Positions 1 to 64,000 are shown, numbered from the stretch's first letter. The stretch: DNA of 64,000 nucleotides from Deltaproteobacteria bacterium HGW-Deltaproteobacteria-8 (GCA_002840405.1 PHAR01000005.1:11894-75893), one strand, 5' to 3'. The notes: generated from the sequence alone by a model not told the origin. Numbers and translations are program-made.

Positions 1-100
1 CGCCGCTGGAGGTGGCCGGGTGACAATGGAGGTCGTCTGTGCAGGGGCTCCGGCGCGCGGCGAAGCAGGGCCGGGGGCAAGCCCACAGCGGGCCTGCTGG

Positions 101-190
101 GGCGCAGTATACCCCGGGTTTTGCCCTGGGACAAAAAAACACCATTTTTGGCCGGTAAAAGGACAAGAATTCCCTCTTGACAGGGTTTGG
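101..190 (-). promoter_or_regulatory. Conserved ~90 bp promoter element, copy 1 (points left, out of the window)
   Basis: Reverse complement reads AACCCTGTCAAGAGG-GAATTC-TTGTCCTTTT-ACCGGCCAAA-N10-TTTTGTCC-N4-GCAAAA-N3-GGGGTATACTGCGCC. It is colinear with the copies at 53786, 62422 and 63862 and has TTGTCC-17-TATACT sigma70-like spacing. Confidence 0.8.
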
Positions 191-220
191 CCGAAGGCCG
201 GGAGGAGAGGGGAGGGATAT

Positions 221-400
221 GCCTCTGGCGGCCAGGGGCGCTGCCCCTGGACCCCACCGGGGGCCTCAGGCCCCCGGACCCCCCATTGGCCTGGGCCAGT
301 GCACCCACGTCCCACGCTTGTGTTTGGCTTGGCCCTGGCAAGAGCGCGCGGGTTTTCGAGCAAAGACGCTCGAAAACCCGCGCGCGGTTGGCCCACTTGG
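221..400 (+). repeat. Composite REP/REPIN-like repeat
   Basis: Starts GCCTCTGGCGGCCAGGGG with stacked hairpins and carries the internal GCCCTGGCAA..GCGCGCGGG..CCCGCGCGCGGTTGGCCC module also seen at ~28050, ~31030 and ~44530. Confidence 0.75.
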
Positions 401-487
401 GAGGAGGATGGGGAGTAAGGCGCATGGGCGGAAGGCTCTTGGTGTGCGCTGCCGGTTGGCCCTCCCTCGGCCGGGGGAGGCAAAAAG

Positions 488-530
488 AACGGCCCGGTTC
501 CCTTGAGTGGGGAGCCGGGCCGTTTTGTTT
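488..530. terminator. Probable bidirectional intrinsic terminator downstream of the NdvB-like gene
   Basis: AACGGCCCGGTTCCC-loop-GGGAGCCGGGCCGTT stem flanked by A and T runs. Confidence 0.6.
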
Positions 531-563
531 GACGGGGCTTGGTCGACCGGTAGCCGAGGGGAG

Positions 564-3236
564 CTAGACCTTGTCCTTGCGCTCCCGCGCCACCGGGATG
601 GACAGCGTGGCGGCTCCAGGGGTGGCGGCCACCATCTGGCAGGCGTTGTTGCAGGCCAGCTTGCCGTCCACGCCAGGAATGATCCCTGGCACCACGGAGA
701 TGAGCGACAGGCACAAGGACGCCAGGTACGGGGTGGACTGCACGAGCAGGATCACGGCCCAGGTCACGATGTCCGGGTTCTCGGTGCCGTAGCGGGCGAT
801 GACCCCGGCGGCGGCCAGCCACAGAAGCGCCAGGATCATCAGTTCCTCGCGCGCCATCAAGAGGCCGCGCACCACGGCGCAGCGCTCCTCGCACTTGGGC
901 GTGCGCAGGAAGGGCTTCTTGGAGGTGAACACGCCCTGGAAGATGGCCTTGGCGATGGTGTGCGTCAGCGCAAGTCCGGCCACGGCCGCGCCGATGCGCG
1001 CCCAGAAGCCGCATTTCACGCGGGTCTGGTACAGCCACATGAAGTGGAACAGCTTGAACAGGAAGGCGCCCAGCGGCGGCAGGAGGAAGATGGACAGCGG
1101 CGTGCCGAAGTACCGGGGCAGCACCAGCATGCCAAGGCTCCAGACCAGGCTGACCACCAGCACGGCGATCTGCGTGGCGTCGGCGAACCAGGGCAGCCAG
1201 CCCGCGATGAAGTGGTACTTCTGGCCCAGGTCCAGGCTGGTGGTCTTGTTCCAGGGCAGCAGCTGGCGCCAGTGGCGTTTCAAAATCTGCACCGCGCCGT
1301 AGGCCCAGCGGAAGCGCTGGCGCTTGAACCCGGCGTAGGTGTCCGGGGTCAGCCCCTGGCCGAAGCTCTCGGGCACGTAGATGGCCTGGTAGCCGCGTTC
1401 GATGACCTTGAGGCCGAGCTCGGCGTCCTCGCAGATGCACCACTCGCCCCAGCCGCCCACTTCCTCGAGCACGGCCTTGCGGATCATGGTCATGGTGCCG
1501 TGCTGGATGATGGCGTTGCGTTCGTTCCTGTGCACCATGCCGATGCGGAAGAAGCCGTCGTATTCCCAGGCGCACACGGTCTTGTACGGGTCGCCGGCCC
1601 ACTCGCGGTGGTCCTGCGGGCTCTGCACGATGGCGATGTCCGGTTTCTCGAAGTACGGCGTGAGCGACCGGAGCCACGAGGGCCGCACCTGGTAGTCGGA
1701 GTCGACCACGGCGACGACGCGCGCGTCCTTGGCGGTCTTCTGCAGGGCGAAGTTCAGCGCCCCGGCCTTGTAGCCCGGCCATTCCTCCAGGTGGAAGAAG
1801 CGGAAGCGCGAGCCGAGTTTTGCGCAGTGCTCCTCAAGGGGCTTCCACTGCGCGGGGTCCGTGGTGTTGTTGTCGATGAGCAGCACTTCAAAGCTCGGGT
1901 AGTCCAGCGCGGCCAGCGAGTTCATGGTGGCGATGACCATCTCCGGCGGCTCCTTGCAGCAGGCCACGTGGATGGACACCTTGGGCAGCCCGGCATCCAG
2001 GTCGTGGCGCAGGGGGAAGAAGCGGCGGCGCAGGCCTTCGGGCCAGAGCATCTCGCTCATCTCGTAGCCGTTTATCAGCACCACGGCCAAGAGGCCGATC
2101 TGCATGGGCAAAAGCATGGCCCAGGCCGCAGTCTCGGCGGGCAAAAACTCGATGGTGATGGGCGTAAACGCGATCCAGACGAGCGAGCTGGTCACGGTCT
2201 GCAAAAGCAGCGAGAAGAACAACCGGCCGGAAAAGGGCTGGGTGCGGCGGCGGTAAAGGAAGAACAGCATGGGGATGAGGCACAGCAGCGACACGCCGTA
2301 CTGCACCGGCCACAGGGTGTCCTCGAGGATGGTGCCCACAAGCGGGATCTTGAGGGTGCGGTCCACGGTCCAGATGCCCCAGTGCGCGCCCACGACGCCT
2401 TCCAGCGGGCGCTTCCAGGGCTGGTCAAAGGCCTCCATGACGCAGTAGTCGATGTTCTGCTGGGCGGCCAGGTTCATGAACTGGCGCAGGAACTTGGCCT
2501 CGTTGGCGATGCTGGCCTTGGCCTTGCCCCAGCGCTCGCCGTTGCTCGGCCAGCCGATTTCGGCCACGAGCACGTGCTTGTCCGGGAAGCGCTCCACCAC
2601 CTGATGGTAGCGCTTCATGCTCCACTCGATGGCCTTGTCCTCGGGGATGCGCTCCCAGTAGGGCAGGATGTGGATGGAGATGAAGTCGACGCTGTCGGCC
2701 AGCTTCGGGTTGTTGATCCAGACGTGCCAGGGCTCGGCGGTGCTCACCTGGACATCGGGAGCGGCTTCCTTGATGCGGCGGATGTATTCCGAGAGCTGGG
2801 CCACGGTGAAGTCGCCGCGCAGGATGCTCTCGTTGCCCACGAACACGCGGGTGATGTTCTTGTGCTCCTGGAGGTTCTTGATGAGCCCGGCGATCTCCTG
2901 CTCGTTGCGCTTGAGGCGCTTGTCGAGCCAGGCTCCGGCCATGACCGGCATGCCGTGCTTCTCGGCCAGGCCGGGAATCAGCTCCATGCCGTCAAGCGAC
3001 GAGTAAGTGCGGATGGCCCCGGCCTTGCCCTTGAGGAAGACGATGTCCTCCTCAATCTGCTTCGGCGTGGGGAACTTGTTGACCAGGGGGTCCTGGTCGG
3101 CGCGGTACGGGCTGAAGGAAACGGCCTTGACCTGGCCGGTGAAGTCGAGCTGAGGGTCGGCCGGACGGTTGAAGAAGGCCCAGAGGCCCAGATTGACCGC
3201 CATGACGATGAGCACGATGAGTGCGTTCTTGCGCAT
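564..3236 (-). CDS. NdvB-like glucan synthase: periplasmic GH17 domain fused to a membrane GT2 domain
   Basis: N-terminal GH17 motifs (VGNE, AEIGWPS, EAFDQPWK), TM helices, and GT2 D,D,D,QxxRW signature (IDNN, VDSD, CEDA, QRFRW). Confidence 0.85.
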   Translation of the reverse strand: MRKNALIVLIVMAVNLGLWAFFNRPADPQLDFTGQVKAVSFSPYRADQDPLVNKFPTPKQIEEDIVFLKGKAGAIRTYSSLDGMELIPGLAEKHGMPVMAGAWLDKRLKRNEQEIAGLIKNLQEHKNITRVFVGNESILRGDFTVAQLSEYIRRIKEAAPDVQVSTAEPWHVWINNPKLADSVDFISIHILPYWERIPEDKAIEWSMKRYHQVVERFPDKHVLVAEIGWPSNGERWGKAKASIANEAKFLRQFMNLAAQQNIDYCVMEAFDQPWKRPLEGVVGAHWGIWTVDRTLKIPLVGTILEDTLWPVQYGVSLLCLIPMLFFLYRRRTQPFSGRLFFSLLLQTVTSSLVWIAFTPITIEFLPAETAAWAMLLPMQIGLLAVVLINGYEMSEMLWPEGLRRRFFPLRHDLDAGLPKVSIHVACCKEPPEMVIATMNSLAALDYPSFEVLLIDNNTTDPAQWKPLEEHCAKLGSRFRFFHLEEWPGYKAGALNFALQKTAKDARVVAVVDSDYQVRPSWLRSLTPYFEKPDIAIVQSPQDHREWAGDPYKTVCAWEYDGFFRIGMVHRNERNAIIQHGTMTMIRKAVLEEVGGWGEWCICEDAELGLKVIERGYQAIYVPESFGQGLTPDTYAGFKRQRFRWAYGAVQILKRHWRQLLPWNKTTSLDLGQKYHFIAGWLPWFADATQIAVLVVSLVWSLGMLVLPRYFGTPLSIFLLPPLGAFLFKLFHFMWLYQTRVKCGFWARIGAAVAGLALTHTIAKAIFQGVFTSKKPFLRTPKCEERCAVVRGLLMAREELMILALLWLAAAGVIARYGTENPDIVTWAVILLVQSTPYLASLCLSLISVVPGIIPGVDGKLACNNACQMVAATPGAATLSIPVARERKDKV

Positions 3237-3781
3237 AGTGCCGCCAACTCCAGGGATGGCGCGTTCGGCTAAAGTTCGTTTTGTCCCGGCGGCGCGGTGT
3301 CTCTCCCGCCTTCCGCCATCGGCCGCCTCGCGGCCCGTGCAACAATCCTTTTCCCTCTTCCCACAAAAACAGCGGCCCGGTAGGCCGCCTTGGCGCGCGT
3401 TGACCCTACTCGGTAACCTTTTCGTTCACCCAGCCGTCAACCCTACTATCCACGCGGGGGAGCGGTACTGCATCCAACCGGTCCAGGCAAGCCGTCTTCC
3501 GTTTCCGGCCAGAGCGCACAGGGCACCAGTGTACCTTTTGTGCGCACCACTTCATTCGCAGCACCCGCGCAAGCGCGCTTGCCCAGTAAAAAGCAAGGTG
3601 CGTGCCAACAAAAAGTTGCTGAAATTACTCACATAAATTCTGCTGGGAAGTGCGCAGAAATTTTTGCTGTGTAATATTTGCGCACTCCTCCAGCAATGGG
3701 CTTTGGCCGCCGCCCGCGCCATGCTCCGCCCACGGCTTCACACGCGGCAGGAAATCAGGCACAACCGGGCCTGGAGAGCTC

Positions 3782-4663
3782 ATGATGACCCAGGCCATCT
3801 GGATTTGGACGACGCTGGCCGCAGTTGCCGCCCTGGCCGCCCTGGCTACTGCCTGGTGGGGGCGCTTGCGTTTCGTGCGCGGACGCCGCGCCGTACTGGC
3901 CGTGGCCGCCTTCCTGCTGGTGGGCGCCCTTGGCGGCTTCCTGGCGCGTGACCCGCTCACCCAGAGCATGCGCCGTGACTACGCCAACGCCCGGGCCGAG
4001 GACCTCTTCCGCACCGAGGGCCTGCTGCGCGCCCTGAGCGAAGCCGAGCCCGGCCTGGCCGAGTCCCTGCGCCAGCGGCTGACCAAGGCCCTGGCCGCCA
4101 CCGGCGACGCGGAGGACCGCAAAGCCGTTGAGCAGCGCCTGCTGGACGAGGCCACGGGCCTGGCCCTGGGCGCCGGGTTCGAACGCCTGGGCAACGCCTC
4201 GGACGAGGCCGCCGCACGTCTGGCCGAGGCCCTGCTGGGCGCCCTGAAACAGCTCTCCGCCTCTGACGCCACCCTCTGCCTGGGGCTCCTGCACCCGGCC
4301 TCGCAAACCCCCATCCAGGCCGCCACCCTGGTCAGCCTGCGTGGCAGCGTGCGTACCAAACTCGACGCCGCCCTGGCCCTGGTGCTGGCTTCCAGCAGCC
4401 TCAGGCCGCAGGTGGCGCCTTTGCCCGCCAGAACCGACAACGCCCTGGCCGACATGTTCAGCGAAAACCTGCCCGCCTTCCAACAGACGTACGGCGACCA
4501 GAAGCAGGTCCAGGCCCTGTTCGAGGCCCTGAGCAATCCCGCCCAGGCCGCCCGCGTCGCGCCCGACACCCTGTGCGCCTTCGCCCAGGACCTCCTGCGC
4601 GCGCTCCTGCGCATGCCCCCGGCGGAACGCGGCCCGGGCCTGCGCCGGCTGCTCGGCACGTAG
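3782..4663 (+). CDS. Hypothetical membrane-anchored protein
   Basis: Two N-terminal hydrophobic segments. Start chosen at MMTQAIW after GGAGAG within ORF 3650..4663. Confidence 0.6.
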   Translation: MMTQAIWIWTTLAAVAALAALATAWWGRLRFVRGRRAVLAVAAFLLVGALGGFLARDPLTQSMRRDYANARAEDLFRTEGLLRALSEAEPGLAESLRQRLTKALAATGDAEDRKAVEQRLLDEATGLALGAGFERLGNASDEAAARLAEALLGALKQLSASDATLCLGLLHPASQTPIQAATLVSLRGSVRTKLDAALALVLASSSLRPQVAPLPARTDNALADMFSENLPAFQQTYGDQKQVQALFEALSNPAQAARVAPDTLCAFAQDLLRALLRMPPAERGPGLRRLLGT

Positions 4664-4899
4664 ACGAAGAGCCCCCACAGGCAGCCCCAGACAATTTTGC
4701 CCAGGCGCGGGCTGTTGCCTTCAGAACTTCCTTGGCGTATCTCTGCGGCTGGTCGGCAGTTCACCCAGGCGTCGCCGCCCCGCAAGGGGAGCTAAACCTG
4801 CCATTTTCTCCTCCTCTCGACACCGTATTCCCGTGCCGAGTCGGAAGTCGGCGACCACCGGCGGTCCCCTTGGGATCAGGCACGTGTGGAGGATACGCC

Positions 4900-5442
4900 A
4901 TGTCGAAGACTCTTTTGCCCCTGCATGTTGACGACATCTCCGCTTTCGCGCGTTCTTTGGGCAGCCAGCTGGCTGACTGCGGACGCACGCCCGGCCATGT
5001 CGAACTCTTGAACATGCTTGCCCGTTCGAGCGGGCACAAAAACTTCCAGCATCTGCGCGCCAGCGCCATACAGACAGGCCAGGCGGGCCAGGCCACGCAG
5101 GCCCGGCCCGCGTCGGAGCCTGTGAACCCGGTCCGGCTGACGCGGCTGGCCCGGCTCTTTGACCGCGCCGGGCTCCTGTTGCGTTGGCCCGGCAAGCGCG
5201 GCATGGAGGAGTCCTGCCTGTGGGTGATCTGGTCGCGCATCCCCGCCCGGCAGACCTTTAGCGAGACGCAGCTGAACGAGGTGCTGAACACCCTGCACAG
5301 CTTCGGCGACCACGCGCTCTTGCGGCGTGGGCTCATCGACAGCGGCATGATGACCAGGACCGCAGACGGCCGTGAATACCGGCGCGTCGAGCGTGAACCC
5401 TCGGCAGAGGCCTTGGCCTTATTGCAACGATTAGAACGATAA
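4900..5442 (+). CDS. DUF2087-family protein
   Basis: GGAGG RBS, PLHVDDISAFARSL N-terminus, and C-terminal WPGKR..FSE..LNEVL..DHALLRRGLID..RTADGREY pattern. Confidence 0.7.
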   Translation: MSKTLLPLHVDDISAFARSLGSQLADCGRTPGHVELLNMLARSSGHKNFQHLRASAIQTGQAGQATQARPASEPVNPVRLTRLARLFDRAGLLLRWPGKRGMEESCLWVIWSRIPARQTFSETQLNEVLNTLHSFGDHALLRRGLIDSGMMTRTADGREYRRVEREPSAEALALLQRLER

Positions 5443-5446
5443 GCAT

Positions 5447-5490
5447 GCCTCCGGCGGCCGGGGGAAATGATTTCCCCCGGACCCCCTCAT
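5447..5490 (+). repeat. Single REP unit
   Basis: GCCTCCGGCGGCCGGGGGAAATGATTTCCCCCGGACCCCC directly after a stop codon. Confidence 0.7.
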
Positions 5491-5578
5491 TTGCTCGCTG
5501 CGAACTCTGCGGCGGTCCCCTTGAGCGCCCCTGGCCTGCGGAGCATGACAAACGCACCACCCCGACAGGGAGAGCCCC

Positions 5579-6172
5579 ATGCGCTTCACCGGCATCAATC
5601 ACCTGGCCATGGCCACGGGCGACATGGACCGCACCATCCGCTACTGGCGCGACCTCTTGGGCCTGCGGCTGGTGGCCGGCCTGGGGCATCCCGGCTACCG
5701 GCACTATTTTTTCGAGCTCACGCAGCGCGACATGATCGCTTTTTTCGAGTGGCCCGGCGTGCTGCCCGGCCCGGACAAGGACCATGGCGTGCCGGTCAAG
5801 GGGCCGTTCACCTTTGACCACCTTTCCCTTGGGGTGGAGTGCGAGGACGACCTCTGGGACCTGCGCGACAACCTGGACGCCGCCGGATTCTGGGTCTCCG
5901 AGGTGGTGGACCACGGCTTCATCCACTCGCTGTATTCCTTTGATCCCAACAACATCCCGGTGGAGTTCAGCGCGCCGGTCAAGGGCGTGGATCTGAGCAA
6001 AAACCCGGTCATGGCCGACACCCGGCCGACCTTGTGGGCGCTGGAGGGCGCGGAGCCCAACACGAATATCTGGCCGTGCCCCGTGCGGCGCACCCCCGAG
6101 TCCGATCGCCGCGTCTATCCCGGCGAGGGCCTGCGCCTGGTGGGCCAGGAGCCCGAGGACGAGGACGGCTAA
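5579..6172 (+). CDS. VOC/glyoxalase family protein
   Basis: GINHLAM, FDHLSLGV and SLYSFDPNNIPVEF motifs. Confidence 0.85.
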   Translation: MRFTGINHLAMATGDMDRTIRYWRDLLGLRLVAGLGHPGYRHYFFELTQRDMIAFFEWPGVLPGPDKDHGVPVKGPFTFDHLSLGVECEDDLWDLRDNLDAAGFWVSEVVDHGFIHSLYSFDPNNIPVEFSAPVKGVDLSKNPVMADTRPTLWALEGAEPNTNIWPCPVRRTPESDRRVYPGEGLRLVGQEPEDEDG

Positions 6173-6179
6173 CCGCATC

Positions 6180-6998
6180 ATGTGTAGCGCCTCCGCGCGC
6201 CTGCTCCTGCCTTTTCCGCCTGGCTGCCGCATCGCGCGGCTGGTGCGCCGCGAGAAGCGCTTCACCATTGTGGCCACGGACCCGCAGACCGGGGCGGAGC
6301 TTCTCGCCCACACCAACAACACCGGCTCCATGCTCGGGCTGCTCAAGCCCGGCACGCCCGCGCTGCTCTCGCCTGCGCTCAACCCGGACCGCAAGCTCCG
6401 GTGGACGCTGGAGGCCCTGGCCTTGCCAGGGACTCTTCCTGGCGACAGCGGCCCGGCCCTGAAATGGGTGGGCGTGAACACCCAGACCCCCAACCGGCTG
6501 CTGGAGGCCGCCTTCCACGCGGGACTGTTGCCCGACGCGCAGGGCTACGCGCGCCTCGTCCGCGAGGCCACCACCGGAGCCAGCCGCCTGGACGCGCTCC
6601 TGACCCCGGAGGAGGGCAGCGGCCTGCCGCCCCTGTACGTGGAGTGCAAGAACGTGACCCTGGTGGAGGACGACCAGGCCCAGTTCCCGGACGCCCCCAG
6701 CGAGCGTGGCCGCAAACACCTTGCGGAGCTGACCCGGCTGGTGCATGAAGGCAGCCGCGCGGCGCTCTTCTTCCTGGTCCAGCGGCCCGACGGCGGCTGC
6801 TTCGCCCCGGCCGAGAGCGTGGACCCGGACTACGCCAGCGCCCTGGCCGTGGCGCTGGCCGCCGGGGTCGAGGCCTGGGTCTGGCGCGCGTCAATCACCG
6901 GACCGGGCGCCACCGCAGGGATCAGCCTGGCTGAACGCTTGCCCCTGGCCCCGGCCTGGGCCGCGCTCGAACGTTCCAAGGAGCCCTCCCCCGCATGA
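6180..6998 (+). CDS. sfsA: Sugar fermentation stimulation protein A (PD-(D/E)xK nuclease fold)
   Basis: RREKRF, HTNNTGSM, SRLD, YVECKNVTL and FPDAPSERGRKHLAEL motifs. Confidence 0.9.
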   Translation: MCSASARLLLPFPPGCRIARLVRREKRFTIVATDPQTGAELLAHTNNTGSMLGLLKPGTPALLSPALNPDRKLRWTLEALALPGTLPGDSGPALKWVGVNTQTPNRLLEAAFHAGLLPDAQGYARLVREATTGASRLDALLTPEEGSGLPPLYVECKNVTLVEDDQAQFPDAPSERGRKHLAELTRLVHEGSRAALFFLVQRPDGGCFAPAESVDPDYASALAVALAAGVEAWVWRASITGPGATAGISLAERLPLAPAWAALERSKEPSPA

Positions 6999-7864
6999 TG
7001 CACCTCCTCCTCGGCGCGGCCATCATCAGCTTCTCGCCCGTGTTCGTGAAGCTGGCCGCGCCCTACGGCATCGCCGGCGACCTGGCCGCCTTCCACCGCG
7101 TGCTCATCGGCGGGCTGTGCCTGCTCCTGGCCAGCCTGGTCAGCCGCGAACCGCGCTCCAAGGTCTGGAACATGCCGAGAAGCGGCCTGCTCTGGTCGCT
7201 GGCCTGCGCTTGCTTCTTCACCGCGGACCTGCTCTGCTGGCACCTGTCCATCCTCTACGTCGGCCCCGGCCTGGCCACGCTCTTCGGCAATTTCCAGGTC
7301 TTCCTGCTGGCCGCCTGGGGCATCGTGCTCCTGCGCGAAAAGCCCGGCCTGCGCTTCTTCGCCGGAATCCTCCTGGCCATGGGCGGACTCTTCGCCATCG
7401 TGGCCCCGGCCTGGACCAGCGCCGGGCACAACTTCCAGCTCGGCGTCTTCTTCGGCCTTTTGACCGGCGTGTTCTACGCCGGGTACATCATCACCCTCAA
7501 CCGCACCCTGGCCGTGTGCGGCGACGGCTCGCAACTGGCCGCCATGACCGCCAACTCGCTGATGACCGCAGCGCTCATCGCGCCCATCATCCTGCTGCGC
7601 GGCGAGACCCTGGCCCTCGACCCCGGCATGCCGCTCGTGCTCATGGCAGGCTACGGCATCTCCTCGCAGTTCATCGGCTGGGTGCTCATCAGCCGGGGCC
7701 TGCGCGAAACGCGCATGTCGCTCGCCGGGCTCATCCTGCTGCTCCAGCCCGTGCTGGCCTACGTCTGGGACCTGACCATCTTCGCCCGGCCCGCCGGACT
7801 GGCCGAACTCGTCGGCGTGGCCGCCACCCTCACCGGCATCGGCCTGGGCGCGCGCAGGCGGTAG
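6995..7864 (+). CDS. EamA/DMT family transporter
   Basis: About 10 TM helices in a duplicated arrangement, with LLQPV and FGNFQV motifs. Confidence 0.85.
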   Translation: MMHLLLGAAIISFSPVFVKLAAPYGIAGDLAAFHRVLIGGLCLLLASLVSREPRSKVWNMPRSGLLWSLACACFFTADLLCWHLSILYVGPGLATLFGNFQVFLLAAWGIVLLREKPGLRFFAGILLAMGGLFAIVAPAWTSAGHNFQLGVFFGLLTGVFYAGYIITLNRTLAVCGDGSQLAAMTANSLMTAALIAPIILLRGETLALDPGMPLVLMAGYGISSQFIGWVLISRGLRETRMSLAGLILLLQPVLAYVWDLTIFARPAGLAELVGVAATLTGIGLGARRR

Positions 7865-7868
7865 AGAC

Positions 7869-7934
7869 GCCTCCTGCGGCCAGGGGCTCTGCCCCTGGAC
7901 CCCGCCAGAGGGCCTGAGGCCCTCTGGACTCCCC
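7869..7934 (+). repeat. REP unit with double hairpin
   Basis: GCCTCCTGCGGCCAGGGGCTCTGCCCCTGGACCCCGCCAGAGGGCCTGAGGCCCTCTGGACTCCCC. It is an intact analogue of the site split by the island. Confidence 0.75.
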
Positions 7935-8132
7935 ATGACGCGAAGGGGTCCTGTCGAAGGCGGCTTTGCGCCGACGGCAGGACCCCTTCGCTTTGGGTGG
8001 TCATGGGAGATCAAGGGGAAGGCTCTTCCTCTTTGCCCGCACCTGACGCAAGTCAAGGCGCGTTTCCGTGGCCTGTGCCAGTATCGTCTCTGGCCACGCG
8101 ACGCCGTCACCATCAACAGGGAGGATCAGCGC

Positions 8133-8846
8133 ATGAGCATCACCAGGAAGAACCCCGGACCGCCGGTGGTCAAGGGAGCCATTGCCCAGCGCGGGGCGGA
8201 CTCCTACGCCATCGTGCCGCGCCTGCCTTCCGGGATCATCACGGCGGACCAGCTGGAGGCCTTGGCCAGGGCTATCCGCCAGTACGAGATCCCCATCGCC
8301 AAGCTGACTTCGGGCCAGCGCATCGCCCTGGTGGGCATCAAGGCGGCGGACGTGCCTGCCGTGTGGGCAGGGCTCGGCATGGGCGAGGGCCGCGCGGTGA
8401 AGCACGGGGTGCACTACGTGCAGGCCTGTCCGGGCACGGCGGCCTGCGGGTACGGCCAGCAGGATTCCCTGGGCCTGGGCGCGCGGCTGGAGGAGCTGTT
8501 CAACGGGTTGGACCTGCCGGGCAAGGTCAAGGTGGGCATTTCGGGCTGCCCCATGTGCTGCGGGGAGTCCTATGTGCGCGACATCGGGCTGGTGGGCCGC
8601 AAGAACGGCTGGACCGTGATTTTTGGCGGCAACGCGGGCGGCAGGCCGCGCGTGGGCGACGAGCTGGCCAGCGGGCTGACGGCGGACGAGGCGCTGGAGC
8701 TGGTGGGCCGGGCGCTGGCGCACTACCGCGACAACGCCAAAAAGTGCCAACGCACGGCGCGCTTCGTGGAGGCCTGTGGCATCGAAAGCGTGCGCACGGC
8801 CCTGGGCCTGGAGGAAACAGCCAAAGGACCAGCGCGCCAGGATTGA
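8133..8846 (+). CDS. Nitrite/sulfite reductase-domain protein (ferredoxin-like half plus 4Fe-4S/siroheme-binding region)
   Basis: LTSGQRI, ACPGTAAC and SGCPMCC motifs. GGAGG RBS before MSITRK. Confidence 0.85.
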   Translation: MSITRKNPGPPVVKGAIAQRGADSYAIVPRLPSGIITADQLEALARAIRQYEIPIAKLTSGQRIALVGIKAADVPAVWAGLGMGEGRAVKHGVHYVQACPGTAACGYGQQDSLGLGARLEELFNGLDLPGKVKVGISGCPMCCGESYVRDIGLVGRKNGWTVIFGGNAGGRPRVGDELASGLTADEALELVGRALAHYRDNAKKCQRTARFVEACGIESVRTALGLEETAKGPARQD

Positions 8847-8920
8847 TTTCGCCGGCATATCTGCTATGCGCTAAAGCAGGTGCCCCTGCAGTCAGCCGGG
8901 CGGGGGCCAGGAGGCCTTCC

Positions 8921-10366
8921 ATGCGCATGCACACGTTGCCGACGGCAATTCGCCTGGTCAGCCTGGTCATCCTGCTCACGCTTGCGGCCTGTGTGGGCAT
9001 CAAATACACGGACCAGCCTCTGACCTCGGTGGACCTTACGGAACCAGGCGCAACCAACGGGGTGGGCACCAGGGTCCTGGCCCAGGCCGGGGAATGGCGC
9101 AATACCGGGGTACTGGTGAAGCAGGGCGCGGTCTACGCCCTCTCGTCCAGCGGGCGCTGGCGGGCCTGGCCCGGCTGTATATGGACCGACGCCGACGGTC
9201 TCGGCATGTACACCGGGCTGTGCCTTGACCTGGGCGGGACCATTCTCAAGGGCTGGACCCACCAGGCGCTCATTGCCAGGATCGGGGAGGCCGGCGCACC
9301 CTTTGCCGTGGGCAAGTCCCTCCGGTTCACCGCCCCGGCGGACGGGCCGCTGTATCTGCACATCAACGAGCATGACGGAGGCGTCTGGGACAACGAGGGC
9401 TACATGGACGTGACTATCGCCCTGGCCGCTCCCCAAGCTCCTGCCTTGGCCCAGGCTGCGCTTTCTGCTGCCCCACCTGCTGCCCCAGCCGCGCCGCCCG
9501 TCCAGCAGGCTCCTGGCGCGCGCGCCAAGAAGAAGGCCAGCTCCGCCGCTGCGGCGCAGGTCCAACCGCCCTTTGCCCAGCCCTCCCAGCCCGCGCCCGT
9601 GGCCGCCTCCATGCCGGAGTTCCAAATCCCGGAGCCCCTGCCTGAGGCGGCCCTGGCGTACCAGCCCCCGGCGCCAAAATCTGGCCTGCGCCGCGTGGCC
9701 CTGGTCATCGGCAACGGGGCCTACCCCAGCGCGCCGCTGAAGAATCCCGTCCACGACGCCCGCGACATGGCCCGCACCCTGCGTGGCCTGGGCTTCGAGG
9801 TCATCCTGCGCGAGAACGCCTCCCTGCGGCAGATGGAGGAAGCCGTGGACGAGCTCTGGAAGCGGCTCAGGGCTGGCGGCGCGGGCCTGTTCTTCTTCGC
9901 CGGGCACGGACTGCAGGTGGCCGGGCGCAACTACCTGGTGCCTGTGGACGCGCGGCTCCAGGCCGAGCAGGACGTCAAGTACCGCTGCATGGACGCCGGG
10001 CTGGTGCTGGGGCGCATGGAGAACGCGGGCAACCAGCTCAACATCGTCATCCTCGACGCCTGCCGCAACAATCCCTTTGCGCGCAGCTTCCGCTCCACGC
10101 AGGAGGGGCTGGCCAAGATGGACGCGCCCAAGGGCTCGCTGGTGGCCTACGCCACGGCCCCGGACTCCGTGGCGGCGGACGGCACGGGCAAGAACGGCAT
10201 CTACACCGGCCAGCTCTTGCGACACCTGCGCACCCCGGGCATCGGCATCGAGGAGCTGTTCAAGCGTGTGCGCATCGGCGTGCTGGGCGAAACCGGCGAA
10301 AAGCAGGTGCCCTGGGAGGCCTCGTCCCTGACCGGCTACTTCACCTTCAATGAGGGCGGGCAGTAG
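8921..10366 (+). CDS. Caspase-family (peptidase C14) lipoprotein with an N-terminal lectin-like beta domain
   Basis: Lipobox LAAC, RVALVIGN, LKNPVHDA, FFAGHG (His), ILDACR (Cys), QVPW. GGAGG RBS. Confidence 0.85.
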   Translation: MRMHTLPTAIRLVSLVILLTLAACVGIKYTDQPLTSVDLTEPGATNGVGTRVLAQAGEWRNTGVLVKQGAVYALSSSGRWRAWPGCIWTDADGLGMYTGLCLDLGGTILKGWTHQALIARIGEAGAPFAVGKSLRFTAPADGPLYLHINEHDGGVWDNEGYMDVTIALAAPQAPALAQAALSAAPPAAPAAPPVQQAPGARAKKKASSAAAAQVQPPFAQPSQPAPVAASMPEFQIPEPLPEAALAYQPPAPKSGLRRVALVIGNGAYPSAPLKNPVHDARDMARTLRGLGFEVILRENASLRQMEEAVDELWKRLRAGGAGLFFFAGHGLQVAGRNYLVPVDARLQAEQDVKYRCMDAGLVLGRMENAGNQLNIVILDACRNNPFARSFRSTQEGLAKMDAPKGSLVAYATAPDSVAADGTGKNGIYTGQLLRHLRTPGIGIEELFKRVRIGVLGETGEKQVPWEASSLTGYFTFNEGGQ

Positions 10367-10488
10367 CGCTCCGGCCTGAAACAGGCGGCCCTGAGGCCGC
10401 CCGCCTTGCCCAAAAAACGCGCACGGCCCGGCTTCCCCACAAGGGGGCGGCCGGGCCGTGCGCGTTTTTCCTGCCTCAGGGGCCGGCG

Positions 10489-11733
10489 CTACGCGCTCAG
10501 AAACTCCAGGCAGAGGATGCAGGGCACGTTCTCGCGGTTGTAGAAGCGCGCGGAGATGGTGCAGGCGGGCACGCGGGCGTGGATGGAGATGAACGGCTGG
10601 GACACGTACTTGTCGAAGCCGCTCTTCAGGTGCAACACATCCTCGCGGATGCTCATGTCCTCGCCCTTGCCGCGCTCCGGGCCGAGCATGGGGGTCTCGC
10701 CCACGAGGCTCTTCTTGAAGGCGCGCGGAGTGATTTGCACCCCGTTGTCGTCGAGCACGTAGACGCACAAAAGACTTTCCTCGGCGTTGGCGTAGCGATC
10801 GGTGACGGCGGGAAAGTCATGGAGGATGGTCTCGCCCAGCTTGCTGCCCACCTTGCGCAAAATCTTGTGGAAGTCCTCGAAGCGTTTGCGCTTCCCGGCC
10901 ACCTCGGCCTGGGCGCGCTCGCGGAACCTGCGGTTGATCTCCTCGACTTTGATGAGGAAGGCGCGGATGGGGTCCTTCTCCTGGCAGTCCTTGTCCTTGG
11001 TGTAGCAATAGCCCTGCTGGATGTTCACGCCCCATTCGAGCAGGCGCGTGGCCTCCTCCTCGGTCTCCACGTTCTTGGCCACCACCACGCTGCCCAACCG
11101 TTCGGCCATGCGGCACAGGCCGGTCACCATCTCGCGCTTGAACTCCTTGCCCTCCACGTCGGTGTACGACGCGCGGTCGAGCTTGATGTAGTCGGGCTTG
11201 AGGGAGAAGAGCTCCTCGGTGGGAGCGGAAAGCCCGTCCATGGCGTCGATGGACAGCTTGAAGCCGCGCTCGCGATAGAACTGCACGAAGCGGTAGACCT
11301 CCTGGGAGCTCAGCCCGGGCCGCTCCAGCTCGATGATGACGCGCCGCCCGTCCAGCCCCATGGCCTTGCAGATGGCGGCGAGATGGCCGGGATTTTCGGC
11401 CGCGGTTATGCCGATGGCGTCCACGTTCAGGAATATCTGCATGTGCGGGTGGCGCTCGGCGATGGGGCGAAAGGCCTCCAAGGCCTTGCGTCGACAGAGG
11501 CGGCACAGGCGCAGGCGCACGGCTGGGGACCAGGGCTGGGCGAAGAGGTCCTGGGCGTCCAGGCGCGCGCCCTCGCCGCCGATGCTGCGCGAGAAGGCCT
11601 CAAAACCCAGGATGGACTTGCCGCGCACGCTGACCACGGGCTGGAAGAACACGGCGATCTTCTCGTCGGTCAGAACCTTCTCGATGTCTGCCCCTGCCGG
11701 GCGGGACAGAGGTTCCTCAAGAGACTTGGACAT
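10489..11733 (-). CDS. EAL-domain protein with a YkuI-like C-terminal domain (degenerate motifs)
   Basis: FQPVV, FEAFSR, IDAMDG, VETEEE and QQGY motifs, followed by a C-terminal PAS-like domain. Confidence 0.8.
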   Translation of the reverse strand: MSKSLEEPLSRPAGADIEKVLTDEKIAVFFQPVVSVRGKSILGFEAFSRSIGGEGARLDAQDLFAQPWSPAVRLRLCRLCRRKALEAFRPIAERHPHMQIFLNVDAIGITAAENPGHLAAICKAMGLDGRRVIIELERPGLSSQEVYRFVQFYRERGFKLSIDAMDGLSAPTEELFSLKPDYIKLDRASYTDVEGKEFKREMVTGLCRMAERLGSVVVAKNVETEEEATRLLEWGVNIQQGYCYTKDKDCQEKDPIRAFLIKVEEINRRFRERAQAEVAGKRKRFEDFHKILRKVGSKLGETILHDFPAVTDRYANAEESLLCVYVLDDNGVQITPRAFKKSLVGETPMLGPERGKGEDMSIREDVLHLKSGFDKYVSQPFISIHARVPACTISARFYNRENVPCILCLEFLSA

Positions 11734-11927
11734 GTAGGTGGACCTCCAGGGCTTGTGGGTGCATACCCGTAAAAATACGTATATAGAAAAAGCCCCCACC
11801 AGACAACGGGAATTTGCATACCCATTGGTCCGAGACAAGAAAGTTGCTGTACATAATGACAATCGTGGAGTACTCCCTTTAATTGAGCCTCCTTTCTTGG
11901 ACACATTGCTGGTGGTATAGGAGCGCG

Positions 11928-14096
11928 ATGGTGGGCAAAGCAGAGTGCGTTGTGGAGACGATTGACGTCCTCGCCGTGGACGATGAGCAGGTTAACCTGC
12001 TGCTGTTGTCGGGACTGCTCCGTCGCCAAGGGGTCAACCTCATCACCGCCCGCAGCGGTTTCGATGCTCTGAAGCTTCTGGCCAAGCACGACTTCGCCCT
12101 CATCCTCATGGACGTGATGATGCCCGGCATGGACGGCTTCACCACCGCCGAGCGCATCCGCGCGGACGAGACCACCCGCCACATCCCCATCATCTTCGTC
12201 ACCGCCATCAGCAAAGAGCAGCGCCACGTCTTCAAGGGCTACGAAACCGGGGCCGTGGACTACCTCATCAAGCCCTTTGAGCACGACATCCTGAAAAGCA
12301 AGGTCCAGGTTTTCGTGGAGCTGCACCGGCAGCGCATGGCCCTCAAGCAGGCTGGCGCCGCGCTGGAGCGAACCGTGGACGAACTCCGGACTTCGGCCAT
12401 CGCCCTTTCCGACAGCCGGTCCCGCTTCCAGAGCCTGTTCACCTCCATGTTTAACGGCTTCGCCGTGCTCTCCTACGTAGAGGGTGCGGAGCCGGGCCTG
12501 GATTTCTCGCGCATTGCGGAGCTCAACCCGGCCATGGAGGAGATCTTCGGGCGCCCGCGCGAAGAGTTGCTGAACAGGAGCATGGGCGAGGTGCTGCCGA
12601 CTCTTGAGGAATGCTGGCACGACTTCGTGGCGCAGGTGGCGCGCTCGGGCAAGCCTGCCCAGTTCGAGGGCTACATGGGCGAGTTGAAGCGCTGGCTGCG
12701 CATCTCGGCCTATGTGCCCGGACCGAACCTGGTGGCCCTGGTGGCCGAGGACATCACCGCCCGGCGCCAGGCCGAGGAGACGCTGCACGAGCGCACCTTC
12801 CAGGACCCCCTGACGGGGCTGGCCAACCGGGCGCTGTTTTTGAACCGCCTGGCGCAGGCCATGGAGCGTTCGCGCCGCAGGCTCAACTACCAGTACGCGG
12901 TCCTCTTCCTCGACCTGGACAGCTTCAAGCCCATCAACAGCAGCCTGGGCTACGCCTCGGGCGACAAGGTCCTGTGCACCGTGGCCGAGCGCATCCAGAG
13001 CATCGCCCGGGGCCTGGACACCGTGGCGCGTTGCGGCCCGGACGAGTTCGGCCTGATCCTGGAGGAGCTGAAGACCCCGGGCGAGGCCTTGCGCGTGGCT
13101 CGGCGCATCAGCCAGGAGCTGGCCAAGCCCCTGGAGATGGACGGACACGTGCTGCACTTCACGGCCAGCATGGGCGTGGTGCTTGGGCCTGCGGAATACG
13201 CCCAGCCCGAGGAGCTCCTGCAGGACGCCGCCCTGGCCATGGAGCATGCCCACGCGCTGGGCGGCGGCAAGATCAAGGTCTTCAAGTGGCCCATGCGCAA
13301 GCGCGCCCAGTACGCCCTCACCGTGCACCAGAGCCTGCACAACGCCCTTGAGCGTGAGGAGTTCCGCCTGCACTACCAGCCCATCTTCAGCCTGGCGGAC
13401 AACACCCTGGCCGGGTTCGAGGCCCTCATCCGCTGGCAGGTGGCGGACCGTCTGGTGTCTCCGAACGACTTCATCCCCCACGCCGAGCAGACCGGGCTCA
13501 TCGTGCCCATCGGCGCCTGGGCCCTCACCGAGGCCTGCCGCGAGGCCGCCAGATGGGAGCGCGACTTCGCCCTGCCAAAGGATTTCAGCATCGCCGTGAA
13601 CCTCTCGGCCAAGCAGTTCGCCCAGCCGGACCTGGTGCGCTACCTGGCCCGCGCTTTAGACGAGTCGGGTCTTGACCCGGCCCGGCTCAAGGTCGAGATC
13701 ACCGAGACATTGGTGATGCAGAACCCGGAGAACGTGGTGCACAAGCTGCGCGGCCTGCGCGAGATGGGCACCAAGGTCAGCATCGACGACTTCGGCACCG
13801 GCTACTCGTCCCTGGCCTATCTGCAGCGCTTCCCCATCAACACGCTCAAGGTCGACCGCAGCTTCGTCTCGGACATGGACGCCTTTGAGAACCTGATCAT
13901 CGTGCGCACCATCGTCAGCCTGGCCCACAACCTGGGCCTGGACGTGGTCGCCGAGGGCATCGAGACCGAGCGCCAGCGCGACTTCCTGGCCGACCTCTCC
14001 TGCGAGTACGGCCAGGGCTACCTGTTCTCCAGGCCCCTGCCCCAGGACCGCGCCCTGGAGATGCTCGGCGTGTGCTGCCCCAATAACAGCGGCTGA
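11928..14096 (+). CDS. REC-PAS-GGDEF-EAL response regulator / phosphodiesterase
   Basis: REC (VDD, LMDVMMP, KP), PAS, GGDEF degenerate as CGPDEF, EAL intact (FEALIRW, IDDFGTGYSSL). Confidence 0.9.
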   Translation: MVGKAECVVETIDVLAVDDEQVNLLLLSGLLRRQGVNLITARSGFDALKLLAKHDFALILMDVMMPGMDGFTTAERIRADETTRHIPIIFVTAISKEQRHVFKGYETGAVDYLIKPFEHDILKSKVQVFVELHRQRMALKQAGAALERTVDELRTSAIALSDSRSRFQSLFTSMFNGFAVLSYVEGAEPGLDFSRIAELNPAMEEIFGRPREELLNRSMGEVLPTLEECWHDFVAQVARSGKPAQFEGYMGELKRWLRISAYVPGPNLVALVAEDITARRQAEETLHERTFQDPLTGLANRALFLNRLAQAMERSRRRLNYQYAVLFLDLDSFKPINSSLGYASGDKVLCTVAERIQSIARGLDTVARCGPDEFGLILEELKTPGEALRVARRISQELAKPLEMDGHVLHFTASMGVVLGPAEYAQPEELLQDAALAMEHAHALGGGKIKVFKWPMRKRAQYALTVHQSLHNALEREEFRLHYQPIFSLADNTLAGFEALIRWQVADRLVSPNDFIPHAEQTGLIVPIGAWALTEACREAARWERDFALPKDFSIAVNLSAKQFAQPDLVRYLARALDESGLDPARLKVEITETLVMQNPENVVHKLRGLREMGTKVSIDDFGTGYSSLAYLQRFPINTLKVDRSFVSDMDAFENLIIVRTIVSLAHNLGLDVVAEGIETERQRDFLADLSCEYGQGYLFSRPLPQDRALEMLGVCCPNNSG

Positions 14097-14251
14097 CGAG
14101 AGGCCCCCCATGAACGCTTTCGCCTCGCCATTCCGTCCACCTCAAGGCTGGCAGCTGAGCGGAGGGTGGTAGTGAGCGCACACACGCCTTTCTCTGCATC
14201 CGTTGCCCGACTAGTGCCGCCTCAGGCAGAACGACCGGCAGGGAGGCCCTC

Positions 14252-16591
14252 TTGAGCCGGCACGCCCCAACCCCCGACCCTGCGGGTGCGCAGGTGTCGC
14301 GCCACCGGCCAGCCAGCCCCCTGTGCAGCCTGCACGTCATGCTCATGGTCCTGGTGGCCCTGGCCCTGGTGCCTGTGCTGGCCCTGTCCTTCTGGGGCTA
14401 CATGTCCGAGCGCGACCACGAGCGGGCCCTCGCTGTGGAGCGCACGGCCCACGCTGCGGGCATGATCGCCGAAGACCTGGCCCAGGAGACGCGCTACATC
14501 CGCCTGTCCCTGGGGCTCATGGCCGCCAGCCCCGAGGTGCGGGCCTGCACCGACTCCCGCAACGCGGCGGACTGCACCGGGGCCTTGGCGAGTTTCGCCA
14601 AGCTGGCCCCGGAATACCTGAACCTGCACCTGGTGCGGCCCGGCGAGCCCATCCTGGCCTCGGCCCGGCCCCTGAAGCACCAGACCAGCCTCGCGAGCAA
14701 CCAGGCCGTCATGGATGCCCTGCACGGGCAGGCCTTTTCCGTGGGCGTGGACTGGCCCGAGGACGACCGGGCCCGCGGGACCGGCGATGTCGTGGTGACT
14801 TACGCCGCACCCGTGCGCGACGCCAAGGGCGACACGGCGCTGGTGCTGGCCGCGCAGATGGCGCCGGCACAGGCCTCCAAGGCCATCCGGAACGCCGGGA
14901 TGCCCGAAGGCACCAGCGTGATCCTGGCTGGGCTGAACGGCCGGATCATCTTGCGCATCCCCGATGCGGCGGGCTACGCTGGGAAAGGCCTGCCGGAGAA
15001 CCACGCCAGCCTCATCCGCAAGGAGGTGCCTCAGTCCTCGGGCTGGGACACCGGTCTGGACGGGGTTGAGCGCTACTACGTCCTGCGGCGGCTGGACATC
15101 GGCGGCGAAACGGTCTGCTACGTGCGCGTGGGCATCCCCAAGAGCGCGGTATATGCCGAGAGCACGGCCAAGCTCGCACGGCATGCGGTGGGGCTCTTGC
15201 TCATCGCCCTGCTGGCGCTGACCCTCACGCGGCTAGGGGCCAGGCGTTACATCCTCTTGCCGGTCACGCGGCTCATGACTGCCGTGCGGGCGCTGGGGGC
15301 GCGCGACTTCACGGCGCGCACGGGCATCGGGCCGAAGGATCCCGGCAGCGCCAGCGAGCTGGGCGAGCTGGCCCGCACCGTTGACAGCATGGCCGAGGAC
15401 CTGGAGCACGCCCAGGCCGAACAGGAGATCTCGCGCAAGGCCCTGCTCGAAAGCGAGGAGCGCCTGCGCGCCGTGTTCAACGCCTCGGCCGATGGGCTTC
15501 TGCTGCTGGTGCCGGATGGCCGGGTGCTGTCCATGAACGAGAGCGCGGCCCGGCGGCGCAACGCCTCCGCGCCGGAACTGATAGGCAAGAACATCCTGGA
15601 CCTCATCCCCAAATACGTGCGCGAGTGCCGCCGGGGGCGTTTCGAGGAGGTGGTGCGCACCCGTGAGCCCCTGCGCTTCGAGGAGGAGCGCGAGGGCCGC
15701 ACTTACGCCATCCGCCTGTATCCTCTCTTCGGCCAGGACGGCACGGTGTGCCAGATCGCCAGCTTCTCCCGCGACATCACCGAGCGCAGGCTCGCCGAGC
15801 GCGCGCTCCTGGCCGCCAAGGCCGCGGCCGAGGCCGCCAGCCAGGCCAAGGACGCCTTTGTGACCAACATGAGCCACGAGCTGCGCACGCCCTTGAACGG
15901 CCTGTCGGGCATGCTCCAGCTCCTGGCCCAGGCCGAACTGTCGCCCGAGCAGCGCGAGTACCTGGGATATGCCCAACAGACCTCCAAGCACCTCACGGAC
16001 CTGATCAGCAGCATCCTGGACTACGCGGCCCTGGGCTCGGGCCAGCTGACCCTGGAGCACAGGCCCTTCACCCTGGCCACCGTACTCACCTCCATTGAGG
16101 CGGAGCTGAGCCCCGTGGCCGAGGCCAAGGACCTGACGCTGGAGGTCCATGGACTCCCATGCGCCCTTGAGCAGATCCTTATGGGTGACCCCCTGCGCCT
16201 GGGCCAGGTCCTGCGGCACCTGCTGGAGAATGCGCTGAAGTTCACCCACCAGGGCGGCGTGACCCTGGACGCGGCGCTGTCCTGCCGGGCCGAGGGCGAC
16301 TGCACCCTGCGCATCCAGGTGCGCGACACGGGCATCGGCATCGCGCCGGAGCAGATGCAGCGGCTCTTCGAGCCCTTTGTGCAGGCCGAGGCCCCTTTGA
16401 CCAAGCACTATCCGGGCACGGGCCTGGGCCTGGCCATCGTGCGCGAACTGTCGGCAAAGATGGGCGGCCACGTGGAGGTCCAGAGCGCCCCTGGCGAGGG
16501 CAGCGCCTTTTCCCTCTGCCTGAGCTTCCAGACCCCGCCCAACGGGCTGACCAAGGCGGACGGAACGGGCGAGGTCTCCGAGCCGACCTAG
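14252..16591 (+). CDS. Cache-HAMP-PAS sensor histidine kinase
   Basis: Two TM helices, HAMP, PAS, H-box MSHELRTPLN and G boxes DTGIG and GTGLGL. TTG start after GGAGG. Confidence 0.9.
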   Translation: MSRHAPTPDPAGAQVSRHRPASPLCSLHVMLMVLVALALVPVLALSFWGYMSERDHERALAVERTAHAAGMIAEDLAQETRYIRLSLGLMAASPEVRACTDSRNAADCTGALASFAKLAPEYLNLHLVRPGEPILASARPLKHQTSLASNQAVMDALHGQAFSVGVDWPEDDRARGTGDVVVTYAAPVRDAKGDTALVLAAQMAPAQASKAIRNAGMPEGTSVILAGLNGRIILRIPDAAGYAGKGLPENHASLIRKEVPQSSGWDTGLDGVERYYVLRRLDIGGETVCYVRVGIPKSAVYAESTAKLARHAVGLLLIALLALTLTRLGARRYILLPVTRLMTAVRALGARDFTARTGIGPKDPGSASELGELARTVDSMAEDLEHAQAEQEISRKALLESEERLRAVFNASADGLLLLVPDGRVLSMNESAARRRNASAPELIGKNILDLIPKYVRECRRGRFEEVVRTREPLRFEEEREGRTYAIRLYPLFGQDGTVCQIASFSRDITERRLAERALLAAKAAAEAASQAKDAFVTNMSHELRTPLNGLSGMLQLLAQAELSPEQREYLGYAQQTSKHLTDLISSILDYAALGSGQLTLEHRPFTLATVLTSIEAELSPVAEAKDLTLEVHGLPCALEQILMGDPLRLGQVLRHLLENALKFTHQGGVTLDAALSCRAEGDCTLRIQVRDTGIGIAPEQMQRLFEPFVQAEAPLTKHYPGTGLGLAIVRELSAKMGGHVEVQSAPGEGSAFSLCLSFQTPPNGLTKADGTGEVSEPT

Positions 16592-16701
16592 GCTCACGCG
16601 GCCCGCCCTCCCTTGCGGACGGGGTCCGGATGGGATAGGAACCCCCATATTTCCTGCGCTGCCGCGACCAGGCGTCTTCGCCCTTCGCGGCCTGGGGGTC
16701 C

Positions 16702-19347
16702 ATGCGCTACGTCGGCATCTTCCTGGTCTGTCTCTCCTCCATCGCGTTTGAGATTTTCCTCGTGCGCCACTTCGCCATCACCAGCTGGTCGGAGTACGGT
16801 TACTGGGTCATCTCCATGGCCATGGCCGGATACTCGGTCAGCGGCGTGGTGCTCTGCCTCTTCGGTTCGGCCTTTCAGCGCCACGCGGGCGCCCTGTTCT
16901 TCGGCCTGCCCGTGGCCATGCTGCTGCTTTTGTCCGGCGGCTACGCCGCCCTCGGGCTCATCCCCTTCAACCCGCTGGAGCTCCAGAACGAGGTGCTCTG
17001 GCCCGGGCAGCTGGTGAACATCGGCCGGTACTACCTGGCCCTGTTCCCCTTCTTCTTCGCCTCCGGGCTCTACGTGGGCCTGTCGTTTCTGGCGGGCCAG
17101 GAGAACATCCCCAAGGTCTACATGGCCGACCTGGTGGGCGCGGGCCTGGGCGCCGCGGCGCTTCTCTTCTGCATGTCCCTCGTGCACCCTTTTCATGTGC
17201 CGCTGTTCCTGCTGCCGCCGTTGACCCTGGCCGCCCTGACCAGCCTGCCGCGCACAAGGCCCCCTGTCCGCGCCGCACTGGCCGGGCTGGCGCTGCTCTG
17301 CATGGCCGGGGCGGGCTGGGTGGTGCTGTTCCACAACAACGCCGCCTTCAGCCAGTACAAGCCCGTGGCCATGGCCATGAACGTGGAGGACAACCGCGTC
17401 CTGAAGGAGATCCGCTCCGCGCGCGGCTACTACCAGCTGCTGTCGAGCTACCTGGAGCGCCACGACCCGGACCTCTCCAACAACTACGAACTGCTCGGCG
17501 CCGGCGGCCCGCCCCCGGCGCTCGGCCTGTACCGCGACGGGGAGCGGCTGGTCTCCCTGCCCCGGCCAGGGGCCATGGATCTGGGCTACCTGAACGCCGC
17601 CCTGGATTCCCTGCCCTACCTGCTGCGGCCGCAGGGGCGCGTGCTCCTGGCTGGAGGGCGCGGCGGCTTCCGCCCGCGCGAGGCCCTGGAGCTCGGCGCG
17701 GCCTTTGTCGACACAGTGGAGAGCGACCCGGTGCTCCTGGCCATCCTGGCGGCGCATGCCCCTGCCGCTCCGCCTACGAGCTTCGCCTTGCGTCTGCCGC
17801 TGTCGGAGGCCGCCCCCGACACCGAGGCCGGGGCGGAGGCCGTGGCCGAACCCCAGGACAACGCCTCTGCCGAGGCTGCCGCCGGACCTGCCGCCGACCT
17901 CCCCCCTGAAGCCGCCGGGCACGACGCGCCCACGGGCAAGGCCACGCCCCCGCGCCTGGGCTCGCCCCTGGTGCTGGCGGCGAAAGCCGAGGTCCCGTAC
18001 AGCCTCGTGGACGTGTCCCCGGAGTTCCTGGACCAGGGCCAGGCCAACAAGTACCTGCTCACCAGCGAGGGCGTCGCCCGGCTCTTCCAGGCCCTGTCAG
18101 CGGACGGGCTCATCTCGCTGCCCATGGGCATCGGCGAGCTGCCGGTCTACGCGCTCAAGGCCGTGGCCACGGTGCGCCAAGGCCTGCTGCTTGCGGGCGT
18201 GGCCGAGCCCGCCGCGCACATCCTGGTGCTGCGCAGCTCCTTCACCGCGCGCATTCTTGTCTCGCGCCAGGCCTTCAGCCCCCGCGACATCGCCACGGCC
18301 CGGGCCTTTGCCGCGGAGCGCAGCTTCGACACGCCCTATTTCCCCGGCATCGACCCGGCAAAGGTGGAGGTCTACAACGACCTGCCGCCCGTGTCCTTCG
18401 AGACCGGCACCACGGAAGCCGCCAGGCCGGAAGGGGCTGGCGACACAGGAACCGGGGATCCGCGCGCACGCGACGCCCTCATGGACGATCTGGCGGCCTT
18501 CCTGCAACGCGGCGACACCAGCGCGTCCAGCTTCCGCTTCTTCAACCTCGCGCCCAGCACCCAGGACCGGCCCTTCTTCCACGAGATCATCCGGCTGTCG
18601 CGCATCCCGGCGGCCCTGGCGCGCATCGAGCTCTTGCCGCGTCAGGAGATCGGCTACCTGGTCAACGTGGCCGTGCTGGCCCAGGCCGCGCTGTTCGCCC
18701 TCATCGTGTTCCTGCTGCCCATGCTCCGGCGGCGCGGCATGGGCGGCCTGGGCCACGGCGAAGTGCTCTCCGGGTTCGGCTACTTCATGTGCCTGGGCCT
18801 GGGTTTCCTGTTCGTGGAGATCGTGCTCATCGAACGCTTCACCTTCTTTCTCAACGACCCGGCCCTGGCCTTTGCCTTGGTGCTCTCGGCCATGCTCATC
18901 GCCTCGGGGCTGGGCAGCGCCTTCTCCAGCCGCTTCGTGCCCCGGCCGCGCGCCGGCATCCGCCTGGCCTGCGCCGTGGCCGCCACCCTCGCCGCCTTCT
19001 CCGGGCTGCTCCTGCCGCGCCTGCTGGACCTGGCCCTGGCCTGGCCCGACCCGGCCAAGCTGGCCCTGGCCGTGGGCATCGTCGCGCCGCTGGGCTTCTT
19101 CATGGGCATGCCCTTCCCGCTGGCCCTGTCCACCTACCGGGGCGTCAGAAGCCCGTTCATCCCCTGGGCCTGGAGCGTCAACGGCGCCTTGTCCGTGGTC
19201 GCCACGCCGCTCGCCAACATCCTGGCCGTGAGCTGCGGCTACTCCCTGGTCTTTTACGCCTCCCTCGGGCTCTACGCCCTGGCCGGACTCCTCGCCCCCA
19301 CACGCCGGGAGCCCGGGGCAAACGCGCCGGAAGAGAGGCCGGAATAG
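16702..19347 (+). CDS. Spermidine-synthase-like SAM-dependent methyltransferase domain flanked by two membrane domains
   Basis: Seven N-terminal and several C-terminal TM helices, VLLAGGRGG/VDTVESDP central motif, and TQDRPFF. Confidence 0.75.
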   Translation: MRYVGIFLVCLSSIAFEIFLVRHFAITSWSEYGYWVISMAMAGYSVSGVVLCLFGSAFQRHAGALFFGLPVAMLLLLSGGYAALGLIPFNPLELQNEVLWPGQLVNIGRYYLALFPFFFASGLYVGLSFLAGQENIPKVYMADLVGAGLGAAALLFCMSLVHPFHVPLFLLPPLTLAALTSLPRTRPPVRAALAGLALLCMAGAGWVVLFHNNAAFSQYKPVAMAMNVEDNRVLKEIRSARGYYQLLSSYLERHDPDLSNNYELLGAGGPPPALGLYRDGERLVSLPRPGAMDLGYLNAALDSLPYLLRPQGRVLLAGGRGGFRPREALELGAAFVDTVESDPVLLAILAAHAPAAPPTSFALRLPLSEAAPDTEAGAEAVAEPQDNASAEAAAGPAADLPPEAAGHDAPTGKATPPRLGSPLVLAAKAEVPYSLVDVSPEFLDQGQANKYLLTSEGVARLFQALSADGLISLPMGIGELPVYALKAVATVRQGLLLAGVAEPAAHILVLRSSFTARILVSRQAFSPRDIATARAFAAERSFDTPYFPGIDPAKVEVYNDLPPVSFETGTTEAARPEGAGDTGTGDPRARDALMDDLAAFLQRGDTSASSFRFFNLAPSTQDRPFFHEIIRLSRIPAALARIELLPRQEIGYLVNVAVLAQAALFALIVFLLPMLRRRGMGGLGHGEVLSGFGYFMCLGLGFLFVEIVLIERFTFFLNDPALAFALVLSAMLIASGLGSAFSSRFVPRPRAGIRLACAVAATLAAFSGLLLPRLLDLALAWPDPAKLALAVGIVAPLGFFMGMPFPLALSTYRGVRSPFIPWAWSVNGALSVVATPLANILAVSCGYSLVFYASLGLYALAGLLAPTRREPGANAPEERPE

Positions 19348-19348
19348 C

Positions 19349-19405
19349 CGCCTGCGGCCAGGGCTCCGCCCCTGGACCCCGCAGCGGGTGTCTATTAGTA
19401 TACCC
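19349..19405. other. Left junction (attL-like) of the integrated element
   Basis: REP left half ends ...GGACCCCGC at 19382, then switches to AGCGGGTGTCTATTAGTATACCC. Confidence 0.75.
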
Positions 19406-19418
19406 TGCTGGCTTGGGG

Positions 19419-21557
19419 TTACTGCTTTTCAGAAATGACCGAGCCCACAACCCGTGCCAGCGTCTGTTGGAGTTCCTCAACCTGCACGGGCTTTGCCACA
19501 TAGTCATTCATGCCCGCCTCAATGAACTTCTCACGGTCTCCCGTCAGGACATAGGCGGTCATCGCGATTATCGGAACCTGCGCGTCAAGCACCCCAGAAC
19601 TGCCGCTCCTGATTCGCTTGGTGGCCTCGACGCCATCCATGACGTCCATCTGGACGTCCATCAGTACACAGTCGTAGGGACTTCCCCGCAACGCATTCAA
19701 GGCTTCCTCACCGTTGTTGGCCGTGACAACCTGATGCCCCTTCTTCTCCAAAATCAAGCGGGCACTCAGGCGGTTTATTTCTTCGTCCTCAACAAGGAGG
19801 AGGCGCAGTGGCGCACGTGTCTCACCTTCCGGCCTTGGCTGTGGAGCGGCAACAGCATGTGCGGCGAGGTCAAACGGGAGTGTCAGATACACTGTGGTGC
19901 CTCGGGACTCAGTGCTCTCGAAGGTCAGCGTCCCTCCCATTGCGTTGACAAGACGGAGGGCGATGGCAAGGCCAAGTCCAGCGCCCTGATGCGACCGGGT
20001 GAAGTCTCCCGAAACCTGAACAAATGGTTTGCATATCAGGTCTAGTTTGGCCTCAGGGATGCCTGGACCCGAATCACTGACCATGAACAGCAGTCGGACC
20101 ATGCCAGAAGGATGAGGCAGAAGTGAAGAGACCTCAATCTTCACCTCGCCCTGGTCGGTGAACTTTATGGCGTTACCAACGAGGTTGAAAAGGACCTGTC
20201 TTACCCGAATCTCGTCACCGACAAGGGTGGGGGGAACGTCAGGGGCCACGCTTATGACAAAGGACAGCCGCTTGCTCATGTTCAAGGGAGAAAAAGTCTC
20301 GGAAAGGGCTATGAAGATGTTTGCCAAAGCGAAGGGTTGGCTTGCTATGGGCATACGCCCCGCCTCAATGCGCGACAGGTCAAGAATGTCGCCCAGCAAG
20401 CTCGTCAGTCTCTGCCCTGCGCGTAAAGCCATGTCGGCATAGCATTCCACTTCGTTGGACAAACCGCTTGCCTTGATAACTTGAAGCATCCCAAGCATGC
20501 CGTTGAGCGGGGTCCGAATTTCGTGGCTCATGTTGGCCAGAAATTCGCTTTTTGAGCGGTTGGCGTTCTCGGCGATGTCTTTTGCCTGCAGAAGGTCGCG
20601 CTCCAAACGCTTGAGGTCGGTGATGTCGAAGGCCATGCTCAAAACAGTGCGGCGACCATCCAGCAGAGGCCCAAGCGGCACGGAAAAGAAAGACCACGTT
20701 CTCAGGCAACCATCCTTGCAAAGGATGTGATATTCGCCCTCATCCTTGCGCTCTTCCGTCGAGTACAAGGTGTCAATGTACGCCCGCACCTCTTCCCTCC
20801 GCGTGCCGTAAGCCCTCTGCGTCCAGTCGTAAATAGTTGGGATGTCGGCGAGTGTGTACCCAGTGCTTTCCGTCCAGGCGCGGCTCAGGGCGAGGACGAA
20901 ACCACCATCCGCATGGATCATTATCGGGAACGGGGATTCCTCAATGGCGCGCCGGAAGCGGGTTTCACTGGCGCGCAGCTGGGCCACGTTGGCAAGGTTT
21001 TCCTCGTGGTCAGAAAAGATTTTGACAATCAAAAGCATGGACAAGGGATACACCACCAGAATGGGCAGGCCGATTGTCTTGACAACCGTGACCGCAGTAT
21101 CAAACGGAAGAGTGAACATGGCCGCGAGCATGACCAGATGGACCAAGAAACCGAATCCCAGAATGTGCCAACTCGGGATAACGTCCGTCCTGCCCTTTCT
21201 CACAACATGATAAAGAAGGCCAATCCCGGCGGAGGAAAGGATGACTGTGATCCCGGTCCACATGCCAACGCCGCCCTGATACACCCGGCAGGCAATCGCC
21301 ATAGAGCTGGAAATCAGGCACGCGACAGGCCCGAAGAACAGGGCACACAGACTGAGAGCCACTGACCGGCCATCAAAAATCAAGCCTGGTTCGAAGACAA
21401 GCGGATTGAGCATGCCGATGACGGCTACAGATCCGAAGAGAAAACCTTGGAAGGCTTTGCCGGAGAGCGTTTCTTTTCCATACCGGCGCATTATGAAGGT
21501 TGAGACAACGCACAACGCTATAATCGTCCCGAGGTTGTGGATAAGAACTACAACCAT
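19419..21557 (-). CDS. Hybrid sensor kinase: 5TM LytS-type receptor, PAS, HisKA, HATPase, REC
   Basis: DGRSV in the TM region, [21 protein letters not shown] and REC VEDE/LMDVQM/KP. Atypical codon usage. Confidence 0.9.
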
Positions 21558-21881
21558 ACGGGCTCCTGAAAGCGGATATTATTGGGCCAAATCACCCGCA
21601 CATATAGGACTTTGCATCTCATGGGGATATTTTAGCACAAGCCCTGAGCGAGTATCAACACAATATCCCAATGCAATCAGATTTGATGTTTCGAGACCGG
21701 AATGAAATGTCCCGCGCATTCTCGCTCTGCCCTTGACAATTCACTCACCGCACGTGGTATGGTTTGTCCAAGGCCCTTGTTTTTTGTTTTTTTACAAAGG
21801 AGGATTCGTCAACGCCACCAGCTATGGCCGTTTGACATGAGTCTCACCGGAGGCGCTTTCGCGCTTTCCGCCCACACACCA

Positions 21882-21928
21882 CACCGTCTGTTTTCCTTGC
21901 GCAAAGGAAAACAGACGGTGACTTTTTT
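21882..21928 (+). terminator. Strong intrinsic terminator-like hairpin in the non-coding stretch upstream of the tyrosine recombinase
   Basis: CACCGTCTGTTTTCCT / AGGAAAACAGACGGTG perfect 16 bp stem followed by a T run. Confidence 0.7.
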
Positions 21929-22177
21929 ACCTACAGCCACATCATTTTTACCTAGAAAGACGAATAGACGGCCACCCTGCGTGTCTGCCTTTGGCTCGTG
22001 TCTGGCTCCTGCACCGCCCTCGGCGGCGGCGTGATTTGTCATGCCGTGGAGCAACTCGGATTGACCCCCTTTCGGCTTGTTCCTGCCGAGGCTACGCTTT
22101 GCGTGTTGTCTCATCGGAGCAGGCCCGCGAGTAGCCAGAAACATCAACCGCGCACCTCGTGCGCATTGGGGGCAGAC

Positions 22178-23122
22178 ATGGGAGACTCCCTTCTTTACGC
22201 AATCGGACGCGCCCGCATGCAGGGAAGTGCGAAGACGCGCTACCAGCATCGTGCCGAGGCGGCGCGCTTTGTGTGTGACCTCCGCGCAGCTGGTCACGGG
22301 GTGCAGTCATGGCGAAACATCAGCAACAAGCACGTGGCCGTTGTCATCGAAAGGTGGCGTGCCCGGGGTTTGGGAAACGCAACAATCAAAGAATATCTGT
22401 CTGGGGTTCGGGCCGTCGCCCGGGCTTACGGCAACGACACCATACGGACGGCGAACGACTTCCGGGGCGACGACGGCGGGCTTCTCGTCGGGCCGCGCAT
22501 CGGGGTGGACAACTGCAACCGCGCTGTGCCCGAAAAGGTATATGCCGCCGCTCTCGAAGTCCTTCGCGTCGGCACGGAAGACGCACAACGATTTGCTATC
22601 CACCTGCGCCTCATGCGCACCGGCGGCCTTCGACACGAAGAAGCACGCAAGCTCAACCCACTCCGGTGCCTCCTCGCTGATGGCCGTGTTTTCATCAGCG
22701 ATGGGACCAAAGGCGGACGCGAGCGGATGATATCCGCGCCGTCTCCGGCCTTCCTGACCGCTATCGAAGACGCCCACCGTGTCGTCTCACGTCACGGCAA
22801 CTTGATGCCCGACGGCATGAACGAAAGACAATGGGAAAAGCGCGCGTATGCTTTTGCCTGCGCAGCGGGTATTTCGCAGGCCGTGTGCGGCGCGTCACTG
22901 CACGGCCTGCGACACGCATACGCACAAGAACGATATGCGAGCATCACCGGCTTTCAGTGCGCATCCGCTGGCGGCAAGCTCGCCGAAGCGATGGAAATCG
23001 CAGGCACGGCCTGGCGGCAACTGGACAGTGACGCGCGACTACTCATCAAGGCAGAACTCGGCCACGGCCCGGACCGCGACGATGTCGTTGCCCGCTATCT
23101 TGGCTCACGATTTCGGATGTAA
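22178..23122 (+). CDS. Tyrosine recombinase (integrase-domain protein with N-terminal SAM-like domain)
   Basis: Catalytic set intact: GLRHEE (R), TKGGRER (K), LHGLRH (HxxR), ELGHG (H), VARYL (Y). Confidence 0.85.
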   Translation: MGDSLLYAIGRARMQGSAKTRYQHRAEAARFVCDLRAAGHGVQSWRNISNKHVAVVIERWRARGLGNATIKEYLSGVRAVARAYGNDTIRTANDFRGDDGGLLVGPRIGVDNCNRAVPEKVYAAALEVLRVGTEDAQRFAIHLRLMRTGGLRHEEARKLNPLRCLLADGRVFISDGTKGGRERMISAPSPAFLTAIEDAHRVVSRHGNLMPDGMNERQWEKRAYAFACAAGISQAVCGASLHGLRHAYAQERYASITGFQCASAGGKLAEAMEIAGTAWRQLDSDARLLIKAELGHGPDRDDVVARYLGSRFRM

Positions 23123-23123
23123 A

Positions 23124-23152
23124 AAGAAGAGGGGCCGGGAAGGCCCCTCTTC
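23124..23152. terminator. Terminator after the tyrosine recombinase
   Basis: GAAGAGGGGCC-GGGAA-GGCCCCTCTTC stem with an upstream A run. Confidence 0.6.
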
Positions 23153-23294
23153 GCGTCTCTGCGCCCCGAGCTCTCGCGCTTGTGGGTCTTCTTCCGTAAA
23201 CGACCCTTCCCCTCGTCTCGTGCCCATTTTTGGGGTCGAGGGCGGCGGCGCGGGCTCGACGGGATCTACTCTGATATTTCCCCTCCCGAACTCC

Positions 23295-23351
23295 AAAGAC
23301 AGAAAGGCAGTAAGAGAAAGAGTAAAGACAGTAAGAGAAAGGCAAAAGACA
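23295..23351. repeat. AG-rich direct repeats (iteron-like)
   Basis: CAGTAAGAGAAAG at 23308 and 23329 (21 bp period), plus repeated AAAGACA and AGAAAGGCA. Confidence 0.55.
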
Positions 23352-23566
23352 ATGTACCCTTGCCTTGGATCCAACCTTCAGCCCCCTTGGTCCTGTGCCC
23401 GGTGTATTCCTGTTAACCGTCGATCACTTTACATGTCGGGTAATTACAGGTCGTGTCGTCTGGTGCCGCGATTTGTTCGAAGGACGAGTGCCCACAGGCA
23501 TCCGCTGCGCAGGTCGGCAAGAAGGAAAGGGCCATGCGGCCCTTCCTGCTCACCCTGGTGCGCGGC

Positions 23567-24709
23567 TTATCCCAAGAGCGCGTTTCGTATTGCACCCGCG
23601 AGATGATACGCTACGGGCGGACAGACAGAATTGCCGAGGACCCCAAGCGCGAGATAGCCCTGTGGGGGCAACTGCCAGCCCGAGGGGAATCCTTGCAGGA
23701 TGGCGCAGTCCGGCACGGCAAGGCGGAAATGCCCATTGGGAGTCGGGAACTGTCGTGCGGCTTCGCGGGTTCGGCTGACGCCGTTCGGCCAGATTTGCAG
23801 TTTTGCCCAATTCTTGGCGCTTGCCTGTCCGCTGAGGACTGATGTGGTGTATCTTTGGCTCGTGAGCCCACTACGCAGGGTGGGGGCAAGGCTGTCAAAG
23901 CCGATGTCGGGCAGGCCAAGCGCCTCACGCGTTCCCATGCATTGCGGCAGACTGCCCGGAAAGCCAAGAAGCGGGAGCAGGCTGGCACCATCCGCTGCGC
24001 CGAACGGGCGATGTGTCGGCAGGGGGGCAATGAACTTGGCGGCGTCGGCATCCGAACGGAAACCGATGATGAACGCGCGCCGTCGCACTTGTGGGGCACC
24101 GAACGCCACGGCGTCGAGCGTAAAGCGGCGGAGCTGGTATTCTTGAGCGAACGGAGCGATGACTTCAGCGTGGAGGTGTGCGGCGAACATCGGATTGAGC
24201 AGAGTCGCGACGTTCTCAAGCAAGAACGCCCTTGGCTTGGCCTGTCGGATTGCGCGAACGTATGCCGGAAGCATGTCCCGTTCGTCGTCCTTCCCTTTCT
24301 GGTCGCCAGCCTGTGAGAATGGCTGGCACGGCGGACCGCCAATCATGACATCGATGCCTCGGAACGGCTCCCACGCCGCCGTCCGGACGTCTCCGGCTTC
24401 ACCAGTCCGCACTGTCCAAGTCGGGCGGTTCATTGACAAGCACGCCGCGATTTTTGGCAACAGCTCGTAGCACGCGACATGCCGAAAACCAGCGCGCTCA
24501 AATCCGATGTCGAGGCCTCCGCCGCCCGAGAAAAGAGAGAGGCAGTGCAAATCATGAAACGGCTGACGGGGCATCAAGCTGTCCGGCAACAGTCGGGGCT
24601 CGTTCAGCGGCTGGCCGGGGACGGCTTCACGCCCGCTCACTTTCGCGGCATGCGCTTTCAAGGCGGTCGCCCGATACCGCTCACGCCTTTCATTGTCGCT
24701 TTTGCCCAC
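23567..24709 (-). CDS. DNA (cytosine-5) methyltransferase, orphan
   Basis: Motifs I FSGGGG, IV GGPPCQPFS, VI ENV, VIII QVRRR and X LGNSV. GTG start after AAGGAAGGAG. Confidence 0.9.
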   Translation of the reverse strand: MGKSDNERRERYRATALKAHAAKVSGREAVPGQPLNEPRLLPDSLMPRQPFHDLHCLSLFSGGGGLDIGFERAGFRHVACYELLPKIAACLSMNRPTWTVRTGEAGDVRTAAWEPFRGIDVMIGGPPCQPFSQAGDQKGKDDERDMLPAYVRAIRQAKPRAFLLENVATLLNPMFAAHLHAEVIAPFAQEYQLRRFTLDAVAFGAPQVRRRAFIIGFRSDADAAKFIAPLPTHRPFGAADGASLLPLLGFPGSLPQCMGTREALGLPDIGFDSLAPTLRSGLTSQRYTTSVLSGQASAKNWAKLQIWPNGVSRTREAARQFPTPNGHFRLAVPDCAILQGFPSGWQLPPQGYLALGVLGNSVCPPVAYHLAGAIRNALLG

Positions 24710-24816
24710 GCGGTTGCTCCTTCCTTTGCACAGTCGGATTTCATGTAGGGATTTGTGGGGCTCGTCAAGCAGGCATAGCACCCCTTGCCGAGCATCTGCC
24801 GCCCGTTCTCTTCTTC

Positions 24817-25923
24817 TCACTGCGCCGACTCCTCTGCCAGCAACGCGCCTTCCTGCCTTTCCACGGCCTTCCATGTGACCTGCCCGTCCCGGATGATGAG
24901 GTGACGGCGGACGGTTCGGACATCGACATCCGCTGCGCGGGCAACAGCCTCCCCGGTAATCTTCTGTCCGGCTTGCTTCAACGCCTCCACTGCACCGGCA
25001 ATGGCCAAGCGACATTCCGCCGCACGGCATGCGGCGCTGTAACGCGCGCCTTCGCCCTGCCGCTGGCGGATGGCCGCACGACGCTCCTCGGCAGGCAGGT
25101 CGGTGCCTTTGAGGGTGGGTAACCCCATGACGCCATAATTCCGATCTGCCCGCGACTTGTAGATGTCTCCGTTTCTGACAATCGACTTCGCGATGTCCCA
25201 GTTTTCTTCAACTGGGAGCGGTGGGGTGTTCGCCCCTGCTTGGTAGTCGGCCAGGAAGGCGGCGAGTTCGTCTTCCGACGCGCCACCGACACGGTGGAAG
25301 TACGCGAGGGCGGCACGGAAGCTGGCGCAGTTTCTCTGGCCAGTATCATAGTCGAGCTGACGCCAATGCGGGACATCCTGCGGAGCGGCCTCAAGGCGCA
25401 ACGCTTCGAGCGTGCAAGGGCCGGATGGATATTTCACGGCTGTGTGCCTGACGAAAAACGGATTCTTTGCGCCGATCATGTGGACGCCGCAGGCAATGTC
25501 GCCGCCCAAAGCCCGCATGAGATTGCGCCTGACATCATGGTAATACCGACGTGACACCGGAGAAGGATGCGGCGGCAAAGGGCGCAGAAGAGGCCAAAGC
25601 AAGTGGAAGCTCTTGCCGGACAAGACCGCGAAAGCAGGAAGCGGGATGTTCAAGGCTCCGTAAGGCGCAGGGTCGAATGCTGTGCGCTGGAGTGCCAGCG
25701 CCTGCGTCTCTCCATCGACGGGGCGTGGCATCTTTGGCAGGTCGATGTCGACATGGACCCAGCAGAGCATGCCGGGGTTCAGGATGATGTAGGGATACGC
25801 CGCGACCTCGGCAGACGGGACGCAAAAAGCCGGCTCGTCCTTGGCTGGCTTCACGAAGACATGACCGGGACGAATTTCGAAATGGGTCTTGAACTCGTCG
25901 AAATATTGGGTGGAAATACCCAT
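24817..25923 (-). CDS. ColE2-type replicase (Rep with primase C-terminal and HTH regions)
   Basis: VHVDID, SFHLLW and KNPF motifs, GQRNCASF PriCT-like segment, and C-terminal HTH (TGEAVARAADVDVRTVRRHL). Confidence 0.7.
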   Translation of the reverse strand: MGISTQYFDEFKTHFEIRPGHVFVKPAKDEPAFCVPSAEVAAYPYIILNPGMLCWVHVDIDLPKMPRPVDGETQALALQRTAFDPAPYGALNIPLPAFAVLSGKSFHLLWPLLRPLPPHPSPVSRRYYHDVRRNLMRALGGDIACGVHMIGAKNPFFVRHTAVKYPSGPCTLEALRLEAAPQDVPHWRQLDYDTGQRNCASFRAALAYFHRVGGASEDELAAFLADYQAGANTPPLPVEENWDIAKSIVRNGDIYKSRADRNYGVMGLPTLKGTDLPAEERRAAIRQRQGEGARYSAACRAAECRLAIAGAVEALKQAGQKITGEAVARAADVDVRTVRRHLIIRDGQVTWKAVERQEGALLAEESAQ

Positions 25924-26085
25924 GAGACGCACCATCCTTGTCTGTTGGTTGATGAACAACAGACAAGGGTGGCACAGCTCCCAAACGTATTGCCAGTTTC
26001 CGGATGGGGGTCGCAGGATATTAGGCCAAGAAAGGTGTACGAAGCGCTGACGCCCCCTCCGCACGCCGCGCAGCGGGTCTTCCTG

Positions 26086-27780
26086 TCACTCAACCTCAAG
26101 CCGGGTGACAGCGCGACCGGCGAAGACGCGCGCAACGCTCTGTTTGCCGGACGGCCCTTTGGGGCCTTTGGTGACAAATGTCCATTCGCGCCCGTCGAGT
26201 TCGTAAGCCGTTCCGCTTCGCGTGGTGATAGTGACTTTGTGCTCTGCTTCGCACTCAACTCGCTCAATGACGCTTCTCATCTCCATCGCGATCCGCACTC
26301 GCCGGGCGTAGACCGCCTCGTCAGACATGTTGATGCCTTCCAGCGTCTCGGCATACGCCCGCCGCTCAAGCTCGCGCAGGTGCCGAAACTGGATGGAATC
26401 TTCCGCCGCCTGCCGAGCCTCGGCGGCATCGGCGCGGGCCGTGCCCATCTGCGTCTGGAGTTCCCTCCGCTTCTTCTGTTTGTCAACCAGTGTCCGTTCC
26501 AGCTCGTCGAGCCCGGCAAGCTCGGGGTTGCCGAGAAACTTCAGCGCATTTTGGATTTCGGCATCGACTTTTGTCAGCTGCGCGCCCAAGGCTTCGATTG
26601 TCTCCGCCTGCTTCTTGGCCGTCTCGCTGTGGACCCCGGCGGCGGCGACCACATCAACGTCCGAGAGTCCACCAGCCAGTACGAAGTTCTCCAACAGCAG
26701 ATAGTTGTAATACTGTCGGTTCTTGCAGTCCTGCCCTTCGAGGGCTCTACTGCAAACGAGGTAACGTGCCCAAGGCCGCACGCCGTCTTTGCGGGTCTTG
26801 TCGCGGGTACGGTCGAGATACCGCATGGGGCCGCCGCAGGCGGAACACTTCGCAAGTTTCTGAAATAAATTTGTAAACCGTTTGCCCTTCCGACCGGACT
26901 GCTTCCGCGCTCGCGTGGTCGCGATGTTTTGCGCGTGGTCGAAGAGTTCCTGTGGGATAATGGGCGGATAGTAGTTGGGGATGGTTTCGGTCCGCTTGCG
27001 CCCTTCTTCGGTCGTCACCTCGGGCAGGTATTCCCCGATCACCGCACGGTTGTGCAGGAGCTTCTGGATGTAGCTCGCGTGCCAAATCGGCTTACGCTTG
27101 TTCCATGGTGGGATACCTTCCGCCCGCAGAGTGCTGGCGATGACGTAGCGCCCGATACCGGAAACATACATTTCGAAGATTCGGCGGACGATTGCCGCAC
27201 GGTCTTCCAACAAATGGAACTTGCGACGCTTGACCACAAGCCAAAGCGGGCACTGGCGCGAAACCGGCACGCCATCCGCCGCCTTCTCTCGCTTCACCTG
27301 CCAGTTGTCCTTGGAGCGCATGGATTTGTGCTCGCTCTCGCTGTGCGAGCGGGCGAGGTCAGCCATAACAGAATGCATGACGCTGTATGACAGCTCATCA
27401 AGAATCGTGTTCTGCCCGGTAATCCCAATGCGGATGCCGCCCTTTGTCAGGGCAAGGAGCAGGTTGAGGGCGTCACCGGCCTTGTCGCGCGTAAGTCGGT
27501 CCAGTGATTCAACGATCAGCATCGACCCGCGCGCAATGACACCGTCTTCGACCAGCTTGAGAAAGGTTCCGAGGGCACCCTTACGGGAGTTGCCGCTCCG
27601 GTAAGCTGAAACGCCGAGGTCATTAAGCGTTTCGTCAATGACGAGGCCATGCCGCTTTGCAAATTTTTTGGAGGCGCGCAGCTGACGCTGTTCGCCCTCG
27701 CCGAGGGTTTGAGGAGTGCTGGACAGGCGGATATATGCATATGCCTTCGGTGCTGGGGCGGTGGGTGGCTGTTTGCTCAT
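26086..27780 (-). CDS. Large serine recombinase (resolvase, recombinase, zinc ribbon, coiled coil)
   Basis: AYIRLSS catalytic Ser, D.G.SAY, VESLDRLTR, ES..KS.R, CSACGGPM...CSR...C zinc ribbon. Alternative start at 27792. Confidence 0.92.
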   Translation of the reverse strand: MSKQPPTAPAPKAYAYIRLSSTPQTLGEGEQRQLRASKKFAKRHGLVIDETLNDLGVSAYRSGNSRKGALGTFLKLVEDGVIARGSMLIVESLDRLTRDKAGDALNLLLALTKGGIRIGITGQNTILDELSYSVMHSVMADLARSHSESEHKSMRSKDNWQVKREKAADGVPVSRQCPLWLVVKRRKFHLLEDRAAIVRRIFEMYVSGIGRYVIASTLRAEGIPPWNKRKPIWHASYIQKLLHNRAVIGEYLPEVTTEEGRKRTETIPNYYPPIIPQELFDHAQNIATTRARKQSGRKGKRFTNLFQKLAKCSACGGPMRYLDRTRDKTRKDGVRPWARYLVCSRALEGQDCKNRQYYNYLLLENFVLAGGLSDVDVVAAAGVHSETAKKQAETIEALGAQLTKVDAEIQNALKFLGNPELAGLDELERTLVDKQKKRRELQTQMGTARADAAEARQAAEDSIQFRHLRELERRAYAETLEGINMSDEAVYARRVRIAMEMRSVIERVECEAEHKVTITTRSGTAYELDGREWTFVTKGPKGPSGKQSVARVFAGRAVTRLEVE

Positions 27781-27891
27781 GGCAATGAGCATAGAGAAAG
27801 AAGACCGAAGAGACCAGGATTAATTGTGTTTTGAGGGCAACTTTTAGGTAAAACTTCACACATGCGCCCAGGATGATTGATTTTTTCTTGT

Positions 27892-27950
27892 GGGTATACT
27901 ATATGTATCCTGTATCCCGCTGGGGGCAGCGGCCCCCAGACCCCCATTTT
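27892..27950. other. Right junction (attR-like) of the integrated element
   Basis: GGGTATACT...GTATCCCGC followed by the REP right half TGGGGGCAGCGGCCCCCAGACCCCCATT. Confidence 0.75.
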
Positions 27951-28187
27951 ACGCCGAAGGGCTGTTTCAGGAGGAACCTGAAACAGCCCTTTTGGCTTGT
28001 GTGGGTCAGGGAGAGTCTCTTCGCTTTTTATCAATGTTCTCGAAAGGGGCCAACCGCGCGCGGGTCTTCGCTCGAAGACCCGCGCGCATGTTTGTGGCTG
28101 GGCGCAGCCGGGGCATGAAACCTGGTTGCGCTGGCCCAGGCCATACGGGGGTTCCAAGGGGCCTCAGGCCCCTTGGCCGCCGGAGGC
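27921..28187. repeat. Composite REP/REPIN-like repeat (right part of the split copy)
   Basis: Contains the AAGGGCTGTTTCAGG-AGGAA-CCTGAAACAGCCCTT hairpin and the GGCCAACCGCGCGCGGG module, and ends GGCCGCCGGAGGC. Confidence 0.8.
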
Positions 28188-28203
28188 TATCGCCCAGGCT
28201 TGC

Positions 28204-29574
28204 CTATCGTCTGCTTGGCTTTTTGCTTGGCTTGCGCGGCGTGGCTGCTGTTTCGGGCGTGCCGTCCCTGGCCTGGCGCTTGAAGAAGTTCCAGAGCATG
28301 GCCGTGGCGTCAGGGTCCGGGGTGGGCAGGTCGCAGTAGCGGTAGCGCACGGCCTCGCCGCCGGGCCAGGCGTGGCCTCCGCCCTTGACGATGGCGAACT
28401 CCACGGCCGCGCGCCCGGTTTTCTTGTCCGGGCCAAAGCGCTCCAGGCGGGTGCGGCTGTTGCGCGCGTCCCGCACCTGTTGCGGCTTGGCGTTGAGGCC
28501 CAGGCCGTGCACCCAGAAATCCACCTGGGCCTTGGCCGGAAAGTCGTCGCAGAAGCGTCCGCTGCGCGGCTGGCCCTGGGCTGGCCCGAAGCGCGCCACG
28601 CGGTCGCGGTTGCCGTGGATGATGAGTACGGGCAGGGGTTCTTTGGGCAGCGCCAGTTCACAGGGCAGCTGTCCGGCCACCGAGGCGATGGCGGCCACGA
28701 CGCCGGGCCGCTCCAGGGCGAAGCGGCTGGCCAGCATGGCCCCGTTGGAGAACCCGGCCAGGTAGATGCGCCGTGGGTCCACGGGATAGTCGGCCTTGAG
28801 GCGGTTGATGAGCGCGGCGAGAAAGCCCATGTCGTCGATCTTCTGGTCGCGCGCGTAGCCGCAGCACATCCAGGAGTTCCAGGTCTGGATGCCCGCGTTT
28901 TCCTGGCCTTGCGGTGCGGCCGTGCCCTCGGGGAACACGGCGAGGAAGCCCGCGCGGTCGGCCAGCCCGGCCAGCCCGGTCTGCTGCATGGCCTGCCTGG
29001 CCGAGCCGCCCGCCCCGTGCAGGAATATGACCACGGGCAGCGTGCGGGCTGCCTGGCCCTTTTTCAGGGCGAGGCCCTTGGGCAGGCGCACCAGGGCCAG
29101 GCGTTCGCGTCCATCGTGCTCCAGCCGCAGCGTGTCCATTCCCCGCAAACTCTGCTGCTGCGGCTTGGCGCGCTGTGGGGCATCCTGGCTGTGTGCGGGT
29201 TGTGCGGGCGCGCCTGGAAAGGCCGAGCCGGGCAATGGCGCAGGCTGCGGCGAGGTCGAAAGCGGCGAGCCGGCGGGCTGGGACGAAAGCGCCTTGACCA
29301 CCGGGGCCTTGGGCTGGGTGGGGGAGGTGGGGCCGGTTTGCGTTGATCCAGGCGCGTTGGAGCGCGCGGGCGTCTTGGGGAAGCCCGTGGCGGTCTGCTG
29401 CTGTTCCGGCGCGTGGGTCAGGGAGTCCAGGATGTCGCCCATGGCCTGCCTGGCCGAGGAGGTCTCGGCGGCCAGGGCAGGGGAGGCCGCGACCAACGGG
29501 AGCGTCAGCGCCAGGGCAATCGCCAGGGCCAGGGCCAAGGCCGGAGTCGCGCGCTGGGCCGGAACCGGGCTCAT
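28204..29574 (-). CDS. Secreted PHB-depolymerase/LpqC-type alpha/beta hydrolase esterase
   Basis: Signal peptide, low-complexity linker, and FLHGAGG, AGFSNGA (Ser), HGNRD and GGHAWPGG motifs. Confidence 0.85.
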   Translation of the reverse strand: MSPVPAQRATPALALALAIALALTLPLVAASPALAAETSSARQAMGDILDSLTHAPEQQQTATGFPKTPARSNAPGSTQTGPTSPTQPKAPVVKALSSQPAGSPLSTSPQPAPLPGSAFPGAPAQPAHSQDAPQRAKPQQQSLRGMDTLRLEHDGRERLALVRLPKGLALKKGQAARTLPVVIFLHGAGGSARQAMQQTGLAGLADRAGFLAVFPEGTAAPQGQENAGIQTWNSWMCCGYARDQKIDDMGFLAALINRLKADYPVDPRRIYLAGFSNGAMLASRFALERPGVVAAIASVAGQLPCELALPKEPLPVLIIHGNRDRVARFGPAQGQPRSGRFCDDFPAKAQVDFWVHGLGLNAKPQQVRDARNSRTRLERFGPDKKTGRAAVEFAIVKGGGHAWPGGEAVRYRYCDLPTPDPDATAMLWNFFKRQARDGTPETAATPRKPSKKPSRR

Positions 29575-29582
29575 GCGCGTGC

Positions 29583-30788
29583 CTATGACTTGCCTTGCAG
29601 GATCTTGCCGGTCATGGGGATGAAGAACACGCCCATGTCCTTGCGCGAATGGACCTTGCCCGATTTGTCCTTGGTGAACACGTAGAGCACCTGGCCCCTC
29701 TTGAAGGGCTGGCCGATGGGCACGATGAGCCGGCCCTCAGGCTTGAGCTGGCGCAAGAGCTCCGGGGAGACGTAGCGGGCCACGCAGGTGACCATGATGA
29801 TGTCGAAGCCGCCCTTGACCTCGGGCCAGCCGTAGTAGCCGTCGGCCACGCGGGTGCGCACGTTTTCCAGGCCCAGGGGCTTGTAGATCCGGGCCACGCC
29901 CGTGCCCAGGGGCTGGATGATCTCGACAGAGTAGACGTCCTTGACGATGCGCGACAGAAGCGAGCTCTGGAAGCCGGAGCCGGTGCCGATCTCCAGCACG
30001 GTGTCGCCGGGCCTGGGCCGGGACAGCTGGGTCATGTACGCCTGGCCCAGGTAGTCCGACAGGGCCGAGCCGTAGCCGATGGCCCAGGGCTTGGGCGCGG
30101 CCTCGTAGCTGTTGCTGGCGAAGGCCTGCTTGCGCTGGTAGTCGTAGTGGTAATACTCGCGCGGCAGCTCGCGGAAGGCGCGCAGCACGTTGGCGTCCGC
30201 CTGGCCGAAGCGGCGCTTGAGGTAGCGCTCGATGGACTGCATGGCCACGACCTTGCGCGCCTGCAGCTCCGCGAACTCCTGCTCCGGCAGCTCCGAGGCC
30301 CGGCCGGACTGGCGCATGGCCTCGCGGAAGGTCTTGTAGTTCCAGGGCGCTCCGGGCGACCAGGCGGCAGCCTCTCCACCGCCGGGCACGGGCGCGGCCT
30401 GGGCCTCGCCCACGGCCAGGGCCTTGCCGGTGAGGTGCGCCGGGGTCTGCGCCGGGGCAATGGCCTGAGCGATTGGCTGGGCGACAGGCTGGGCGGCGGT
30501 CTGGGCAGGGGCCTCGACCGGGGTTGGAACGGACGCTGGAACGGAAGTCGGGACCGGAGCCGCCTCGACGCGGATTGCCGAAGCCGCGGAAGTCGTAGCG
30601 TCCGCCGAAGCTGCCGAAGCTGCCGGGGCTGCCGACGCCGGGAGTGCGGCCGAAACCGAGACCGCAGGCGGAACGGAAGCCGGAGCCGCCCAGGGGGCCG
30701 GAAGCAGGTCCAGCGCCAGGGCTCCGGCCAGGGCCAGCAGGACGGTTGCGGCCAGACCGGCGGAAATCATCAGGCTTTTGCTGCGCAT
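29583..30788 (-). CDS. pcm: Protein-L-isoaspartate O-methyltransferase with an exported Ala/Pro-rich N-terminal extension
   Basis: VLEIGTGSGFQ, VEII, DGYYGW, FDII and GRLIVPIG motifs. Confidence 0.8.
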   Translation of the reverse strand: MRSKSLMISAGLAATVLLALAGALALDLLPAPWAAPASVPPAVSVSAALPASAAPAASAASADATTSAASAIRVEAAPVPTSVPASVPTPVEAPAQTAAQPVAQPIAQAIAPAQTPAHLTGKALAVGEAQAAPVPGGGEAAAWSPGAPWNYKTFREAMRQSGRASELPEQEFAELQARKVVAMQSIERYLKRRFGQADANVLRAFRELPREYYHYDYQRKQAFASNSYEAAPKPWAIGYGSALSDYLGQAYMTQLSRPRPGDTVLEIGTGSGFQSSLLSRIVKDVYSVEIIQPLGTGVARIYKPLGLENVRTRVADGYYGWPEVKGGFDIIMVTCVARYVSPELLRQLKPEGRLIVPIGQPFKRGQVLYVFTKDKSGKVHSRKDMGVFFIPMTGKILQGKS

Positions 30789-30944
30789 GGGGCGTTGGCT
30801 CCTCTGTTCACGGGATGCGAAGCCATAGCACGGCTCACCACGCCAGGGAAGCCCCTGGCCGCTGCACGCGGCGAGGCGAGAACCGCCAAGCTGGGCCAGG
30901 AGCAAAGGCCGGGCGCTGCTCCGATGGTCGAAGCTCTGGCAATG

Positions 30945-31241
30945 GCCTCCGGCGGCCGGGGGGCATGATGCCCCCCGGACCCCCTCGGAGGGCCTGGGCC
31001 GGAGTGGTTTGGGCAGGAGCCTCGGCTTGGCTTGGCCCTGGCAATGCGCGCTGGTTTTCCGAGGGGGGACCCTCAGAAAGCCCCGCGCGCGGTTGGCCCC
31101 GTTTTAGAGGGTTGCCAAAAGGACAGAGACACCCTCCCCTGCCACACACAAGCCGAAGGGCTGTTTCAGGTTCCTCCTGAAACAGCCCTTTCGGCGCACT
31201 GGGGGTTCCAAGGGGCCTCAGGCCCCTTGGCCGCCGGAGGC
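30945..31241. repeat. Complete 297 bp composite repeat with 13 bp terminal inverted repeats
   Basis: Starts GCCTCCGGCGGCC and ends GGCCGCCGGAGGC, with the same internal modules as the other copies. Confidence 0.85.
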
Positions 31242-32329
31242 TATTTCTCTTTCTCCAGCATGGCCAGCAGGCGCGGCAGCACCATGTCCGGCATCAGCTC
31301 CTTCAGGCAGCGCATGTGTCCCTGGGGGCAGTCGTTGTCGCCGCAGGGCTGGCAGGGCAGGCCCAGGGCCACGTCCTCGTGGCCGGGTCCGGGGAAGGTC
31401 CAGGCGTTGCTGCCGCCGCCGCGCACCACGAGGGTGGGCGTGCCCACGGCCACGGCGAAGTGCCGGGGCGAGGAGTCGTTGCCCAGGTGCAGGCGGGTGT
31501 GGGTGAGAATGGCGGGAACCTCGCGCAGTTCGGTCTGCCGGGGCGCCAGCAGGATGCGCTCCGCAGGCAGGCCGACCGCCTCGGCCAGGGCTTTGAGCGG
31601 CCTGGCCTCTTCCCTTTCGCCGGGGCCGTAGAGCAACAGGAACTTGAGGTCCGGGCGTGCCAGCCAGGCCTCGTGCAGCAGCTGCGCGTAGTGCGCCAGC
31701 GGCCAGATGCGCGTGGCGCGGCGGTGGGTGGCGTCCACAGTGATGAGGGTGTCGCCCGGCCGCACGCCCCAGGCGGCGAGCAGCTCTCCGGCTGCGGCGC
31801 GTTCGGCTGCGGTCAGGTAGACGCGTGGCGGGTCGTTCTTCCATTCCAGCCCAAAGGCGTGCATGACGCTGCCGGCCTTGCACTTGGCCGCGTAGGGGCC
31901 GCTGACCGGCGCCCAGTGGGTGTAGAAAGGCCGGTTGTACCAGGGCGGCGGGTAGGAGAGCTTGACCGGCGCGTCGGACAGCATAAGCACCGAGCGGATG
32001 CGCGGCACTTGCTGGAAGTCGATGATCAGGTCGTAGCGGCCGCGCCCTCCGCCCGTGCCCACGCGGCGATAGAACTTCAAGCTGTCGAGGAAGCCGAGAC
32101 TGCGGTCAAGCTCCCAGACGTGGGCCACCTCGGGGTTGTGCAAGAGCACGGGCGCGCACTTCTTCTCGGTCAGCACCTCGATCTCGGCGTCCGGGAAGCG
32201 CTGCTTGAGCATGTGGATGGTCGGGGTGAGCAGGATCACGTCGCCGATCTGGCGCTGCTGGCAGCAGAGGATGCGCCGGGGGTTCAGGTCCGCGAGTCCT
32301 TCGATGCGGTAGGAGGTCGGGCTGGGCAT
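31241..32329 (-). CDS. Glycosyltransferase family 9 (heptosyltransferase-like)
   Basis: QIGDVIL, FPDAEI and GNDSSPRHFAVAVGTPT motifs. Confidence 0.9.
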   Translation of the reverse strand: MPSPTSYRIEGLADLNPRRILCCQQRQIGDVILLTPTIHMLKQRFPDAEIEVLTEKKCAPVLLHNPEVAHVWELDRSLGFLDSLKFYRRVGTGGGRGRYDLIIDFQQVPRIRSVLMLSDAPVKLSYPPPWYNRPFYTHWAPVSGPYAAKCKAGSVMHAFGLEWKNDPPRVYLTAAERAAAGELLAAWGVRPGDTLITVDATHRRATRIWPLAHYAQLLHEAWLARPDLKFLLLYGPGEREEARPLKALAEAVGLPAERILLAPRQTELREVPAILTHTRLHLGNDSSPRHFAVAVGTPTLVVRGGGSNAWTFPGPGHEDVALGLPCQPCGDNDCPQGHMRCLKELMPDMVLPRLLAMLEKEK

Positions 32330-32338
32330 GGGCCCGTC

Positions 32339-34108
32339 CTAGCTGCTGGCGCAGCCGTACTGCATTTCGTAGAGGCGCTGGTAGGTCTCGCAGCGCGTGA
32401 GCAGCACCGCGTGCTTGCCCTGGTCGATGACGCGCCCGTTCTCCATGACCACGATCATGTCCGCCGTGAGGATGGTGGACAGCCGGTGGGCGATGACCAC
32501 GCTGGTGCGCGACTGCATGAGGTTCTCCAGGGCCAGCTGCACGATGCGCTCGCTCTCGGTGTCGAGCGCGCTGGTGGCCTCGTCCAGGATGAGCAGGGGC
32601 GGGTTCTTCAGGATGGCCCGGGCGATGGTCAGGCGCTGCTTCTGGCCGCCGGAGAGCTTGACCCCGCGTTCACCCACCAGGGTCTCGTAGCCCTGGGGCA
32701 GCTCCCGGATGAATTCGTCGGCATAGGCGGCGCGGGCCGCGGTCTCGATCTCCTCGCGGCTGTACTCGCGCGTGGCCCCGTAGGCGATGTTCTCGGCCAC
32801 GGTGGCATTGAACAGGAAGGTGTCCTGGGCGACCATGCCCGTGGCTCGGCGCAGGCTCTTCAGGTCGTAATCCCGCAGGGGGCGGCCGTTCAGGGTGATG
32901 CGCCCCTCCTGGGGATCAAAGAAGCGTGGCAGGAGGTTGGCCAGGGTGGTCTTGCCCGAGCCGCTGGAGCCCACTATGGCCACGCGCTCCCCGGCCTTGA
33001 CCAGCAGGCTCACGCCGTCGATGGCCGGGCGGGCGGTGTTGTCGTAGGCAAAGCGGACGTTCTCAAAAGCGAGCTCGCGAAAGGGCTCGGTCAGTTCAAC
33101 AACGCCGCCCTTTTCACTCACCACCTTGGTCATGTCCATGATCTCGAACACGCGTTCGGCCCCGGTCAGGGCCATCTGCAGGTCGATGTTGGCGCTGTTG
33201 ATGCGCTTGATGGGCTCGTACAAAAGCGCCAGGGCGGTGAGGAAGGACAAAAGCGCGCCGGTGGTCAGGCTGCCCTCGATGACGCGGGTTCCGCCGTACC
33301 AGAGCACCAGCCCGGCGGCCACGGCCCCGATGAACTCCATGACCCGCGAGGACTGCTCGCTGGCCAGCATCTGCTTGATGGTCATGCTCACGAGGGTCTT
33401 GGTCTGGGCCTTGAAGCGCACGGTCTCGCGCTGCTCCGTGGCAAAGCCCTTGATGACCTTGATGCCCGAGAGGCCTTCCTGCAGCAGCACGCTGACGTCG
33501 GACACGCTGGTCTGCGCCTTGCGGCCCAGCTTGCGCATGCGTTTGCTGTAGTAGATGAACGGGTAGAGCGCGGCAGGCAGCACCAGCACGCCCCAGAAGG
33601 CCAGTTGCAGGTCCAGATAGAACACGTAGAAGGTCAGGCCGATGACGGAGAAGACCTCGCGCACGAGCATCACCAGCGAGGGCAGGCTCTGGCGCATGAG
33701 GCCCACGTCGTTCAGCACGCGGCTCATGAGCATGCCCACCTGGGTGTCGTTGAAATAGCGCATGGGCAGGACCAGCATGCGCTCGTAGAGCTCGTTGCGG
33801 ATGGCGTTGATGGCCAGCAGGCCCGCCGTGTTCATGTAGTAGTTCTGGAAAAAGCGGAACAGGCCCTTGAGGCACATGAGCACGATGATGCCGATGGTCG
33901 CGACCTTGAGGGCTGTGGAGTCCTTGTTGATGAGCACCTCATCAACGATGTGCTTCACCAGCCAGGCCGTGGCCGCAGAGGTGGGCGCAACCACCAGCAT
34001 GCCGGCCAGCCCGAGGATGATGTTCTTCTTGTAGGGCAGGAAATAGCCCAGGGTGCGCGTCAGCAGGCGCAGGGAATGCTGGATGCCGGATGTCTCTTGA
34101 TCGCTCAA
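32339..34108 (-). CDS. msbA: Lipid A export ABC transporter (MsbA-like)
   Basis: Six-TM domain plus GSSGSGKT, LSGGQKQR and LDEATSALD. Probable TTG start (LSDQET) after GGAG. Confidence 0.85.
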   Translation of the reverse strand: MSDQETSGIQHSLRLLTRTLGYFLPYKKNIILGLAGMLVVAPTSAATAWLVKHIVDEVLINKDSTALKVATIGIIVLMCLKGLFRFFQNYYMNTAGLLAINAIRNELYERMLVLPMRYFNDTQVGMLMSRVLNDVGLMRQSLPSLVMLVREVFSVIGLTFYVFYLDLQLAFWGVLVLPAALYPFIYYSKRMRKLGRKAQTSVSDVSVLLQEGLSGIKVIKGFATEQRETVRFKAQTKTLVSMTIKQMLASEQSSRVMEFIGAVAAGLVLWYGGTRVIEGSLTTGALLSFLTALALLYEPIKRINSANIDLQMALTGAERVFEIMDMTKVVSEKGGVVELTEPFRELAFENVRFAYDNTARPAIDGVSLLVKAGERVAIVGSSGSGKTTLANLLPRFFDPQEGRITLNGRPLRDYDLKSLRRATGMVAQDTFLFNATVAENIAYGATREYSREEIETAARAAYADEFIRELPQGYETLVGERGVKLSGGQKQRLTIARAILKNPPLLILDEATSALDTESERIVQLALENLMQSRTSVVIAHRLSTILTADMIVVMENGRVIDQGKHAVLLTRCETYQRLYEMQYGCASS

Positions 34109-34220
34109 ATGTCGCTCCCATGGGGCGTTGCCCGGCCAGAAACGGCAGGGTTGGCATCGTATACCCGCACATGGCGGGTCATGGCAAGGTGGCCAGGGGC
34201 GGAGTCCTGGGGCCTTGCGC

Positions 34221-35459
34221 CTACAGTACTTCGGGGCTGGGGATGGGCACGACGAAGCGTCCGCCCCAGGCGCGGATGCAATCGAGCTGTCCCATGATCT
34301 CGTCCTTGATGTTCCAGGGCAGGATGAGCACGAAATCGGGCCTCTTCTCGGCAATGGCCGAGGGCGGCAGCACCGGGATGCGGCTGCCTGGCAGGAACAG
34401 GCCCTGCTTGTGCGGGCTGGCATCGCAGACAAAGGCCACCTGGTCCGGCTTGACCCCGCAGAAATTGAGCAGGGTGTTGCCCTTGGCTGCGGCGCCGTAG
34501 GCGGCCACGGTGCGCCCGGCCAGCTTCTGCTCGGCCAAAAAGCCCAGCAGCTCGGCCTTGATGCGTTCTGCCCGGACCTGAAAGCCCGCGTAATAGTCGT
34601 CGGTGAGCATGCCTGCGGCTGTCTCCAGGGCCAGCAGGGCGTGCAGGCGCTCGGTCTCAGCGGCCAACGGGTCGGCCTGGTAGCGGGCCAGATGGCAGGC
34701 GTGGATGCGCAGGCTCCCGCCGTGGGTGGACAGCTCCTCGACATCGAAAACCACGAGCCCATGGGCCGCGAAAATGCCGCGCACGGTGGTCAGCGACAGA
34801 TATGAGAAGTGCTCGTGGTACACGGTGTCAAACTGGGCCGACTCCACGAGACGATACAGGTGCGGGAACTCCATGTTGATGAGCCCGCCGGGGCCGAGGG
34901 CGAGCTTGAGGCCTTCCACGAAGTCGTTCAGGTCCGGTACGTGCGCCAGCACGTTGTTGCCGATGATCAGGTCGGCCTGCCGGCCCTGCCCGCCCAGCTC
35001 CGTGGCCAGGCGCACGCCGAAAAAGTCCTCGATGGTTTCAATGCCCTTTTCCCGCGCCACCTTGGCCGTGGAGCCCGAGGGCTCGATGCCGAGCGCCGGA
35101 ACCCCGCTCTCCTTGACGTATTGCAGCAGGTAGCCGTCGTTACTGGCGATTTCCATGACCAGGGACTGCGGCCCCAGGCCCAGGCGCGGGAGGGTCTCCT
35201 CGACATAGGCCTTGGCGTGGGCCAGCCAGGTGCTCGAATAGGACGAGAAGTAGACGTAGCCGGAGGAGAAGATCTCTGTGGAGCGCTTGTACTCGTCCAC
35301 CTGCACCAGCCTGCAGTCCGGACAGGTGTAAAGCTTGAGAGGGTAGTACACCTCTGGTCCGTTCAGGTCCTCGGCCGAGAGGAAGGAGTTGGACGGCGGA
35401 GCCGCGCCCAGGTCGAGGAAGACTTGGGACAAGGGAGTGGCGCAAAAACGGCAGTTCAT
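34221..35459 (-). CDS. NDP-hexose C-methyltransferase family (zinc-binding N-terminus)
   Basis: CRFC..CPDC zinc site, EIASNDG, YHEH and YGAAAKGNT motifs. Confidence 0.85.
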   Translation of the reverse strand: MNCRFCATPLSQVFLDLGAAPPSNSFLSAEDLNGPEVYYPLKLYTCPDCRLVQVDEYKRSTEIFSSGYVYFSSYSSTWLAHAKAYVEETLPRLGLGPQSLVMEIASNDGYLLQYVKESGVPALGIEPSGSTAKVAREKGIETIEDFFGVRLATELGGQGRQADLIIGNNVLAHVPDLNDFVEGLKLALGPGGLINMEFPHLYRLVESAQFDTVYHEHFSYLSLTTVRGIFAAHGLVVFDVEELSTHGGSLRIHACHLARYQADPLAAETERLHALLALETAAGMLTDDYYAGFQVRAERIKAELLGFLAEQKLAGRTVAAYGAAAKGNTLLNFCGVKPDQVAFVCDASPHKQGLFLPGSRIPVLPPSAIAEKRPDFVLILPWNIKDEIMGQLDCIRAWGGRFVVPIPSPEVL

Positions 35460-36016
35460 GGAATCTCCAAGGGTGCGAAGCCGGCGGCGACAAGGGGGTG
35501 GGCGGCGTCGCGGGCCGAGAGGTCGACCACGGGCAGGGGCCAATTGATGCCCAGCGCCGGGTCGTCATGGCGCAGGCCGTCTTCGCAGTCCGGGCTGTAG
35601 AATTCGTCGTGCAGGTACAAAAGCTCGCAGTCGTCCGTGAGGGTCTGGAAGCCGTGGGCAAAGCCGCGCGGCAGGAACAGGGCCAGGCGGTTTGCGGCGG
35701 AAAGCTCCACCGCGTGCCACGTGAGGAACGTGGGCGAGCCCGCGCGCAGGTCCACGGCCACATCCAGCACGCGGCCCTTGAGGCAGCGCACAAGCTTGGC
35801 CTCGGCCTTGGGCGGGCGCTGGAAATGCAGGCCGCGCACGGCGCCCTTGGCGCGGGTGAGCGAGTGGTTGATCTGGGCGATGGGCCGCATGCCGAGGGCA
35901 GCCAGTTCGGCCGCGCAGAACAGCCGGGCAAAGCTGCCCCGGTGGTCCTCGAAGGCCGCGGTCTCGATGACGACGAGGCCGGAAAGGGGCTGGGGGAGGA
36001 GGGTCAGCTTGCCCAC
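35456..36016 (-). CDS. rfbC: NDP-4-keto-6-deoxyhexose 3,5-epimerase
   Basis: DHRGSF, RGLHFQ, DVAVDLR and GFAHGF motifs. Confidence 0.85.
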   Translation of the reverse strand: MGKLTLLPQPLSGLVVIETAAFEDHRGSFARLFCAAELAALGMRPIAQINHSLTRAKGAVRGLHFQRPPKAEAKLVRCLKGRVLDVAVDLRAGSPTFLTWHAVELSAANRLALFLPRGFAHGFQTLTDDCELLYLHDEFYSPDCEDGLRHDDPALGINWPLPVVDLSARDAAHPLVAAGFAPLEIP

Positions 36017-36024
36017 GCGCGGTC

Positions 36025-37152
36025 CTACGCGCCCTTCTTGTGGTCCACGAACTCGCGCACGCGGGCGCGCACCAGTTCGCGCAGGTCGTGGTCGCCCTTG
36101 GCCCAGGCGTGGTACCAGCCGCAGGTCCAGAGCAGGGCCTCGTCCAGCCCAAGGCGCGGCTGCCAGCCGAGGAGGGTGCGGGCCTTGGAGCAGTCGAGCA
36201 CCAGCAGTCCGGCCTCGTGCGGGTGTTCCCCCTTGTCCAGATCCAGACGGGCGTCGTCGCTCCAGAGCGTTGCGAAGCGCCCGGCCACCTGGCCCACGCT
36301 GCGCACATCGTCCGGGCCTGGGCCGAAGTTCCAGCCGCCCCCGAATGTGGCTGCGTCCGGCCCGCCCTCGAGGAGCCTGCGCGCCAGGAGCAGATAGCCG
36401 GTGAGCGGCTCCAGCACGTGCTGCCAGGGGCGCACGGCCTCGGGCCGGCGGATGCGCACGGCCTCACCCTTGGCAAAGGCCCGGGCCATGTCCGGCACCA
36501 GGCGGTCGGTGGCGAAGTCGCCCCCGCCGATGACGTTGCCCGCGCGGGCCGTGGCCATGGCCGTGCGGTGCTCGGCATGCTTCTCGGCCGGGAAAAATGA
36601 CCGCGCATAGGCCGCAGCGGCCAGCTCGGCGCAGCCCTTGCTGGCGGAGTAGGGGTCGTGGCCGCCCATGGGGTCGCACTCGCGATAGCCGTGCACCCAC
36701 TCGCGGTTCTCGTAGCACTTGTCGCTGGTGACCACGACGATGGCGCGGTTCAGGCCCTCGGGCGCGGGAGCCAGGCGGCAGGCTTCCAGCACGTTGACCG
36801 TGCCCTGTACGTTCACGGCAAAGGTGCCTGCCGGGTCGGCGTAGGAGGGCCGCACCAGGGACTGCGCGGCCATGTGGATGACGATCTCGGGCGCGAACTC
36901 GGCCACGGCCCGGGTCAGCTGCGGCAGGTCCAGGATGTCGGCGTGCAGGTTCGTCTGGCCCTTTGGCGGGCCAGTCTCAGGACCGGAGTCCAGGCCGGTG
37001 AGCCCGAAGAGGCTGGGAGTGCTTGGCGGGTCCAGGGAATAGCCAAGGACTGTGGCTCCCAGGTGGGCCAGCAGGTGGCAGAGCCACGCGCCCTTGAAGC
37101 CCGTGTGGCCGGTGACGAAAACCCGGCGGCCCTGGAAGAAGTTGTCCTGCAT
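36025..37152 (-). CDS. rfbG: CDP-glucose 4,6-dehydratase
   Basis: TGHTGFKG, TSDKCY, DPYSASK, RAGNVIGGGD and RPWQHVLEPL motifs. Confidence 0.92.
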   Translation of the reverse strand: MQDNFFQGRRVFVTGHTGFKGAWLCHLLAHLGATVLGYSLDPPSTPSLFGLTGLDSGPETGPPKGQTNLHADILDLPQLTRAVAEFAPEIVIHMAAQSLVRPSYADPAGTFAVNVQGTVNVLEACRLAPAPEGLNRAIVVVTSDKCYENREWVHGYRECDPMGGHDPYSASKGCAELAAAAYARSFFPAEKHAEHRTAMATARAGNVIGGGDFATDRLVPDMARAFAKGEAVRIRRPEAVRPWQHVLEPLTGYLLLARRLLEGGPDAATFGGGWNFGPGPDDVRSVGQVAGRFATLWSDDARLDLDKGEHPHEAGLLVLDCSKARTLLGWQPRLGLDEALLWTCGWYHAWAKGDHDLRELVRARVREFVDHKKGA

Positions 37153-37180
37153 GCGCCCTCCTACCGGATCATCCACCCGG

Positions 37181-37975
37181 CTACCAGATCTTCCACCCGG
37201 CCTGGCCGGTTTCCCAGAGCTTGTTCAGGTACTCGGTGTCGCGCAGGGTGTCCATGCAGGCCCAGAACCCGGGGTGGCGGTAGACCATGAGCTCGCCCTC
37301 CTCGGCCAGGCGCTCCAGGGGGCCGTATTCCAGGTCGCAGGAGTCGTCCTCGGTCAGGCGCTCGAAGATGGCACGGTTCAGCACCATGTAGCCGCCGTTG
37401 ATGAGCTTGTCGGAGCAGTCGGACTGGCCGGGGCCTTTGGGCTTCTCGTGGAAGCGGGCCACGCGATCGCCCTCTATCTTGAGTTCGCCGAAGCGCGAGG
37501 CCGGGTTCACGCCGGTGATGGTGACCATCTTGCCGTGGGCCTTGTGGAAAGCTTCGAGCTTCGCCAGATCGACGTTGGCCACCCCGTCGCCGTAAGTCAA
37601 AAGGAAGGTGTCGCCCTTGATGTACTTGGCGACTTTTTTGAGCCGCGCGCCCTTGAACGCCTTCTCTCCGGTGCTGGCCAGGGTGATCTTCCAGCCGCAC
37701 TCTTCGTGGCAGGAATGCAACTGGGCATTGAGCGGCTTGCCCAACTCGATGGTGATGTCGTTGTTCATGGCCTCGTAGTTGAGGAAATAGTCCTTGATCA
37801 TCTCGCCCTTATAGCCCAGGGCCAGGGTGAAGTCCGTGTGTCCTTGTGTGGCGAAGATCTTCATGATGTGCCAGAGGATGGGCCGCGAGCCAATGCCCAC
37901 CATGGGCTTGGGCCGAAACTCGGTTTCTTCGCGCAGGCGGGTGCCGAGCCCCCCGCAGAGGATGACGACTTCCAT
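37181..37975 (-). CDS. rfbF: Glucose-1-phosphate cytidylyltransferase
   Basis: LCGGLGTRLREET, PKPM, TYGDG and GFWACMDTLRD motifs. Confidence 0.92.
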   Translation of the reverse strand: MEVVILCGGLGTRLREETEFRPKPMVGIGSRPILWHIMKIFATQGHTDFTLALGYKGEMIKDYFLNYEAMNNDITIELGKPLNAQLHSCHEECGWKITLASTGEKAFKGARLKKVAKYIKGDTFLLTYGDGVANVDLAKLEAFHKAHGKMVTITGVNPASRFGELKIEGDRVARFHEKPKGPGQSDCSDKLINGGYMVLNRAIFERLTEDDSCDLEYGPLERLAEEGELMVYRHPGFWACMDTLRDTEYLNKLWETGQAGWKIW

Positions 37976-37997
37976 GTGCTGTTCCTTCTGGTTCCTG

Positions 37998-39146
37998 TCA
38001 GCGCCCGCCGTGGGCGCGGAGAATGTCGAACAATGTTGTGCACACGCGTTCGGCCTTGGCCTCGGTCATGTCCAGGCCGCAGGGCAGGTTCAGGCCCCAG
38101 GGCGCGATGGCGTAGGAGACCGTGTTGCGCTCTGCGGCCTGGCGGCCCTGCTCGGTGTCCGCGTAGGCCGGGATGGAGGAGAGGGGGCTGAAAAAAGGCC
38201 GCGTGTCGATGTTTCTTTCCTTGAAGCGGCGCATCAGCTCGGCCTTGGCCAGGTTCAGGGCCGGGTCCAGGACAATGGTGACCATCCAGTAGGAGTTGAG
38301 CACGCCCTCGGGCTCGGCGTTGAGCGTCAGCCCCGGCACGTCGGCCAGGCGTTCGGCATACCAGGAGAAGATCTGGCGCTTCTTGGCGATGAGCTCGTCA
38401 ATGCGCTCGATCTGGCCCAGGCCAAAGGCCGCCTGGAGTGCGCTCATCTTGTACTTGAAGGCCACCTCGGCGTTGACAAAGGATACGTCGCCGGGGATGC
38501 GGCCATGGTCCCGCAAAAATTGAACGCGTTTGAAGAGTTCCTCGTCGTCCGTGACGAGCATGCCGCCCTCACCAGTGGTCATGGTCTTGGAGCCGTGGAA
38601 GCTGAAAACTCCGGTGCGGCCCAGGCTTCCGGCCATGCACCCGCGCCACTGGCTGCCCAGGGCTTCGGCGGCGTCCTCGATGACGGGTATGCTCCGCTCA
38701 GCGGCCACGGCCAGGATGGCGTCGTAGTCGGGCAGGCCGCCGTAAAGATCCACAGGGATGACGGCCTTGGTGCGCGGCGTGATGCACGCGGCAAAGGAGG
38801 CGGCGTCCAGGCACCAGGTGTCCGGGTCCACGTCGGCGAAGACTGGGGTGGCGCCCACATAGCTGATGGGCGCGGCCGAGGCGATCCAGGTCAGGTCAGG
38901 TACGATGACCTCGTCGCCGGGGCCCAGGCCAAGGGCCGCCAGGGACAGATGCAGCCCGGCGGTGCAGGAGGGCAGACTGGCGGCAAAGGGCACGCCCACG
39001 TAGTCGGCAAAGGCCTTCTCAAAACGCGCGTTGAACACCCCGGCCTTGTCGAACCAGGCGGTGCGGGCGGCCTCGGCCACGTAGCTGACCTCGCGCTCGG
39101 TCACCCAGGGGCCGGAGACAAAAATGCGTTCCTCGCTGCTGCCCAC
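37998..39146 (-). CDS. DegT/DnrJ/EryC1/StrS sugar aminotransferase (perosamine-synthase-like)
   Basis: SCTAGLH, EDAAEALG and FSFHGSKTMTTGEGG (PLP Lys) motifs. GTG start is inferred. Confidence 0.9.
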   Translation of the reverse strand: MGSSEERIFVSGPWVTEREVSYVAEAARTAWFDKAGVFNARFEKAFADYVGVPFAASLPSCTAGLHLSLAALGLGPGDEVIVPDLTWIASAAPISYVGATPVFADVDPDTWCLDAASFAACITPRTKAVIPVDLYGGLPDYDAILAVAAERSIPVIEDAAEALGSQWRGCMAGSLGRTGVFSFHGSKTMTTGEGGMLVTDDEELFKRVQFLRDHGRIPGDVSFVNAEVAFKYKMSALQAAFGLGQIERIDELIAKKRQIFSWYAERLADVPGLTLNAEPEGVLNSYWMVTIVLDPALNLAKAELMRRFKERNIDTRPFFSPLSSIPAYADTEQGRQAAERNTVSYAIAPWGLNLPCGLDMTEAKAERVCTTLFDILRAHGGR

Positions 39147-39148
39147 GG

Positions 39149-39883
39149 CTAGTCCTTGATGCACTTCAGGTAGCCCTCAGGGGCCACGGTGATGAGCAGC
39201 TTGTTCTGGATCTCCAAGTCCACCACGAAGCGGTCGTTGCGGGCCAAGAACTCGCGCACGGCGGTCTTGGGGTTGTCGCCCTTGCCCCAAGGCCGGTCAG
39301 CAAAGCAGGCATCGGGCATGTCTTCCACCACGGTGTCAAATACCACAAGGTAGCTGCCAGCCTTGACCAGCGGGGAGTAGAGATCCAGCTCGCGCAGGAC
39401 ATGCTCGTGGGTGTGGTTGGAGTCCAGCACCACCAGGGCCTTGCGGTTGCCCACGATCTCGCGCACCTGCCTGGCAACGTCCTCGTCCACGGCCGAGCCC
39501 TGGAGCATCTGGATGCGTTTTGCCATGGGGTGCTTCTCGATCTCGGCGCGGTTGTGCTCGCGGATGTCGATGTCCACGCCCAGGACAAAGGCGTCGCCAC
39601 CCATGAGCTCCAGCAGGGAGGCATAGTAGATGAGGCTGCCGCCGTGGGCGATGCCCGTCTCCACGATGATCTCCGGGCGAACAGCCCAGATGAGCTCCTG
39701 CATGGCTACCATGTCTTGGGGAAACTGGATGATCGGCCTGCCCATCCAGCTGAAATTGTAGGAGTACTTATACTTCGCCGTGTCCACCACGAAGTCTACG
39801 CCAGTCTGGACCATCTTTGGGTCGCGGCCCTGGGCAGCGATGTTCGCGGTCTTCTCGGTCTGGAAACGTTTGATCTCAGACAT
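39149..39883 (-). CDS. Cephalosporin hydroxylase (CmcI)-family methyltransferase-like protein
   Basis: WMGRPIIQFPQD, ETGIAHGGS and LDSNHTHEHV motifs. Confidence 0.88.
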   Translation of the reverse strand: MSEIKRFQTEKTANIAAQGRDPKMVQTGVDFVVDTAKYKYSYNFSWMGRPIIQFPQDMVAMQELIWAVRPEIIVETGIAHGGSLIYYASLLELMGGDAFVLGVDIDIREHNRAEIEKHPMAKRIQMLQGSAVDEDVARQVREIVGNRKALVVLDSNHTHEHVLRELDLYSPLVKAGSYLVVFDTVVEDMPDACFADRPWGKGDNPKTAVREFLARNDRFVVDLEIQNKLLITVAPEGYLKCIKD

Positions 39884-40550
39884 GGGTCCTCTTTCTCGGC
39901 AGTTCACGTGCCGGATTTCCTGCCACCACCGCGCCTGGGGGCACGTCACGGGTGACCACTGCGCCTGCGCCCACAACGGCGCCCGCGCCGATGCGGATGC
40001 GTGGCAACACCACTGCGCCCGCACCCACAAAGGCGCAGGACTCCACTGTCACCAAGCCGCACAGGGTGGCTCCGGGGCCGATATGCACGCCCTCGGCCAA
40101 GCTGCATTCATGGTCCACACTGGCGGCAGTGTTCACGATGCACCAGTCTCCCAGCACGGCGCGGCTAGCCACCACGGCCCGGCAGAGAATCTGCGCGCCC
40201 AGGCCCAGCACGGCATCACGTGCCACATGGGCCGCCGGATGCGCGGCCTGGGCCGGCACGAGTCCGTGGTCAAGCAAGATGCGGGAAATCTCGGACCTGT
40301 CGGCCCCGCGCGCGCCACCGATGGCCACAAGAAAATGCGTCTGCGCTAGCATATCCTGCTTCGACCAGGCCCGCAACCCGGCCAAACCGCGGTGGATGGG
40401 CACGTCCGGGAGCGGCGAGACCGCCATGGGGTCATTGTCGAACACGGCCATCAGGCGAAACAGCTCCGGGCAGAGAAACTCGTGCAGCACCAGGCACTGG
40501 CCCGTTGCGCCCCAGATGACCAGAGGCGGAGCAGGCGCGCGCGGGCTCAT
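39876..40550 (-). CDS. NeuD/PglB-type hexapeptide-repeat sugar acetyltransferase
   Basis: VAIGG, NTAASVDHEC and hexapeptide repeats ending VVAGNPA. Confidence 0.85.
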   Translation of the reverse strand: MSPRAPAPPLVIWGATGQCLVLHEFLCPELFRLMAVFDNDPMAVSPLPDVPIHRGLAGLRAWSKQDMLAQTHFLVAIGGARGADRSEISRILLDHGLVPAQAAHPAAHVARDAVLGLGAQILCRAVVASRAVLGDWCIVNTAASVDHECSLAEGVHIGPGATLCGLVTVESCAFVGAGAVVLPRIRIGAGAVVGAGAVVTRDVPPGAVVAGNPARELPRKRTHV

Positions 40551-41572
40551 GCGACCCCCGCAGCCACAAGGCGCAGGATGGCGTCGCGTTCGCTGGCGGC
40601 GGACTGGTCGTAGGCGGAAAAATGGACCTGCATGGCCAGTTCTTCCTGCCGGGCCTCTGCCTGGCGCTCGGCTTGGCCCGCGCCGGTCAGGGCGCCGGTC
40701 AGACGGCGGGCATATTTGGGCAGCTTCTGGAGAAAGGTGCGCCGGGGCGTGTGGATGCAATAGCGGGACACAAAGCGCTCCACCGAGGCCCGCACCGCTT
40801 CCCGTGCCGTTTCCGGAGGGACATCGTGCAGGCGGGTCAACAGCGCGGCGGCACGCTCCACGACCAGGGAGTATTCCGAGGCGTACCGGGATTCGCGGCT
40901 GACCACCTCCACGCCGTCGCGGCGGCGGGGGTCCTTGGGGGCCTGGCTGGGCACGGCCTCGCGCACGCCGTAGAAAAGTGGCAACTGCTTGTGCTTGCCG
41001 TGGATGGCGGCAAGCATGGCCGAGAACAATTCCAGCATGTTGTAGTTCTCCAGACCGTTGCCCGCCAGCAGCACGTAGTCGCGCAGCAGTGTTGTGCGCT
41101 GCACGGAGTAGAAGCTTGGGATGTATGGATCTTGGACCTGCTGCAGGCGCTCCAAGGGCGAATTGCTGTCCACGCACACTTGGTCCGCCTGAGGGTATAT
41201 GCGCGCCAGGTGTGCCCCGTCAGCCCTGGCCTCGGCGCTGTAGAAATCGCCCTGGGCCGTGACATAGTCCGGATGTTCTTCCAGGAAGGCGAGGCAAGCC
41301 TCGACGGCGCGCGGCACGGTGAAGTCATCGTCTGCGCAAAAGAGAACATAGGGGGTACGGATCTGCTCGGCCACGCTGGCCAGCTTGGCCATGAAGGCCT
41401 GGCCTGGACAATGAAAATAGCGCACTGGTCCGAGTATCTGGCCAGAGTACGCTTGCGGGCTGGAATCCGCCACGGCGATGTCCACGCCCGCCCCTCCGTA
41501 GTAGGCCAGGGCCCTGCGCAGATACCCTGCCCTGCAATGGGTGGGGATAAGAAAGGTGATGCCTTTGGTCAC
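40547..41572 (-). CDS. TIGR00180-like GT2 glycosyltransferase
   Basis: LIPTH.R, VADSS and CADDDF motifs. Confidence 0.75.
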   Translation of the reverse strand: MTKGITFLIPTHCRAGYLRRALAYYGGAGVDIAVADSSPQAYSGQILGPVRYFHCPGQAFMAKLASVAEQIRTPYVLFCADDDFTVPRAVEACLAFLEEHPDYVTAQGDFYSAEARADGAHLARIYPQADQVCVDSNSPLERLQQVQDPYIPSFYSVQRTTLLRDYVLLAGNGLENYNMLELFSAMLAAIHGKHKQLPLFYGVREAVPSQAPKDPRRRDGVEVVSRESRYASEYSLVVERAAALLTRLHDVPPETAREAVRASVERFVSRYCIHTPRRTFLQKLPKYARRLTGALTGAGQAERQAEARQEELAMQVHFSAYDQSAASERDAILRLVAAGVA

Positions 41573-41750
41573 GGCGACTCCTGCGACTTTAATCCCATTT
41601 CTTACCGAACGTCACGCGGGGCTGTCAATCAGACATTCCCCGGCGTTGGCGGCCCCGGTCATCACCACCCCTTGCGGTCCGCCTGGATGCGGACTACTCT
41701 GCGCTCGTTTCAACTGCCGAGACAATCAGCCCCCCCCGCGAGGTCCAGCC

Positions 41751-44351
41751 ATGAGCCCCAATGTCCTCAAGCACGAGCCAGACGGCGCTGGCGGCGATGC
41801 CCGCGAGTTGTGGTGGCTGCTGGCTCTGGTGGCCCTGTGCTACCTCGATAAGATCCTGCTCGGCCCCTACGCCTTTGTGGACTTCTACGACACCATGGAG
41901 GTCCACTTCGCCCATTTCCAGAACATGTTCCGGCTCTGGCGCGAGTTCGGGCTCTTCAGCTGGTACCCCTTCCACGCCGGGGGGGCGCCCGCCTTTGTGG
42001 GCCAGCACCCGCCCTACAGCCCGGCCGTGTTTTTGTCCGGGCTTCTGCCCATCTGGCTCTTGTCGCTCGTCTGGAACATGGGGCAGATGTTCCTGGCCGG
42101 GTACGGCATGCTGCGTCTCCTGCGCCTGCTGGTCAATCCGTCCCGGCCGGTGCGTCTGTTCTGCGCTGCCGTCTTCGCGCTTTCCTGGGTCAGCGGCAAC
42201 GTGCACTTCGTGTTCAGCTACGCCTTCCCGGCCGTCTTCGCCTGGACCACGGACCTGGCTCGGCCCGACCTGCCGCGCAAGAAACGGCTCGGGGCTGCCC
42301 TGGGCATCCTCGCCGTCTCGCTGTTCTCCTTCCCGGTGTTGGCCCTGCCGCATTTCCCGGTGCTGCACCTGGCCTTTGTGCTCTTTTTGGGCCGGGAACT
42401 GCCCCACTTCCGGCGCCAGGTGGCCATGGTCTTCGCGGTCTGGACCGGCTACGTGCTGCTCTTCGCGCCCTCCATCGTCAGCCTGTTCCTCTACATCCCC
42501 ACGGCCCAGCGCGACTGGGCCTTCCACTACCCCGGCCTTGCTGCCGCCCTGAAGAATCTGGCCCGGTATCTTTACGGGCGGCTCACGGACCAGACCATGC
42601 TGCCCCTGCTCCTGCTGAGCCTGGGGCTTTTGCGCCAGCGCAGGGTCAAGATCCTGCTGGCCCTGTTCGCGGCCACGCTGCTCATTGCCGGGCTTTTCTC
42701 CAGCGACATGAAGGGCCTGTTCGCCAACACCATCCTGGCCAAGATGGACCTCTTCCTCTTTGCCTCGGCCTCGGGCATGCTGGCCTGCGTCCTGGCCGCC
42801 CTGGTCCTGGAGCACCACCGCCAGGCCGAGTCGTCGTTGTCGTGGAAGACCGTCGGGGCCTGCGCAGTGGCCCTGACCCTCTTCGGCTCCTCACACGTGG
42901 TGCTGCGCAACCAGTTCCTGCTTTTGGCCTGCGTCAGCCTCCTGGCGCTGCTGCGCCGCCACCTCCAGGCCAGACGGGGTCTTATTCCGCTGCGCCATGC
43001 CCCGCTGCTGCTGGCCGTGGGCCTGGCCTGCCTGGGTATGTTCACACGCCAGCAGTTCATGACCGCCGGGGTCTTCGTGCCCTATGCGCGCGGCTATGAG
43101 GCCCACCCCGGCCTGGCCCGCCTGGGGCTCGAGTCCACCACGCACCCCTTCCGCGTGGCCGCCGTGGACGTGCACCCGGCCCTGCTGCAGGCTGATGGTC
43201 TGGACACCATCGGCGGCAAGAACGCGCTCTTCGACAAGCACTACAAGCAGGTGGTCACAGAGGCCGTGCGGCCGCAGTTCAAGAATCCGTCCCTCGCGGC
43301 CGACTTTGCTCGCGAATGGCGGCAGACCTACCTGTCCCGCAACCAGGGGGACCGCGACGAGCGGCCCCTGGCTCTGACGCCGGACAAGCCGAGGAGCGCC
43401 TCGGACTTCAACCTCGGGCTGCTGCGCCTGATGGGCGTCACGCACCTCATCGCGACCACGCCCGTGGCGGGCATGGAAAGCCTGGCCTCCCTCCCCGTGG
43501 TCTCTCCGGGCCGCGAAGGGGGGCTCTACGGCCTGGGCCTGTTCAAAAGCGTGTACAGCCTGCCGCTCTACGGCTACGCCCTGAACAACCCGGCCGGGCG
43601 TGGCTTCCTGGCCAAAAGCGCCGTGGTGCTGGACGATTCCGAGGAACTGCTGCGGCGCATGAGCGCGGAACCAGTCGACGGGCTGCTGCGCACGGCCTTT
43701 CTGCTGCGCGGGGATGTGCCGCCCGAGGTGCTGGCCCAGTTGAACGCGCCCTCCGCAGCCCTCTCCGCCGCTCCCGGCACAGGCCAGCCACAGGGCCAGG
43801 CTGCGGATTCTGCCGAAGCCAAGGCGCATTTGGACTCCTGGTCGCCAGACCGGCTGGTCTTCTCCGGCCAGGCGGCAGGCCCTGCGCTGCTGCTGGTGAC
43901 CAACAACTTCGACCCGCGCTGGACAGCCACGGTCAACGGCAGGCAGGCCCCGCTCCTGCGCGCGAACAACGCCTTCCAGGCCGTGCTGGTGGACCGCGCC
44001 GGACCCTTCCGCGCGGAACTGACCTTCAGCTCGCCCCTCATCTGGCAACTGCACGTCCTGTCAGCCCTGGGCGTGCTGCTCATGTTCGTCGGGGCGCTGA
44101 GCCGCCAGCGCGGTGACCTGCTGCCCCTGCCCGAGCTCCCTGTGCTGCCCCTGGCCCAACCCGTGCGCAGCGCAACCCCGCACCTGGCCCTGGCCGGGCT
44201 GGCCGCCGCGGCCTTCTGGGCGCTCGGCTTCGCCCTGTTCATTCTGCGCCGCCATCCGGCCGACGACGCCCTGCGCTATGCGCTGTGCACCATCCCGCTC
44301 CTCGGCCTGGGCGTGGCCCTGTGGTCGCGCACCCTGCTGAAGCGCTTGTAG
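41751..44351 (+). CDS. YfhO-like polytopic membrane protein (GT-C-like)
   Basis: About 12 TM helices, a large periplasmic domain, NNFDPRWTATVNG and RANNAFQAV motifs, and C-terminal TMs. Confidence 0.65.
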   Translation: MSPNVLKHEPDGAGGDARELWWLLALVALCYLDKILLGPYAFVDFYDTMEVHFAHFQNMFRLWREFGLFSWYPFHAGGAPAFVGQHPPYSPAVFLSGLLPIWLLSLVWNMGQMFLAGYGMLRLLRLLVNPSRPVRLFCAAVFALSWVSGNVHFVFSYAFPAVFAWTTDLARPDLPRKKRLGAALGILAVSLFSFPVLALPHFPVLHLAFVLFLGRELPHFRRQVAMVFAVWTGYVLLFAPSIVSLFLYIPTAQRDWAFHYPGLAAALKNLARYLYGRLTDQTMLPLLLLSLGLLRQRRVKILLALFAATLLIAGLFSSDMKGLFANTILAKMDLFLFASASGMLACVLAALVLEHHRQAESSLSWKTVGACAVALTLFGSSHVVLRNQFLLLACVSLLALLRRHLQARRGLIPLRHAPLLLAVGLACLGMFTRQQFMTAGVFVPYARGYEAHPGLARLGLESTTHPFRVAAVDVHPALLQADGLDTIGGKNALFDKHYKQVVTEAVRPQFKNPSLAADFAREWRQTYLSRNQGDRDERPLALTPDKPRSASDFNLGLLRLMGVTHLIATTPVAGMESLASLPVVSPGREGGLYGLGLFKSVYSLPLYGYALNNPAGRGFLAKSAVVLDDSEELLRRMSAEPVDGLLRTAFLLRGDVPPEVLAQLNAPSAALSAAPGTGQPQGQAADSAEAKAHLDSWSPDRLVFSGQAAGPALLLVTNNFDPRWTATVNGRQAPLLRANNAFQAVLVDRAGPFRAELTFSSPLIWQLHVLSALGVLLMFVGALSRQRGDLLPLPELPVLPLAQPVRSATPHLALAGLAAAAFWALGFALFILRRHPADDALRYALCTIPLLGLGVALWSRTLLKRL

Positions 44352-44379
44352 CTTCGGAGCCAGGCGCAGCGCTCGAGGT

Positions 44380-44704
44380 TGCCAGGGGCTCTGCCCTAGG
44401 TTGCCCAGGGGCGCCGCCCCCAGCCCCCCCCATTGCGCCGAAAGGGCTGTTTCAGGAGGAACCTGAAACAGCCCTTTCGGCTTTTGCGGGTCATGGGAAG
44501 ACCTTTTGCAGACTGTCCCTCGTCTAAAATGCGGCCAACCGCGCGCAGGGCTTTTCGAGGGTCCCCCCTCGGAAAACCCGCGCGCATTGCCAGGGCCAGT
44601 CAAGCCCAAGCACGGGACATGGGTGCCTTGGCCCAGCCATATGGGGGGTCCGGGGGCCTCAGGCCCCCGGCGGGGTTCAGGGGCAGCGCCCCTGACCGCC
44701 GGAG
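44380..44704. repeat. Composite REP/REPIN-like repeat
   Basis: Same hairpin modules as the other copies, between convergent genes. Ends GACCGCCGGAG. Confidence 0.8.
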
Positions 44705-44705
44705 A

Positions 44706-45842
44706 TTACTCTCCCATCAACTTCCGGTAGTCCGCAGCCATGCGTTCCGCGTTGAAGCGCTTGCCGCCGTGGTTTCGGGCGGCGCGGCCCTGGGTGCGGG
44801 CCAGGGTGGGCTGGGTGAGCAGGCTCACGGCATGGGCGAGGAGCGCGCCCAGGTCGCCGGGTGCGGCCAGCAGGCCGGTCTCCCCATGGCGGACAATTTC
44901 TGGCACGCCGCCCACGCTGAAGCTGGCCACGGGCAGTTCCTGGGCTGCGGCTTCGAGGAGCACCAGGGGGTGGTTGTCGGCCAGGGTGGGGTAGACCAGG
45001 CAGTCGGCGGCGCGCATGAGCAGGGCCAGCTTGGCGCGGTCCAGGTACGGCCAGATGGTCAGGCCGTCGTGGCTGGCGGCCTCGTCGCCGCCCACGGCAA
45101 AGCCCAGGCATTCGGGCACGGCGGCCTTGATGCGGGCGAAGTGGTCAGGCCAGGCTGAGCCGGACTTGTAGGCCGCGCGCGCGCCGCCGTGGGCCGCGAA
45201 GAGCGCCACCGGCACCCCGGGCGCGAGGCCCAGGGTCTTGCGGGCTTCCTGGCGCGGGGTCAGCGTTTCGGGCCAGGGCGCGCCGTTGGGGATGACGCGC
45301 ACCTGCGCTCCGGGGAGCGCGGCCTTGGCCAGCCCGGCCAGCCAGCGCGACGGGCTGACGAGCACCGGATTCAGGCGAAGGAGCAGGCGCTTGATGTGGG
45401 CTTGGCGCATGCGGGCCTGGGGGAAATCGCGCGGGCAGGGGTCGGCGCAGGCGGGAAAGTGCGGGCAGGCGAGCGGATAGGCGCAGCCGCCGGTCAGGGG
45501 CGTGGCGTCGTGCAGGGTGACGATGAGCCCGGAGGCGGTGCCGGAGTCCAGCAGGCCCTCCAGCGCGGCGGGCCAGTCAGTGCTGGTGTGCAGGTGGACC
45601 ACGCCGTCTTCGGGCAGCTCGGCCGCGCGTCGGGCCAGGGCCGGCGGGGTGGTGTGCTGACCCTGGGGGGCGGGCTCTTGCCGTGCAGCGGCGGGCAGGC
45701 CTTCGGGGTCGTTCTCCTCCACCTCAAAGGAGAAGCGCGCGTCCAGGCCCTCGGCGATTTGCGCGGCCTGGAGCAGCCGGGCCACGCGCACGGCGCCGCC
45801 CCGGTGTTTGAGCGCGGCGTGGTGAAGGATGGCTTTGGACAT
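44706..45842 (-). CDS. Glycosyltransferase family 4
   Basis: PTLADNHPLVLLEA and VGGVPEIV motifs. Confidence 0.85.
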   Translation of the reverse strand: MSKAILHHAALKHRGGAVRVARLLQAAQIAEGLDARFSFEVEENDPEGLPAAARQEPAPQGQHTTPPALARRAAELPEDGVVHLHTSTDWPAALEGLLDSGTASGLIVTLHDATPLTGGCAYPLACPHFPACADPCPRDFPQARMRQAHIKRLLLRLNPVLVSPSRWLAGLAKAALPGAQVRVIPNGAPWPETLTPRQEARKTLGLAPGVPVALFAAHGGARAAYKSGSAWPDHFARIKAAVPECLGFAVGGDEAASHDGLTIWPYLDRAKLALLMRAADCLVYPTLADNHPLVLLEAAAQELPVASFSVGGVPEIVRHGETGLLAAPGDLGALLAHAVSLLTQPTLARTQGRAARNHGGKRFNAERMAADYRKLMGE

Positions 45843-47512
45843 CAGGCCTCCCGGACCGTCTGCAGCAGGTCGTGCTTCACGGCCCAGAGGATGTGGTAGG
45901 CGGCGCGGTCTTGCGAAAGGCCGGGACAGAGTTCGAGCAGGCGCAGCGTGATGTGCGCGGCTGTTTCGCCGTTGCGCGCCAGGAACACGGTTTTGCGGAT
46001 GATGTCCGGGTCCAGCACGCTGTCCAGCCCGGCGTAGAGCATGGGGTGCTCTTTGCCTGCGAGCAGGGCCTGGCCGGAGCGCCCGGCCGTGAGCCGTGAG
46101 CCGGGCTCAAGGGTGCGCGTGGGGTAGCTGGCGAAGACCGTGGCGTAGGGCAGGTGCAGCGGGTGCGGCACGTGGCGCAGGGTCGCGATGTCCGGGCCGG
46201 GCAGGGCGGCCAGTTCGTCCCAGAGCTCCAGGTGCCGGGCCACCACCTGCGGCCAGAGGAAGCCGCCCGCGATGCGCTCGCGACCGGCCGCGCCCATGCG
46301 CGTGCGCAAGCCCGGGTCGGTCAGCAGGGTGCGCAGGGCCTCGGCCAGGGCCGGGGCGTCCACGGCGGTGCGCTGGGCCAGCAGCAGGTGGTACTGGTTG
46401 TCGAACAGGAGCGGGGCCAACTGGTCCACGAAATCTTCTTCCTGCGCCGGTTCCGGCCCCAGGGTGGGCACGAGCAGGCCCGTGGCGCCGTGGGCCACGA
46501 GGTCGCGGTAGCCGTCGTAGTCCGAGGCGATGACCGGCAGCCCGGCGGCCTGGGCTTCGAGCAGGGTCAGGCCGAAGGTCTCCTGGGGGTTGTCGGCGAT
46601 GGACACGAACAGGTCGCAGGCGCCCAGGATCTCGGCCTTGCGGCCTTCGTCGGGTTTGATTTCCAGGCGCACGTCCAGGCGCACCTTGGCCCCGATGCCA
46701 GCCAGGTCCTGCGGGAAGGTGTCGTCCTCCTCGGCCCAGCCCGCCAGCAGCAGCGTCACCGAGTCGCGCGGCAGGCCCTCGTCGAACAGGCGCGCAAGGG
46801 CGCGGATGAGCGGCACCACGTCCATCTTGGAGGAGTGCGAGATGCGGCCCAGCACCAGGATCAGGGTGCGCTCCTCAGGCAGGCCGAGCTTGCGGCGCAG
46901 GGCCAGCCTGTCCTCGTGCGTGGGCAGGGGTGCGCTTGCGGTCTTGGGGTCCAGGCCCAGGGGGATGCGCCGCAGGCTCGGCCCCGGGGTGTCGGCCAGG
47001 GCATATGCCTGCCGCAGGTGCGTGAAAAATGCCTCCACCGCCGCCTGCCCGGCGCGCGAGGTGGCGATGATGCAGTCCTGCGGCGTGGCCCCGGCCCAGA
47101 GGTGGCGCAGGAAGGCTGCGGGAAAGTCCGGGTAGGACAGGGAGTGGGTCGGCCCGGTTATCGGGAACAGGCGCGGGGCATGGGCGTTGCGCAGCCGGGC
47201 GATATGCGTGGGGAAGTTGATGCAGTCGGACTGGTGGAAGCAGGCGTAGGGCGTTGTTTTGAGGCGCTCGGGCAGCTCGCGCCGGTCCATGAGCGCAAAG
47301 CCCCCGCGTGCCGCGATGTCAGGCGCAAGCCCGGCCAGGATCTTGGCCACGGAGTCGCGTTGGGGCTTGTCGGCCAGGAAGAAGTGGTAGCTCTCGAAGG
47401 GATCCGCCGCCAGCAGAAAACGCAGGAAACCGGTGTTGGCCACCTTGCGGCCCAGAACGGGGCCGGTCTCCAGGAAGGGGTCCAGGGTGCCGAAGACGCC
47501 GGGCTTTTTCAT
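45842..47512 (-). CDS. Glycosyltransferase family 4
   Basis: QETFGLTLLEAQAAGLPVIASDYDGY motif. Confidence 0.85.
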   Translation of the reverse strand: MKKPGVFGTLDPFLETGPVLGRKVANTGFLRFLLAADPFESYHFFLADKPQRDSVAKILAGLAPDIAARGGFALMDRRELPERLKTTPYACFHQSDCINFPTHIARLRNAHAPRLFPITGPTHSLSYPDFPAAFLRHLWAGATPQDCIIATSRAGQAAVEAFFTHLRQAYALADTPGPSLRRIPLGLDPKTASAPLPTHEDRLALRRKLGLPEERTLILVLGRISHSSKMDVVPLIRALARLFDEGLPRDSVTLLLAGWAEEDDTFPQDLAGIGAKVRLDVRLEIKPDEGRKAEILGACDLFVSIADNPQETFGLTLLEAQAAGLPVIASDYDGYRDLVAHGATGLLVPTLGPEPAQEEDFVDQLAPLLFDNQYHLLLAQRTAVDAPALAEALRTLLTDPGLRTRMGAAGRERIAGGFLWPQVVARHLELWDELAALPGPDIATLRHVPHPLHLPYATVFASYPTRTLEPGSRLTAGRSGQALLAGKEHPMLYAGLDSVLDPDIIRKTVFLARNGETAAHITLRLLELCPGLSQDRAAYHILWAVKHDLLQTVREA

Positions 47513-47670
47513 TGCTGGACAAGGCCACACTTGGGGGAATTTGTCAAAGCCTTGGTCCCGGGTGCGCCCGCAAGGGACCTGGACCGCCGCCTGTGTGGGG
47601 GTGATGTTGCCGCGGAGCGCTTTTTGCAAGTTCCCTGGTCATGCGACCACCCTCAGGGAGGCTTGAGATT

Positions 47671-49260
47671 ATGCACAGCGCGGAACATCCTGAAATCATG
47701 TGGGGTCTTGGACTTGATCCAGACTCTGCCACCTTCATAGAGGCTGCTGCCGGCCCAGGCTACGCCCTGCGGAATTTGCCGCCCGATGCCGTTTCCTGGA
47801 TGCGCGGCGCTGAAGGCCGGACCCAGGCCGCCTGGGTACCCTGGAGCGTCTGGACCAACCTGCCAAAAAACCGTCGCCTGGCCTGCGGCCAGGACGACTG
47901 CGTGCGCCGCATCCTGCTCCTGGATCAGGAGGCCGAGCTTTTGGAGACCGAGCAGGTGCTGGCCGAGGGCTTTGTCACCGCCGTGCGCGCCCCGCTCACG
48001 CGCTTCAAGGTGCGCGACGCCCTGCTGCGCCTGCGCGAGATGGATTCCCTCACCGCCGACCTGCGCCGCAAGACCGAGGAGATCGCCCTTGAGCGCGAGC
48101 TGCTCGTGCGCAAGAGCAACCACCTGGGCTTTCTGAACCGCGTGCTCTCGCGGGCCACGGCCTCGCTGGACCCGGCCACCATCCTGTCCAAGGCCCGTGG
48201 CGATCTGCGCTACCTGCTGCCCTTGACGGCGCTTTCCGCCGTGATCTGGACCCGGCCTGAGGACGGCCTGAACCTCTCGGCCCAGCTGTACATGCCCAGC
48301 CTGCTTTCTCCGCAGGATAGCGACGAGTGGCAGCAGACCCTCATTGAGGCCACCGAGCAAAAGGCCGGGGCCAAGGTCTCCGAGTACCGCCAAATCTGCC
48401 TTTCCCCAGGCCGCAACCACAAGCCCGTTGCCGGACCGTCCGCCGGCCGCCTTTTGTTTCTGCCCCTGTCCGTGGGCGGGGAGAGCTTCGGCTGCCTGGC
48501 GCTCATGACCGAAAAGGGCGTGCGTCTTGCCAAGGATCAGGTGCAGACCCTGAACGCCTGCGTGAATCATCTGGCCCTGGCCCTGCGCAACGCGCTGCTT
48601 TACTGCCAGGTGAAGATCCAGGCCGACCACGACGGGCTGACCAAAATCGGCAACCGCCGCAGCTTCGAGGTGCGCCTGGCTGAGGAGGCCGCTCGCCACG
48701 GCCGCTACGATCTGCCGCTGTCCTTGATCCTGGTGGACCTGGACCACTTCAAGGTGGTCAACGACACCCATGGCCATCCGGCCGGGGACGAGGTGCTGCG
48801 GGACATGGCCGTGCTTTTGGGCGAGGGTCTGCGCAGCTCGGACTACCCGGCGCGTTATGGCGGGGAAGAATTTGTGGTCATCCTGCCGCACACCAGCCAT
48901 GACCAGGCCGCGCTTCTGGCCGAACGCCTGCGCCAGCGCGTGGCCGAGCGCGTATTCCGCATCGGCGCTTCAAAAAAGGGCCTGAACCTCACGGTGAGCG
49001 TGGGCGTGGCCTCGCTGGCACCTGGCGGCACGTCCGAGAGCCTGGTGCTCCTGGCCGACCAGGCGCTCTACGTGGCCAAGAACAACGGCCGCAACCGCGT
49101 GGTGCTGGCCGGTGCGCGCGGCCCGCATGCGTCGGACGTGTCCGACGCGGTTGCGCTGGGCGAGAGCCTGCAGGGGAAGTGCGAGGGCAAGGCCCAGGGC
49201 AAAAGCAGGGACAAGGGAGCCGTCGGCCGCAAGGCCGTTCAGAACAGGGCGGTCATCTGA
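47671..49260 (+). CDS. Diguanylate cyclase (GAF-like plus GGDEF)
   Basis: DGLT, DLDHFK..ND, RSSD I-site and RYGGEEF motifs. Confidence 0.9.
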   Translation: MHSAEHPEIMWGLGLDPDSATFIEAAAGPGYALRNLPPDAVSWMRGAEGRTQAAWVPWSVWTNLPKNRRLACGQDDCVRRILLLDQEAELLETEQVLAEGFVTAVRAPLTRFKVRDALLRLREMDSLTADLRRKTEEIALERELLVRKSNHLGFLNRVLSRATASLDPATILSKARGDLRYLLPLTALSAVIWTRPEDGLNLSAQLYMPSLLSPQDSDEWQQTLIEATEQKAGAKVSEYRQICLSPGRNHKPVAGPSAGRLLFLPLSVGGESFGCLALMTEKGVRLAKDQVQTLNACVNHLALALRNALLYCQVKIQADHDGLTKIGNRRSFEVRLAEEAARHGRYDLPLSLILVDLDHFKVVNDTHGHPAGDEVLRDMAVLLGEGLRSSDYPARYGGEEFVVILPHTSHDQAALLAERLRQRVAERVFRIGASKKGLNLTVSVGVASLAPGGTSESLVLLADQALYVAKNNGRNRVVLAGARGPHASDVSDAVALGESLQGKCEGKAQGKSRDKGAVGRKAVQNRAVI

Positions 49261-49275
49261 CCTGAGGGATGCGGC

Positions 49276-50100
49276 CTAGGGGCGCCAGCCCTCGCGGCGC
49301 TCGTAAATCTTCCATTCGCCCTGCTCGGGCAAAAGCACGAACAGGGCGTCCTCTTCCAGGATCTCGTGAACCGAGGCTTGCGCTGTTGCGTTGGCTGCGG
49401 CTTCCGCTGCTGTCGGAGCCTTCGCATCCTCCTGCACAGGGACCTTCGAACCATCCACACCAGAGGCCCTCGGGCCATCCGCAGCAGGGGCCCTCGGCCT
49501 CAGGGTGAAGCTGTACCGGCCGGTGACGCGGATGCGCGCCAGGTCCGGGTCGCTGGTGACGCGCGTGAACCTGAGCCCAGAAATATCAACCTCTGCGGAC
49601 CGGAAGCGATCAAGCAGGCCCCGCCTGCGCTGCATCTCGCACATGGACAGGAAGGCCAGGGTCTCGCCGTCCTTGACGCGGCGCGAGAAGACCTCCGGGA
49701 AGTCCCCGGCCAGGGTCAGCTGGCGGCGGAAATACTGGCGCAGCACCGCGAACTGGGCCTGGCCCTCGGCGTCAACGGGTTCGCTGGCCGGTTCGACGGC
49801 CGGATCGGCCAGCGGCGTGGCAACCGCAGTGTCGGAAGTCGTGGCGGCTGGCGGCATAACCGGTTCGGCCAGCGGCGTGGCAGCCGGGCCCGGAGCATCG
49901 GAGGCCGGGACCTCGGTGATGGAGGCGTTGGCAGCGGCGCTGGCGTTCTGCTGCTGGTCGGGAAGCTGCCAGGGCAGGGAACCCATGGCCAGGGCCGAGG
50001 CGCAGGGCAAGAGGGACGCCAGGGCCAGCGCCAGGGCCAGGGTGCGGATCTGGGGCGCAACCGCCTTGGTCTGTACTGGCGGGGGCACGCTTTGGCTCAT
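49276..50100 (-). CDS. Hypothetical exported protein
   Basis: Signal peptide and Ala/Pro-rich linkers. No family recognised. Confidence 0.6.
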   Translation of the reverse strand: MSQSVPPPVQTKAVAPQIRTLALALALASLLPCASALAMGSLPWQLPDQQQNASAAANASITEVPASDAPGPAATPLAEPVMPPAATTSDTAVATPLADPAVEPASEPVDAEGQAQFAVLRQYFRRQLTLAGDFPEVFSRRVKDGETLAFLSMCEMQRRRGLLDRFRSAEVDISGLRFTRVTSDPDLARIRVTGRYSFTLRPRAPAADGPRASGVDGSKVPVQEDAKAPTAAEAAANATAQASVHEILEEDALFVLLPEQGEWKIYERREGWRP

Positions 50101-50483
50101 CCCAGGTCGTCTATGTGGGTCTTGAGTTCTGTGTAATTGAGCGGCTTGCCCATGAAGGCCCGGGGGTTGGTTTTGGCGGCCTGAGCCATGGTGCCGGGGT
50201 CCGTGTAGGCGGTGCAGTAGATGATGTGCATGCCCGGCGCGGCATCGTGGATCTGGCGCGCGGCTTCGATGCCGTTCATGGACCCCTGGAGCATGATGTC
50301 CATGAGCACCACGTCGGGCTTCTTGCGCGCGGCGTAGTCCACGGCCTGCTCCCCTGTGGCGGCAGTGGCCACCACCTCGCAGCCCATGCGCTTCAGGTTC
50401 ACGCTCGTGGCCATGGCGATGATGTGTTCATCTTCGACGATGAGCACCCGGGGCGCGTAAGGCAAAGGGGGGCAGGCGAGCAT
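50097..50483 (-). CDS. Single-domain response regulator
   Basis: VEDE, LMDIML, TAY and KP motifs. Confidence 0.85.
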   Translation of the reverse strand: MLACPPLPYAPRVLIVEDEHIIAMATSVNLKRMGCEVVATAATGEQAVDYAARKKPDVVLMDIMLQGSMNGIEAARQIHDAAPGMHIIYCTAYTDPGTMAQAAKTNPRAFMGKPLNYTELKTHIDDLG

Positions 50484-50706
50484 CTTCACACTTCTCGATC
50501 TGTAAGAGTTTAAACACCTGTAATACATTATGTCGCGGCCGCATTTCTTGTCAAGAACTGTTCCTGCCAGGTTTGCGGCGACGTCGGCATACATTTCGTG
50601 CGCATGCCCTTGACGGGCACGAGAAAATATGCCTAGACTTTTCTTAAAGAATCACTATAACAATTCCTGCGACCACTAAGTCGCTTGGCTGGCGGGGGCA
50701 AAGCGC

Positions 50707-51894
50707 ATGAAGCTACTGGCCGGGATATCCCTGCATACGCGCCTGACCCTGCGCTACACCCTGGCTCTGGGGATCGTGGCCGTGCTTACCCTGGCCAGCT
50801 ATGGGCTCATGCACAACGTCGTGGACACGGATGTGCTGGGGGCCAAGCTCCTGAATGTGGCCGGGCGACAGCGGATGCTCAGCCAGCGCGTGGAAATCCT
50901 GACCCTGCGCGCCCAGGCCGAGGCCGGGGCCGAGCGCCAGACCAGGCTGATGGAACTCGATGAGACGCTCCAGGAACTGGCCCAGGGGCATGAGCTTCTG
51001 GTCCACGGCCCGGCAAAGGCCCTGGATATGACCGAGGACAGTCCGGCCTTGAGCGTGTTGCGGACGGATGAGGACGGCGCCGAGGCCCTGTATCATGGGT
51101 ACATCGTCCAGGCCACGGCCCTGCGGACAAGCCTGGCCAGGGGCGAGGACGCGGTCTGGCCGGCCATGCACCGGCTCAGCCGGACGGGCGATGCGCTGCT
51201 TGAACGCCTGGACAAGCGCATGGACGGGTTGCAGCGGCTGGGCGAGGACACCTTGAAGAGCTTAAGCGCCCTGGTCCTGGTGCTCCTGGGCGCGGCCCTG
51301 GCTGTATATTTGCTGACTGGACTGCTGTTGTTCCGGCCCATGGTGGCCGAGGTGGTGCGCGACCGCGAGCACCTGGAAAGCCTGATCCGCAACCTGGAGA
51401 TCCAGGCCAGCACGGACAAGCTCACCGGGGCCTACAACCGGCGCACCTGGGACGTGGAGATAAGGCGCGAGTTTTCCAAGGCCAGACGCGCGGGCAGCAA
51501 CCTGTGCCTGGTGATGACGGACCTGGATCATTTCAAGCGCGTCAATGACGAGCATGGGCACCAGCGCGGCGACCGCGTGCTCCAGGAGTTCGCCAAGAGG
51601 CTCAGGCAGGCCGTGCGCGCGTCGGACACCTTGTACCGGCTGGGCGGCGAGGAGTTCGCCATGCTTCTGCCCGGCACAGATATTGAACAGGGCAGGGTGA
51701 CGGCCGAGAAGCTGCGGCTGCGCGTGGCGGAAAGCCCCCTGGACAGGGATGTGCCCATTACAGCCAGCTTCGGCGTGGCCGTGACGGACGGCAACGAATC
51801 GCCGGATGAGTTTTACCGCAGGGCCGACCAGGCGATGTATGCGGCCAAGGAAGCAGGCCGCAACCGCGTCGAGGTCAGTGCCAAGGATGTGTGA
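50707..51894 (+). CDS. Diguanylate cyclase with a NarX/PilJ-like sensor domain
   Basis: LNVAGRQRMLSQR (P-box-like), two TM helices and RLGGEEF. Confidence 0.88.
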   Translation: MKLLAGISLHTRLTLRYTLALGIVAVLTLASYGLMHNVVDTDVLGAKLLNVAGRQRMLSQRVEILTLRAQAEAGAERQTRLMELDETLQELAQGHELLVHGPAKALDMTEDSPALSVLRTDEDGAEALYHGYIVQATALRTSLARGEDAVWPAMHRLSRTGDALLERLDKRMDGLQRLGEDTLKSLSALVLVLLGAALAVYLLTGLLLFRPMVAEVVRDREHLESLIRNLEIQASTDKLTGAYNRRTWDVEIRREFSKARRAGSNLCLVMTDLDHFKRVNDEHGHQRGDRVLQEFAKRLRQAVRASDTLYRLGGEEFAMLLPGTDIEQGRVTAEKLRLRVAESPLDRDVPITASFGVAVTDGNESPDEFYRRADQAMYAAKEAGRNRVEVSAKDV

Positions 51895-52002
51895 GGGATG
51901 CGCGTTGGCCTGGGCTTGCCAGGCGGCCCTTCCCAAGGCTAAGGTGTAATGCCCGGACAGGTCCGGCGCAGGCCACGAGAACTTGAAACACAGCGGGAAG
52001 CC

Positions 52003-53307
52003 ATGCGAACCAAAGGCAAAGTCATTTTCCTGACAATGCTCCTTGTGATGATCGGCGCCAGATCCGTGCACGCTGCCCACAGCCACACGGGCGAACTGCG
52101 CGCCAAAGCGGCCATTGCCATGGACCTGGCCTCAGGGAGCATCGTCTACGAGCAGAATGCCGATGAACAGATCCCCCCGGCCTCGCTGACCAAGGTGCTG
52201 ACACTGTACCTGGCCTTTGAGGCCGTGCAGGAGAGGCGCCTGTCCTTTACCGACACCGTGCTTGTGTCGCCCGAGGCCACCATGACCGGAGGCTCGCGCA
52301 TGAACATCCGCCCCGGAGAGCGGGTCATCGTGCGCGAACTCATGAAGGGCATCGCCGTGGCCAGCGGCAACGACGCCTGCGTGGCCCTGGCCCAGCACCT
52401 CTGCGGCAGCGAGGACGTCCACCCCTTTGTGGCGGCCATGAACGCCAAGGCCAAGGAACTGGGCATGACCGGCACGGTCTTCAAGAACCCCAACGGCCTG
52501 CCCGCCGAGGGCCAGCTGACCACCGCGCGCGACATGCTGAAACTTTCGGCCAGCTACCTGCGGCACTTCCCCCAGGCCCTGACCTTCCACTCCATGACCA
52601 CCTACGTGCACAACAACCGCAATCATCACAACGCCAACCGCCTGCTCACCTCCTATGAGGGCGTGGATGGCCTCAAGACTGGCTACGTGCAGGCCTCGGG
52701 CTACAACAACGTGGTCACGGCCAAGCGCGGCGACGCCCGCGTGGTGGCCGTGGTGCTTGGCGCCCGCAGCGCCGGAGCCCGCGCCGCCGTCACCCGCCAG
52801 CTTTTGGACATCGCCTTCAAGAAGCTGAGCCAGGGCCAGAGCATCGCCACCCTGGACGAGCAGAAGGGATCCGGCAAGCTGCCCGCGTCCCTGGCCAAGT
52901 TCGCTCCGCGCCAGGACAGAGACCTGAAGGCCGCCCAGATGCTGGCCGCCACCAAGGTGGCGCAGTCCCAGCAGCCCGCTGCCGGAGTTGAAGCCGAAGC
53001 AGAGGCCTTTGCCGCTCCCGCCGCCTCTGTCGACGACGCCAGGTCCGTCAACACCGCCAACAGCCTGATCCACCGCAGGACCGCCAAGGGCGCCTACGCC
53101 ATTCAGGAGAGCTCCTTCCAGTCGCGCCAGCGGGCAGAGCGCCGCGCCCAGCATCTGGAGAAGAAGGGCCTGCCTGTGAAGGTCGTGGCCACCAGGCTCG
53201 ACGGCAAGGGCAAGTTCTACCGCGTGCTGGTCGGCCCCTACGCCAACGCTGCGGACGCCCGCAAGACCGAACTCCTGCTGGGCCACGGCTCGGTGATGGT
53301 GCAGTAG
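52003..53307 (+). CDS. D-alanyl-D-alanine carboxypeptidase (S11) with a SPOR domain
   Basis: PASLTK (SxxK), SGN, KTG and a C-terminal SPOR domain (YRVLVGPY). Confidence 0.9.
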   Translation: MRTKGKVIFLTMLLVMIGARSVHAAHSHTGELRAKAAIAMDLASGSIVYEQNADEQIPPASLTKVLTLYLAFEAVQERRLSFTDTVLVSPEATMTGGSRMNIRPGERVIVRELMKGIAVASGNDACVALAQHLCGSEDVHPFVAAMNAKAKELGMTGTVFKNPNGLPAEGQLTTARDMLKLSASYLRHFPQALTFHSMTTYVHNNRNHHNANRLLTSYEGVDGLKTGYVQASGYNNVVTAKRGDARVVAVVLGARSAGARAAVTRQLLDIAFKKLSQGQSIATLDEQKGSGKLPASLAKFAPRQDRDLKAAQMLAATKVAQSQQPAAGVEAEAEAFAAPAASVDDARSVNTANSLIHRRTAKGAYAIQESSFQSRQRAERRAQHLEKKGLPVKVVATRLDGKGKFYRVLVGPYANAADARKTELLLGHGSVMVQ

Positions 53308-53339
53308 CTCCGGCGCGCAGCCCGCGCACCAGCGCAGGC

Positions 53340-53390
53340 GAAGCCCCCGGCAGGACGAGAACGTCTTGCCGGGGGCTTCGCGCGTTTTGG
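53340..53390 (+). terminator. Hairpin downstream of the carboxypeptidase gene
   Basis: GAAGCCCCCGGCAGGACG / CGTCTTGCCGGGGGCTTC stem. Confidence 0.6.
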
Positions 53391-53785
53391 GGCTGGCGCG
53401 CGCGTTTCGCGGCATGCGTCGTGTCCTGCGGACCGCCTCCCCATGGGCGAAACCGTCCGCGCACGCGAGTCTTTGACCCACGAGCAGCATCCGGCTGAGT
53501 GTCCCAACACCGCCTGAGGGCAGAGAGGCCTCCCCGCCAGCTCCTGGCGCGCGTGCCGCGCCTCTGGCGGCGAGGACTTGCGCATAGAGGCTCTCGGGCC
53601 GAGCCGCACAGCGCTGATTCGTCCGACCGTCTCTCTCCGCCTCATCATCCAGCCGCAACTCCCTGCCCCTCTCTCCATCCTGCCTCTGGGGTCGCCCACC
53701 GCACGCCCCACCTGTCCCAGCACTCAGGCCGCTGGCAAAAACCTGCGCCAGGCACTTCGGTTCTGACAAAACAGACCCTTGCCTG

Positions 53786-53872
53786 AACCCTGTCAAGAGG
53801 AGATTTTTGTCCTTTTGCCGGCCAAATATAGTCAAATTTTGTCCAGTAGCAAAAGACGGGGTATACTGCGCC
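53786..53872 (+). promoter_or_regulatory. Conserved ~90 bp promoter element, copy 2 (upstream of the tail/lysis operon)
   Basis: AACCCTGTCAAGAGGAGATTTTTGTCCTTTTGCCGGCCAAA-N10-TTTTGTCC-17-TATACT (53862-53867). Confidence 0.85.
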
Positions 53873-53919
53873 TCAGCCGGACCGCGCCGGGTCCTTCAAC
53901 CCTCAACAACGAGCGACGC

Positions 53920-54384
53920 ATGCCTGCACCCTTCCTGGCCATCGCCTTCCACCCCGCCCATGCGGCGGACATCCGCCTCAGGCCCGGCGCGGTCTTGGCC
54001 CTGGCCGGAATGCCGCCGCTTAAGGAACTCGCCCAGGCCTACCACGCCGCTGGTCCAGCCTGGACCGTGCTTGCTGGCGACACGGCCATCGCCTGCGGCG
54101 GGGCGGTGCGCTTCTGGCCCGGCGTGGGCGAGTGCTGGTGCTGGGCCGGTGCGGCCGTGGACGCCTCGCCCGTGGCCTTTGCCCGGCTGGCCCGGCGCGT
54201 GTTGGAAGACTTGGGCCGGGAGCACGGCTTCCATCGCCTGCAGCTTCACGCGCGCCTGGACGATGCGCGCGCCAACCGTTTCGCCCTGCACCTCGGCTTC
54301 ACCCTGGAGGGCCGGTGCCCCGGCTATGGCCCTGACCAGTCAACACACAATCTCTACGGGAGGTTCCGCACATGGAAGGAGTGA
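53920..54384 (+). CDS. Podovirus GNAT-like virion-associated protein (T7 gp13 / BPP-1-type position)
   Basis: IACGG..WPGVGECW..HRLQ..ANRFALHLGFTLEG pattern, adjacent to tail genes. Confidence 0.6.
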   Translation: MPAPFLAIAFHPAHAADIRLRPGAVLALAGMPPLKELAQAYHAAGPAWTVLAGDTAIACGGAVRFWPGVGECWCWAGAAVDASPVAFARLARRVLEDLGREHGFHRLQLHARLDDARANRFALHLGFTLEGRCPGYGPDQSTHNLYGRFRTWKE

Positions 54385-54947
54385 GCACCGTCATGCCCCT
54401 GGCCCTGAACATGGGCACCGGCATCTTGAAGGACGTGCTGCAAGGCGCCGCAAGCAGCGGCGGCAGCAAGACCAGCGAGATAGCGGAGCAGCGGGCCCAG
54501 ACCGCCGAGGCCCAGGCCAAGCGGCAGGCCGAGGCCGAGCAGCGAAGCGCCCGCGAAAAGACCGAGGCCCTGCGCGAGGACAACCAGCACCGCCGGGCGC
54601 GCGCCCGCGTGGCCGCGGCCGGGTCCGGGCTGGAGTTCTCCGGCACCTCGCTGCTGAACCTGCAGAGCCTGGACCACCAGCAGGAGGAACAGCTGGGCCA
54701 GCTTCTGGGCGATTCCTCCCGCCGCGTGGCCGACATCCTGGCCTCCGGGGCCGAGCAGGCCCAGAGCATCCGCCTGTCTGGCCGACGCAGCCGCGGGACT
54801 GGCGGCCTGGGCTCGCTGCTGGGCCTGGGCGGCCAGGTGCTCAACGGCGGCCGCTTCGGCGGGAGCGGCGGGGTCTTGGACGAAATTCCTCGCGGCAGTA
54901 ACGGCGGCTCAGACGGCTGGGGCGGCAGTTCCGTGTTTGAGTATTAA
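54372..54947 (+). CDS. Internal virion (ejection) protein B-like
   Basis: Helical Ala/Gln-rich protein with ARVAAAGSGLEFSGTS motif and a Gly-rich tail, typical of T7 gp14-like proteins. Confidence 0.6.
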   Translation: MEGVSTVMPLALNMGTGILKDVLQGAASSGGSKTSEIAEQRAQTAEAQAKRQAEAEQRSAREKTEALREDNQHRRARARVAAAGSGLEFSGTSLLNLQSLDHQQEEQLGQLLGDSSRRVADILASGAEQAQSIRLSGRRSRGTGGLGSLLGLGGQVLNGGRFGGSGGVLDEIPRGSNGGSDGWGGSSVFEY

Positions 54948-54962
54948 CCAGCGGAGGTCCCC

Positions 54963-57125
54963 ATGTCCCTCGTGCCCATGATCCTGACCAACTTCACCTC
55001 CGGGGAGCTCTCGCCCCGGCTCTCCGGCCGCGTGGACGTGGCCAAGTACTTCAACGGCTGCCAGACCCTGGAGAACTTCCTGGTGCATCCGCACGGCGGC
55101 ATCACGCGGCGCAGCGGCATGCGCTACGTGGCCGACGCCGTGAGCCACGGCAGCCCCTCGGCGCTGCTGTCCTTTGAGGATGCCCAGGGCCAGGCCTGGG
55201 TGCTGGAGTTTGGCGAACGCGCGGACGGCCAGGGCGTGCTGCGCTTCTTCTACGATGGCGGCCGCGTGCAAAATGCTCAGGGCGGGACGCTGGAGTTGTC
55301 TACGCCCTACGTGGCCTCACACCTGGCAGAGCTGCGCGCCGTGCAGGACCGCCAGGAGCTCATCCTGACCCACCCGCTGGTGGCGCCGCAGGTGCTCTCG
55401 CGCACCGAGGGCGGCGGCTTCGCCCTGGCCGCGCTCAGCCTCGACGCCCAGCCCGAGACCTGGGGCCAGGACAACTGGCCGGCCATGTGCTGCCTGCATG
55501 AGGACCGCCTGGTGTTCGCCGCGACAAAGAGCGAGCCCTTCACCCTGTGGTTCTCGCGCACCTCCGGCCACCGGGACTTCCGCCTGTGCACGCGGGAGGT
55601 GCCGCTCACCGGCTGGGACGACTTCGAGATCGCCGACGGCTCCGGCGACTCCAGAGCGGACGGCCGGGCGGGCGACACCTTCCTGCTCCTCGGCGGCGAC
55701 TGCTTCAGCCAGGACTCGGCCCTGTGCGGCGACGTGTACGACGAGGACGGCGAGGCCACGCCCCGCTACTACCGCTACACCGGCCAGCGCATCATCACGG
55801 CCTCGAGCGGCTCCCTGCGCGCCACCTTCAGGGATGCTCCCTCCACCACGGCGGAGATAGAGAGCGTGCGCAAGGCCGACGGCGCGCTCAACGCCGGGTT
55901 CTGGGAGGAGTTCGAGGTGGGCGCCCGCATCCATGCCGATCCCGGCTCGGACCCGCTGGACGACGACGGCCTGGAGATCACCCTCTCGGCCCAGCAGGGC
56001 GGGCGCATCTGCTTCCTGGCCCCGCGCGACAAGCTGTGGATCGGCGCCACCTGCGGCGAGTGGACCGTGTCCGGAAGCTCGCTGGGCGCGCCGGTGACCC
56101 CCGGCGGGGTCAAGGCCGACCGCCAGGGCACCAGCGGCGCGGCGCAGGCTGCGGCCTGCCCGGCGGGCCACGCCACGCTGTACGTGCAGCGCTCGGGCCG
56201 CAAGGTGCGTGAGATGGCCTACCGCTTCGAGTCCGACGCCTACACCTCGCGCGACCTGACCCTGCTCTCGGCCCATGTGGCCGCGCCGGGCCTGACCCAG
56301 CTGGCCTTTGCCCAGGAGCCCGACCCGGTGCTCTTCTGCGTGCGCGCCGACGGCGTGCTCGTGGCCATGACCTATTTGCCGGACCAGGACGTCTGCGCCT
56401 TTTCGCGCATCGTCACCGATGGCGCGGTGGAGGCCGCCTGCGTGGTCTCCAACGATGCGGAAGGCCGCGACGAGCTCTGGCTCGTGGTGCGCAGGAGCGT
56501 GCCAGACCCTGCGGATCCGGACGGCCAGCCGCTCACCCGGCGGTTCATCGAAACCCTGGAGCCGGCCTTTTCCGAGGACGCGGCCAGCGTTGCCGAGGCC
56601 TTCTTCCTGGACGCGGGCCTGAGCTACGCGGGCGAGCCGGTGGCCGAGCTTACGGGCCTGGCGCACCTGGCTGGGCGCAGCGTGCAGGTGCTGGCCGACG
56701 GCGCGGTGCTGCCCGAGCGCATTGTGTCCGCATCAGGCTCCATCACCCTGCCGCGCCCGGCCAGCCGGGTCCACGCCGGGTTGGGCTACACCTCGACGCT
56801 GAAGCCCATGCGCCTGGAATTCAGCGGCGCGCGCGGCAGCTCGCAGACGCGCACCAAGCGCATCACCGAGGTCTCGGTGCGCCTGCACCGCAGCCTGGGC
56901 GGCAAGGTCGGCCCGGGTGGCGAGCAAAACGGCGGGCATCTGGAGCCGCTGCTCTACCGCACCAGCGCCGACCCCATGGACGGCCCGCCCGCCCTGTTCA
57001 CCGGCGACAAGTCCGTGCGCTTTCCCCAGGGCTGGGGCACGGACGGCGTGCTCACCGTGGTCCAGGACCAGCCCCTGCCCATGACCGTGCTGCTTGTGGC
57101 GCCAACCCTGGCCATCAACGAATAG
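54963..57125 (+). CDS. Podovirus tail tubular protein B / nozzle (T7 gp12-like)
   Basis: N-terminal NFTSGELSPRL.GRVD..KY.NGCQ..ENF..PHGG..RRSG, middle YVQRSGRKVRE..Y, and C-terminal QDQPLPMTVL. Confidence 0.85.
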   Translation: MSLVPMILTNFTSGELSPRLSGRVDVAKYFNGCQTLENFLVHPHGGITRRSGMRYVADAVSHGSPSALLSFEDAQGQAWVLEFGERADGQGVLRFFYDGGRVQNAQGGTLELSTPYVASHLAELRAVQDRQELILTHPLVAPQVLSRTEGGGFALAALSLDAQPETWGQDNWPAMCCLHEDRLVFAATKSEPFTLWFSRTSGHRDFRLCTREVPLTGWDDFEIADGSGDSRADGRAGDTFLLLGGDCFSQDSALCGDVYDEDGEATPRYYRYTGQRIITASSGSLRATFRDAPSTTAEIESVRKADGALNAGFWEEFEVGARIHADPGSDPLDDDGLEITLSAQQGGRICFLAPRDKLWIGATCGEWTVSGSSLGAPVTPGGVKADRQGTSGAAQAAACPAGHATLYVQRSGRKVREMAYRFESDAYTSRDLTLLSAHVAAPGLTQLAFAQEPDPVLFCVRADGVLVAMTYLPDQDVCAFSRIVTDGAVEAACVVSNDAEGRDELWLVVRRSVPDPADPDGQPLTRRFIETLEPAFSEDAASVAEAFFLDAGLSYAGEPVAELTGLAHLAGRSVQVLADGAVLPERIVSASGSITLPRPASRVHAGLGYTSTLKPMRLEFSGARGSSQTRTKRITEVSVRLHRSLGGKVGPGGEQNGGHLEPLLYRTSADPMDGPPALFTGDKSVRFPQGWGTDGVLTVVQDQPLPMTVLLVAPTLAINE

Positions 57126-57182
57126 CCCCGGCGAACAGCCAAACACGAGAGCCGCCCGCACGCGGCAAAGGAGTCCACCCCG

Positions 57183-58064
57183 ATGACCCTGTCCACCCAG
57201 ACCTCCAAGACCACCTACACCGGCAACGGGGCCACCTGCGTGTTCCCCGTGCCCTTCCCCTTCCTGCGGCCGGACGACATCAAGGTCCTGCTGCGCCAGG
57301 GCGGCGCGGAGCTGCCGCTTCTGCCCGGCACGCACTACAACGTGGAGGGCGCGGGCAGCTCCTCTGGCGGCAGCCTGACCCTGGTGGAGCCGCCGGCCAC
57401 GGGCCAGGTCCTGCTCATCTACCGCGACCCGGCCATCGTGCAGGAGGTGGACTACGTGGAGAACGCGGCCTTCCCGGCCGAAACCCACGAGGCCGCCCTC
57501 GATCTGCTGACCATGATCTGCCAGGCCCTGGACGAGAAGATCGGCCGCGCCGTGCTGTATCCCGTGAGCACTCCCCAGCAAGACATCCGGGACAGCTCAG
57601 CCTTCCTGGGCTCCTGCGAGAGCGCCCGCGAACAGGCCCTGGCCGCCGAAACCCAGGCCAGCGCCTTGGCCGCCCAGGCCCAGACCCAGGCCGCTCTGGC
57701 CGGGAATTTCGCCGCCCAGGCCCAGGCCAGCGTGGGCGGGCTGCGCGTGAGCGCGGGCGATACCACGCCCGGCAACCTGTCGGCCAAGCTTCTCGCAGGC
57801 GACGGCCTGGCCGAGACCCTGCTCTTCCCCGGCGCGGACGAGTCCCTGCGGCTGTCCCTCGCCCTGGCGGAAGTCTCTGGCCTGGAGCTGCTCGGCGGCC
57901 TGCTGCGCGCCCAGGTGGCGCCCGGCGGCGGACTCTTGCGCACGGGCTTGGGCCTGGCGGCGGACCTCGGCCCCGGCCCGGACCAGCTTTCCACAAACCT
58001 GTCCCTGCGGCCCGTCATGGTGGCTGGCCGCGTCCTCAACCACACAGCCCTGGGAGGCATGTAG
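57183..58064 (+). CDS. Short tail-fibre adaptor with a T7 gp17-like N-terminal domain
   Basis: YTGNG.T..FPVPF.F...DDIKV, IYRDP..Q..DY and HEAALDLLTMICQ motifs. Only 293 aa. Confidence 0.75.
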   Translation: MTLSTQTSKTTYTGNGATCVFPVPFPFLRPDDIKVLLRQGGAELPLLPGTHYNVEGAGSSSGGSLTLVEPPATGQVLLIYRDPAIVQEVDYVENAAFPAETHEAALDLLTMICQALDEKIGRAVLYPVSTPQQDIRDSSAFLGSCESAREQALAAETQASALAAQAQTQAALAGNFAAQAQASVGGLRVSAGDTTPGNLSAKLLAGDGLAETLLFPGADESLRLSLALAEVSGLELLGGLLRAQVAPGGGLLRTGLGLAADLGPGPDQLSTNLSLRPVMVAGRVLNHTALGGM

Positions 58065-58065
58065 C

Positions 58066-58479
58066 ATGGCAGCGAACAAGGAACCCATCTTCGTCGGCGC
58101 GATCAGCGGCAAGATCACCGAGCTCTCGGACACCACGGAAGCAGACGTTTTTGCGGGCGACGCCACGGAGTCCACCCGGCTGGACGTGCTGGCCGTCAGC
58201 ACCGACGACACGGCCGACAAGGACCTGATCGTCCTGTTCTTTGACGGCACGGCCAGCAGGAAGGCCACCACGGTCAAGATCCCGCTCAGCAGCGGCAACA
58301 CCAACGCGCTCGCCCCGGTGAACCTGCTCGCCAGCGCGCAGATGGCCCCCCATGTCCAGGTGGACGCGGCGGGCAACAAGTTCCTGAATCTGCCTCCGGG
58401 CTGGTCCATCAAGGCCCAGGAAGCCGCCGCCCCAACCAGCGGCAAGAAGATGTGGGTCTTTGCGCGCGGCGGGAAGTAA
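58066..58479 (+). CDS. Hypothetical phage structural protein (tail-associated)
   Basis: Tightly coupled to its neighbours in the tail operon, with host-like codon usage. Confidence 0.6.
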   Translation: MAANKEPIFVGAISGKITELSDTTEADVFAGDATESTRLDVLAVSTDDTADKDLIVLFFDGTASRKATTVKIPLSSGNTNALAPVNLLASAQMAPHVQVDAAGNKFLNLPPGWSIKAQEAAAPTSGKKMWVFARGGK

Positions 58480-58483
58480 TAGC

Positions 58484-59586
58484 ATGAGCCCGCGCATGTC
58501 CACACACGAGGGCGGCGGGGCCTGGCCCGGCGGGGTCGGGGGCCTGCCTCCCGACCCTCTCGGCAGGGCTCCCGGCAACTACTTCGGGGACGGCTCGGAC
58601 GGCGCTGCGGTCATCGCCTCCAGCACCTCCCTGGCCTCGGTCCAGGACGGCGACATGGTGGTGCGGCAGTATACCAGTCTGACCATCAACGCCGGGGCCA
58701 CCCTCACCGTGTCGAGCCGCTGCCGAGGCTCCTGCTGTACGTCGATGGCGACCTCACCGTGAATGGGGTCATCAGCATGACGGCCAGGGGGTGCGCGGCC
58801 AATCCGCTGGACGCCGTGGCCACTGCGGACACCCCTGTGGCCCCGTCCGATGGGCACGGGGTCCCTGTCGGCGGCATCGTCCTCCGGCGCAAGAAGGCCG
58901 GAGCCACGGACTTCAACAGCGACTCGAACCTGTTCCACGGGTGCGGCGCCGCCGCTGTGGCCGCTGAGGCCAGGCAGGGCAGGGTGTTGGGCAACGGCAA
59001 GGCCTGGACTCTGCCCGTGGTTGGCGGCGCTGGAGGCCCAGGCACGGCTGGAAAGACGGGCGGCATGAAGCCGCTTGCCCCAGGCGGTGGCGGCTCCGGT
59101 TCGTCCTACTATTCAGGAGTGCCTGGTCGTGGAGGTAACGGGACCTGCTTCTCCGGCGGCGTGGGCAGCGGCGGTGGCGGGCCTGCCTTGCAGGCGAATG
59201 ACGTGGGAGGCTCTGGCGGTAACGCGGGCAACAATGGCTCTACGGGCGCCTGTGGCGGAGTCGGCAATCCTGGGGGGGCGCCTGTCAACGGCGGTACGGC
59301 TCAGAACAGCGGCACAGGCGGTCTGCTCATTCTCCTCGTGAGCGGAAACGTCAGCATCGGGGCGTCAGGCAAGATCGAGGCCCACGGTGTCGGCGGCGTC
59401 ACAGGCGGCGTGCCTGGTGGCTGCTCTGGCGGTGGCAACATTCTCATCCTACGGGGTGGCACTTACGCCAACTCTGGCACTGTGGCGGCCAACGGCGGCA
59501 TGGGTGGCGATGGCTCCCCTTGGGGGCTCGGAATTGGCTATGGCGGCGTTGGCTCTGTCACCGTTGATTCCATCGACAACAGATAG
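58484..59586 (+). pseudogene. Glycine-rich tail fibre / receptor-binding protein interrupted by a 1 bp frameshift (or a sequencing error)
   Basis: Frame 1 reads ..TLTVSSRCRG and the other frame continues LLLYVDGDLTVNGVISMTARG near 58725-58731. The joined reading is continuous and protein-like. Confidence 0.7.
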
Positions 59587-59595
59587 GAGGAAAAC

Positions 59596-59946
59596 ATGAT
59601 TTTGTTGCACCATTCAGAAGTGAAGCTCTCGCGCGACCTGCTCTCGGCCCTGCCGGAAAACTGCGGCTGCGTGGACTGGACCAGTGACGCCCAGCGTGAG
59701 GAATACCTGGCCCAGGCTGTGGCCTTGGGCAGCCCTTCGCCCTCGGCCTTTCCCACAGTGGTCGTGGACGTGCCCGCCTATGCGGACGACCGGCCGGTCT
59801 TTGGCCCGGAGGGCGAGTTCCTGGGCATGGCCGTGGTGACGGTGCCTGCGCACATGGAGGCCTTGCGCCTGCCCGCAAGTTGGGACGCGGTGGCCTCGTT
59901 CACGGCCTCGGTGGCGGCCCGCGCGCTGCTGCGGCCCGCCGTGTAG
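59596..59946 (+). CDS. Hypothetical protein (possible fibre assembly chaperone)
   Basis: GGAGG RBS, directly after the fibre gene. Confidence 0.55.
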   Translation: MILLHHSEVKLSRDLLSALPENCGCVDWTSDAQREEYLAQAVALGSPSPSAFPTVVVDVPAYADDRPVFGPEGEFLGMAVVTVPAHMEALRLPASWDAVASFTASVAARALLRPAV

Positions 59947-59972
59947 CCTGCTGTATGGAAGGAGGACGAGCC

Positions 59973-60356
59973 ATGCACCAGCCCTGCGGCTTCCACGATC
60001 AGTTCATGGAGCAGATCCGCGATGCGCTCCTGGGCCTGAAGGACCAGATGCGCGTCGGCATCGAGGCCGTGGCCGTGCAGTCGCGCGCCAACGGGGAGGC
60101 CCTGGAGCGCATCGCCGAGTCCCAGTCGGCCCGGCGCGAGCTCTGCGCCCAGCAGGCGGGACGCCTCGCGGCCCTGGAGCGCGGGGCGGACCTGCACCGC
60201 GAGGCCCATGCCCAGTCGCGCGAGGAGCACTTGACCGAACGCGCGGACCTGTGGAGCGCGGTGAACCGCCTGCGCTTCCACGTCTACGTGGGCCTGGGCG
60301 TGGGGCTGGTGCTGCAGCTCGTCGGTCCCTTCGTGCTTGGGGCCGTGCTGAAATAG
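59973..60356 (+). CDS. Coiled-coil protein with a C-terminal TM helix (lysis-cassette member)
   Basis: GGAGG RBS, heptad-rich body, VYVGLGVGLVLQLVGPFV TM, upstream of the holin. Confidence 0.6.
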   Translation: MHQPCGFHDQFMEQIRDALLGLKDQMRVGIEAVAVQSRANGEALERIAESQSARRELCAQQAGRLAALERGADLHREAHAQSREEHLTERADLWSAVNRLRFHVYVGLGVGLVLQLVGPFVLGAVLK

Positions 60357-60404
60357 CCTGGCCAAACAGCCCAGTAACCGGCCAAGAAAACAGGAGGCTC
60401 CCCC

Positions 60405-60806
60405 ATGCTGCTCGATTTCATCCCGCTCATCGGCGCGGCGGCCCAGAAGCTGCTCGACCTGATCCCGGACCCGGGCGCACGGGCCAAGGCCGCCGAGGAC
60501 TACCAGCGCGCGCTCCTGGACATCGTGGCCAAATCCGAGGCCGACCAGCGCGACATCAACAAGGCCGAGGCGGCCAACCCGACCCTCTTCGTGGCCGGCT
60601 GGCGGCCAGCCATCGGCTGGGTCTGCGCGGGCGCGCTGGCCTTCCAGTACATGGCCCGGCCCCTGTGGGTCTGGGCGGCCGGGGTCTGGTGGCCGTCTGT
60701 CCCGCCCCCTCCGGCCCTGGACGACATGCTCTGGCAGTTGATGTTCGGCATGCTCGGCATGGGCGGCTTGCGGACCTTGGAGAAGGTGAAGGGGGCGGGC
60801 AAATGA
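60405..60806 (+). CDS. 3TM holin (GTA-type holin family-like)
   Basis: D..PDP..RAKA, INKAEAA..TLFVAGWRPAIGW and LFGMLGMGGLRTLEKVKG patterns. Confidence 0.8.
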   Translation: MLLDFIPLIGAAAQKLLDLIPDPGARAKAAEDYQRALLDIVAKSEADQRDINKAEAANPTLFVAGWRPAIGWVCAGALAFQYMARPLWVWAAGVWWPSVPPPPALDDMLWQLMFGMLGMGGLRTLEKVKGAGK

Positions 60807-61213
60807 ACGCGCAGCGCCTGGCCGAGGACCTCCCGCGCGACGAGGGTCTGCGCCTCAAACCCTACCGCTGCACAGCCGGGCGGCTGACCATCGGCGTGGG
60901 CCGCAACCTGGACGACCGGGGCATCACCGAATCCGAGGCGCTCTTGCTGCTGGACAACGACATCAAGGACTGCTGGGGCCGGCTGGCGGCGGCGCAGCCT
61001 TGGGTTCTGGCCGCGCCGGAGGCCGTGCAGGAGGTGCTGGTCAACATGTGCTTCAACCTGGGCCTGGCCGGGTTGCTCGGGTTCCGGCAGACCCTGGCGC
61101 TGCTGCAGGCCGGTCGCTTTGCCGAGGCCGCAGCTGCGATGCTGCGCTCCAAATGGGCAGGCCAGGTGGGCGCGCGGGCCGAGCGGCTGGCGCAGAGGCT
61201 CCGGGAACTGTAA
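60803..61213 (+). CDS. Phage lysozyme (T4-like, GH24) endolysin
   Basis: DEGLRLKPYRCTAGRLTIGVG (E-x8-C-x5-T triad), NMCFNLG and SKWAGQVGARA motifs. Confidence 0.9.
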   Translation: MNAQRLAEDLPRDEGLRLKPYRCTAGRLTIGVGRNLDDRGITESEALLLLDNDIKDCWGRLAAAQPWVLAAPEAVQEVLVNMCFNLGLAGLLGFRQTLALLQAGRFAEAAAAMLRSKWAGQVGARAERLAQRLREL

Positions 61214-61467
61214 CACGCAGGCCGGACGCCTCCGGCAAACCCGGCTGGACTCGTCCGGCCGAGTCTTCTGCCCAGCCGAACTCCGCCCCCCAGCCGAACC
61301 CGCCCGCACCCACTGCCTGATCCCCTCGGCTCAAATTTCTGCGCGCGCCAGGGCCAACGCAAACCACCCAACGCTTAATCCCCCAGCGCGACAACTTCCG
61401 ACGCAAGACGGCCCGGCCAGGCATGCAAACCTGACCGGGCCGTTGCCGTATTGGCCGGGGAGGGGGG

Positions 61468-62355
61468 CTAGGAGGCGCGCAGGGCCGGAGTCTTTTCGCC
61501 GGGGTACAGGGCCTCGAAGCCCTGCTGCACCTGGCGCACGAACGCCGTGTCGCGGCGCGAGGGGTCGAAGTAGCGCGGGTCGCGCATCATCTCGCGCAGG
61601 CGCTGCGGGGTCAGGCTGGCGGCCGCCCCGCCGTTCTTGCCGCGCAGGGAGCTCTCGCTCACCAGCGGGGCCATGCGCGCAAAGGCCTGGACCACGCAGG
61701 CGTCGTCCGCCGCGCCCGACTGCTCCAGGGCCTGCATCAGCGCCGCCCCGCCCAGGGCCAGCACCGCCTTGCGCGCGGACTCGAGCACGCTCTGGGCCTC
61801 GCCTCCGTGGGCCTGGCGCAGGCTCGAGAGCTCGCGCTCACGGCGCCTGCTGCGCTCGGCCTTGGCCTTGTCCGTGTGGGCGCGCAGGCCCTCCACGTTC
61901 AGCGGCAGGAACCAGGCGTAGAGGCCTCCGGCCTGGGCGTCGGAAAGGTCCAGTTCGTGGGCCTTGGCCAGGAACGCGCCGCGCAGGGCCGTATCCACGC
62001 GGAAGTCCTCGGGCAGCTCGACCTCGGGCAGCCGGTAGTCCTCCGGCGATTCCGGGCGGCTGCCCTGGACAGATCCCTGTGCCGAACCCTGGGACGATCC
62101 TTGAGACAAGAGCGACCCCTCGGGCTCGGTCTTGCGCCCCAGCAGACGCTGGGCATGCACCAGGGCCTTCAGGGCCTCCTCGGCCGAGGCGTACTTGGCC
62201 AGGGCCGGGTGGCGGCGCAGGGGGATCTGCGTCTCCTGGCCCGCCTCGTCGCGGCCGGGCGCGGTGAGGTCCTCGGGCAGGGCGTTGCGCCAGTCGCCGG
62301 GGGCGGGGTTCTGGGCCGGGGTGCGTTTCTGGGCCGGGGTGGGGGCATCGGGCAT
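61468..62355 (-). CDS. Podovirus capsid scaffolding/assembly protein
   Basis: WRNALPEDL, LAKY.S.EE..KA..HAQRLLG, PESPEDY, AHELDLSDAQ and DPRYFD..VRQV motifs. Confidence 0.7.
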   Translation of the reverse strand: MPDAPTPAQKRTPAQNPAPGDWRNALPEDLTAPGRDEAGQETQIPLRRHPALAKYASAEEALKALVHAQRLLGRKTEPEGSLLSQGSSQGSAQGSVQGSRPESPEDYRLPEVELPEDFRVDTALRGAFLAKAHELDLSDAQAGGLYAWFLPLNVEGLRAHTDKAKAERSRRRERELSSLRQAHGGEAQSVLESARKAVLALGGAALMQALEQSGAADDACVVQAFARMAPLVSESSLRGKNGGAAASLTPQRLREMMRDPRYFDPSRRDTAFVRQVQQGFEALYPGEKTPALRAS

Positions 62356-62421
62356 GATGGTCTCCTTGGTCTGGGGTGGCTGAGTGGCCCGGGCGCGGCC
62401 CCATGCCGGGCCGGGCGCTCG

Positions 62422-62510
62422 CGCCAGTATACGCCATGTTTTTGCCACGGGACAAAAAATACCCAGATTTGGCCGGTAAAAGGACAAAAATTTCCCCTTG
62501 ACAGGGTTTC
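62422..62510 (-). promoter_or_regulatory. Conserved ~90 bp promoter element, copy 3 (upstream of the scaffold gene)
   Basis: Minus strand reads AACCCTGTCAAGGGGAAATTTTTGTCCTTTTACCGGCCAAA-N10-TTTTGTCC-17-TATACT (62426-62431). Confidence 0.85.
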
Positions 62511-62871
62511 AGTCCAGGGGCAGTTCCGCTGCCTGGAGCACCCGCTGATTGGTGAAGCCGAACAGGCGCGTGAACTTGGGCCAGCGCGGGTCGGCCTCGA
62601 TCCCCGGCTCCACGCGCAGGCCCACGATGCGCTTCTTGCCCAGCTGCCTCGCCATGCGCTTCAGCTCCTCCATGTCGGCGCGCAGGGCGCGCACCGTGGC
62701 CGGACCGAAGCGCAGCACCGTGAGGTGCAGCTCAAGCGCGTCCGGATGCTCGGCCAGGGCGGCTGCGGCGTATTGCCCGGACCTGTCGGACAGGGAGTAA
62801 AAGCGCATGCGCCAGGGCTCGTGAAGCCCGGCAAGAGAGGAATGTGCATTTGCTTCCGCGATAATGGACAT
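62509..62871 (-). CDS. Hypothetical protein, possibly GNAT-like fold
   Basis: 120 aa ORF with GGAG RBS. Its C-terminal KFTRLFGF resembles RFALHLGF of 53920..54384. Confidence 0.55.
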   Translation of the reverse strand: MSIIAEANAHSSLAGLHEPWRMRFYSLSDRSGQYAAAALAEHPDALELHLTVLRFGPATVRALRADMEELKRMARQLGKKRIVGLRVEPGIEADPRWPKFTRLFGFTNQRVLQAAELPLD

Positions 62872-63201
62872 AATCGTTCTCCATTGCCGAATGATTTTGC
62901 TGCATTGCCTTGGCTGCGCAAGGTTTGTGGCGTTTTGCGGGTTCGAGAAATTGCCCTACTTTTCTGTTGCCAACCAAGATCAACGGGTATAATGACTTCG
63001 CGTGAAGGTACGGACCACCTCGTGTGCGTGGAATATCCGCGTGCATGTGTCAGGGTCGCGGCACCTCCTCTCCGGCTCCCTTGACCGCCAGCCTTGAGGC
63101 AAACGGCCGGGGGAAAGGTCCCAGTAGGGCCTAACCGGAGGTGCAGGAATTTCGTGTTCGTGTTTCACCACCACCACCACCACATTAAGAGGAAGGTTCC
63201 C

Positions 63202-63438
63202 ATGAAGAAGCTGTTCGCCGTCATGATCGTTGCTACCCTGGCCCTTGGCGTTTCCGCTTGCGGTGAGAAGAAAGCCGAAGAGAAGAAGGCTGAGCCCGCC
63301 GCTGCCGCTCCGGCCGCTGCCGCTCCGGCCGCTCCTGCTGAGGCCAAGCCCGCTGAAGTGAAGCCCGCTGACGCCGCTGCCCCGGCCGCCGCTCCCGCCG
63401 CTGAAGCCGCCAAGCCGGCCGAAGCCAAGAAGCCCTAA
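63202..63438 (+). CDS. Small Ala/Pro/Lys-rich lipoprotein (host-type)
   Basis: MKK signal, lipobox VSAC, AGAGGAAGG RBS, and highly-expressed-type codons (GCT, GAA). Confidence 0.8.
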   Translation: MKKLFAVMIVATLALGVSACGEKKAEEKKAEPAAAAPAAAAPAAPAEAKPAEVKPADAAAPAAAPAAEAAKPAEAKKP

Positions 63439-63458
63439 GGCTTAAGGCATCTGACCAC

Positions 63459-63493
63459 CCGAAGGGGGGCCGCAAGGCCCCCCTTCTTTTTTG
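63459..63493 (+). terminator. Intrinsic terminator of the lipoprotein gene
   Basis: GAAGGGGGGCC-GCAA-GGCCCCCCTTC followed by a T run. Confidence 0.8.
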
Positions 63494-63506
63494 CCTCCCG
63501 TGGGCC

Positions 63507-63842
63507 TCAGCGCCGTCTATCCGTCTGATCCGTCCGGCTTGCCTGGCGTTGTGGCATTGTCCCCTCGATCATCCGCCCGATGTACAGCGCCAAGCTGCGG
63601 CGGCCCTCATTGAAGGCCGCGCGCTGCGGGTCCGGGCTGAAGCTCGTCTCGCGCAGGAAGCCCTGGCGGGAAATGTCCGCCAGGATCAGCCGCCCGGCCT
63701 CGCCCTCAAAGGCGCGTGCATAGGCCTGGCGCAGGTCTGCCCGCTTCTGATCTGCCCGCTTCTGATCTGCCCGCTTCTGATCTGCCCGGTTCTGATCTGC
63801 CCGGTTCTGGCCTGTCCGGCTTGAATCTGTTTGTTCGCGCAT
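63507..63842 (-). CDS. Bbp19-like podovirus protein (normally between portal and scaffold)
   Basis: Y...F.GEAG..IL.D...F..TSF..DP...AFNEGRRS..L.I pattern, with an N-terminal pentapeptide repeat. Confidence 0.7.
   Translation of the reverse strand: MREQTDSSRTGQNRADQNRADQKRADQKRADQKRADLRQAYARAFEGEAGRLILADISRQGFLRETSFSPDPQRAAFNEGRRSLALYIGRMIEGTMPQRQASRTDQTDRRR
63736..63825. repeat. 15 bp tandem repeat (VNTR), 5 near-perfect copies plus 1 degenerate copy
   Basis: TCTGCCCG(C/G)TTCTGA units encoding Q(K/N)RAD on the minus strand. Confidence 0.9.
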
Positions 63843-63861
63843 GAGTGCCCCTCTTTTTCCC

Positions 63862-63950
63862 GTGAACATACACCTGGAAATCCGGCCCGGACAAAAATCA
63901 CCTGTTTTTGGCCGGTAAAAAGACAAAAATTCCCGGTTGACAGGTTTTGG
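63862..63950 (-). promoter_or_regulatory. Conserved ~90 bp promoter element, copy 4 (upstream of the Bbp19-like gene)
   Basis: Minus strand reads AACCTGTCAACCGGGAATTTTTGTCTTTTTACCGGCCAAA-N10-TTTTGTCC-17-TATGTT. Confidence 0.75.
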
Positions 63951-64000
63951 GCAGGCGAAAAAATAGGCCCGGCTCCCCCCTTTCGGAAAAGCCGGGCCGC

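Follow-up and report, generated by a model that had tools for sequence, protein, structure and literature searches.

What placed a low-GC island inside a host repeat that the genome holds in many copies, and how would such a site be recognised? The question arises from the genome of a sulfate-reducing bacterium of the genus Humidesulfovibrio, in which we analysed a stretch of 64,000 nt (GCA_002840405.1 PHAR01000005.1:11894-75893; hereafter the window, with coordinates counted from its first letter). Positions 19383-27920 comprise 8,538 bp with a GC content of 51-63% between the junctions, against approximately 70% outside, and carry a large serine recombinase (LSR) gene at one end (Table 1). 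This segment, an integrative island, splits a two-hairpin REP-like repeat within its linker ACCCCGC. We consider it very probable that the LSR inserted the island at a fixed position inside this multicopy repeat, a reading that draws on what the sequences themselves show: the island ends, the half-repeats that flank them, a junction conserved throughout the recombinase's clade, and empty sites in relatives.

Table 1. The island, its borders and the adjoining repeat modules, in window coordinates.
Feature	Position	Strand	Remarks
Left (B) half of split REP-like repeat	19347..19382	+	same hairpin 1 and ACCCCG junction at 8 other attL sites
Leader GCCGCCTGCGG	19347-19357	+	part of left (B) half
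Hairpin 1 CCAGGGCTCCGCCCCTGG	19358-19375	+	part of left (B) half
Linker ACCCCGC	19376-19382	+	part of left (B) half
attL shared core CCCGC	19378-19382	+	inferred crossover CC 19379-19380
P′ arm, attL inner half	19383..19405	+	ends in inverted-repeat arm AGTATACCC, 19397-19405
Hybrid sensor histidine kinase / response regulator, cargo	19419..21557	-	5TMR-LYT, HisKA, HATPase_c, REC
Small ORF, 110 aa	21702..22034	+	43% identical homologue in LSR-less cassette, contig C6
Tyrosine-recombinase-like protein	21998..23122	+	Integrase_1 / Phage_int_SAM_2
C-5 cytosine DNA methyltransferase	23567..25030	-	true start probably downstream of 25030
Protein with weak PriCT_1 (primase C-terminal) match	24817..26064	-	E 0.0024, below Pfam cut-off
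Large serine recombinase, 568 aa	26086..27792	-	Resolvase + Recombinase + Zn_ribbon_recom
P arm, attR inner half	27892..27920	+	GGGTATACT at 27892-27900
attR core CCCGC	27916-27920	+	inferred crossover CC 27917-27918
Right (B′) half of split REP	27921..27948	+	hairpin 2 TGGGGGC-AGCG-GCCCCCA 27921-27938; tail GACCCCCATT 27939-27948
Second repeat module, terminator-like hairpin AAGGGCTGTTTCAGG-AGGAA-CCTGAAACAGCCCTT	27957..27991	+	32 genome copies

The repeat belongs to a large family. Approximately 234 leader motifs occur in the genome, and about 34 unoccupied and four occupied copies have two hairpins. The copies are short and GC-rich, come in many hairpin variants, and take one- and two-hairpin forms after stop codons, with the imperfect palindromes, intergenic position, copy number of at least 100 and often composite arrays that characterise REP and BIME sequences. 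A RAYT (Y1 transposase, PF01797), taken as the mark of true REPs, had no match in this 100%-complete genome, although the controls were positive, and we therefore call the repeat REP-like only. Next to the junction, hairpin 2 is diverse, with GGGGGCAGCGGCCCCC and AAAGGGCCTGAGGCCCTTT among at least 12 variants. The terminator-like module that often comes after these REPs is host DNA and lies outside the element. No tRNA or known RNA is present as an alternative integration target.

Joining the outer halves of the split repeat gives GCCGCCTGCGG-CCAGGGCTCCGCCCCTGG-ACCCCGC-TGGGGGCAGCGGCCCCCA-GACCCCCATT, which folds into two hairpins and agrees in every module with the intact copies at 221 and 7869. 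A sequence-only reading of this locus had already placed the junctions, with their shared CCCGC, where we see them, and had likened the restored repeat to these two copies and to a third at 44380, which is a looser variant. It had also described an attP with a palindrome, CCCGC-A-GCGGG, and outer inverted arms. The arms hold: once the inner halves are joined, GGGTATACT (27892-27900) and AGTATACCC (19397-19405) form a perfect 9-bp inverted repeat. The palindrome is not the centre of attP. Each arm stands 16 nt from CC 27917-27918 / 19379-19380, so the axis of symmetry is the CC within the core, with a dyad score of 15/26 against 9/26 for the next best axis, whereas the arms are asymmetric about the A of the palindrome (20 nt versus 13 nt), which is moreover absent from other elements. 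The best axis falls on the same CC (C3C4 of A-C1C2C3C4-G5-C6) in all eight rebuilt attPs, and lies inside the identity core whether this is CCCGC or CCCCG. As is usual for LSR attachment sites, attP is approximately 50 bp long, with an imperfect dyad at a dinucleotide and a short core, and there is no target duplication. Symmetry and shared identity together lead us to infer a 2-bp crossover at CC. For the half-site register (ZD/RD) of attB versus attP, inspection by eye for a shared motif displaced by 5 bp, as would be expected, gave nothing convincing.

The enzyme has the domain set of an LSR. A Pfam scan returned the resolvase-type catalytic domain (PF00239, E 4.5e-15), the recombinase domain (PF07508, 1.4e-18) and the zinc ribbon (PF13408, 4.3e-9), and no DUF4368. 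R22, S24, Q28, D98, R99 and R102 are invariant in an alignment of eight clade members, as are the zinc-ribbon residues C316, C319, C347 and C356, and the clade as a whole retains R22, S24, D98, R99 and R102 together with the four cysteines. The enzyme resembles solved LSRs only remotely (YokA, E 1e-8), and the best NCBIfam models are SCCmec CcrAB/CcrC (53 bits against a cut-off of 375) and XisF-type (45 against 900). Most clade members also have a conserved LSR partner gene of approximately 300 aa, convergent with that of the recombinase and with no above-cut-off family match in Pfam, NCBIfam or PHROGs. The same three collections gave none for the protein with the weak PriCT_1 match, possibly a replication protein, which is conserved solely in window-type elements and in a cassette on contig C6; the small ORF had no family match in profile searches. 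LSR excision needs a directionality factor, and none was identified.

We propose that the island's own LSR (26086-27792, minus strand) recombined an attP of approximately 52 bp, GGGTATACT-N16-CC-N16-AGTATACCC, with a chromosomal attB lying between the two hairpins of the repeat, ...GCCCCTGG-A-C-C-[CC]-G-C-YNNGGGG.... Strand exchange at CC would leave the CCCGC identity at both ends without duplicating the target, and, because CC is non-palindromic, the orientation would be fixed. Hairpin 1 with its 3′ arm and hairpin 2 with its 5′ arm would flank the linker as similar inverted sequences and thus provide the double-stranded, partly symmetric half-sites required by an LSR dimer. Most of the approximately 38 two-hairpin copies per genome directly follow stop codons, so a single clade of enzymes could place several islands in intergenic positions where they do no harm.

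Related recombinases occupy the same position elsewhere. Among 33 LSR loci in 12 Humidesulfovibrio-type assemblies, approximately 31 of the 32 with a readable flank have the junction, which reads P-arm..CCCG/C-hairpin 2. Nine of nine left ends read hairpin 1-ACCCCG/P′, and five complete elements of 10.6-36 kb, found in two sister species, are bounded by a REP half on each side. Where LSRs share at least 90% identity, each genome has them at a different locus (distinct host flanks in 5/5, 4/4 and 3/3); the C3-type cluster alone has five such members with five flanks, exceeding the three loci above which an LSR counts as multi-targeting. In the phylogeny, all 30 LSRs inserted in REPs fall into a single group (support 100/100). 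Of eleven related LSRs, 33-45% identical, ten come from other genera and one from a sister species; five of the eleven interrupt a comM/Mg-chelatase-type gene, and the flanks of the other six are without an identified gene.

Insertion at so many loci might instead reflect a specificity that is relaxed or confined to a very short motif, such as CCCCGC in a GC-rich context, with the hairpin arms unread and the link to REPs due only to the motif occurring mostly within them. We regard this as improbable. Known multi-targeting LSRs do owe their range to relaxed specificity (PMC10083194; PMC13137831), and the diversity of hairpin 2 would fit such an enzyme, but hairpin 1 stands in all nine attL sites, approximately 31 of 32 attR sites have a hairpin of REP type at a constant distance, no insertion beyond REPs was seen among the loci examined, and the DUF4368 typical of relaxed LSRs is missing. 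Further, the three known window-type targets all start C[CT]GGGGG, and two of the three have the rare hairpin GGGGGCAGCGGCCCCC, to which just one other two-hairpin copy in the genome comes close, with one base changed (GGGGGCAGCGGTCCCC). Of the approximately 34 free sites, perhaps only some are usable by the window-type enzyme; the earlier expectation of many landing sites may overstate the choice open to this subtype.

Insertion by the LSR into the repeat would also account for further islands in this genome. Two paralogous LSR islands, on C3 (30.2 kb) and on C13/C7, share the junction: the LSR paralogues at C13:17959-19569 (53%) and C3:146307-147941 (46%) both adjoin ...CCCGC/hairpin 2, and left ends reading hairpin 1-ACCCCGC/P′ lie at C3:117915 and C7:41050. 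It is plausible that the C7 end and the C13 start form one element, since their P and P′ arms match at 19/26; the two contigs break off in other repeats, which leaves the join short of proof. One further left end, at C13:53372, has no matching right end, and an island remnant on C10 is without an LSR, so some copies have evidently decayed or been rearranged. The genes to the right of C13:53372 are all strain-specific and encode a sugar kinase/cytidylyltransferase, a radical-SAM enzyme and a dehydrogenase E1 component, and the gene neighbouring this locus in the sister species (G019) is inverted here, at C13:84191. More tentatively, exchange between an occupied repeat and a free one may also rearrange the chromosome, and could explain both this orphan attL and the inversion relative to the nearest species. 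In all, this genome has three to four islands, and another genome up to seven LSR loci.

Could a different enzyme have integrated the island, either the Integrase_1-type tyrosine recombinase (21998-23122) or homologous recombination, with the LSR as cargo or resolvase? The element does contain the tyrosine-recombinase-like gene, and similar cargo occurs without an LSR in the C6 cassette, but that cassette, whose tyrosine-recombinase paralogue is 72% identical, is not bordered by REP halves, whereas the C3 island and elements in G012 and G017 have the same junction and no close homologue of the tyrosine recombinase. The junction, moreover, always lies 130-200 bp from the start of an LSR, with whose subclade the P arms change. 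We therefore think a different enzyme very unlikely; judged from these sequence comparisons, the tyrosine-recombinase-like gene is unlinked to the REP junction.

The empty sites bear on what the target was. In G019, a copy of this element with an LSR 99% identical in amino acids (93-99% DNA identity in the gene) sits in another REP, orthologous to C3:152.56 kb of the present genome (G000); G000 and two other species, G005 and G012, have this REP in intact form. In three sister species, G007, G003 and G017, the two flanks of the C3 island are contiguous, matching the joined sequence over its whole length (84-87%) with an unbroken REP between them. For the window's own locus, a search of 40 relatives with the joined flanks returned no exact empty site, because synteny is not kept: the left gene alone is syntenic and is followed in relatives by one-hairpin REPs, the right-flank gene lies elsewhere or inverted, and the intergenic regions of G005, G007 and G017 differ. 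Exact-pattern scans of metagenome contigs likewise found nothing. The sequence-only reading had proposed a multicopy palindromic repeat as attB, and paralogues, clade junctions and empty sites all argue for it; homologous recombinases, both paralogues included, sit where it would have them, and its predicted empty locus exists as an intact REP for the sister copy and the 30-kb paralogue, and was not found for the window's own locus. It is scarcely credible that the half-repeats belong to the element, or that REPs spread later to the island borders without being its target: in some bacteria REP-like repeats do move, and the island borders here have many of them nearby, but the orthologous empty sites hold a complete REP (hairpin 2 and tail) and no island, the flanking hairpins vary as chromosomal REP variants do and not as the elements do, and there is no RAYT to move REPs.

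Insertion by an LSR into a host repeat might be more general still. A tentative extension is that two-hairpin REPs are genus-wide docking pads for at least four LSR subclades, all of which would share one attB position and cross over at one CC. Within it, and just as tentatively, four attP arm types (GGGTATACT..., GGGTGTATTATT..., GGGTAAGATAAT... and TTAATACATCC...) would have diverged. Were this so, one genome could hold several islands side by side.

The system has parallels among known LSRs. With phiC31, Bxb1, A118/LI and SPbeta SprA/YokA it shares the domain set, an attP dyad of approximately 50 bp, a non-palindromic dinucleotide, a short core and a gene beside one att site. Classical LSRs, however, have one attB per genome, usually within a gene, whereas attB here would be a multicopy, intergenic, palindromic repeat. 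The nearest named models, SCCmec CcrAB/CcrC and XisF-type, are also LSRs that move or excise chromosomal cassettes, yet they act at a single site (orfX/rlmH, fdxN). Multi-targeting LSRs (Durrant et al. 2022, PMC10083194, for example Cp36; MTI systems, PMC13137831) resemble the present clade in having clusters of at least 90% identity at more than three loci and several copies per genome. They combine relaxed specificity with a TT core, AT-rich flanks and often DUF4368, while this clade, lacking DUF4368 and with a CC core, appears specific for a GC-rich site of approximately 40 bp, of which the host has itself made many copies. The possibility of a host-multiplied target is raised in one sentence by Durrant et al. 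2022 (PMC10083194), with no example in the text consulted.

REP targeting as such is known for transposases of five IS families (IS3, IS110, IS4, IS256 and IS5), with IS1397, ISKpn1, IS621, ISPpu9/10 and ISPa11 as cases (Tobes and Pareja 2006, PMC1525189; PMC12288879; PMC11208160). These IS share with the island the use of REP copies as safe intergenic sites and a fixed position in the repeat. They differ in having DDE or DEDD transposases, RNA-guided in the IS110 types, and in carrying only themselves; the island would fall outside this class, as a serine recombinase here appears to move 8.5-36 kb of cargo by conservative site-specific recombination. No serine enzyme was found in the survey of REP-targeting IS, and our literature search found no description of a REP-targeting LSR.

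Since the REP-like repeat is intergenic, insertions are likely to do little harm. A site-specific integrase could turn multi-copy by taking a host repeat as its target, with its specificity unloosened. The clade supplies approximately 40 natural attB/attP pairs, four attP types against one attB, which bear on how the zinc-ribbon and recombinase domains of LSRs read attB versus attP. For engineering, native multi-copy landing pads are suggested for the unidirectional insertion of large DNA in repeat-bearing bacteria. In Humidesulfovibrio itself, where the island cargo includes sensor kinases, a methylase, a STAND NTPase and a caspase-like peptidase, such targeting would explain how several islands build up in one genome.

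The junctions described in the sequence-only reading are confirmed, with the core CCCGC at both ends. The left junction (attL) reads ...GCCGCCTGCGG-CCAGGGCTCCGCCCCTGG-ACCCCGC, split, AGCGGGTGTCTATTAGTATACCC (core at 19378-19382), and the right junction (attR) reads GGGTATACTATATGTATCCTGTATCCCGC, split, TGGGGGCAGCGGCCCCCAGACCCCCATT (core at 27916-27920); GC content falls from ~70% outside the junctions to 51-63% between them. Once joined, the outer halves (attB) correspond in every module (leader, hairpin 1, linker ACCCCGC, hairpin 2 and tail) to the intact repeats at 221 and 7869, and fold into two hairpins. The copy at 44380, likened to them in the same reading, is only a looser variant. No tRNA or Rfam family was found at the insertion site. 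The inner halves (attP) contain a perfect 9-bp inverted repeat, GGGTATACT (27892-27900) and AGTATACCC (19397-19405). The CC at 27917-27918 / 19379-19380 is 16 nt away from either arm, which makes this dinucleotide within the core the axis of symmetry; its dyad score is 15/26, and the second-best axis scores 9/26. The equal spacing and the score rule out the A of CCCGC-A-GCGGG, on which the attP had previously been centred.

Features of the window's island and of related loci (L-numbers) and contigs (C-numbers)
Feature	Location	Strand	Remark
Island	19383-27920		8,538 bp
Hybrid sensor kinase	19419-21557	minus	
Two small ORFs	within island 19383-27920		
Integrase_1-type tyrosine-recombinase-like gene	21998-23122	plus	
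C5 cytosine methylase	within island 19383-27920		
Protein with weak PriCT_1 match	within island 19383-27920		
Large serine recombinase (LSR), 568 aa	26086-27792	minus	right end of island
Esterase/PHB-depolymerase-like gene	28204-29574		right of island
Terminator-like second repeat	27957-27991 and 44447-44481		
~300-aa partner gene	L001:16941-17831 (C13), L005:12211-13170 (C3), 28 of loci L038-L064		
comM/YifB-type Mg-chelatase-like gene insertions	L021, L022, L025, L026, L034		other genera and G017; just before or at P-loop region

The LSR has Resolvase, Recombinase and zinc-ribbon domains, and a domain search found no DUF4368; the catalytic residues R22/S24/D98/R99/R102 and the four zinc-ribbon cysteines are invariant throughout its clade. 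Outside the window, C6:110,500-117,500 (L035 6500-13500) holds a ~7-kb low-GC cassette with homologues of the element's PriCT-like (47% identity), kinase (74%), methylase (59%) and tyrosine-recombinase-like (72%) genes. This cassette lacks both an LSR and REP halves at its borders, so that the cargo module travels independently of the LSR.

The source genome (3.51 Mb, 13 contigs), in which the window occupies C4:11894-75893, contains ~234 REP leaders. The commonest form has one hairpin, GCCTCCGGCGG-hairpin 2-AATCCCCAT, and ~38 copies carry the extra hairpin 1 and linker ACCCCGC. Because a search of the genome for RAYT (PF01797) found none, we call the repeat REP-like. A second repeat, a terminator-like hairpin GGGCTGTTTCAGG-AGGAA-CCTGAAACAGCCC, follows many REPs and has 32 genome copies.

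Two further LSRs were detected in this genome by tblastn, at C13:17959-19569 (53%) and C3:146307-147941 (46%), both adjoining ...CCCGC, split, hairpin 2. Left ends, in which hairpin 1-ACCCCGC gives way to non-REP DNA, lie at C3:117915, C7:41050 and C13:53372. The C3 ends enclose a 30.2-kb low-GC island (C3:117,916-148,145; L004, L005) that encodes, among other cargo, a 1,057-aa STAND-type NTPase (AAA_22/NPHP3_N), SH3- and Sel1-repeat proteins and a MORN-caspase (Peptidase_C14) protein, a set resembling defence or signalling genes. A contig break has probably divided one island into C7:41051-end and C13:1-19767. The end at C13:53372 (L002 ~3373) is an orphan attL, hairpin 1-ACCCCGC, split, GACAAAGGCTGATTAGCACACCC, with a P' arm resembling that of C7; neither an LSR nor an attR follows on the right. 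Nine relatives lack the DNA beyond this point, and its neighbour in the nearest species is found in inverted orientation at C13:84191, suggesting rearrangement at a REP crossover point. A further ~300-aa partner gene (82% to that of C3), at C10:~164,390-166,800, sits 1.4 kb from a REP hairpin that has AT-rich DNA next to it; the region has no LSR and is probably what is left of a decayed island near a contig end.

Mapping of homologous recombinases, proposed in the sequence-only reading, extends the pattern across Humidesulfovibrio (Desulfovibrionaceae). Among 33 LSR loci in 12 assemblies, the upstream flank was readable in 32, and ~31 of these show P arm...CCCG, split, C-REP hairpin-tail, with the LSR starting 130-200 bp away. 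In two sister species, five elements of 10.6-36 kb are complete, and their far ends read hairpin 1-GGACCCCG, split, GTCAAG... The identity core of these five is CCCCG, that of the window, C3 and C13 types is CCCGC, and the two overlap in CCCG. The best dyad axis falls on the same CC of this overlap in all eight rebuilt attPs, from which we infer that crossover occurs there.

In nearly every clade member, the LSR faces a convergent ~300-aa gene that matched no family and may encode an accessory or directionality factor. Similarities among its copies are out of step with the LSR subclades, and the window type (window, L036, L037) has the PriCT-like gene in its place. Two 5-kb contigs (L038, L044) carrying LSRs of the clade together with REPs of Humidesulfovibrio type are labelled Methyloversatilis, a betaproteobacterial MAG, probably through a binning error.

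In the proposed mechanism, a pair of LSR dimers would bring attP and the double-stranded REP into synapsis. The REP would offer as attB half-sites the hairpin 1 3' arm (GCCCCTGG) and the hairpin 2 5' arm (CCNNNGGGC), similar inverted sequences flanking the linker, and exchange at the non-palindromic CC would set orientation; the LSR gene always comes to lie beside hairpin 2.

Empty sites, also proposed earlier as a check, were recovered for two insertions, though no exact one for the window's own locus was found by comparing joined flanks with 40 relatives or by pattern scans of metagenome contigs. The nearest species (G019) carries the window element, with an LSR 99% identical in protein; in DNA, the LSR gene is 93-99% identical and the remaining element 74-93%. 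The host flank of this copy is orthologous to C3:152.6-155.3 kb in the source genome, not to the window's flank. At the orthologous place, a two-hairpin REP stands unbroken in the source genome, G005 and G012, and the G019 attR aligns with it exactly at CCCGC. For the C3 island, joining the two flanks gives a sequence that aligns over its full length (84-87%) in G007, G003 and G017, the latter two with an intact hairpin 1-AACCCCGC-hairpin 2. The REP-rich intergenic region at the window island is a rearrangement hot spot. The esterase-like gene to its right, compared with L008 (G005) and L011 (G007), has the opposite orientation in those genomes, at 1.5-2.6 kb from the left-flank gene, and is 28 kb away in G017.

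REP targeting is known for IS3, IS110, IS4, IS256 and IS5 family elements (PMC1525189; PMC12288879; PMC11208160). Multi-targeting LSRs are described as relaxed in specificity; their core is TT and DUF4368 is often present (PMC10083194; PMC13137831), unlike the window LSR, which lacks that domain. One sentence of Durrant et al. says that some LSRs may target sequences found at several sites (PMC10083194). In the non-subscription literature searched, we found no report of an LSR using REPs.

Within LSR clusters of at least 90% identity, the host flank is always different (5/5, 4/4, 3/3 and so on). For the window-type enzyme, the expectation of many landing sites may go too far. Its three known targets all start C[CT]GGGGG, and [CT]GGGGG starts ~11 of 34 free sites; other LSR subclades accept a wider range of hairpins. 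Two of the three share the rare hairpin GGGGGCAGCGGCCCCC. Among the genome's two-hairpin REPs, a single near match (GGGGGCAGCGGTCCCC, one base different) occurs, in the copy at C3:152.56 kb, which is orthologous to the site of the G019 insertion. The reading in which the LSR would use a multicopy REP-like repeat as attB is supported.

Phylogeny places the 30 REP-inserted LSRs in one group (100/100 support). Outside it fall 11 relatives at 33-45% identity, ten of them found in other genera of the family and one in the sister species G017. Five of the 11 disrupt a comM/Mg-chelatase-type gene, which LSRs classically target, and are gene-targeting relatives of the REP-targeting clade; the flanks of the other six gave no identification. 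REP targeting thus looks like one change of target inside an ordinary integrase lineage.

Follow-up and report, generated by a model that had tools for sequence, protein, structure and literature searches.

A putative promoter and regulator-binding element shared by dispersed podovirus-type particle genes in Desulfovibrionaceae

Why should phage-type genes that lie apart from one another in a bacterial chromosome be preceded by the same ~90 bp of DNA? The question is raised by a 64,000-nucleotide stretch (the window) of Deltaproteobacteria bacterium HGW-Deltaproteobacteria-8. A first-pass annotation had noted three copies of the element, here A (53786..53875, + strand), B (62422..62509, − strand) and C (63862..63948, − strand), and had read it as the promoter of separate phage-gene units. 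These copies lie at the places noted and align without gaps over ~85 nt, and the promoter assignment is supported; the tally of three was too small, as there are four copies in the window and nine full copies genome-wide. Indeed, a 23-nt core, TTTTTGTCYTTTTRCCGGCCAAA, has four matches in the window (0.00 expected from 100 shuffles), the fourth being copy D (101..188, − strand, read from 188 to 101). The CTGTCAA box, the −35-like TTGTCC and the −10 TATACT occupy 53790-53796, 53839-53844 and 53862-53867 in copy A, 62504-62498, 62455-62450 and 62431-62426 in copy B, and 183-177, 134-129 and 111-106 in copy D; in copy C they lie at 63943-63937, 63894-63889 and 63870-63865, the last reading TATGTT.

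Genes behind the element

Copy A leads into an operon (unit A, all genes on the + strand) that host genes adjoin on the left. Its first gene (53920..54384) encodes a GNAT-like, T7 gp13-like internal virion protein (phrog_4177, 1.9e-16; phrog_308, 2.7e-10), followed by a T7 gp14-family internal virion protein (54372..54947; PF24072, 2.2e-9; phrog_418), a T7 gp12-like tail nozzle (54963..57125; phrog_376, 3e-151; PDB 8ck1_A 'Tail Nozzle', 1.6e-64), whose gene comes after gp11 in contiguous relatives, and a tail fibre with a T7 gp17-type N-terminal adaptor domain (57183..58064; phrog_1640, 1.2e-32), where 17 further tail-fibre/spike families match the N-terminal ~125 residues. Five ORFs without a family match, called from the GC3 frame plot (58066..60356), precede a three-TM holin of the 'GTA release' family (60405..60806; PF11351, 3.6e-18) and, as last gene, a phage lysozyme (60830..61213; PF00959, 3.5e-12; frame plot) whose start is approximate. 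Units B and C are on the − strand. Unit C, whose copy of the element is preceded by a terminator-like hairpin (63998-63966), begins with a Bbp19-like phage protein (63507..63842; PF25181, 1.4e-15) with N-terminal RADQ(N/K) repeats and continues with a 120-aa protein, p120 (62509..62871), conserved after Bbp19 across the genus. Copy B begins immediately 3′ of the p120 stop codon and precedes the gene for a scaffold-like protein (61468..62355; phrog_3742, 1.3e-16; phrog_458), which sits between Bbp19 and capsid in contiguous relatives. Copy D faces out of the window on its left side, where it fronts the major capsid gene (C4:11834-11004) and a gene for an 82-aa protein.

A genome-wide scan with a profile of the copies gave exactly nine full matches (E 1e-23 to 1e-25) and nothing else above noise, apart from one truncated copy and weak remnants; the final count is nine full copies, one diverged copy (C3:391257), behind which lies a protein with a weak MuF-like CxxC..HPNCxC motif, and two decayed remnants. 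Every one of the nine full copies faces its unit, the −10 ending 7 to ~490 nt before the first start codon of the unit, and eight of them lead into single-copy genes of HTVC010P/T7-type podoviruses, the closest phages being HTVC010P-type: small and large terminase, portal, Bbp19-like protein, scaffold, capsid, adaptor, and the gp13-gp14-nozzle-fibre-holin-lysozyme operon. Each structural gene is present once in the genome. The ninth copy precedes a disrupted Rhs toxin gene. The units are scattered among housekeeping genes on four contigs; the pattern named beforehand as refuting, matches mostly in front of unrelated housekeeping genes, is not seen.

Architecture and conservation of the element

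The layout described earlier is borne out: CCTGTCAA, then TTTTTGTC(C/T)TTTT, RCCGGCCAAA, a second TTTTGTCC, 17-18 nt, and TATACT (TATGTT in copy C). TTGTCC recurs as had been described, at 32 nt start-to-start in most copies rather than 31. Conservation far upstream of the −35 was likewise confirmed by sequence comparison, which places its abrupt onset at the CTGTCAA box; upstream of this box the flanks are unrelated among copies, and the conserved ~90 bp reach to about −85. The second TTTTGTCC overlaps the −35, a distal dyad has the form TTTTTGTCC-N7-GGCCAAAAA (TTTTTGTCC..GGCCAAA at 53804-53826, + strand, in copy A), and an AAAACC(G)GGG box is conserved inside the −35/−10 spacer.

A consensus scan found five sigma-70-like sites (0.4 expected). 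Copy A carries TTGTCC-17-TATACT and copy B TTGTCC-18-TATACT, each sigma-70-like at 9 of 12 positions, and copies C and D have the same layout; the hexamer pair resembles TTGACA/TATAAT at the 16-18-nt distance that defines sigma-70 promoters. The element could instead be the promoter of a dedicated alternative sigma factor or a phage-type RNA polymerase, in keeping with the polymerase and highly conserved promoters that often accompany T7-like structural genes and with the conserved spacer, which is unusual for sigma-70 promoters. We regard this as very unlikely, since the −10 varies as TAnnnT across genera in the manner of sigma-70, the ~90 conserved bp with sigma-70 hexamers go far beyond a T7-type promoter (~23 bp plus a single-subunit polymerase), and a PF00940 search of the genome returned no candidate polymerase, the control being silent as well. 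The HTVC010P-type phage group is not known to have an RNA polymerase of its own. A sigma-54 promoter was also considered and rejected, the element having no GG-N10-GC. Upstream of copy A, a sigma-54-like string is present at 53733-53747; it is absent as a conserved feature at orthologous loci.

Of 18 species of the genus (Humidesulfovibrio-like Desulfovibrionaceae), 17 have the element, with 8-26 copies each, and it is found in none of 12 genomes from other families of the same order; the capsid gene, too, is missing from the single congener without it. From species to species the element stays with orthologous units, so that a shared motif precedes functionally linked genes at orthologous loci, as expected for regulon sites. 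Seven of the nine copies have their closest counterpart in another genome before the orthologous gene, with 0.78-0.85 identity among orthologous copies versus 0.68 among paralogs in this genome. Because orthologous copies are closer than paralogs, the conserved blocks are kept by selection locus by locus, and gene conversion among copies is ruled out by the same signal. Diverged, lineage-specific versions occur in other genera (D. caledoniensis, Pseudodesulfovibrio and two metagenome-assembled genomes), with 4-8 copies preceding capsid, portal, large terminase, adaptor, nozzle, holin and Rhs genes. Shared across these genera are the CTGTCAA box near −80, a T-rich phased middle, and GAAAACCGGGG followed by a −10 hexamer of the form TAnnnT. 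The length from box to −10 is constant within each lineage, at 78-80 or 87-88 nt (98 nt in the diverged copy), a difference between lineages of about one helical turn. A related intact contiguous prophage in a congener carries no copy of the element, and a semi-contiguous cluster carries three; the element may thus go back to a phage late promoter or have arisen in the host.

A ~90-nt sequence repeated in intergenic DNA might also be a transcribed RNA leader with an antitermination or riboregulatory role, or a selfish repeat of the MITE or REP kind that came to lie near genes by chance. RNAalifold on 57 unique copies yielded no consensus structure on either strand (0.0 kcal/mol), the right arm of a CCCTGT..ACAGGG dyad varies without compensating changes, and Rfam gave no match in 20 kb around the copies of this genome. 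There is no conserved promoter upstream of the element and no terminator after it; the element itself ends in a properly spaced −35/−10 pair, every copy has the same orientation to its downstream gene, and there are no copies in unrelated contexts. A leader or mobile repeat is therefore barely credible.

A putative platform for a dedicated regulator

Unit-wise conservation, the abrupt onset at CTGTCAA and the lack of RNA structure are what a protein-binding platform predicts, and they support the earlier reading of the element as one that defines a regulon. We consider it probable that the element is a sigma-70-type promoter combined with a platform for a dedicated regulator defining a GTA-like particle regulon. 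The promoter part would consist of the −35-like TTGTCC, the 17-18-nt spacer and the −10 TATACT, with transcription presumably starting after TATACT, and the platform of the invariant CTGTCAA box ~80 nt before the start, the dyad, the second TTTTGTCC over the −35 and the AAAACC(G)GGG spacer box. A single regulator acting in trans, or a pair of activator and repressor, with its gene or genes elsewhere, would bind and read this platform and so turn on in concert all the scattered units of a particle system that derives from a podovirus and is inherited vertically, namely terminase, portal, scaffold, capsid, adaptor, nozzle, internal proteins, fibre and holin-lysozyme. Rhs and cell-wall-targeting toxin/immunity cassettes may come under the same control in relatives.

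Activator dependence is favoured because the −35 is a poor one that changes from genus to genus, whereas the upstream box stays at a fixed, helically phased distance; in this genus, with 9 of 12 consensus positions, the core promoter does not look clearly weak. Since a lysis cassette belongs to the regulon, it is likely that a repressor acts as well, over the core promoter. Taken further, the copies could be operator arrays for repression only, with a constitutively competent sigma-70 core, a cooperative CI/PrtR-like repressor acting on the three TGTC-containing boxes and the spacer box, and induction by derepression alone. The good consensus match in this genus, the overlap of conserved blocks with the −35 and spacer, and the need to hold holin and lysozyme tightly off would all suit such an arrangement. 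However, the −35 decays to TTATCC or TTTCCC in other genera, where the distal box nevertheless stays at its phased distance, which fits activation better, and no LexA- or CI-like candidate was seen. Repression alone is thus a possible but less probable account, and it does not exclude the promoter-plus-platform reading.

Several candidates for the regulator were looked into. The PrtN family (PF11112) had no match in 31 genomes, the control genomes being likewise silent. The palindrome CTGT-CA-ACAG is reminiscent of LexA half-sites, but the sole protein that E. coli LexA retrieved by tblastn is UmuD-like and has no DNA-binding domain, and the box is missing from the recA promoter; SOS/LexA control was accordingly rejected. 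No transcription-factor gene lies behind any copy in this genome or in the related genome with 26 copies (G017), which removes an autoregulated regulator gene behind a copy from consideration in both, and for the Bbp19-like protein we found no structural or literature lead to a regulatory role.

A proposed host-kept particle system and its known counterparts

Particle, packaging and lysis genes are dispersed in the chromosome, and no integrase or replication genes were found in or beside the units examined, as in gene transfer agents. Vertical inheritance under purifying selection is indicated by an intact single-copy capsid gene in 16 of 18 congeners, its dN/dS of 0.19-0.34, and capsid-p82-UGPase synteny in 13 loci; across Desulfovibrionaceae, the capsid was found in 14 of 67 sampled genera. 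Together, these genomic patterns suggest that the scattered head, tail, packaging, lysis and toxin genes form one host-kept, co-switched system.

In some congeners, the same element precedes up to ~15 extra cassettes encoding Tlde1-, CHAP- or LAS-peptidase-like cell-wall toxins with common N-terminal modules, and a secreted immunity-like protein comes after each toxin; short Rhs toxins follow the element in all the genera examined. Also retained is gp14, the outer-membrane-pore protein, and one gp15-like query from a related prophage found no homologue, a combination that would fit delivery into the periplasm. These features, and the weak MuF-like motif behind the diverged copy, are leads to a further reading. 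It is conceivable, though we think it improbable, that the regulon builds a podovirus-derived capsid that carries polymorphic toxins and expels them into neighbouring cells, and is not, or not only, a GTA. If so, it would correspond to tailocins and contractile injection systems, but with a head and under DNA pressure. Structural genes and toxin/immunity cassettes behind one promoter raise the question of whether the particles serve gene transfer, killing or both, in sulfate reducers relevant to corrosion, mercury methylation and gut ecology. The element offers a compact sequence handle by which the regulon of any clade member can be listed (8-26 units per genome) and a host-maintained particle system told from prophage debris, and its 90 bp could be used as bait for the predicted master regulator.

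The Dd1 particle of Desulfovibrio desulfuricans is reportedly short-tailed. Dd1 is described as a podovirus-like GTA (Rapp and Wall 1987, cited in PMC11841831) that has been only cursorily characterised. Its host belongs to the same bacterial family as the present system; a link to Dd1 was looked for, and the capsid search recovered no D. desulfuricans locus. We found no description of the present system in the searched literature, where podovirus-type GTA-like elements are represented by FpGTA (2026) of Faecalibacterium prausnitzii, a GTA-like element of probable podovirus morphology with more than one operon (PMC12946183). FpGTA, from a Firmicute, consists of two operons and is backed by packaging data, whereas the present system is a predicted 9-26-promoter regulon in Desulfovibrionaceae.

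With RcGTA of Rhodobacter capsulatus (GafA/CtrA) and the GafYZ-controlled GTA promoter of Caulobacter, the system shares host-kept, multilocus particle genes, a common promoter architecture and a presumed regulator encoded elsewhere, and with RcGTA also a PF11351-family holin. The initial analogy to GTA master regulators is one of function only; the structural genes are unrelated, being of HTVC010P/T7-type podovirus rather than HK97-type siphovirus origin, which places the system outside the RcGTA-like viriforms (Rhodogtaviriformidae). Furthermore, unlike RcGTA, it is far more fragmented, with at least eight single- or few-gene units, the element sequence is unrelated, and toxin cassettes stand behind the same element in relatives.

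In the late promoters of Mu (C protein) and P2 (Ogr), several units share a weak −35, a conserved upstream activator site and a good −10, much as here. Their sites lie at −30 to −55 within one contiguous prophage, whereas here conservation reaches to about −85 and the units are scattered; the TGT-N12-ACA motif of P2 Ogr is absent from the element. In the pyocin regulon of Pseudomonas aeruginosa, the P-box and PrtN-PrtR control R and F tailocins with lysis genes together with S pyocin toxin/immunity pairs, all inducible together. Unlike the P-box, our element lacks ATTGnn(n)GTnn(n) repeats and has no sequence similarity to it; the particle genes are podovirus-type, with capsid, portal and terminase in place of a headless tail, and neither an SOS link nor a PrtN homologue was detected (the control for the latter being silent). 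In both systems, one element stands before particle, lysis and toxin/immunity units, here with Rhs units as well.

Element copies and the genes behind them

The first-pass annotation had placed three indel-free copies of a ~90-nt conserved promoter with a putative binding site at window positions 53786 (+), 62422 (−) and 63862 (−) (copies A, B and C), and these were borne out, the copies aligning without gaps over ~85 nt. A 23-nt core pattern has four matches in the window, with zero expected, the fourth being copy D at 188-101 (−), which points out of the window's left end. Fuzzy and nhmmer profile searches of the whole assembly (3.51 Mb, 13 contigs, ~67% G+C), in which the window occupies C4:11894-75893, returned exactly nine full copies (E values of 1e-23 to 1e-25) and two lesser ones, truncated at C2:169347-169310 and decayed at C2:112049, and a relaxed architecture search added a diverged tenth copy (C3:391257). 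Every full copy points to a gene that begins shortly 3′ of the −10 hexamer, at distances from 7 nt (large terminase) up to ~490 nt (small terminase). In the large-terminase unit the ATG follows TATACT so closely (C2:4719-4711) that translation is probably from a leaderless mRNA.

Copy A is followed by genes for gp13-like and gp14-like proteins, tail nozzle, tail fibre, five unknown ORFs, a 3-TM holin and a lysozyme, copy B by a scaffold-like protein, copy C by a Bbp19-like protein and a 120-aa protein (p120), and copy D by the major capsid protein and an 82-aa protein (p82), just beyond the window. Elsewhere in the genome, full copies front the large terminase, the small terminase, a small protein with the portal, the gp11-like tail adaptor and an Rhs-repeat toxin gene. 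The structural genes are each single-copy, and the units have host genes as neighbours: to the left of A are those for a D-Ala-D-Ala carboxypeptidase and GGDEF proteins, and the genes next after the large terminase and the capsid unit are, on our own reading of their translations, presumably those for UvrA and UTP-glucose-1-phosphate uridylyltransferase (UGPase), respectively. Neither integrase nor replication genes were seen in or next to the units examined. The nearest phage capsids are those of HTVC010P-type pelagiphages (45% identity).

Several further features were seen within the units. A 15-nt tandem repeat of ~6 copies (window 63736-63825) encodes N-terminal RADQ(N/K) repeats of the Bbp19-like protein. 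Two small proteins with signal peptides and a high content of Ala, Pro and Lys, each with its own terminator, are encoded antisense inside units, one between Bbp19 and p120 (window 63202-63438, + strand) and the second in the stretch that separates the small-terminase gene from its promoter (C2:175329-175538, − strand). The capsid mRNA has a ~165-nt leader (from window 1-100 leftwards, C4:11835-11990), conserved across genera (loci L038-L079), with repeated GGACACCCGG motifs and long GC stems; it matches no Rfam family, and the GGACACCCGG motif is also found between scaffold and capsid in relatives that keep these genes contiguous.

Anatomy, conservation and descent

In alignments of the nine copies and of 57 unique copies from the genus, the CTGTCAA box is invariant, and both alignments share the further blocks GGGAATTTTTGTCCTTTT-CCGGCCAAAAA, (A)TTTTGTCC, AAAACC(G)GGG and TATACT, separated by spacers that vary in sequence and are fixed in length. 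Among the parts of the element are a distal dyad, a proximal TTGTCC and a AAAACCGGGG box. RNAalifold found no consensus structure in the element on either strand, an Rfam search gave no match to it and no terminator lies 3′ of it, which together argue that the constraint acts on double-stranded DNA. A sigma-54-like string, CTGGCAAAAACCTGC, at window 53733-53747, 40 nt 5′ of copy A, is not kept at orthologous loci.

A sequence-only covariance model built from the nine copies detected the element in 17 of 18 species of the genus, with 8-26 copies each, and in none of 12 genomes from other families of the order; the sole congener without it has no capsid gene either. On a complete chromosome from the genus (3.0 Mb), the eight copies are dispersed over 1.24-2.43 Mb. 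When the 1.5 kb behind each of 47 copies was compared by blastx, the same orthologous units appeared everywhere, with capsid and p82, gp13-gp14-nozzle, Bbp19 and p120, scaffold, portal, gp11, both terminase subunits and Rhs recurring. The capsid is conserved about as well as the product of its housekeeping neighbour UGPase (88-95% versus 83-92% identity), with a dN/dS of 0.19-0.34, and the capsid-p82-UGPase order is retained in 13 loci.

For seven of the nine copies in this genome, the most similar foreign copy is the one before the orthologous gene, at 0.78-0.85 identity, exceeding the 0.68 average among paralogs within the genome. Homogenisation was rejected on these values, and we infer that the copies descend locus by locus and that their shared blocks are held by selection.

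Pseudodesulfovibrio, 'Desulfovibrio' caledoniensis and other members of the family, in which capsid identity is 66-78%, have a diverged form of the same architecture (CCTGTCAA, a T-rich phased middle, GAAAACCGGGG and TAnnnT) 5′ of their capsid genes. A search pattern made solely from these common parts was applied to three genomes from other genera and gave 4, 8 and 7 copies, preceding capsid, portal, large terminase, gp11, nozzle, holin and several Rhs genes. The middle of the element is identical in all copies of one lineage and different between lineages, and the sequence 5′ of CTGTCAA is unrelated even among congeners. From CTGTCAA through the −10, the element measures 78-79 nt here; one lineage has 80 nt and three others have 87-88 nt, and the diverged C3 copy reaches 98 nt, the differences being steps of about one helical turn.

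Of 201 genomes sampled from the family, 34 have the capsid gene, and they represent 14 of its 67 sampled genera. Two relatives keep a contiguous order, portal-Bbp19-scaffold-capsid-p82-gp11-nozzle-gp13-gp14, which we call ancestral; the first is a prophage-like module without the element, and the second a half-dispersed cluster with three element-like promoters. The prophage-like module is locus L057, around a second capsid copy in the congener G016, and its large terminase differs from that of the regulon. With the gene order large terminase, portal, Bbp19, scaffold, capsid, p82, gp11, nozzle, gp13, gp14, gp15-like, it is a possible model of the ancestor.

A proposed model for activation

The hexamers and their spacing are compatible with sigma-70; an independent consensus scan called copies A and B sigma-70-like (TTGTCC-17/18-TATACT). 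The −10 is TAnnnT in every lineage. At −35 the hexamer drifts among TTGTCC, TTATCC and TTTCCC, whereas neither the distal box nor its phased distance changes. In our reading, the element would be an activator-dependent promoter, in which a factor at the CTGTCAA box would contact polymerase across T-tract DNA and would probably also occupy the phased TTTT(R)YCC repeats. A further site is likely at the conserved spacer box, and given that holin and lysozyme genes belong to the regulon, it might be one for a repressor.

Among candidate regulators, no transcription-factor gene lies behind any element copy in this genome or in the 26-copy congener. A search of 31 genomes for the PrtN family gave no match, and one of the genome under study for a single-subunit RNA polymerase gave no candidate, the control being silent too in each case. 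LexA was not found; the sole LexA-like match is a UmuD-type protein without a DNA-binding domain (C8:71900-72331), and the canonical protein seems to be absent from the genome.

Toxin genes and relation to known systems

The regulon extends to toxins. In the congener with 26 copies (G017), the extra copies front five Rhs genes and ~10 cassettes (loci L088-L106). The first protein of a cassette joins one of two shared N-terminal modules, both containing G-x-K-x-G-A-G-x-K-P-Q-P-Y, to a C-terminal domain of one of three kinds, namely Tlde1 (PF10908, 1e-10), CHAP-like or LAS-peptidase-like, and a secreted immunity-like protein comes next after each toxin. Polymorphic toxin/immunity cassettes behind the same promoter were also seen at L016 and L024. 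The diverged C3 copy (C3:391257-392841) fronts a lower-GC, weakly MuF-like 173-aa protein with a CxxC..HPNCxC motif, followed by two paralogous secreted proteins, and a homologue lies behind the element in D. caledoniensis (L119). A single gp15-like query, taken from the related prophage, had no homologue in the genome under study. On a bolder reading, the toxin cassettes, the MuF-like C3 unit and this negative result suggest that the particles may carry toxins.

In the genome under study, the element-fronted Rhs gene is broken up over two reading frames (C10:56847-57999), and there are three further Rhs fragments (C10:92531-92821, C2:65948-66112 and C2:111733-112049), one of them behind the decayed element. 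It appears that the regulon's toxin arm is in decay in this genome, with the particle genes intact.

Together, these computational results support the first-pass proposal of a promoter/operator that defines a regulon. The sequence comparisons point to a new, lineage-specific element of this kind in a domesticated phage system, belonging to a hitherto undescribed regulon of podovirus derivation that extends across the family and takes in co-regulated toxins. We found no description of this Desulfovibrionaceae system in the literature searched, in which the Desulfovibrio desulfuricans GTA Dd1 is said to have been characterised only cursorily (cited in PMC11841831) and FpGTA of Faecalibacterium prausnitzii is presented as the first podovirus-like GTA-like element (PMC12946183). 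The podovirus gene set rules out membership of the RcGTA-like viriforms. Neither sequence nor protein families match those of known systems; in function, the system is closest to the pyocin P-box/PrtN regulon, where one box precedes tailocin, lysis and toxin/immunity genes, and to the multilocus regulon of RcGTA under GafA.
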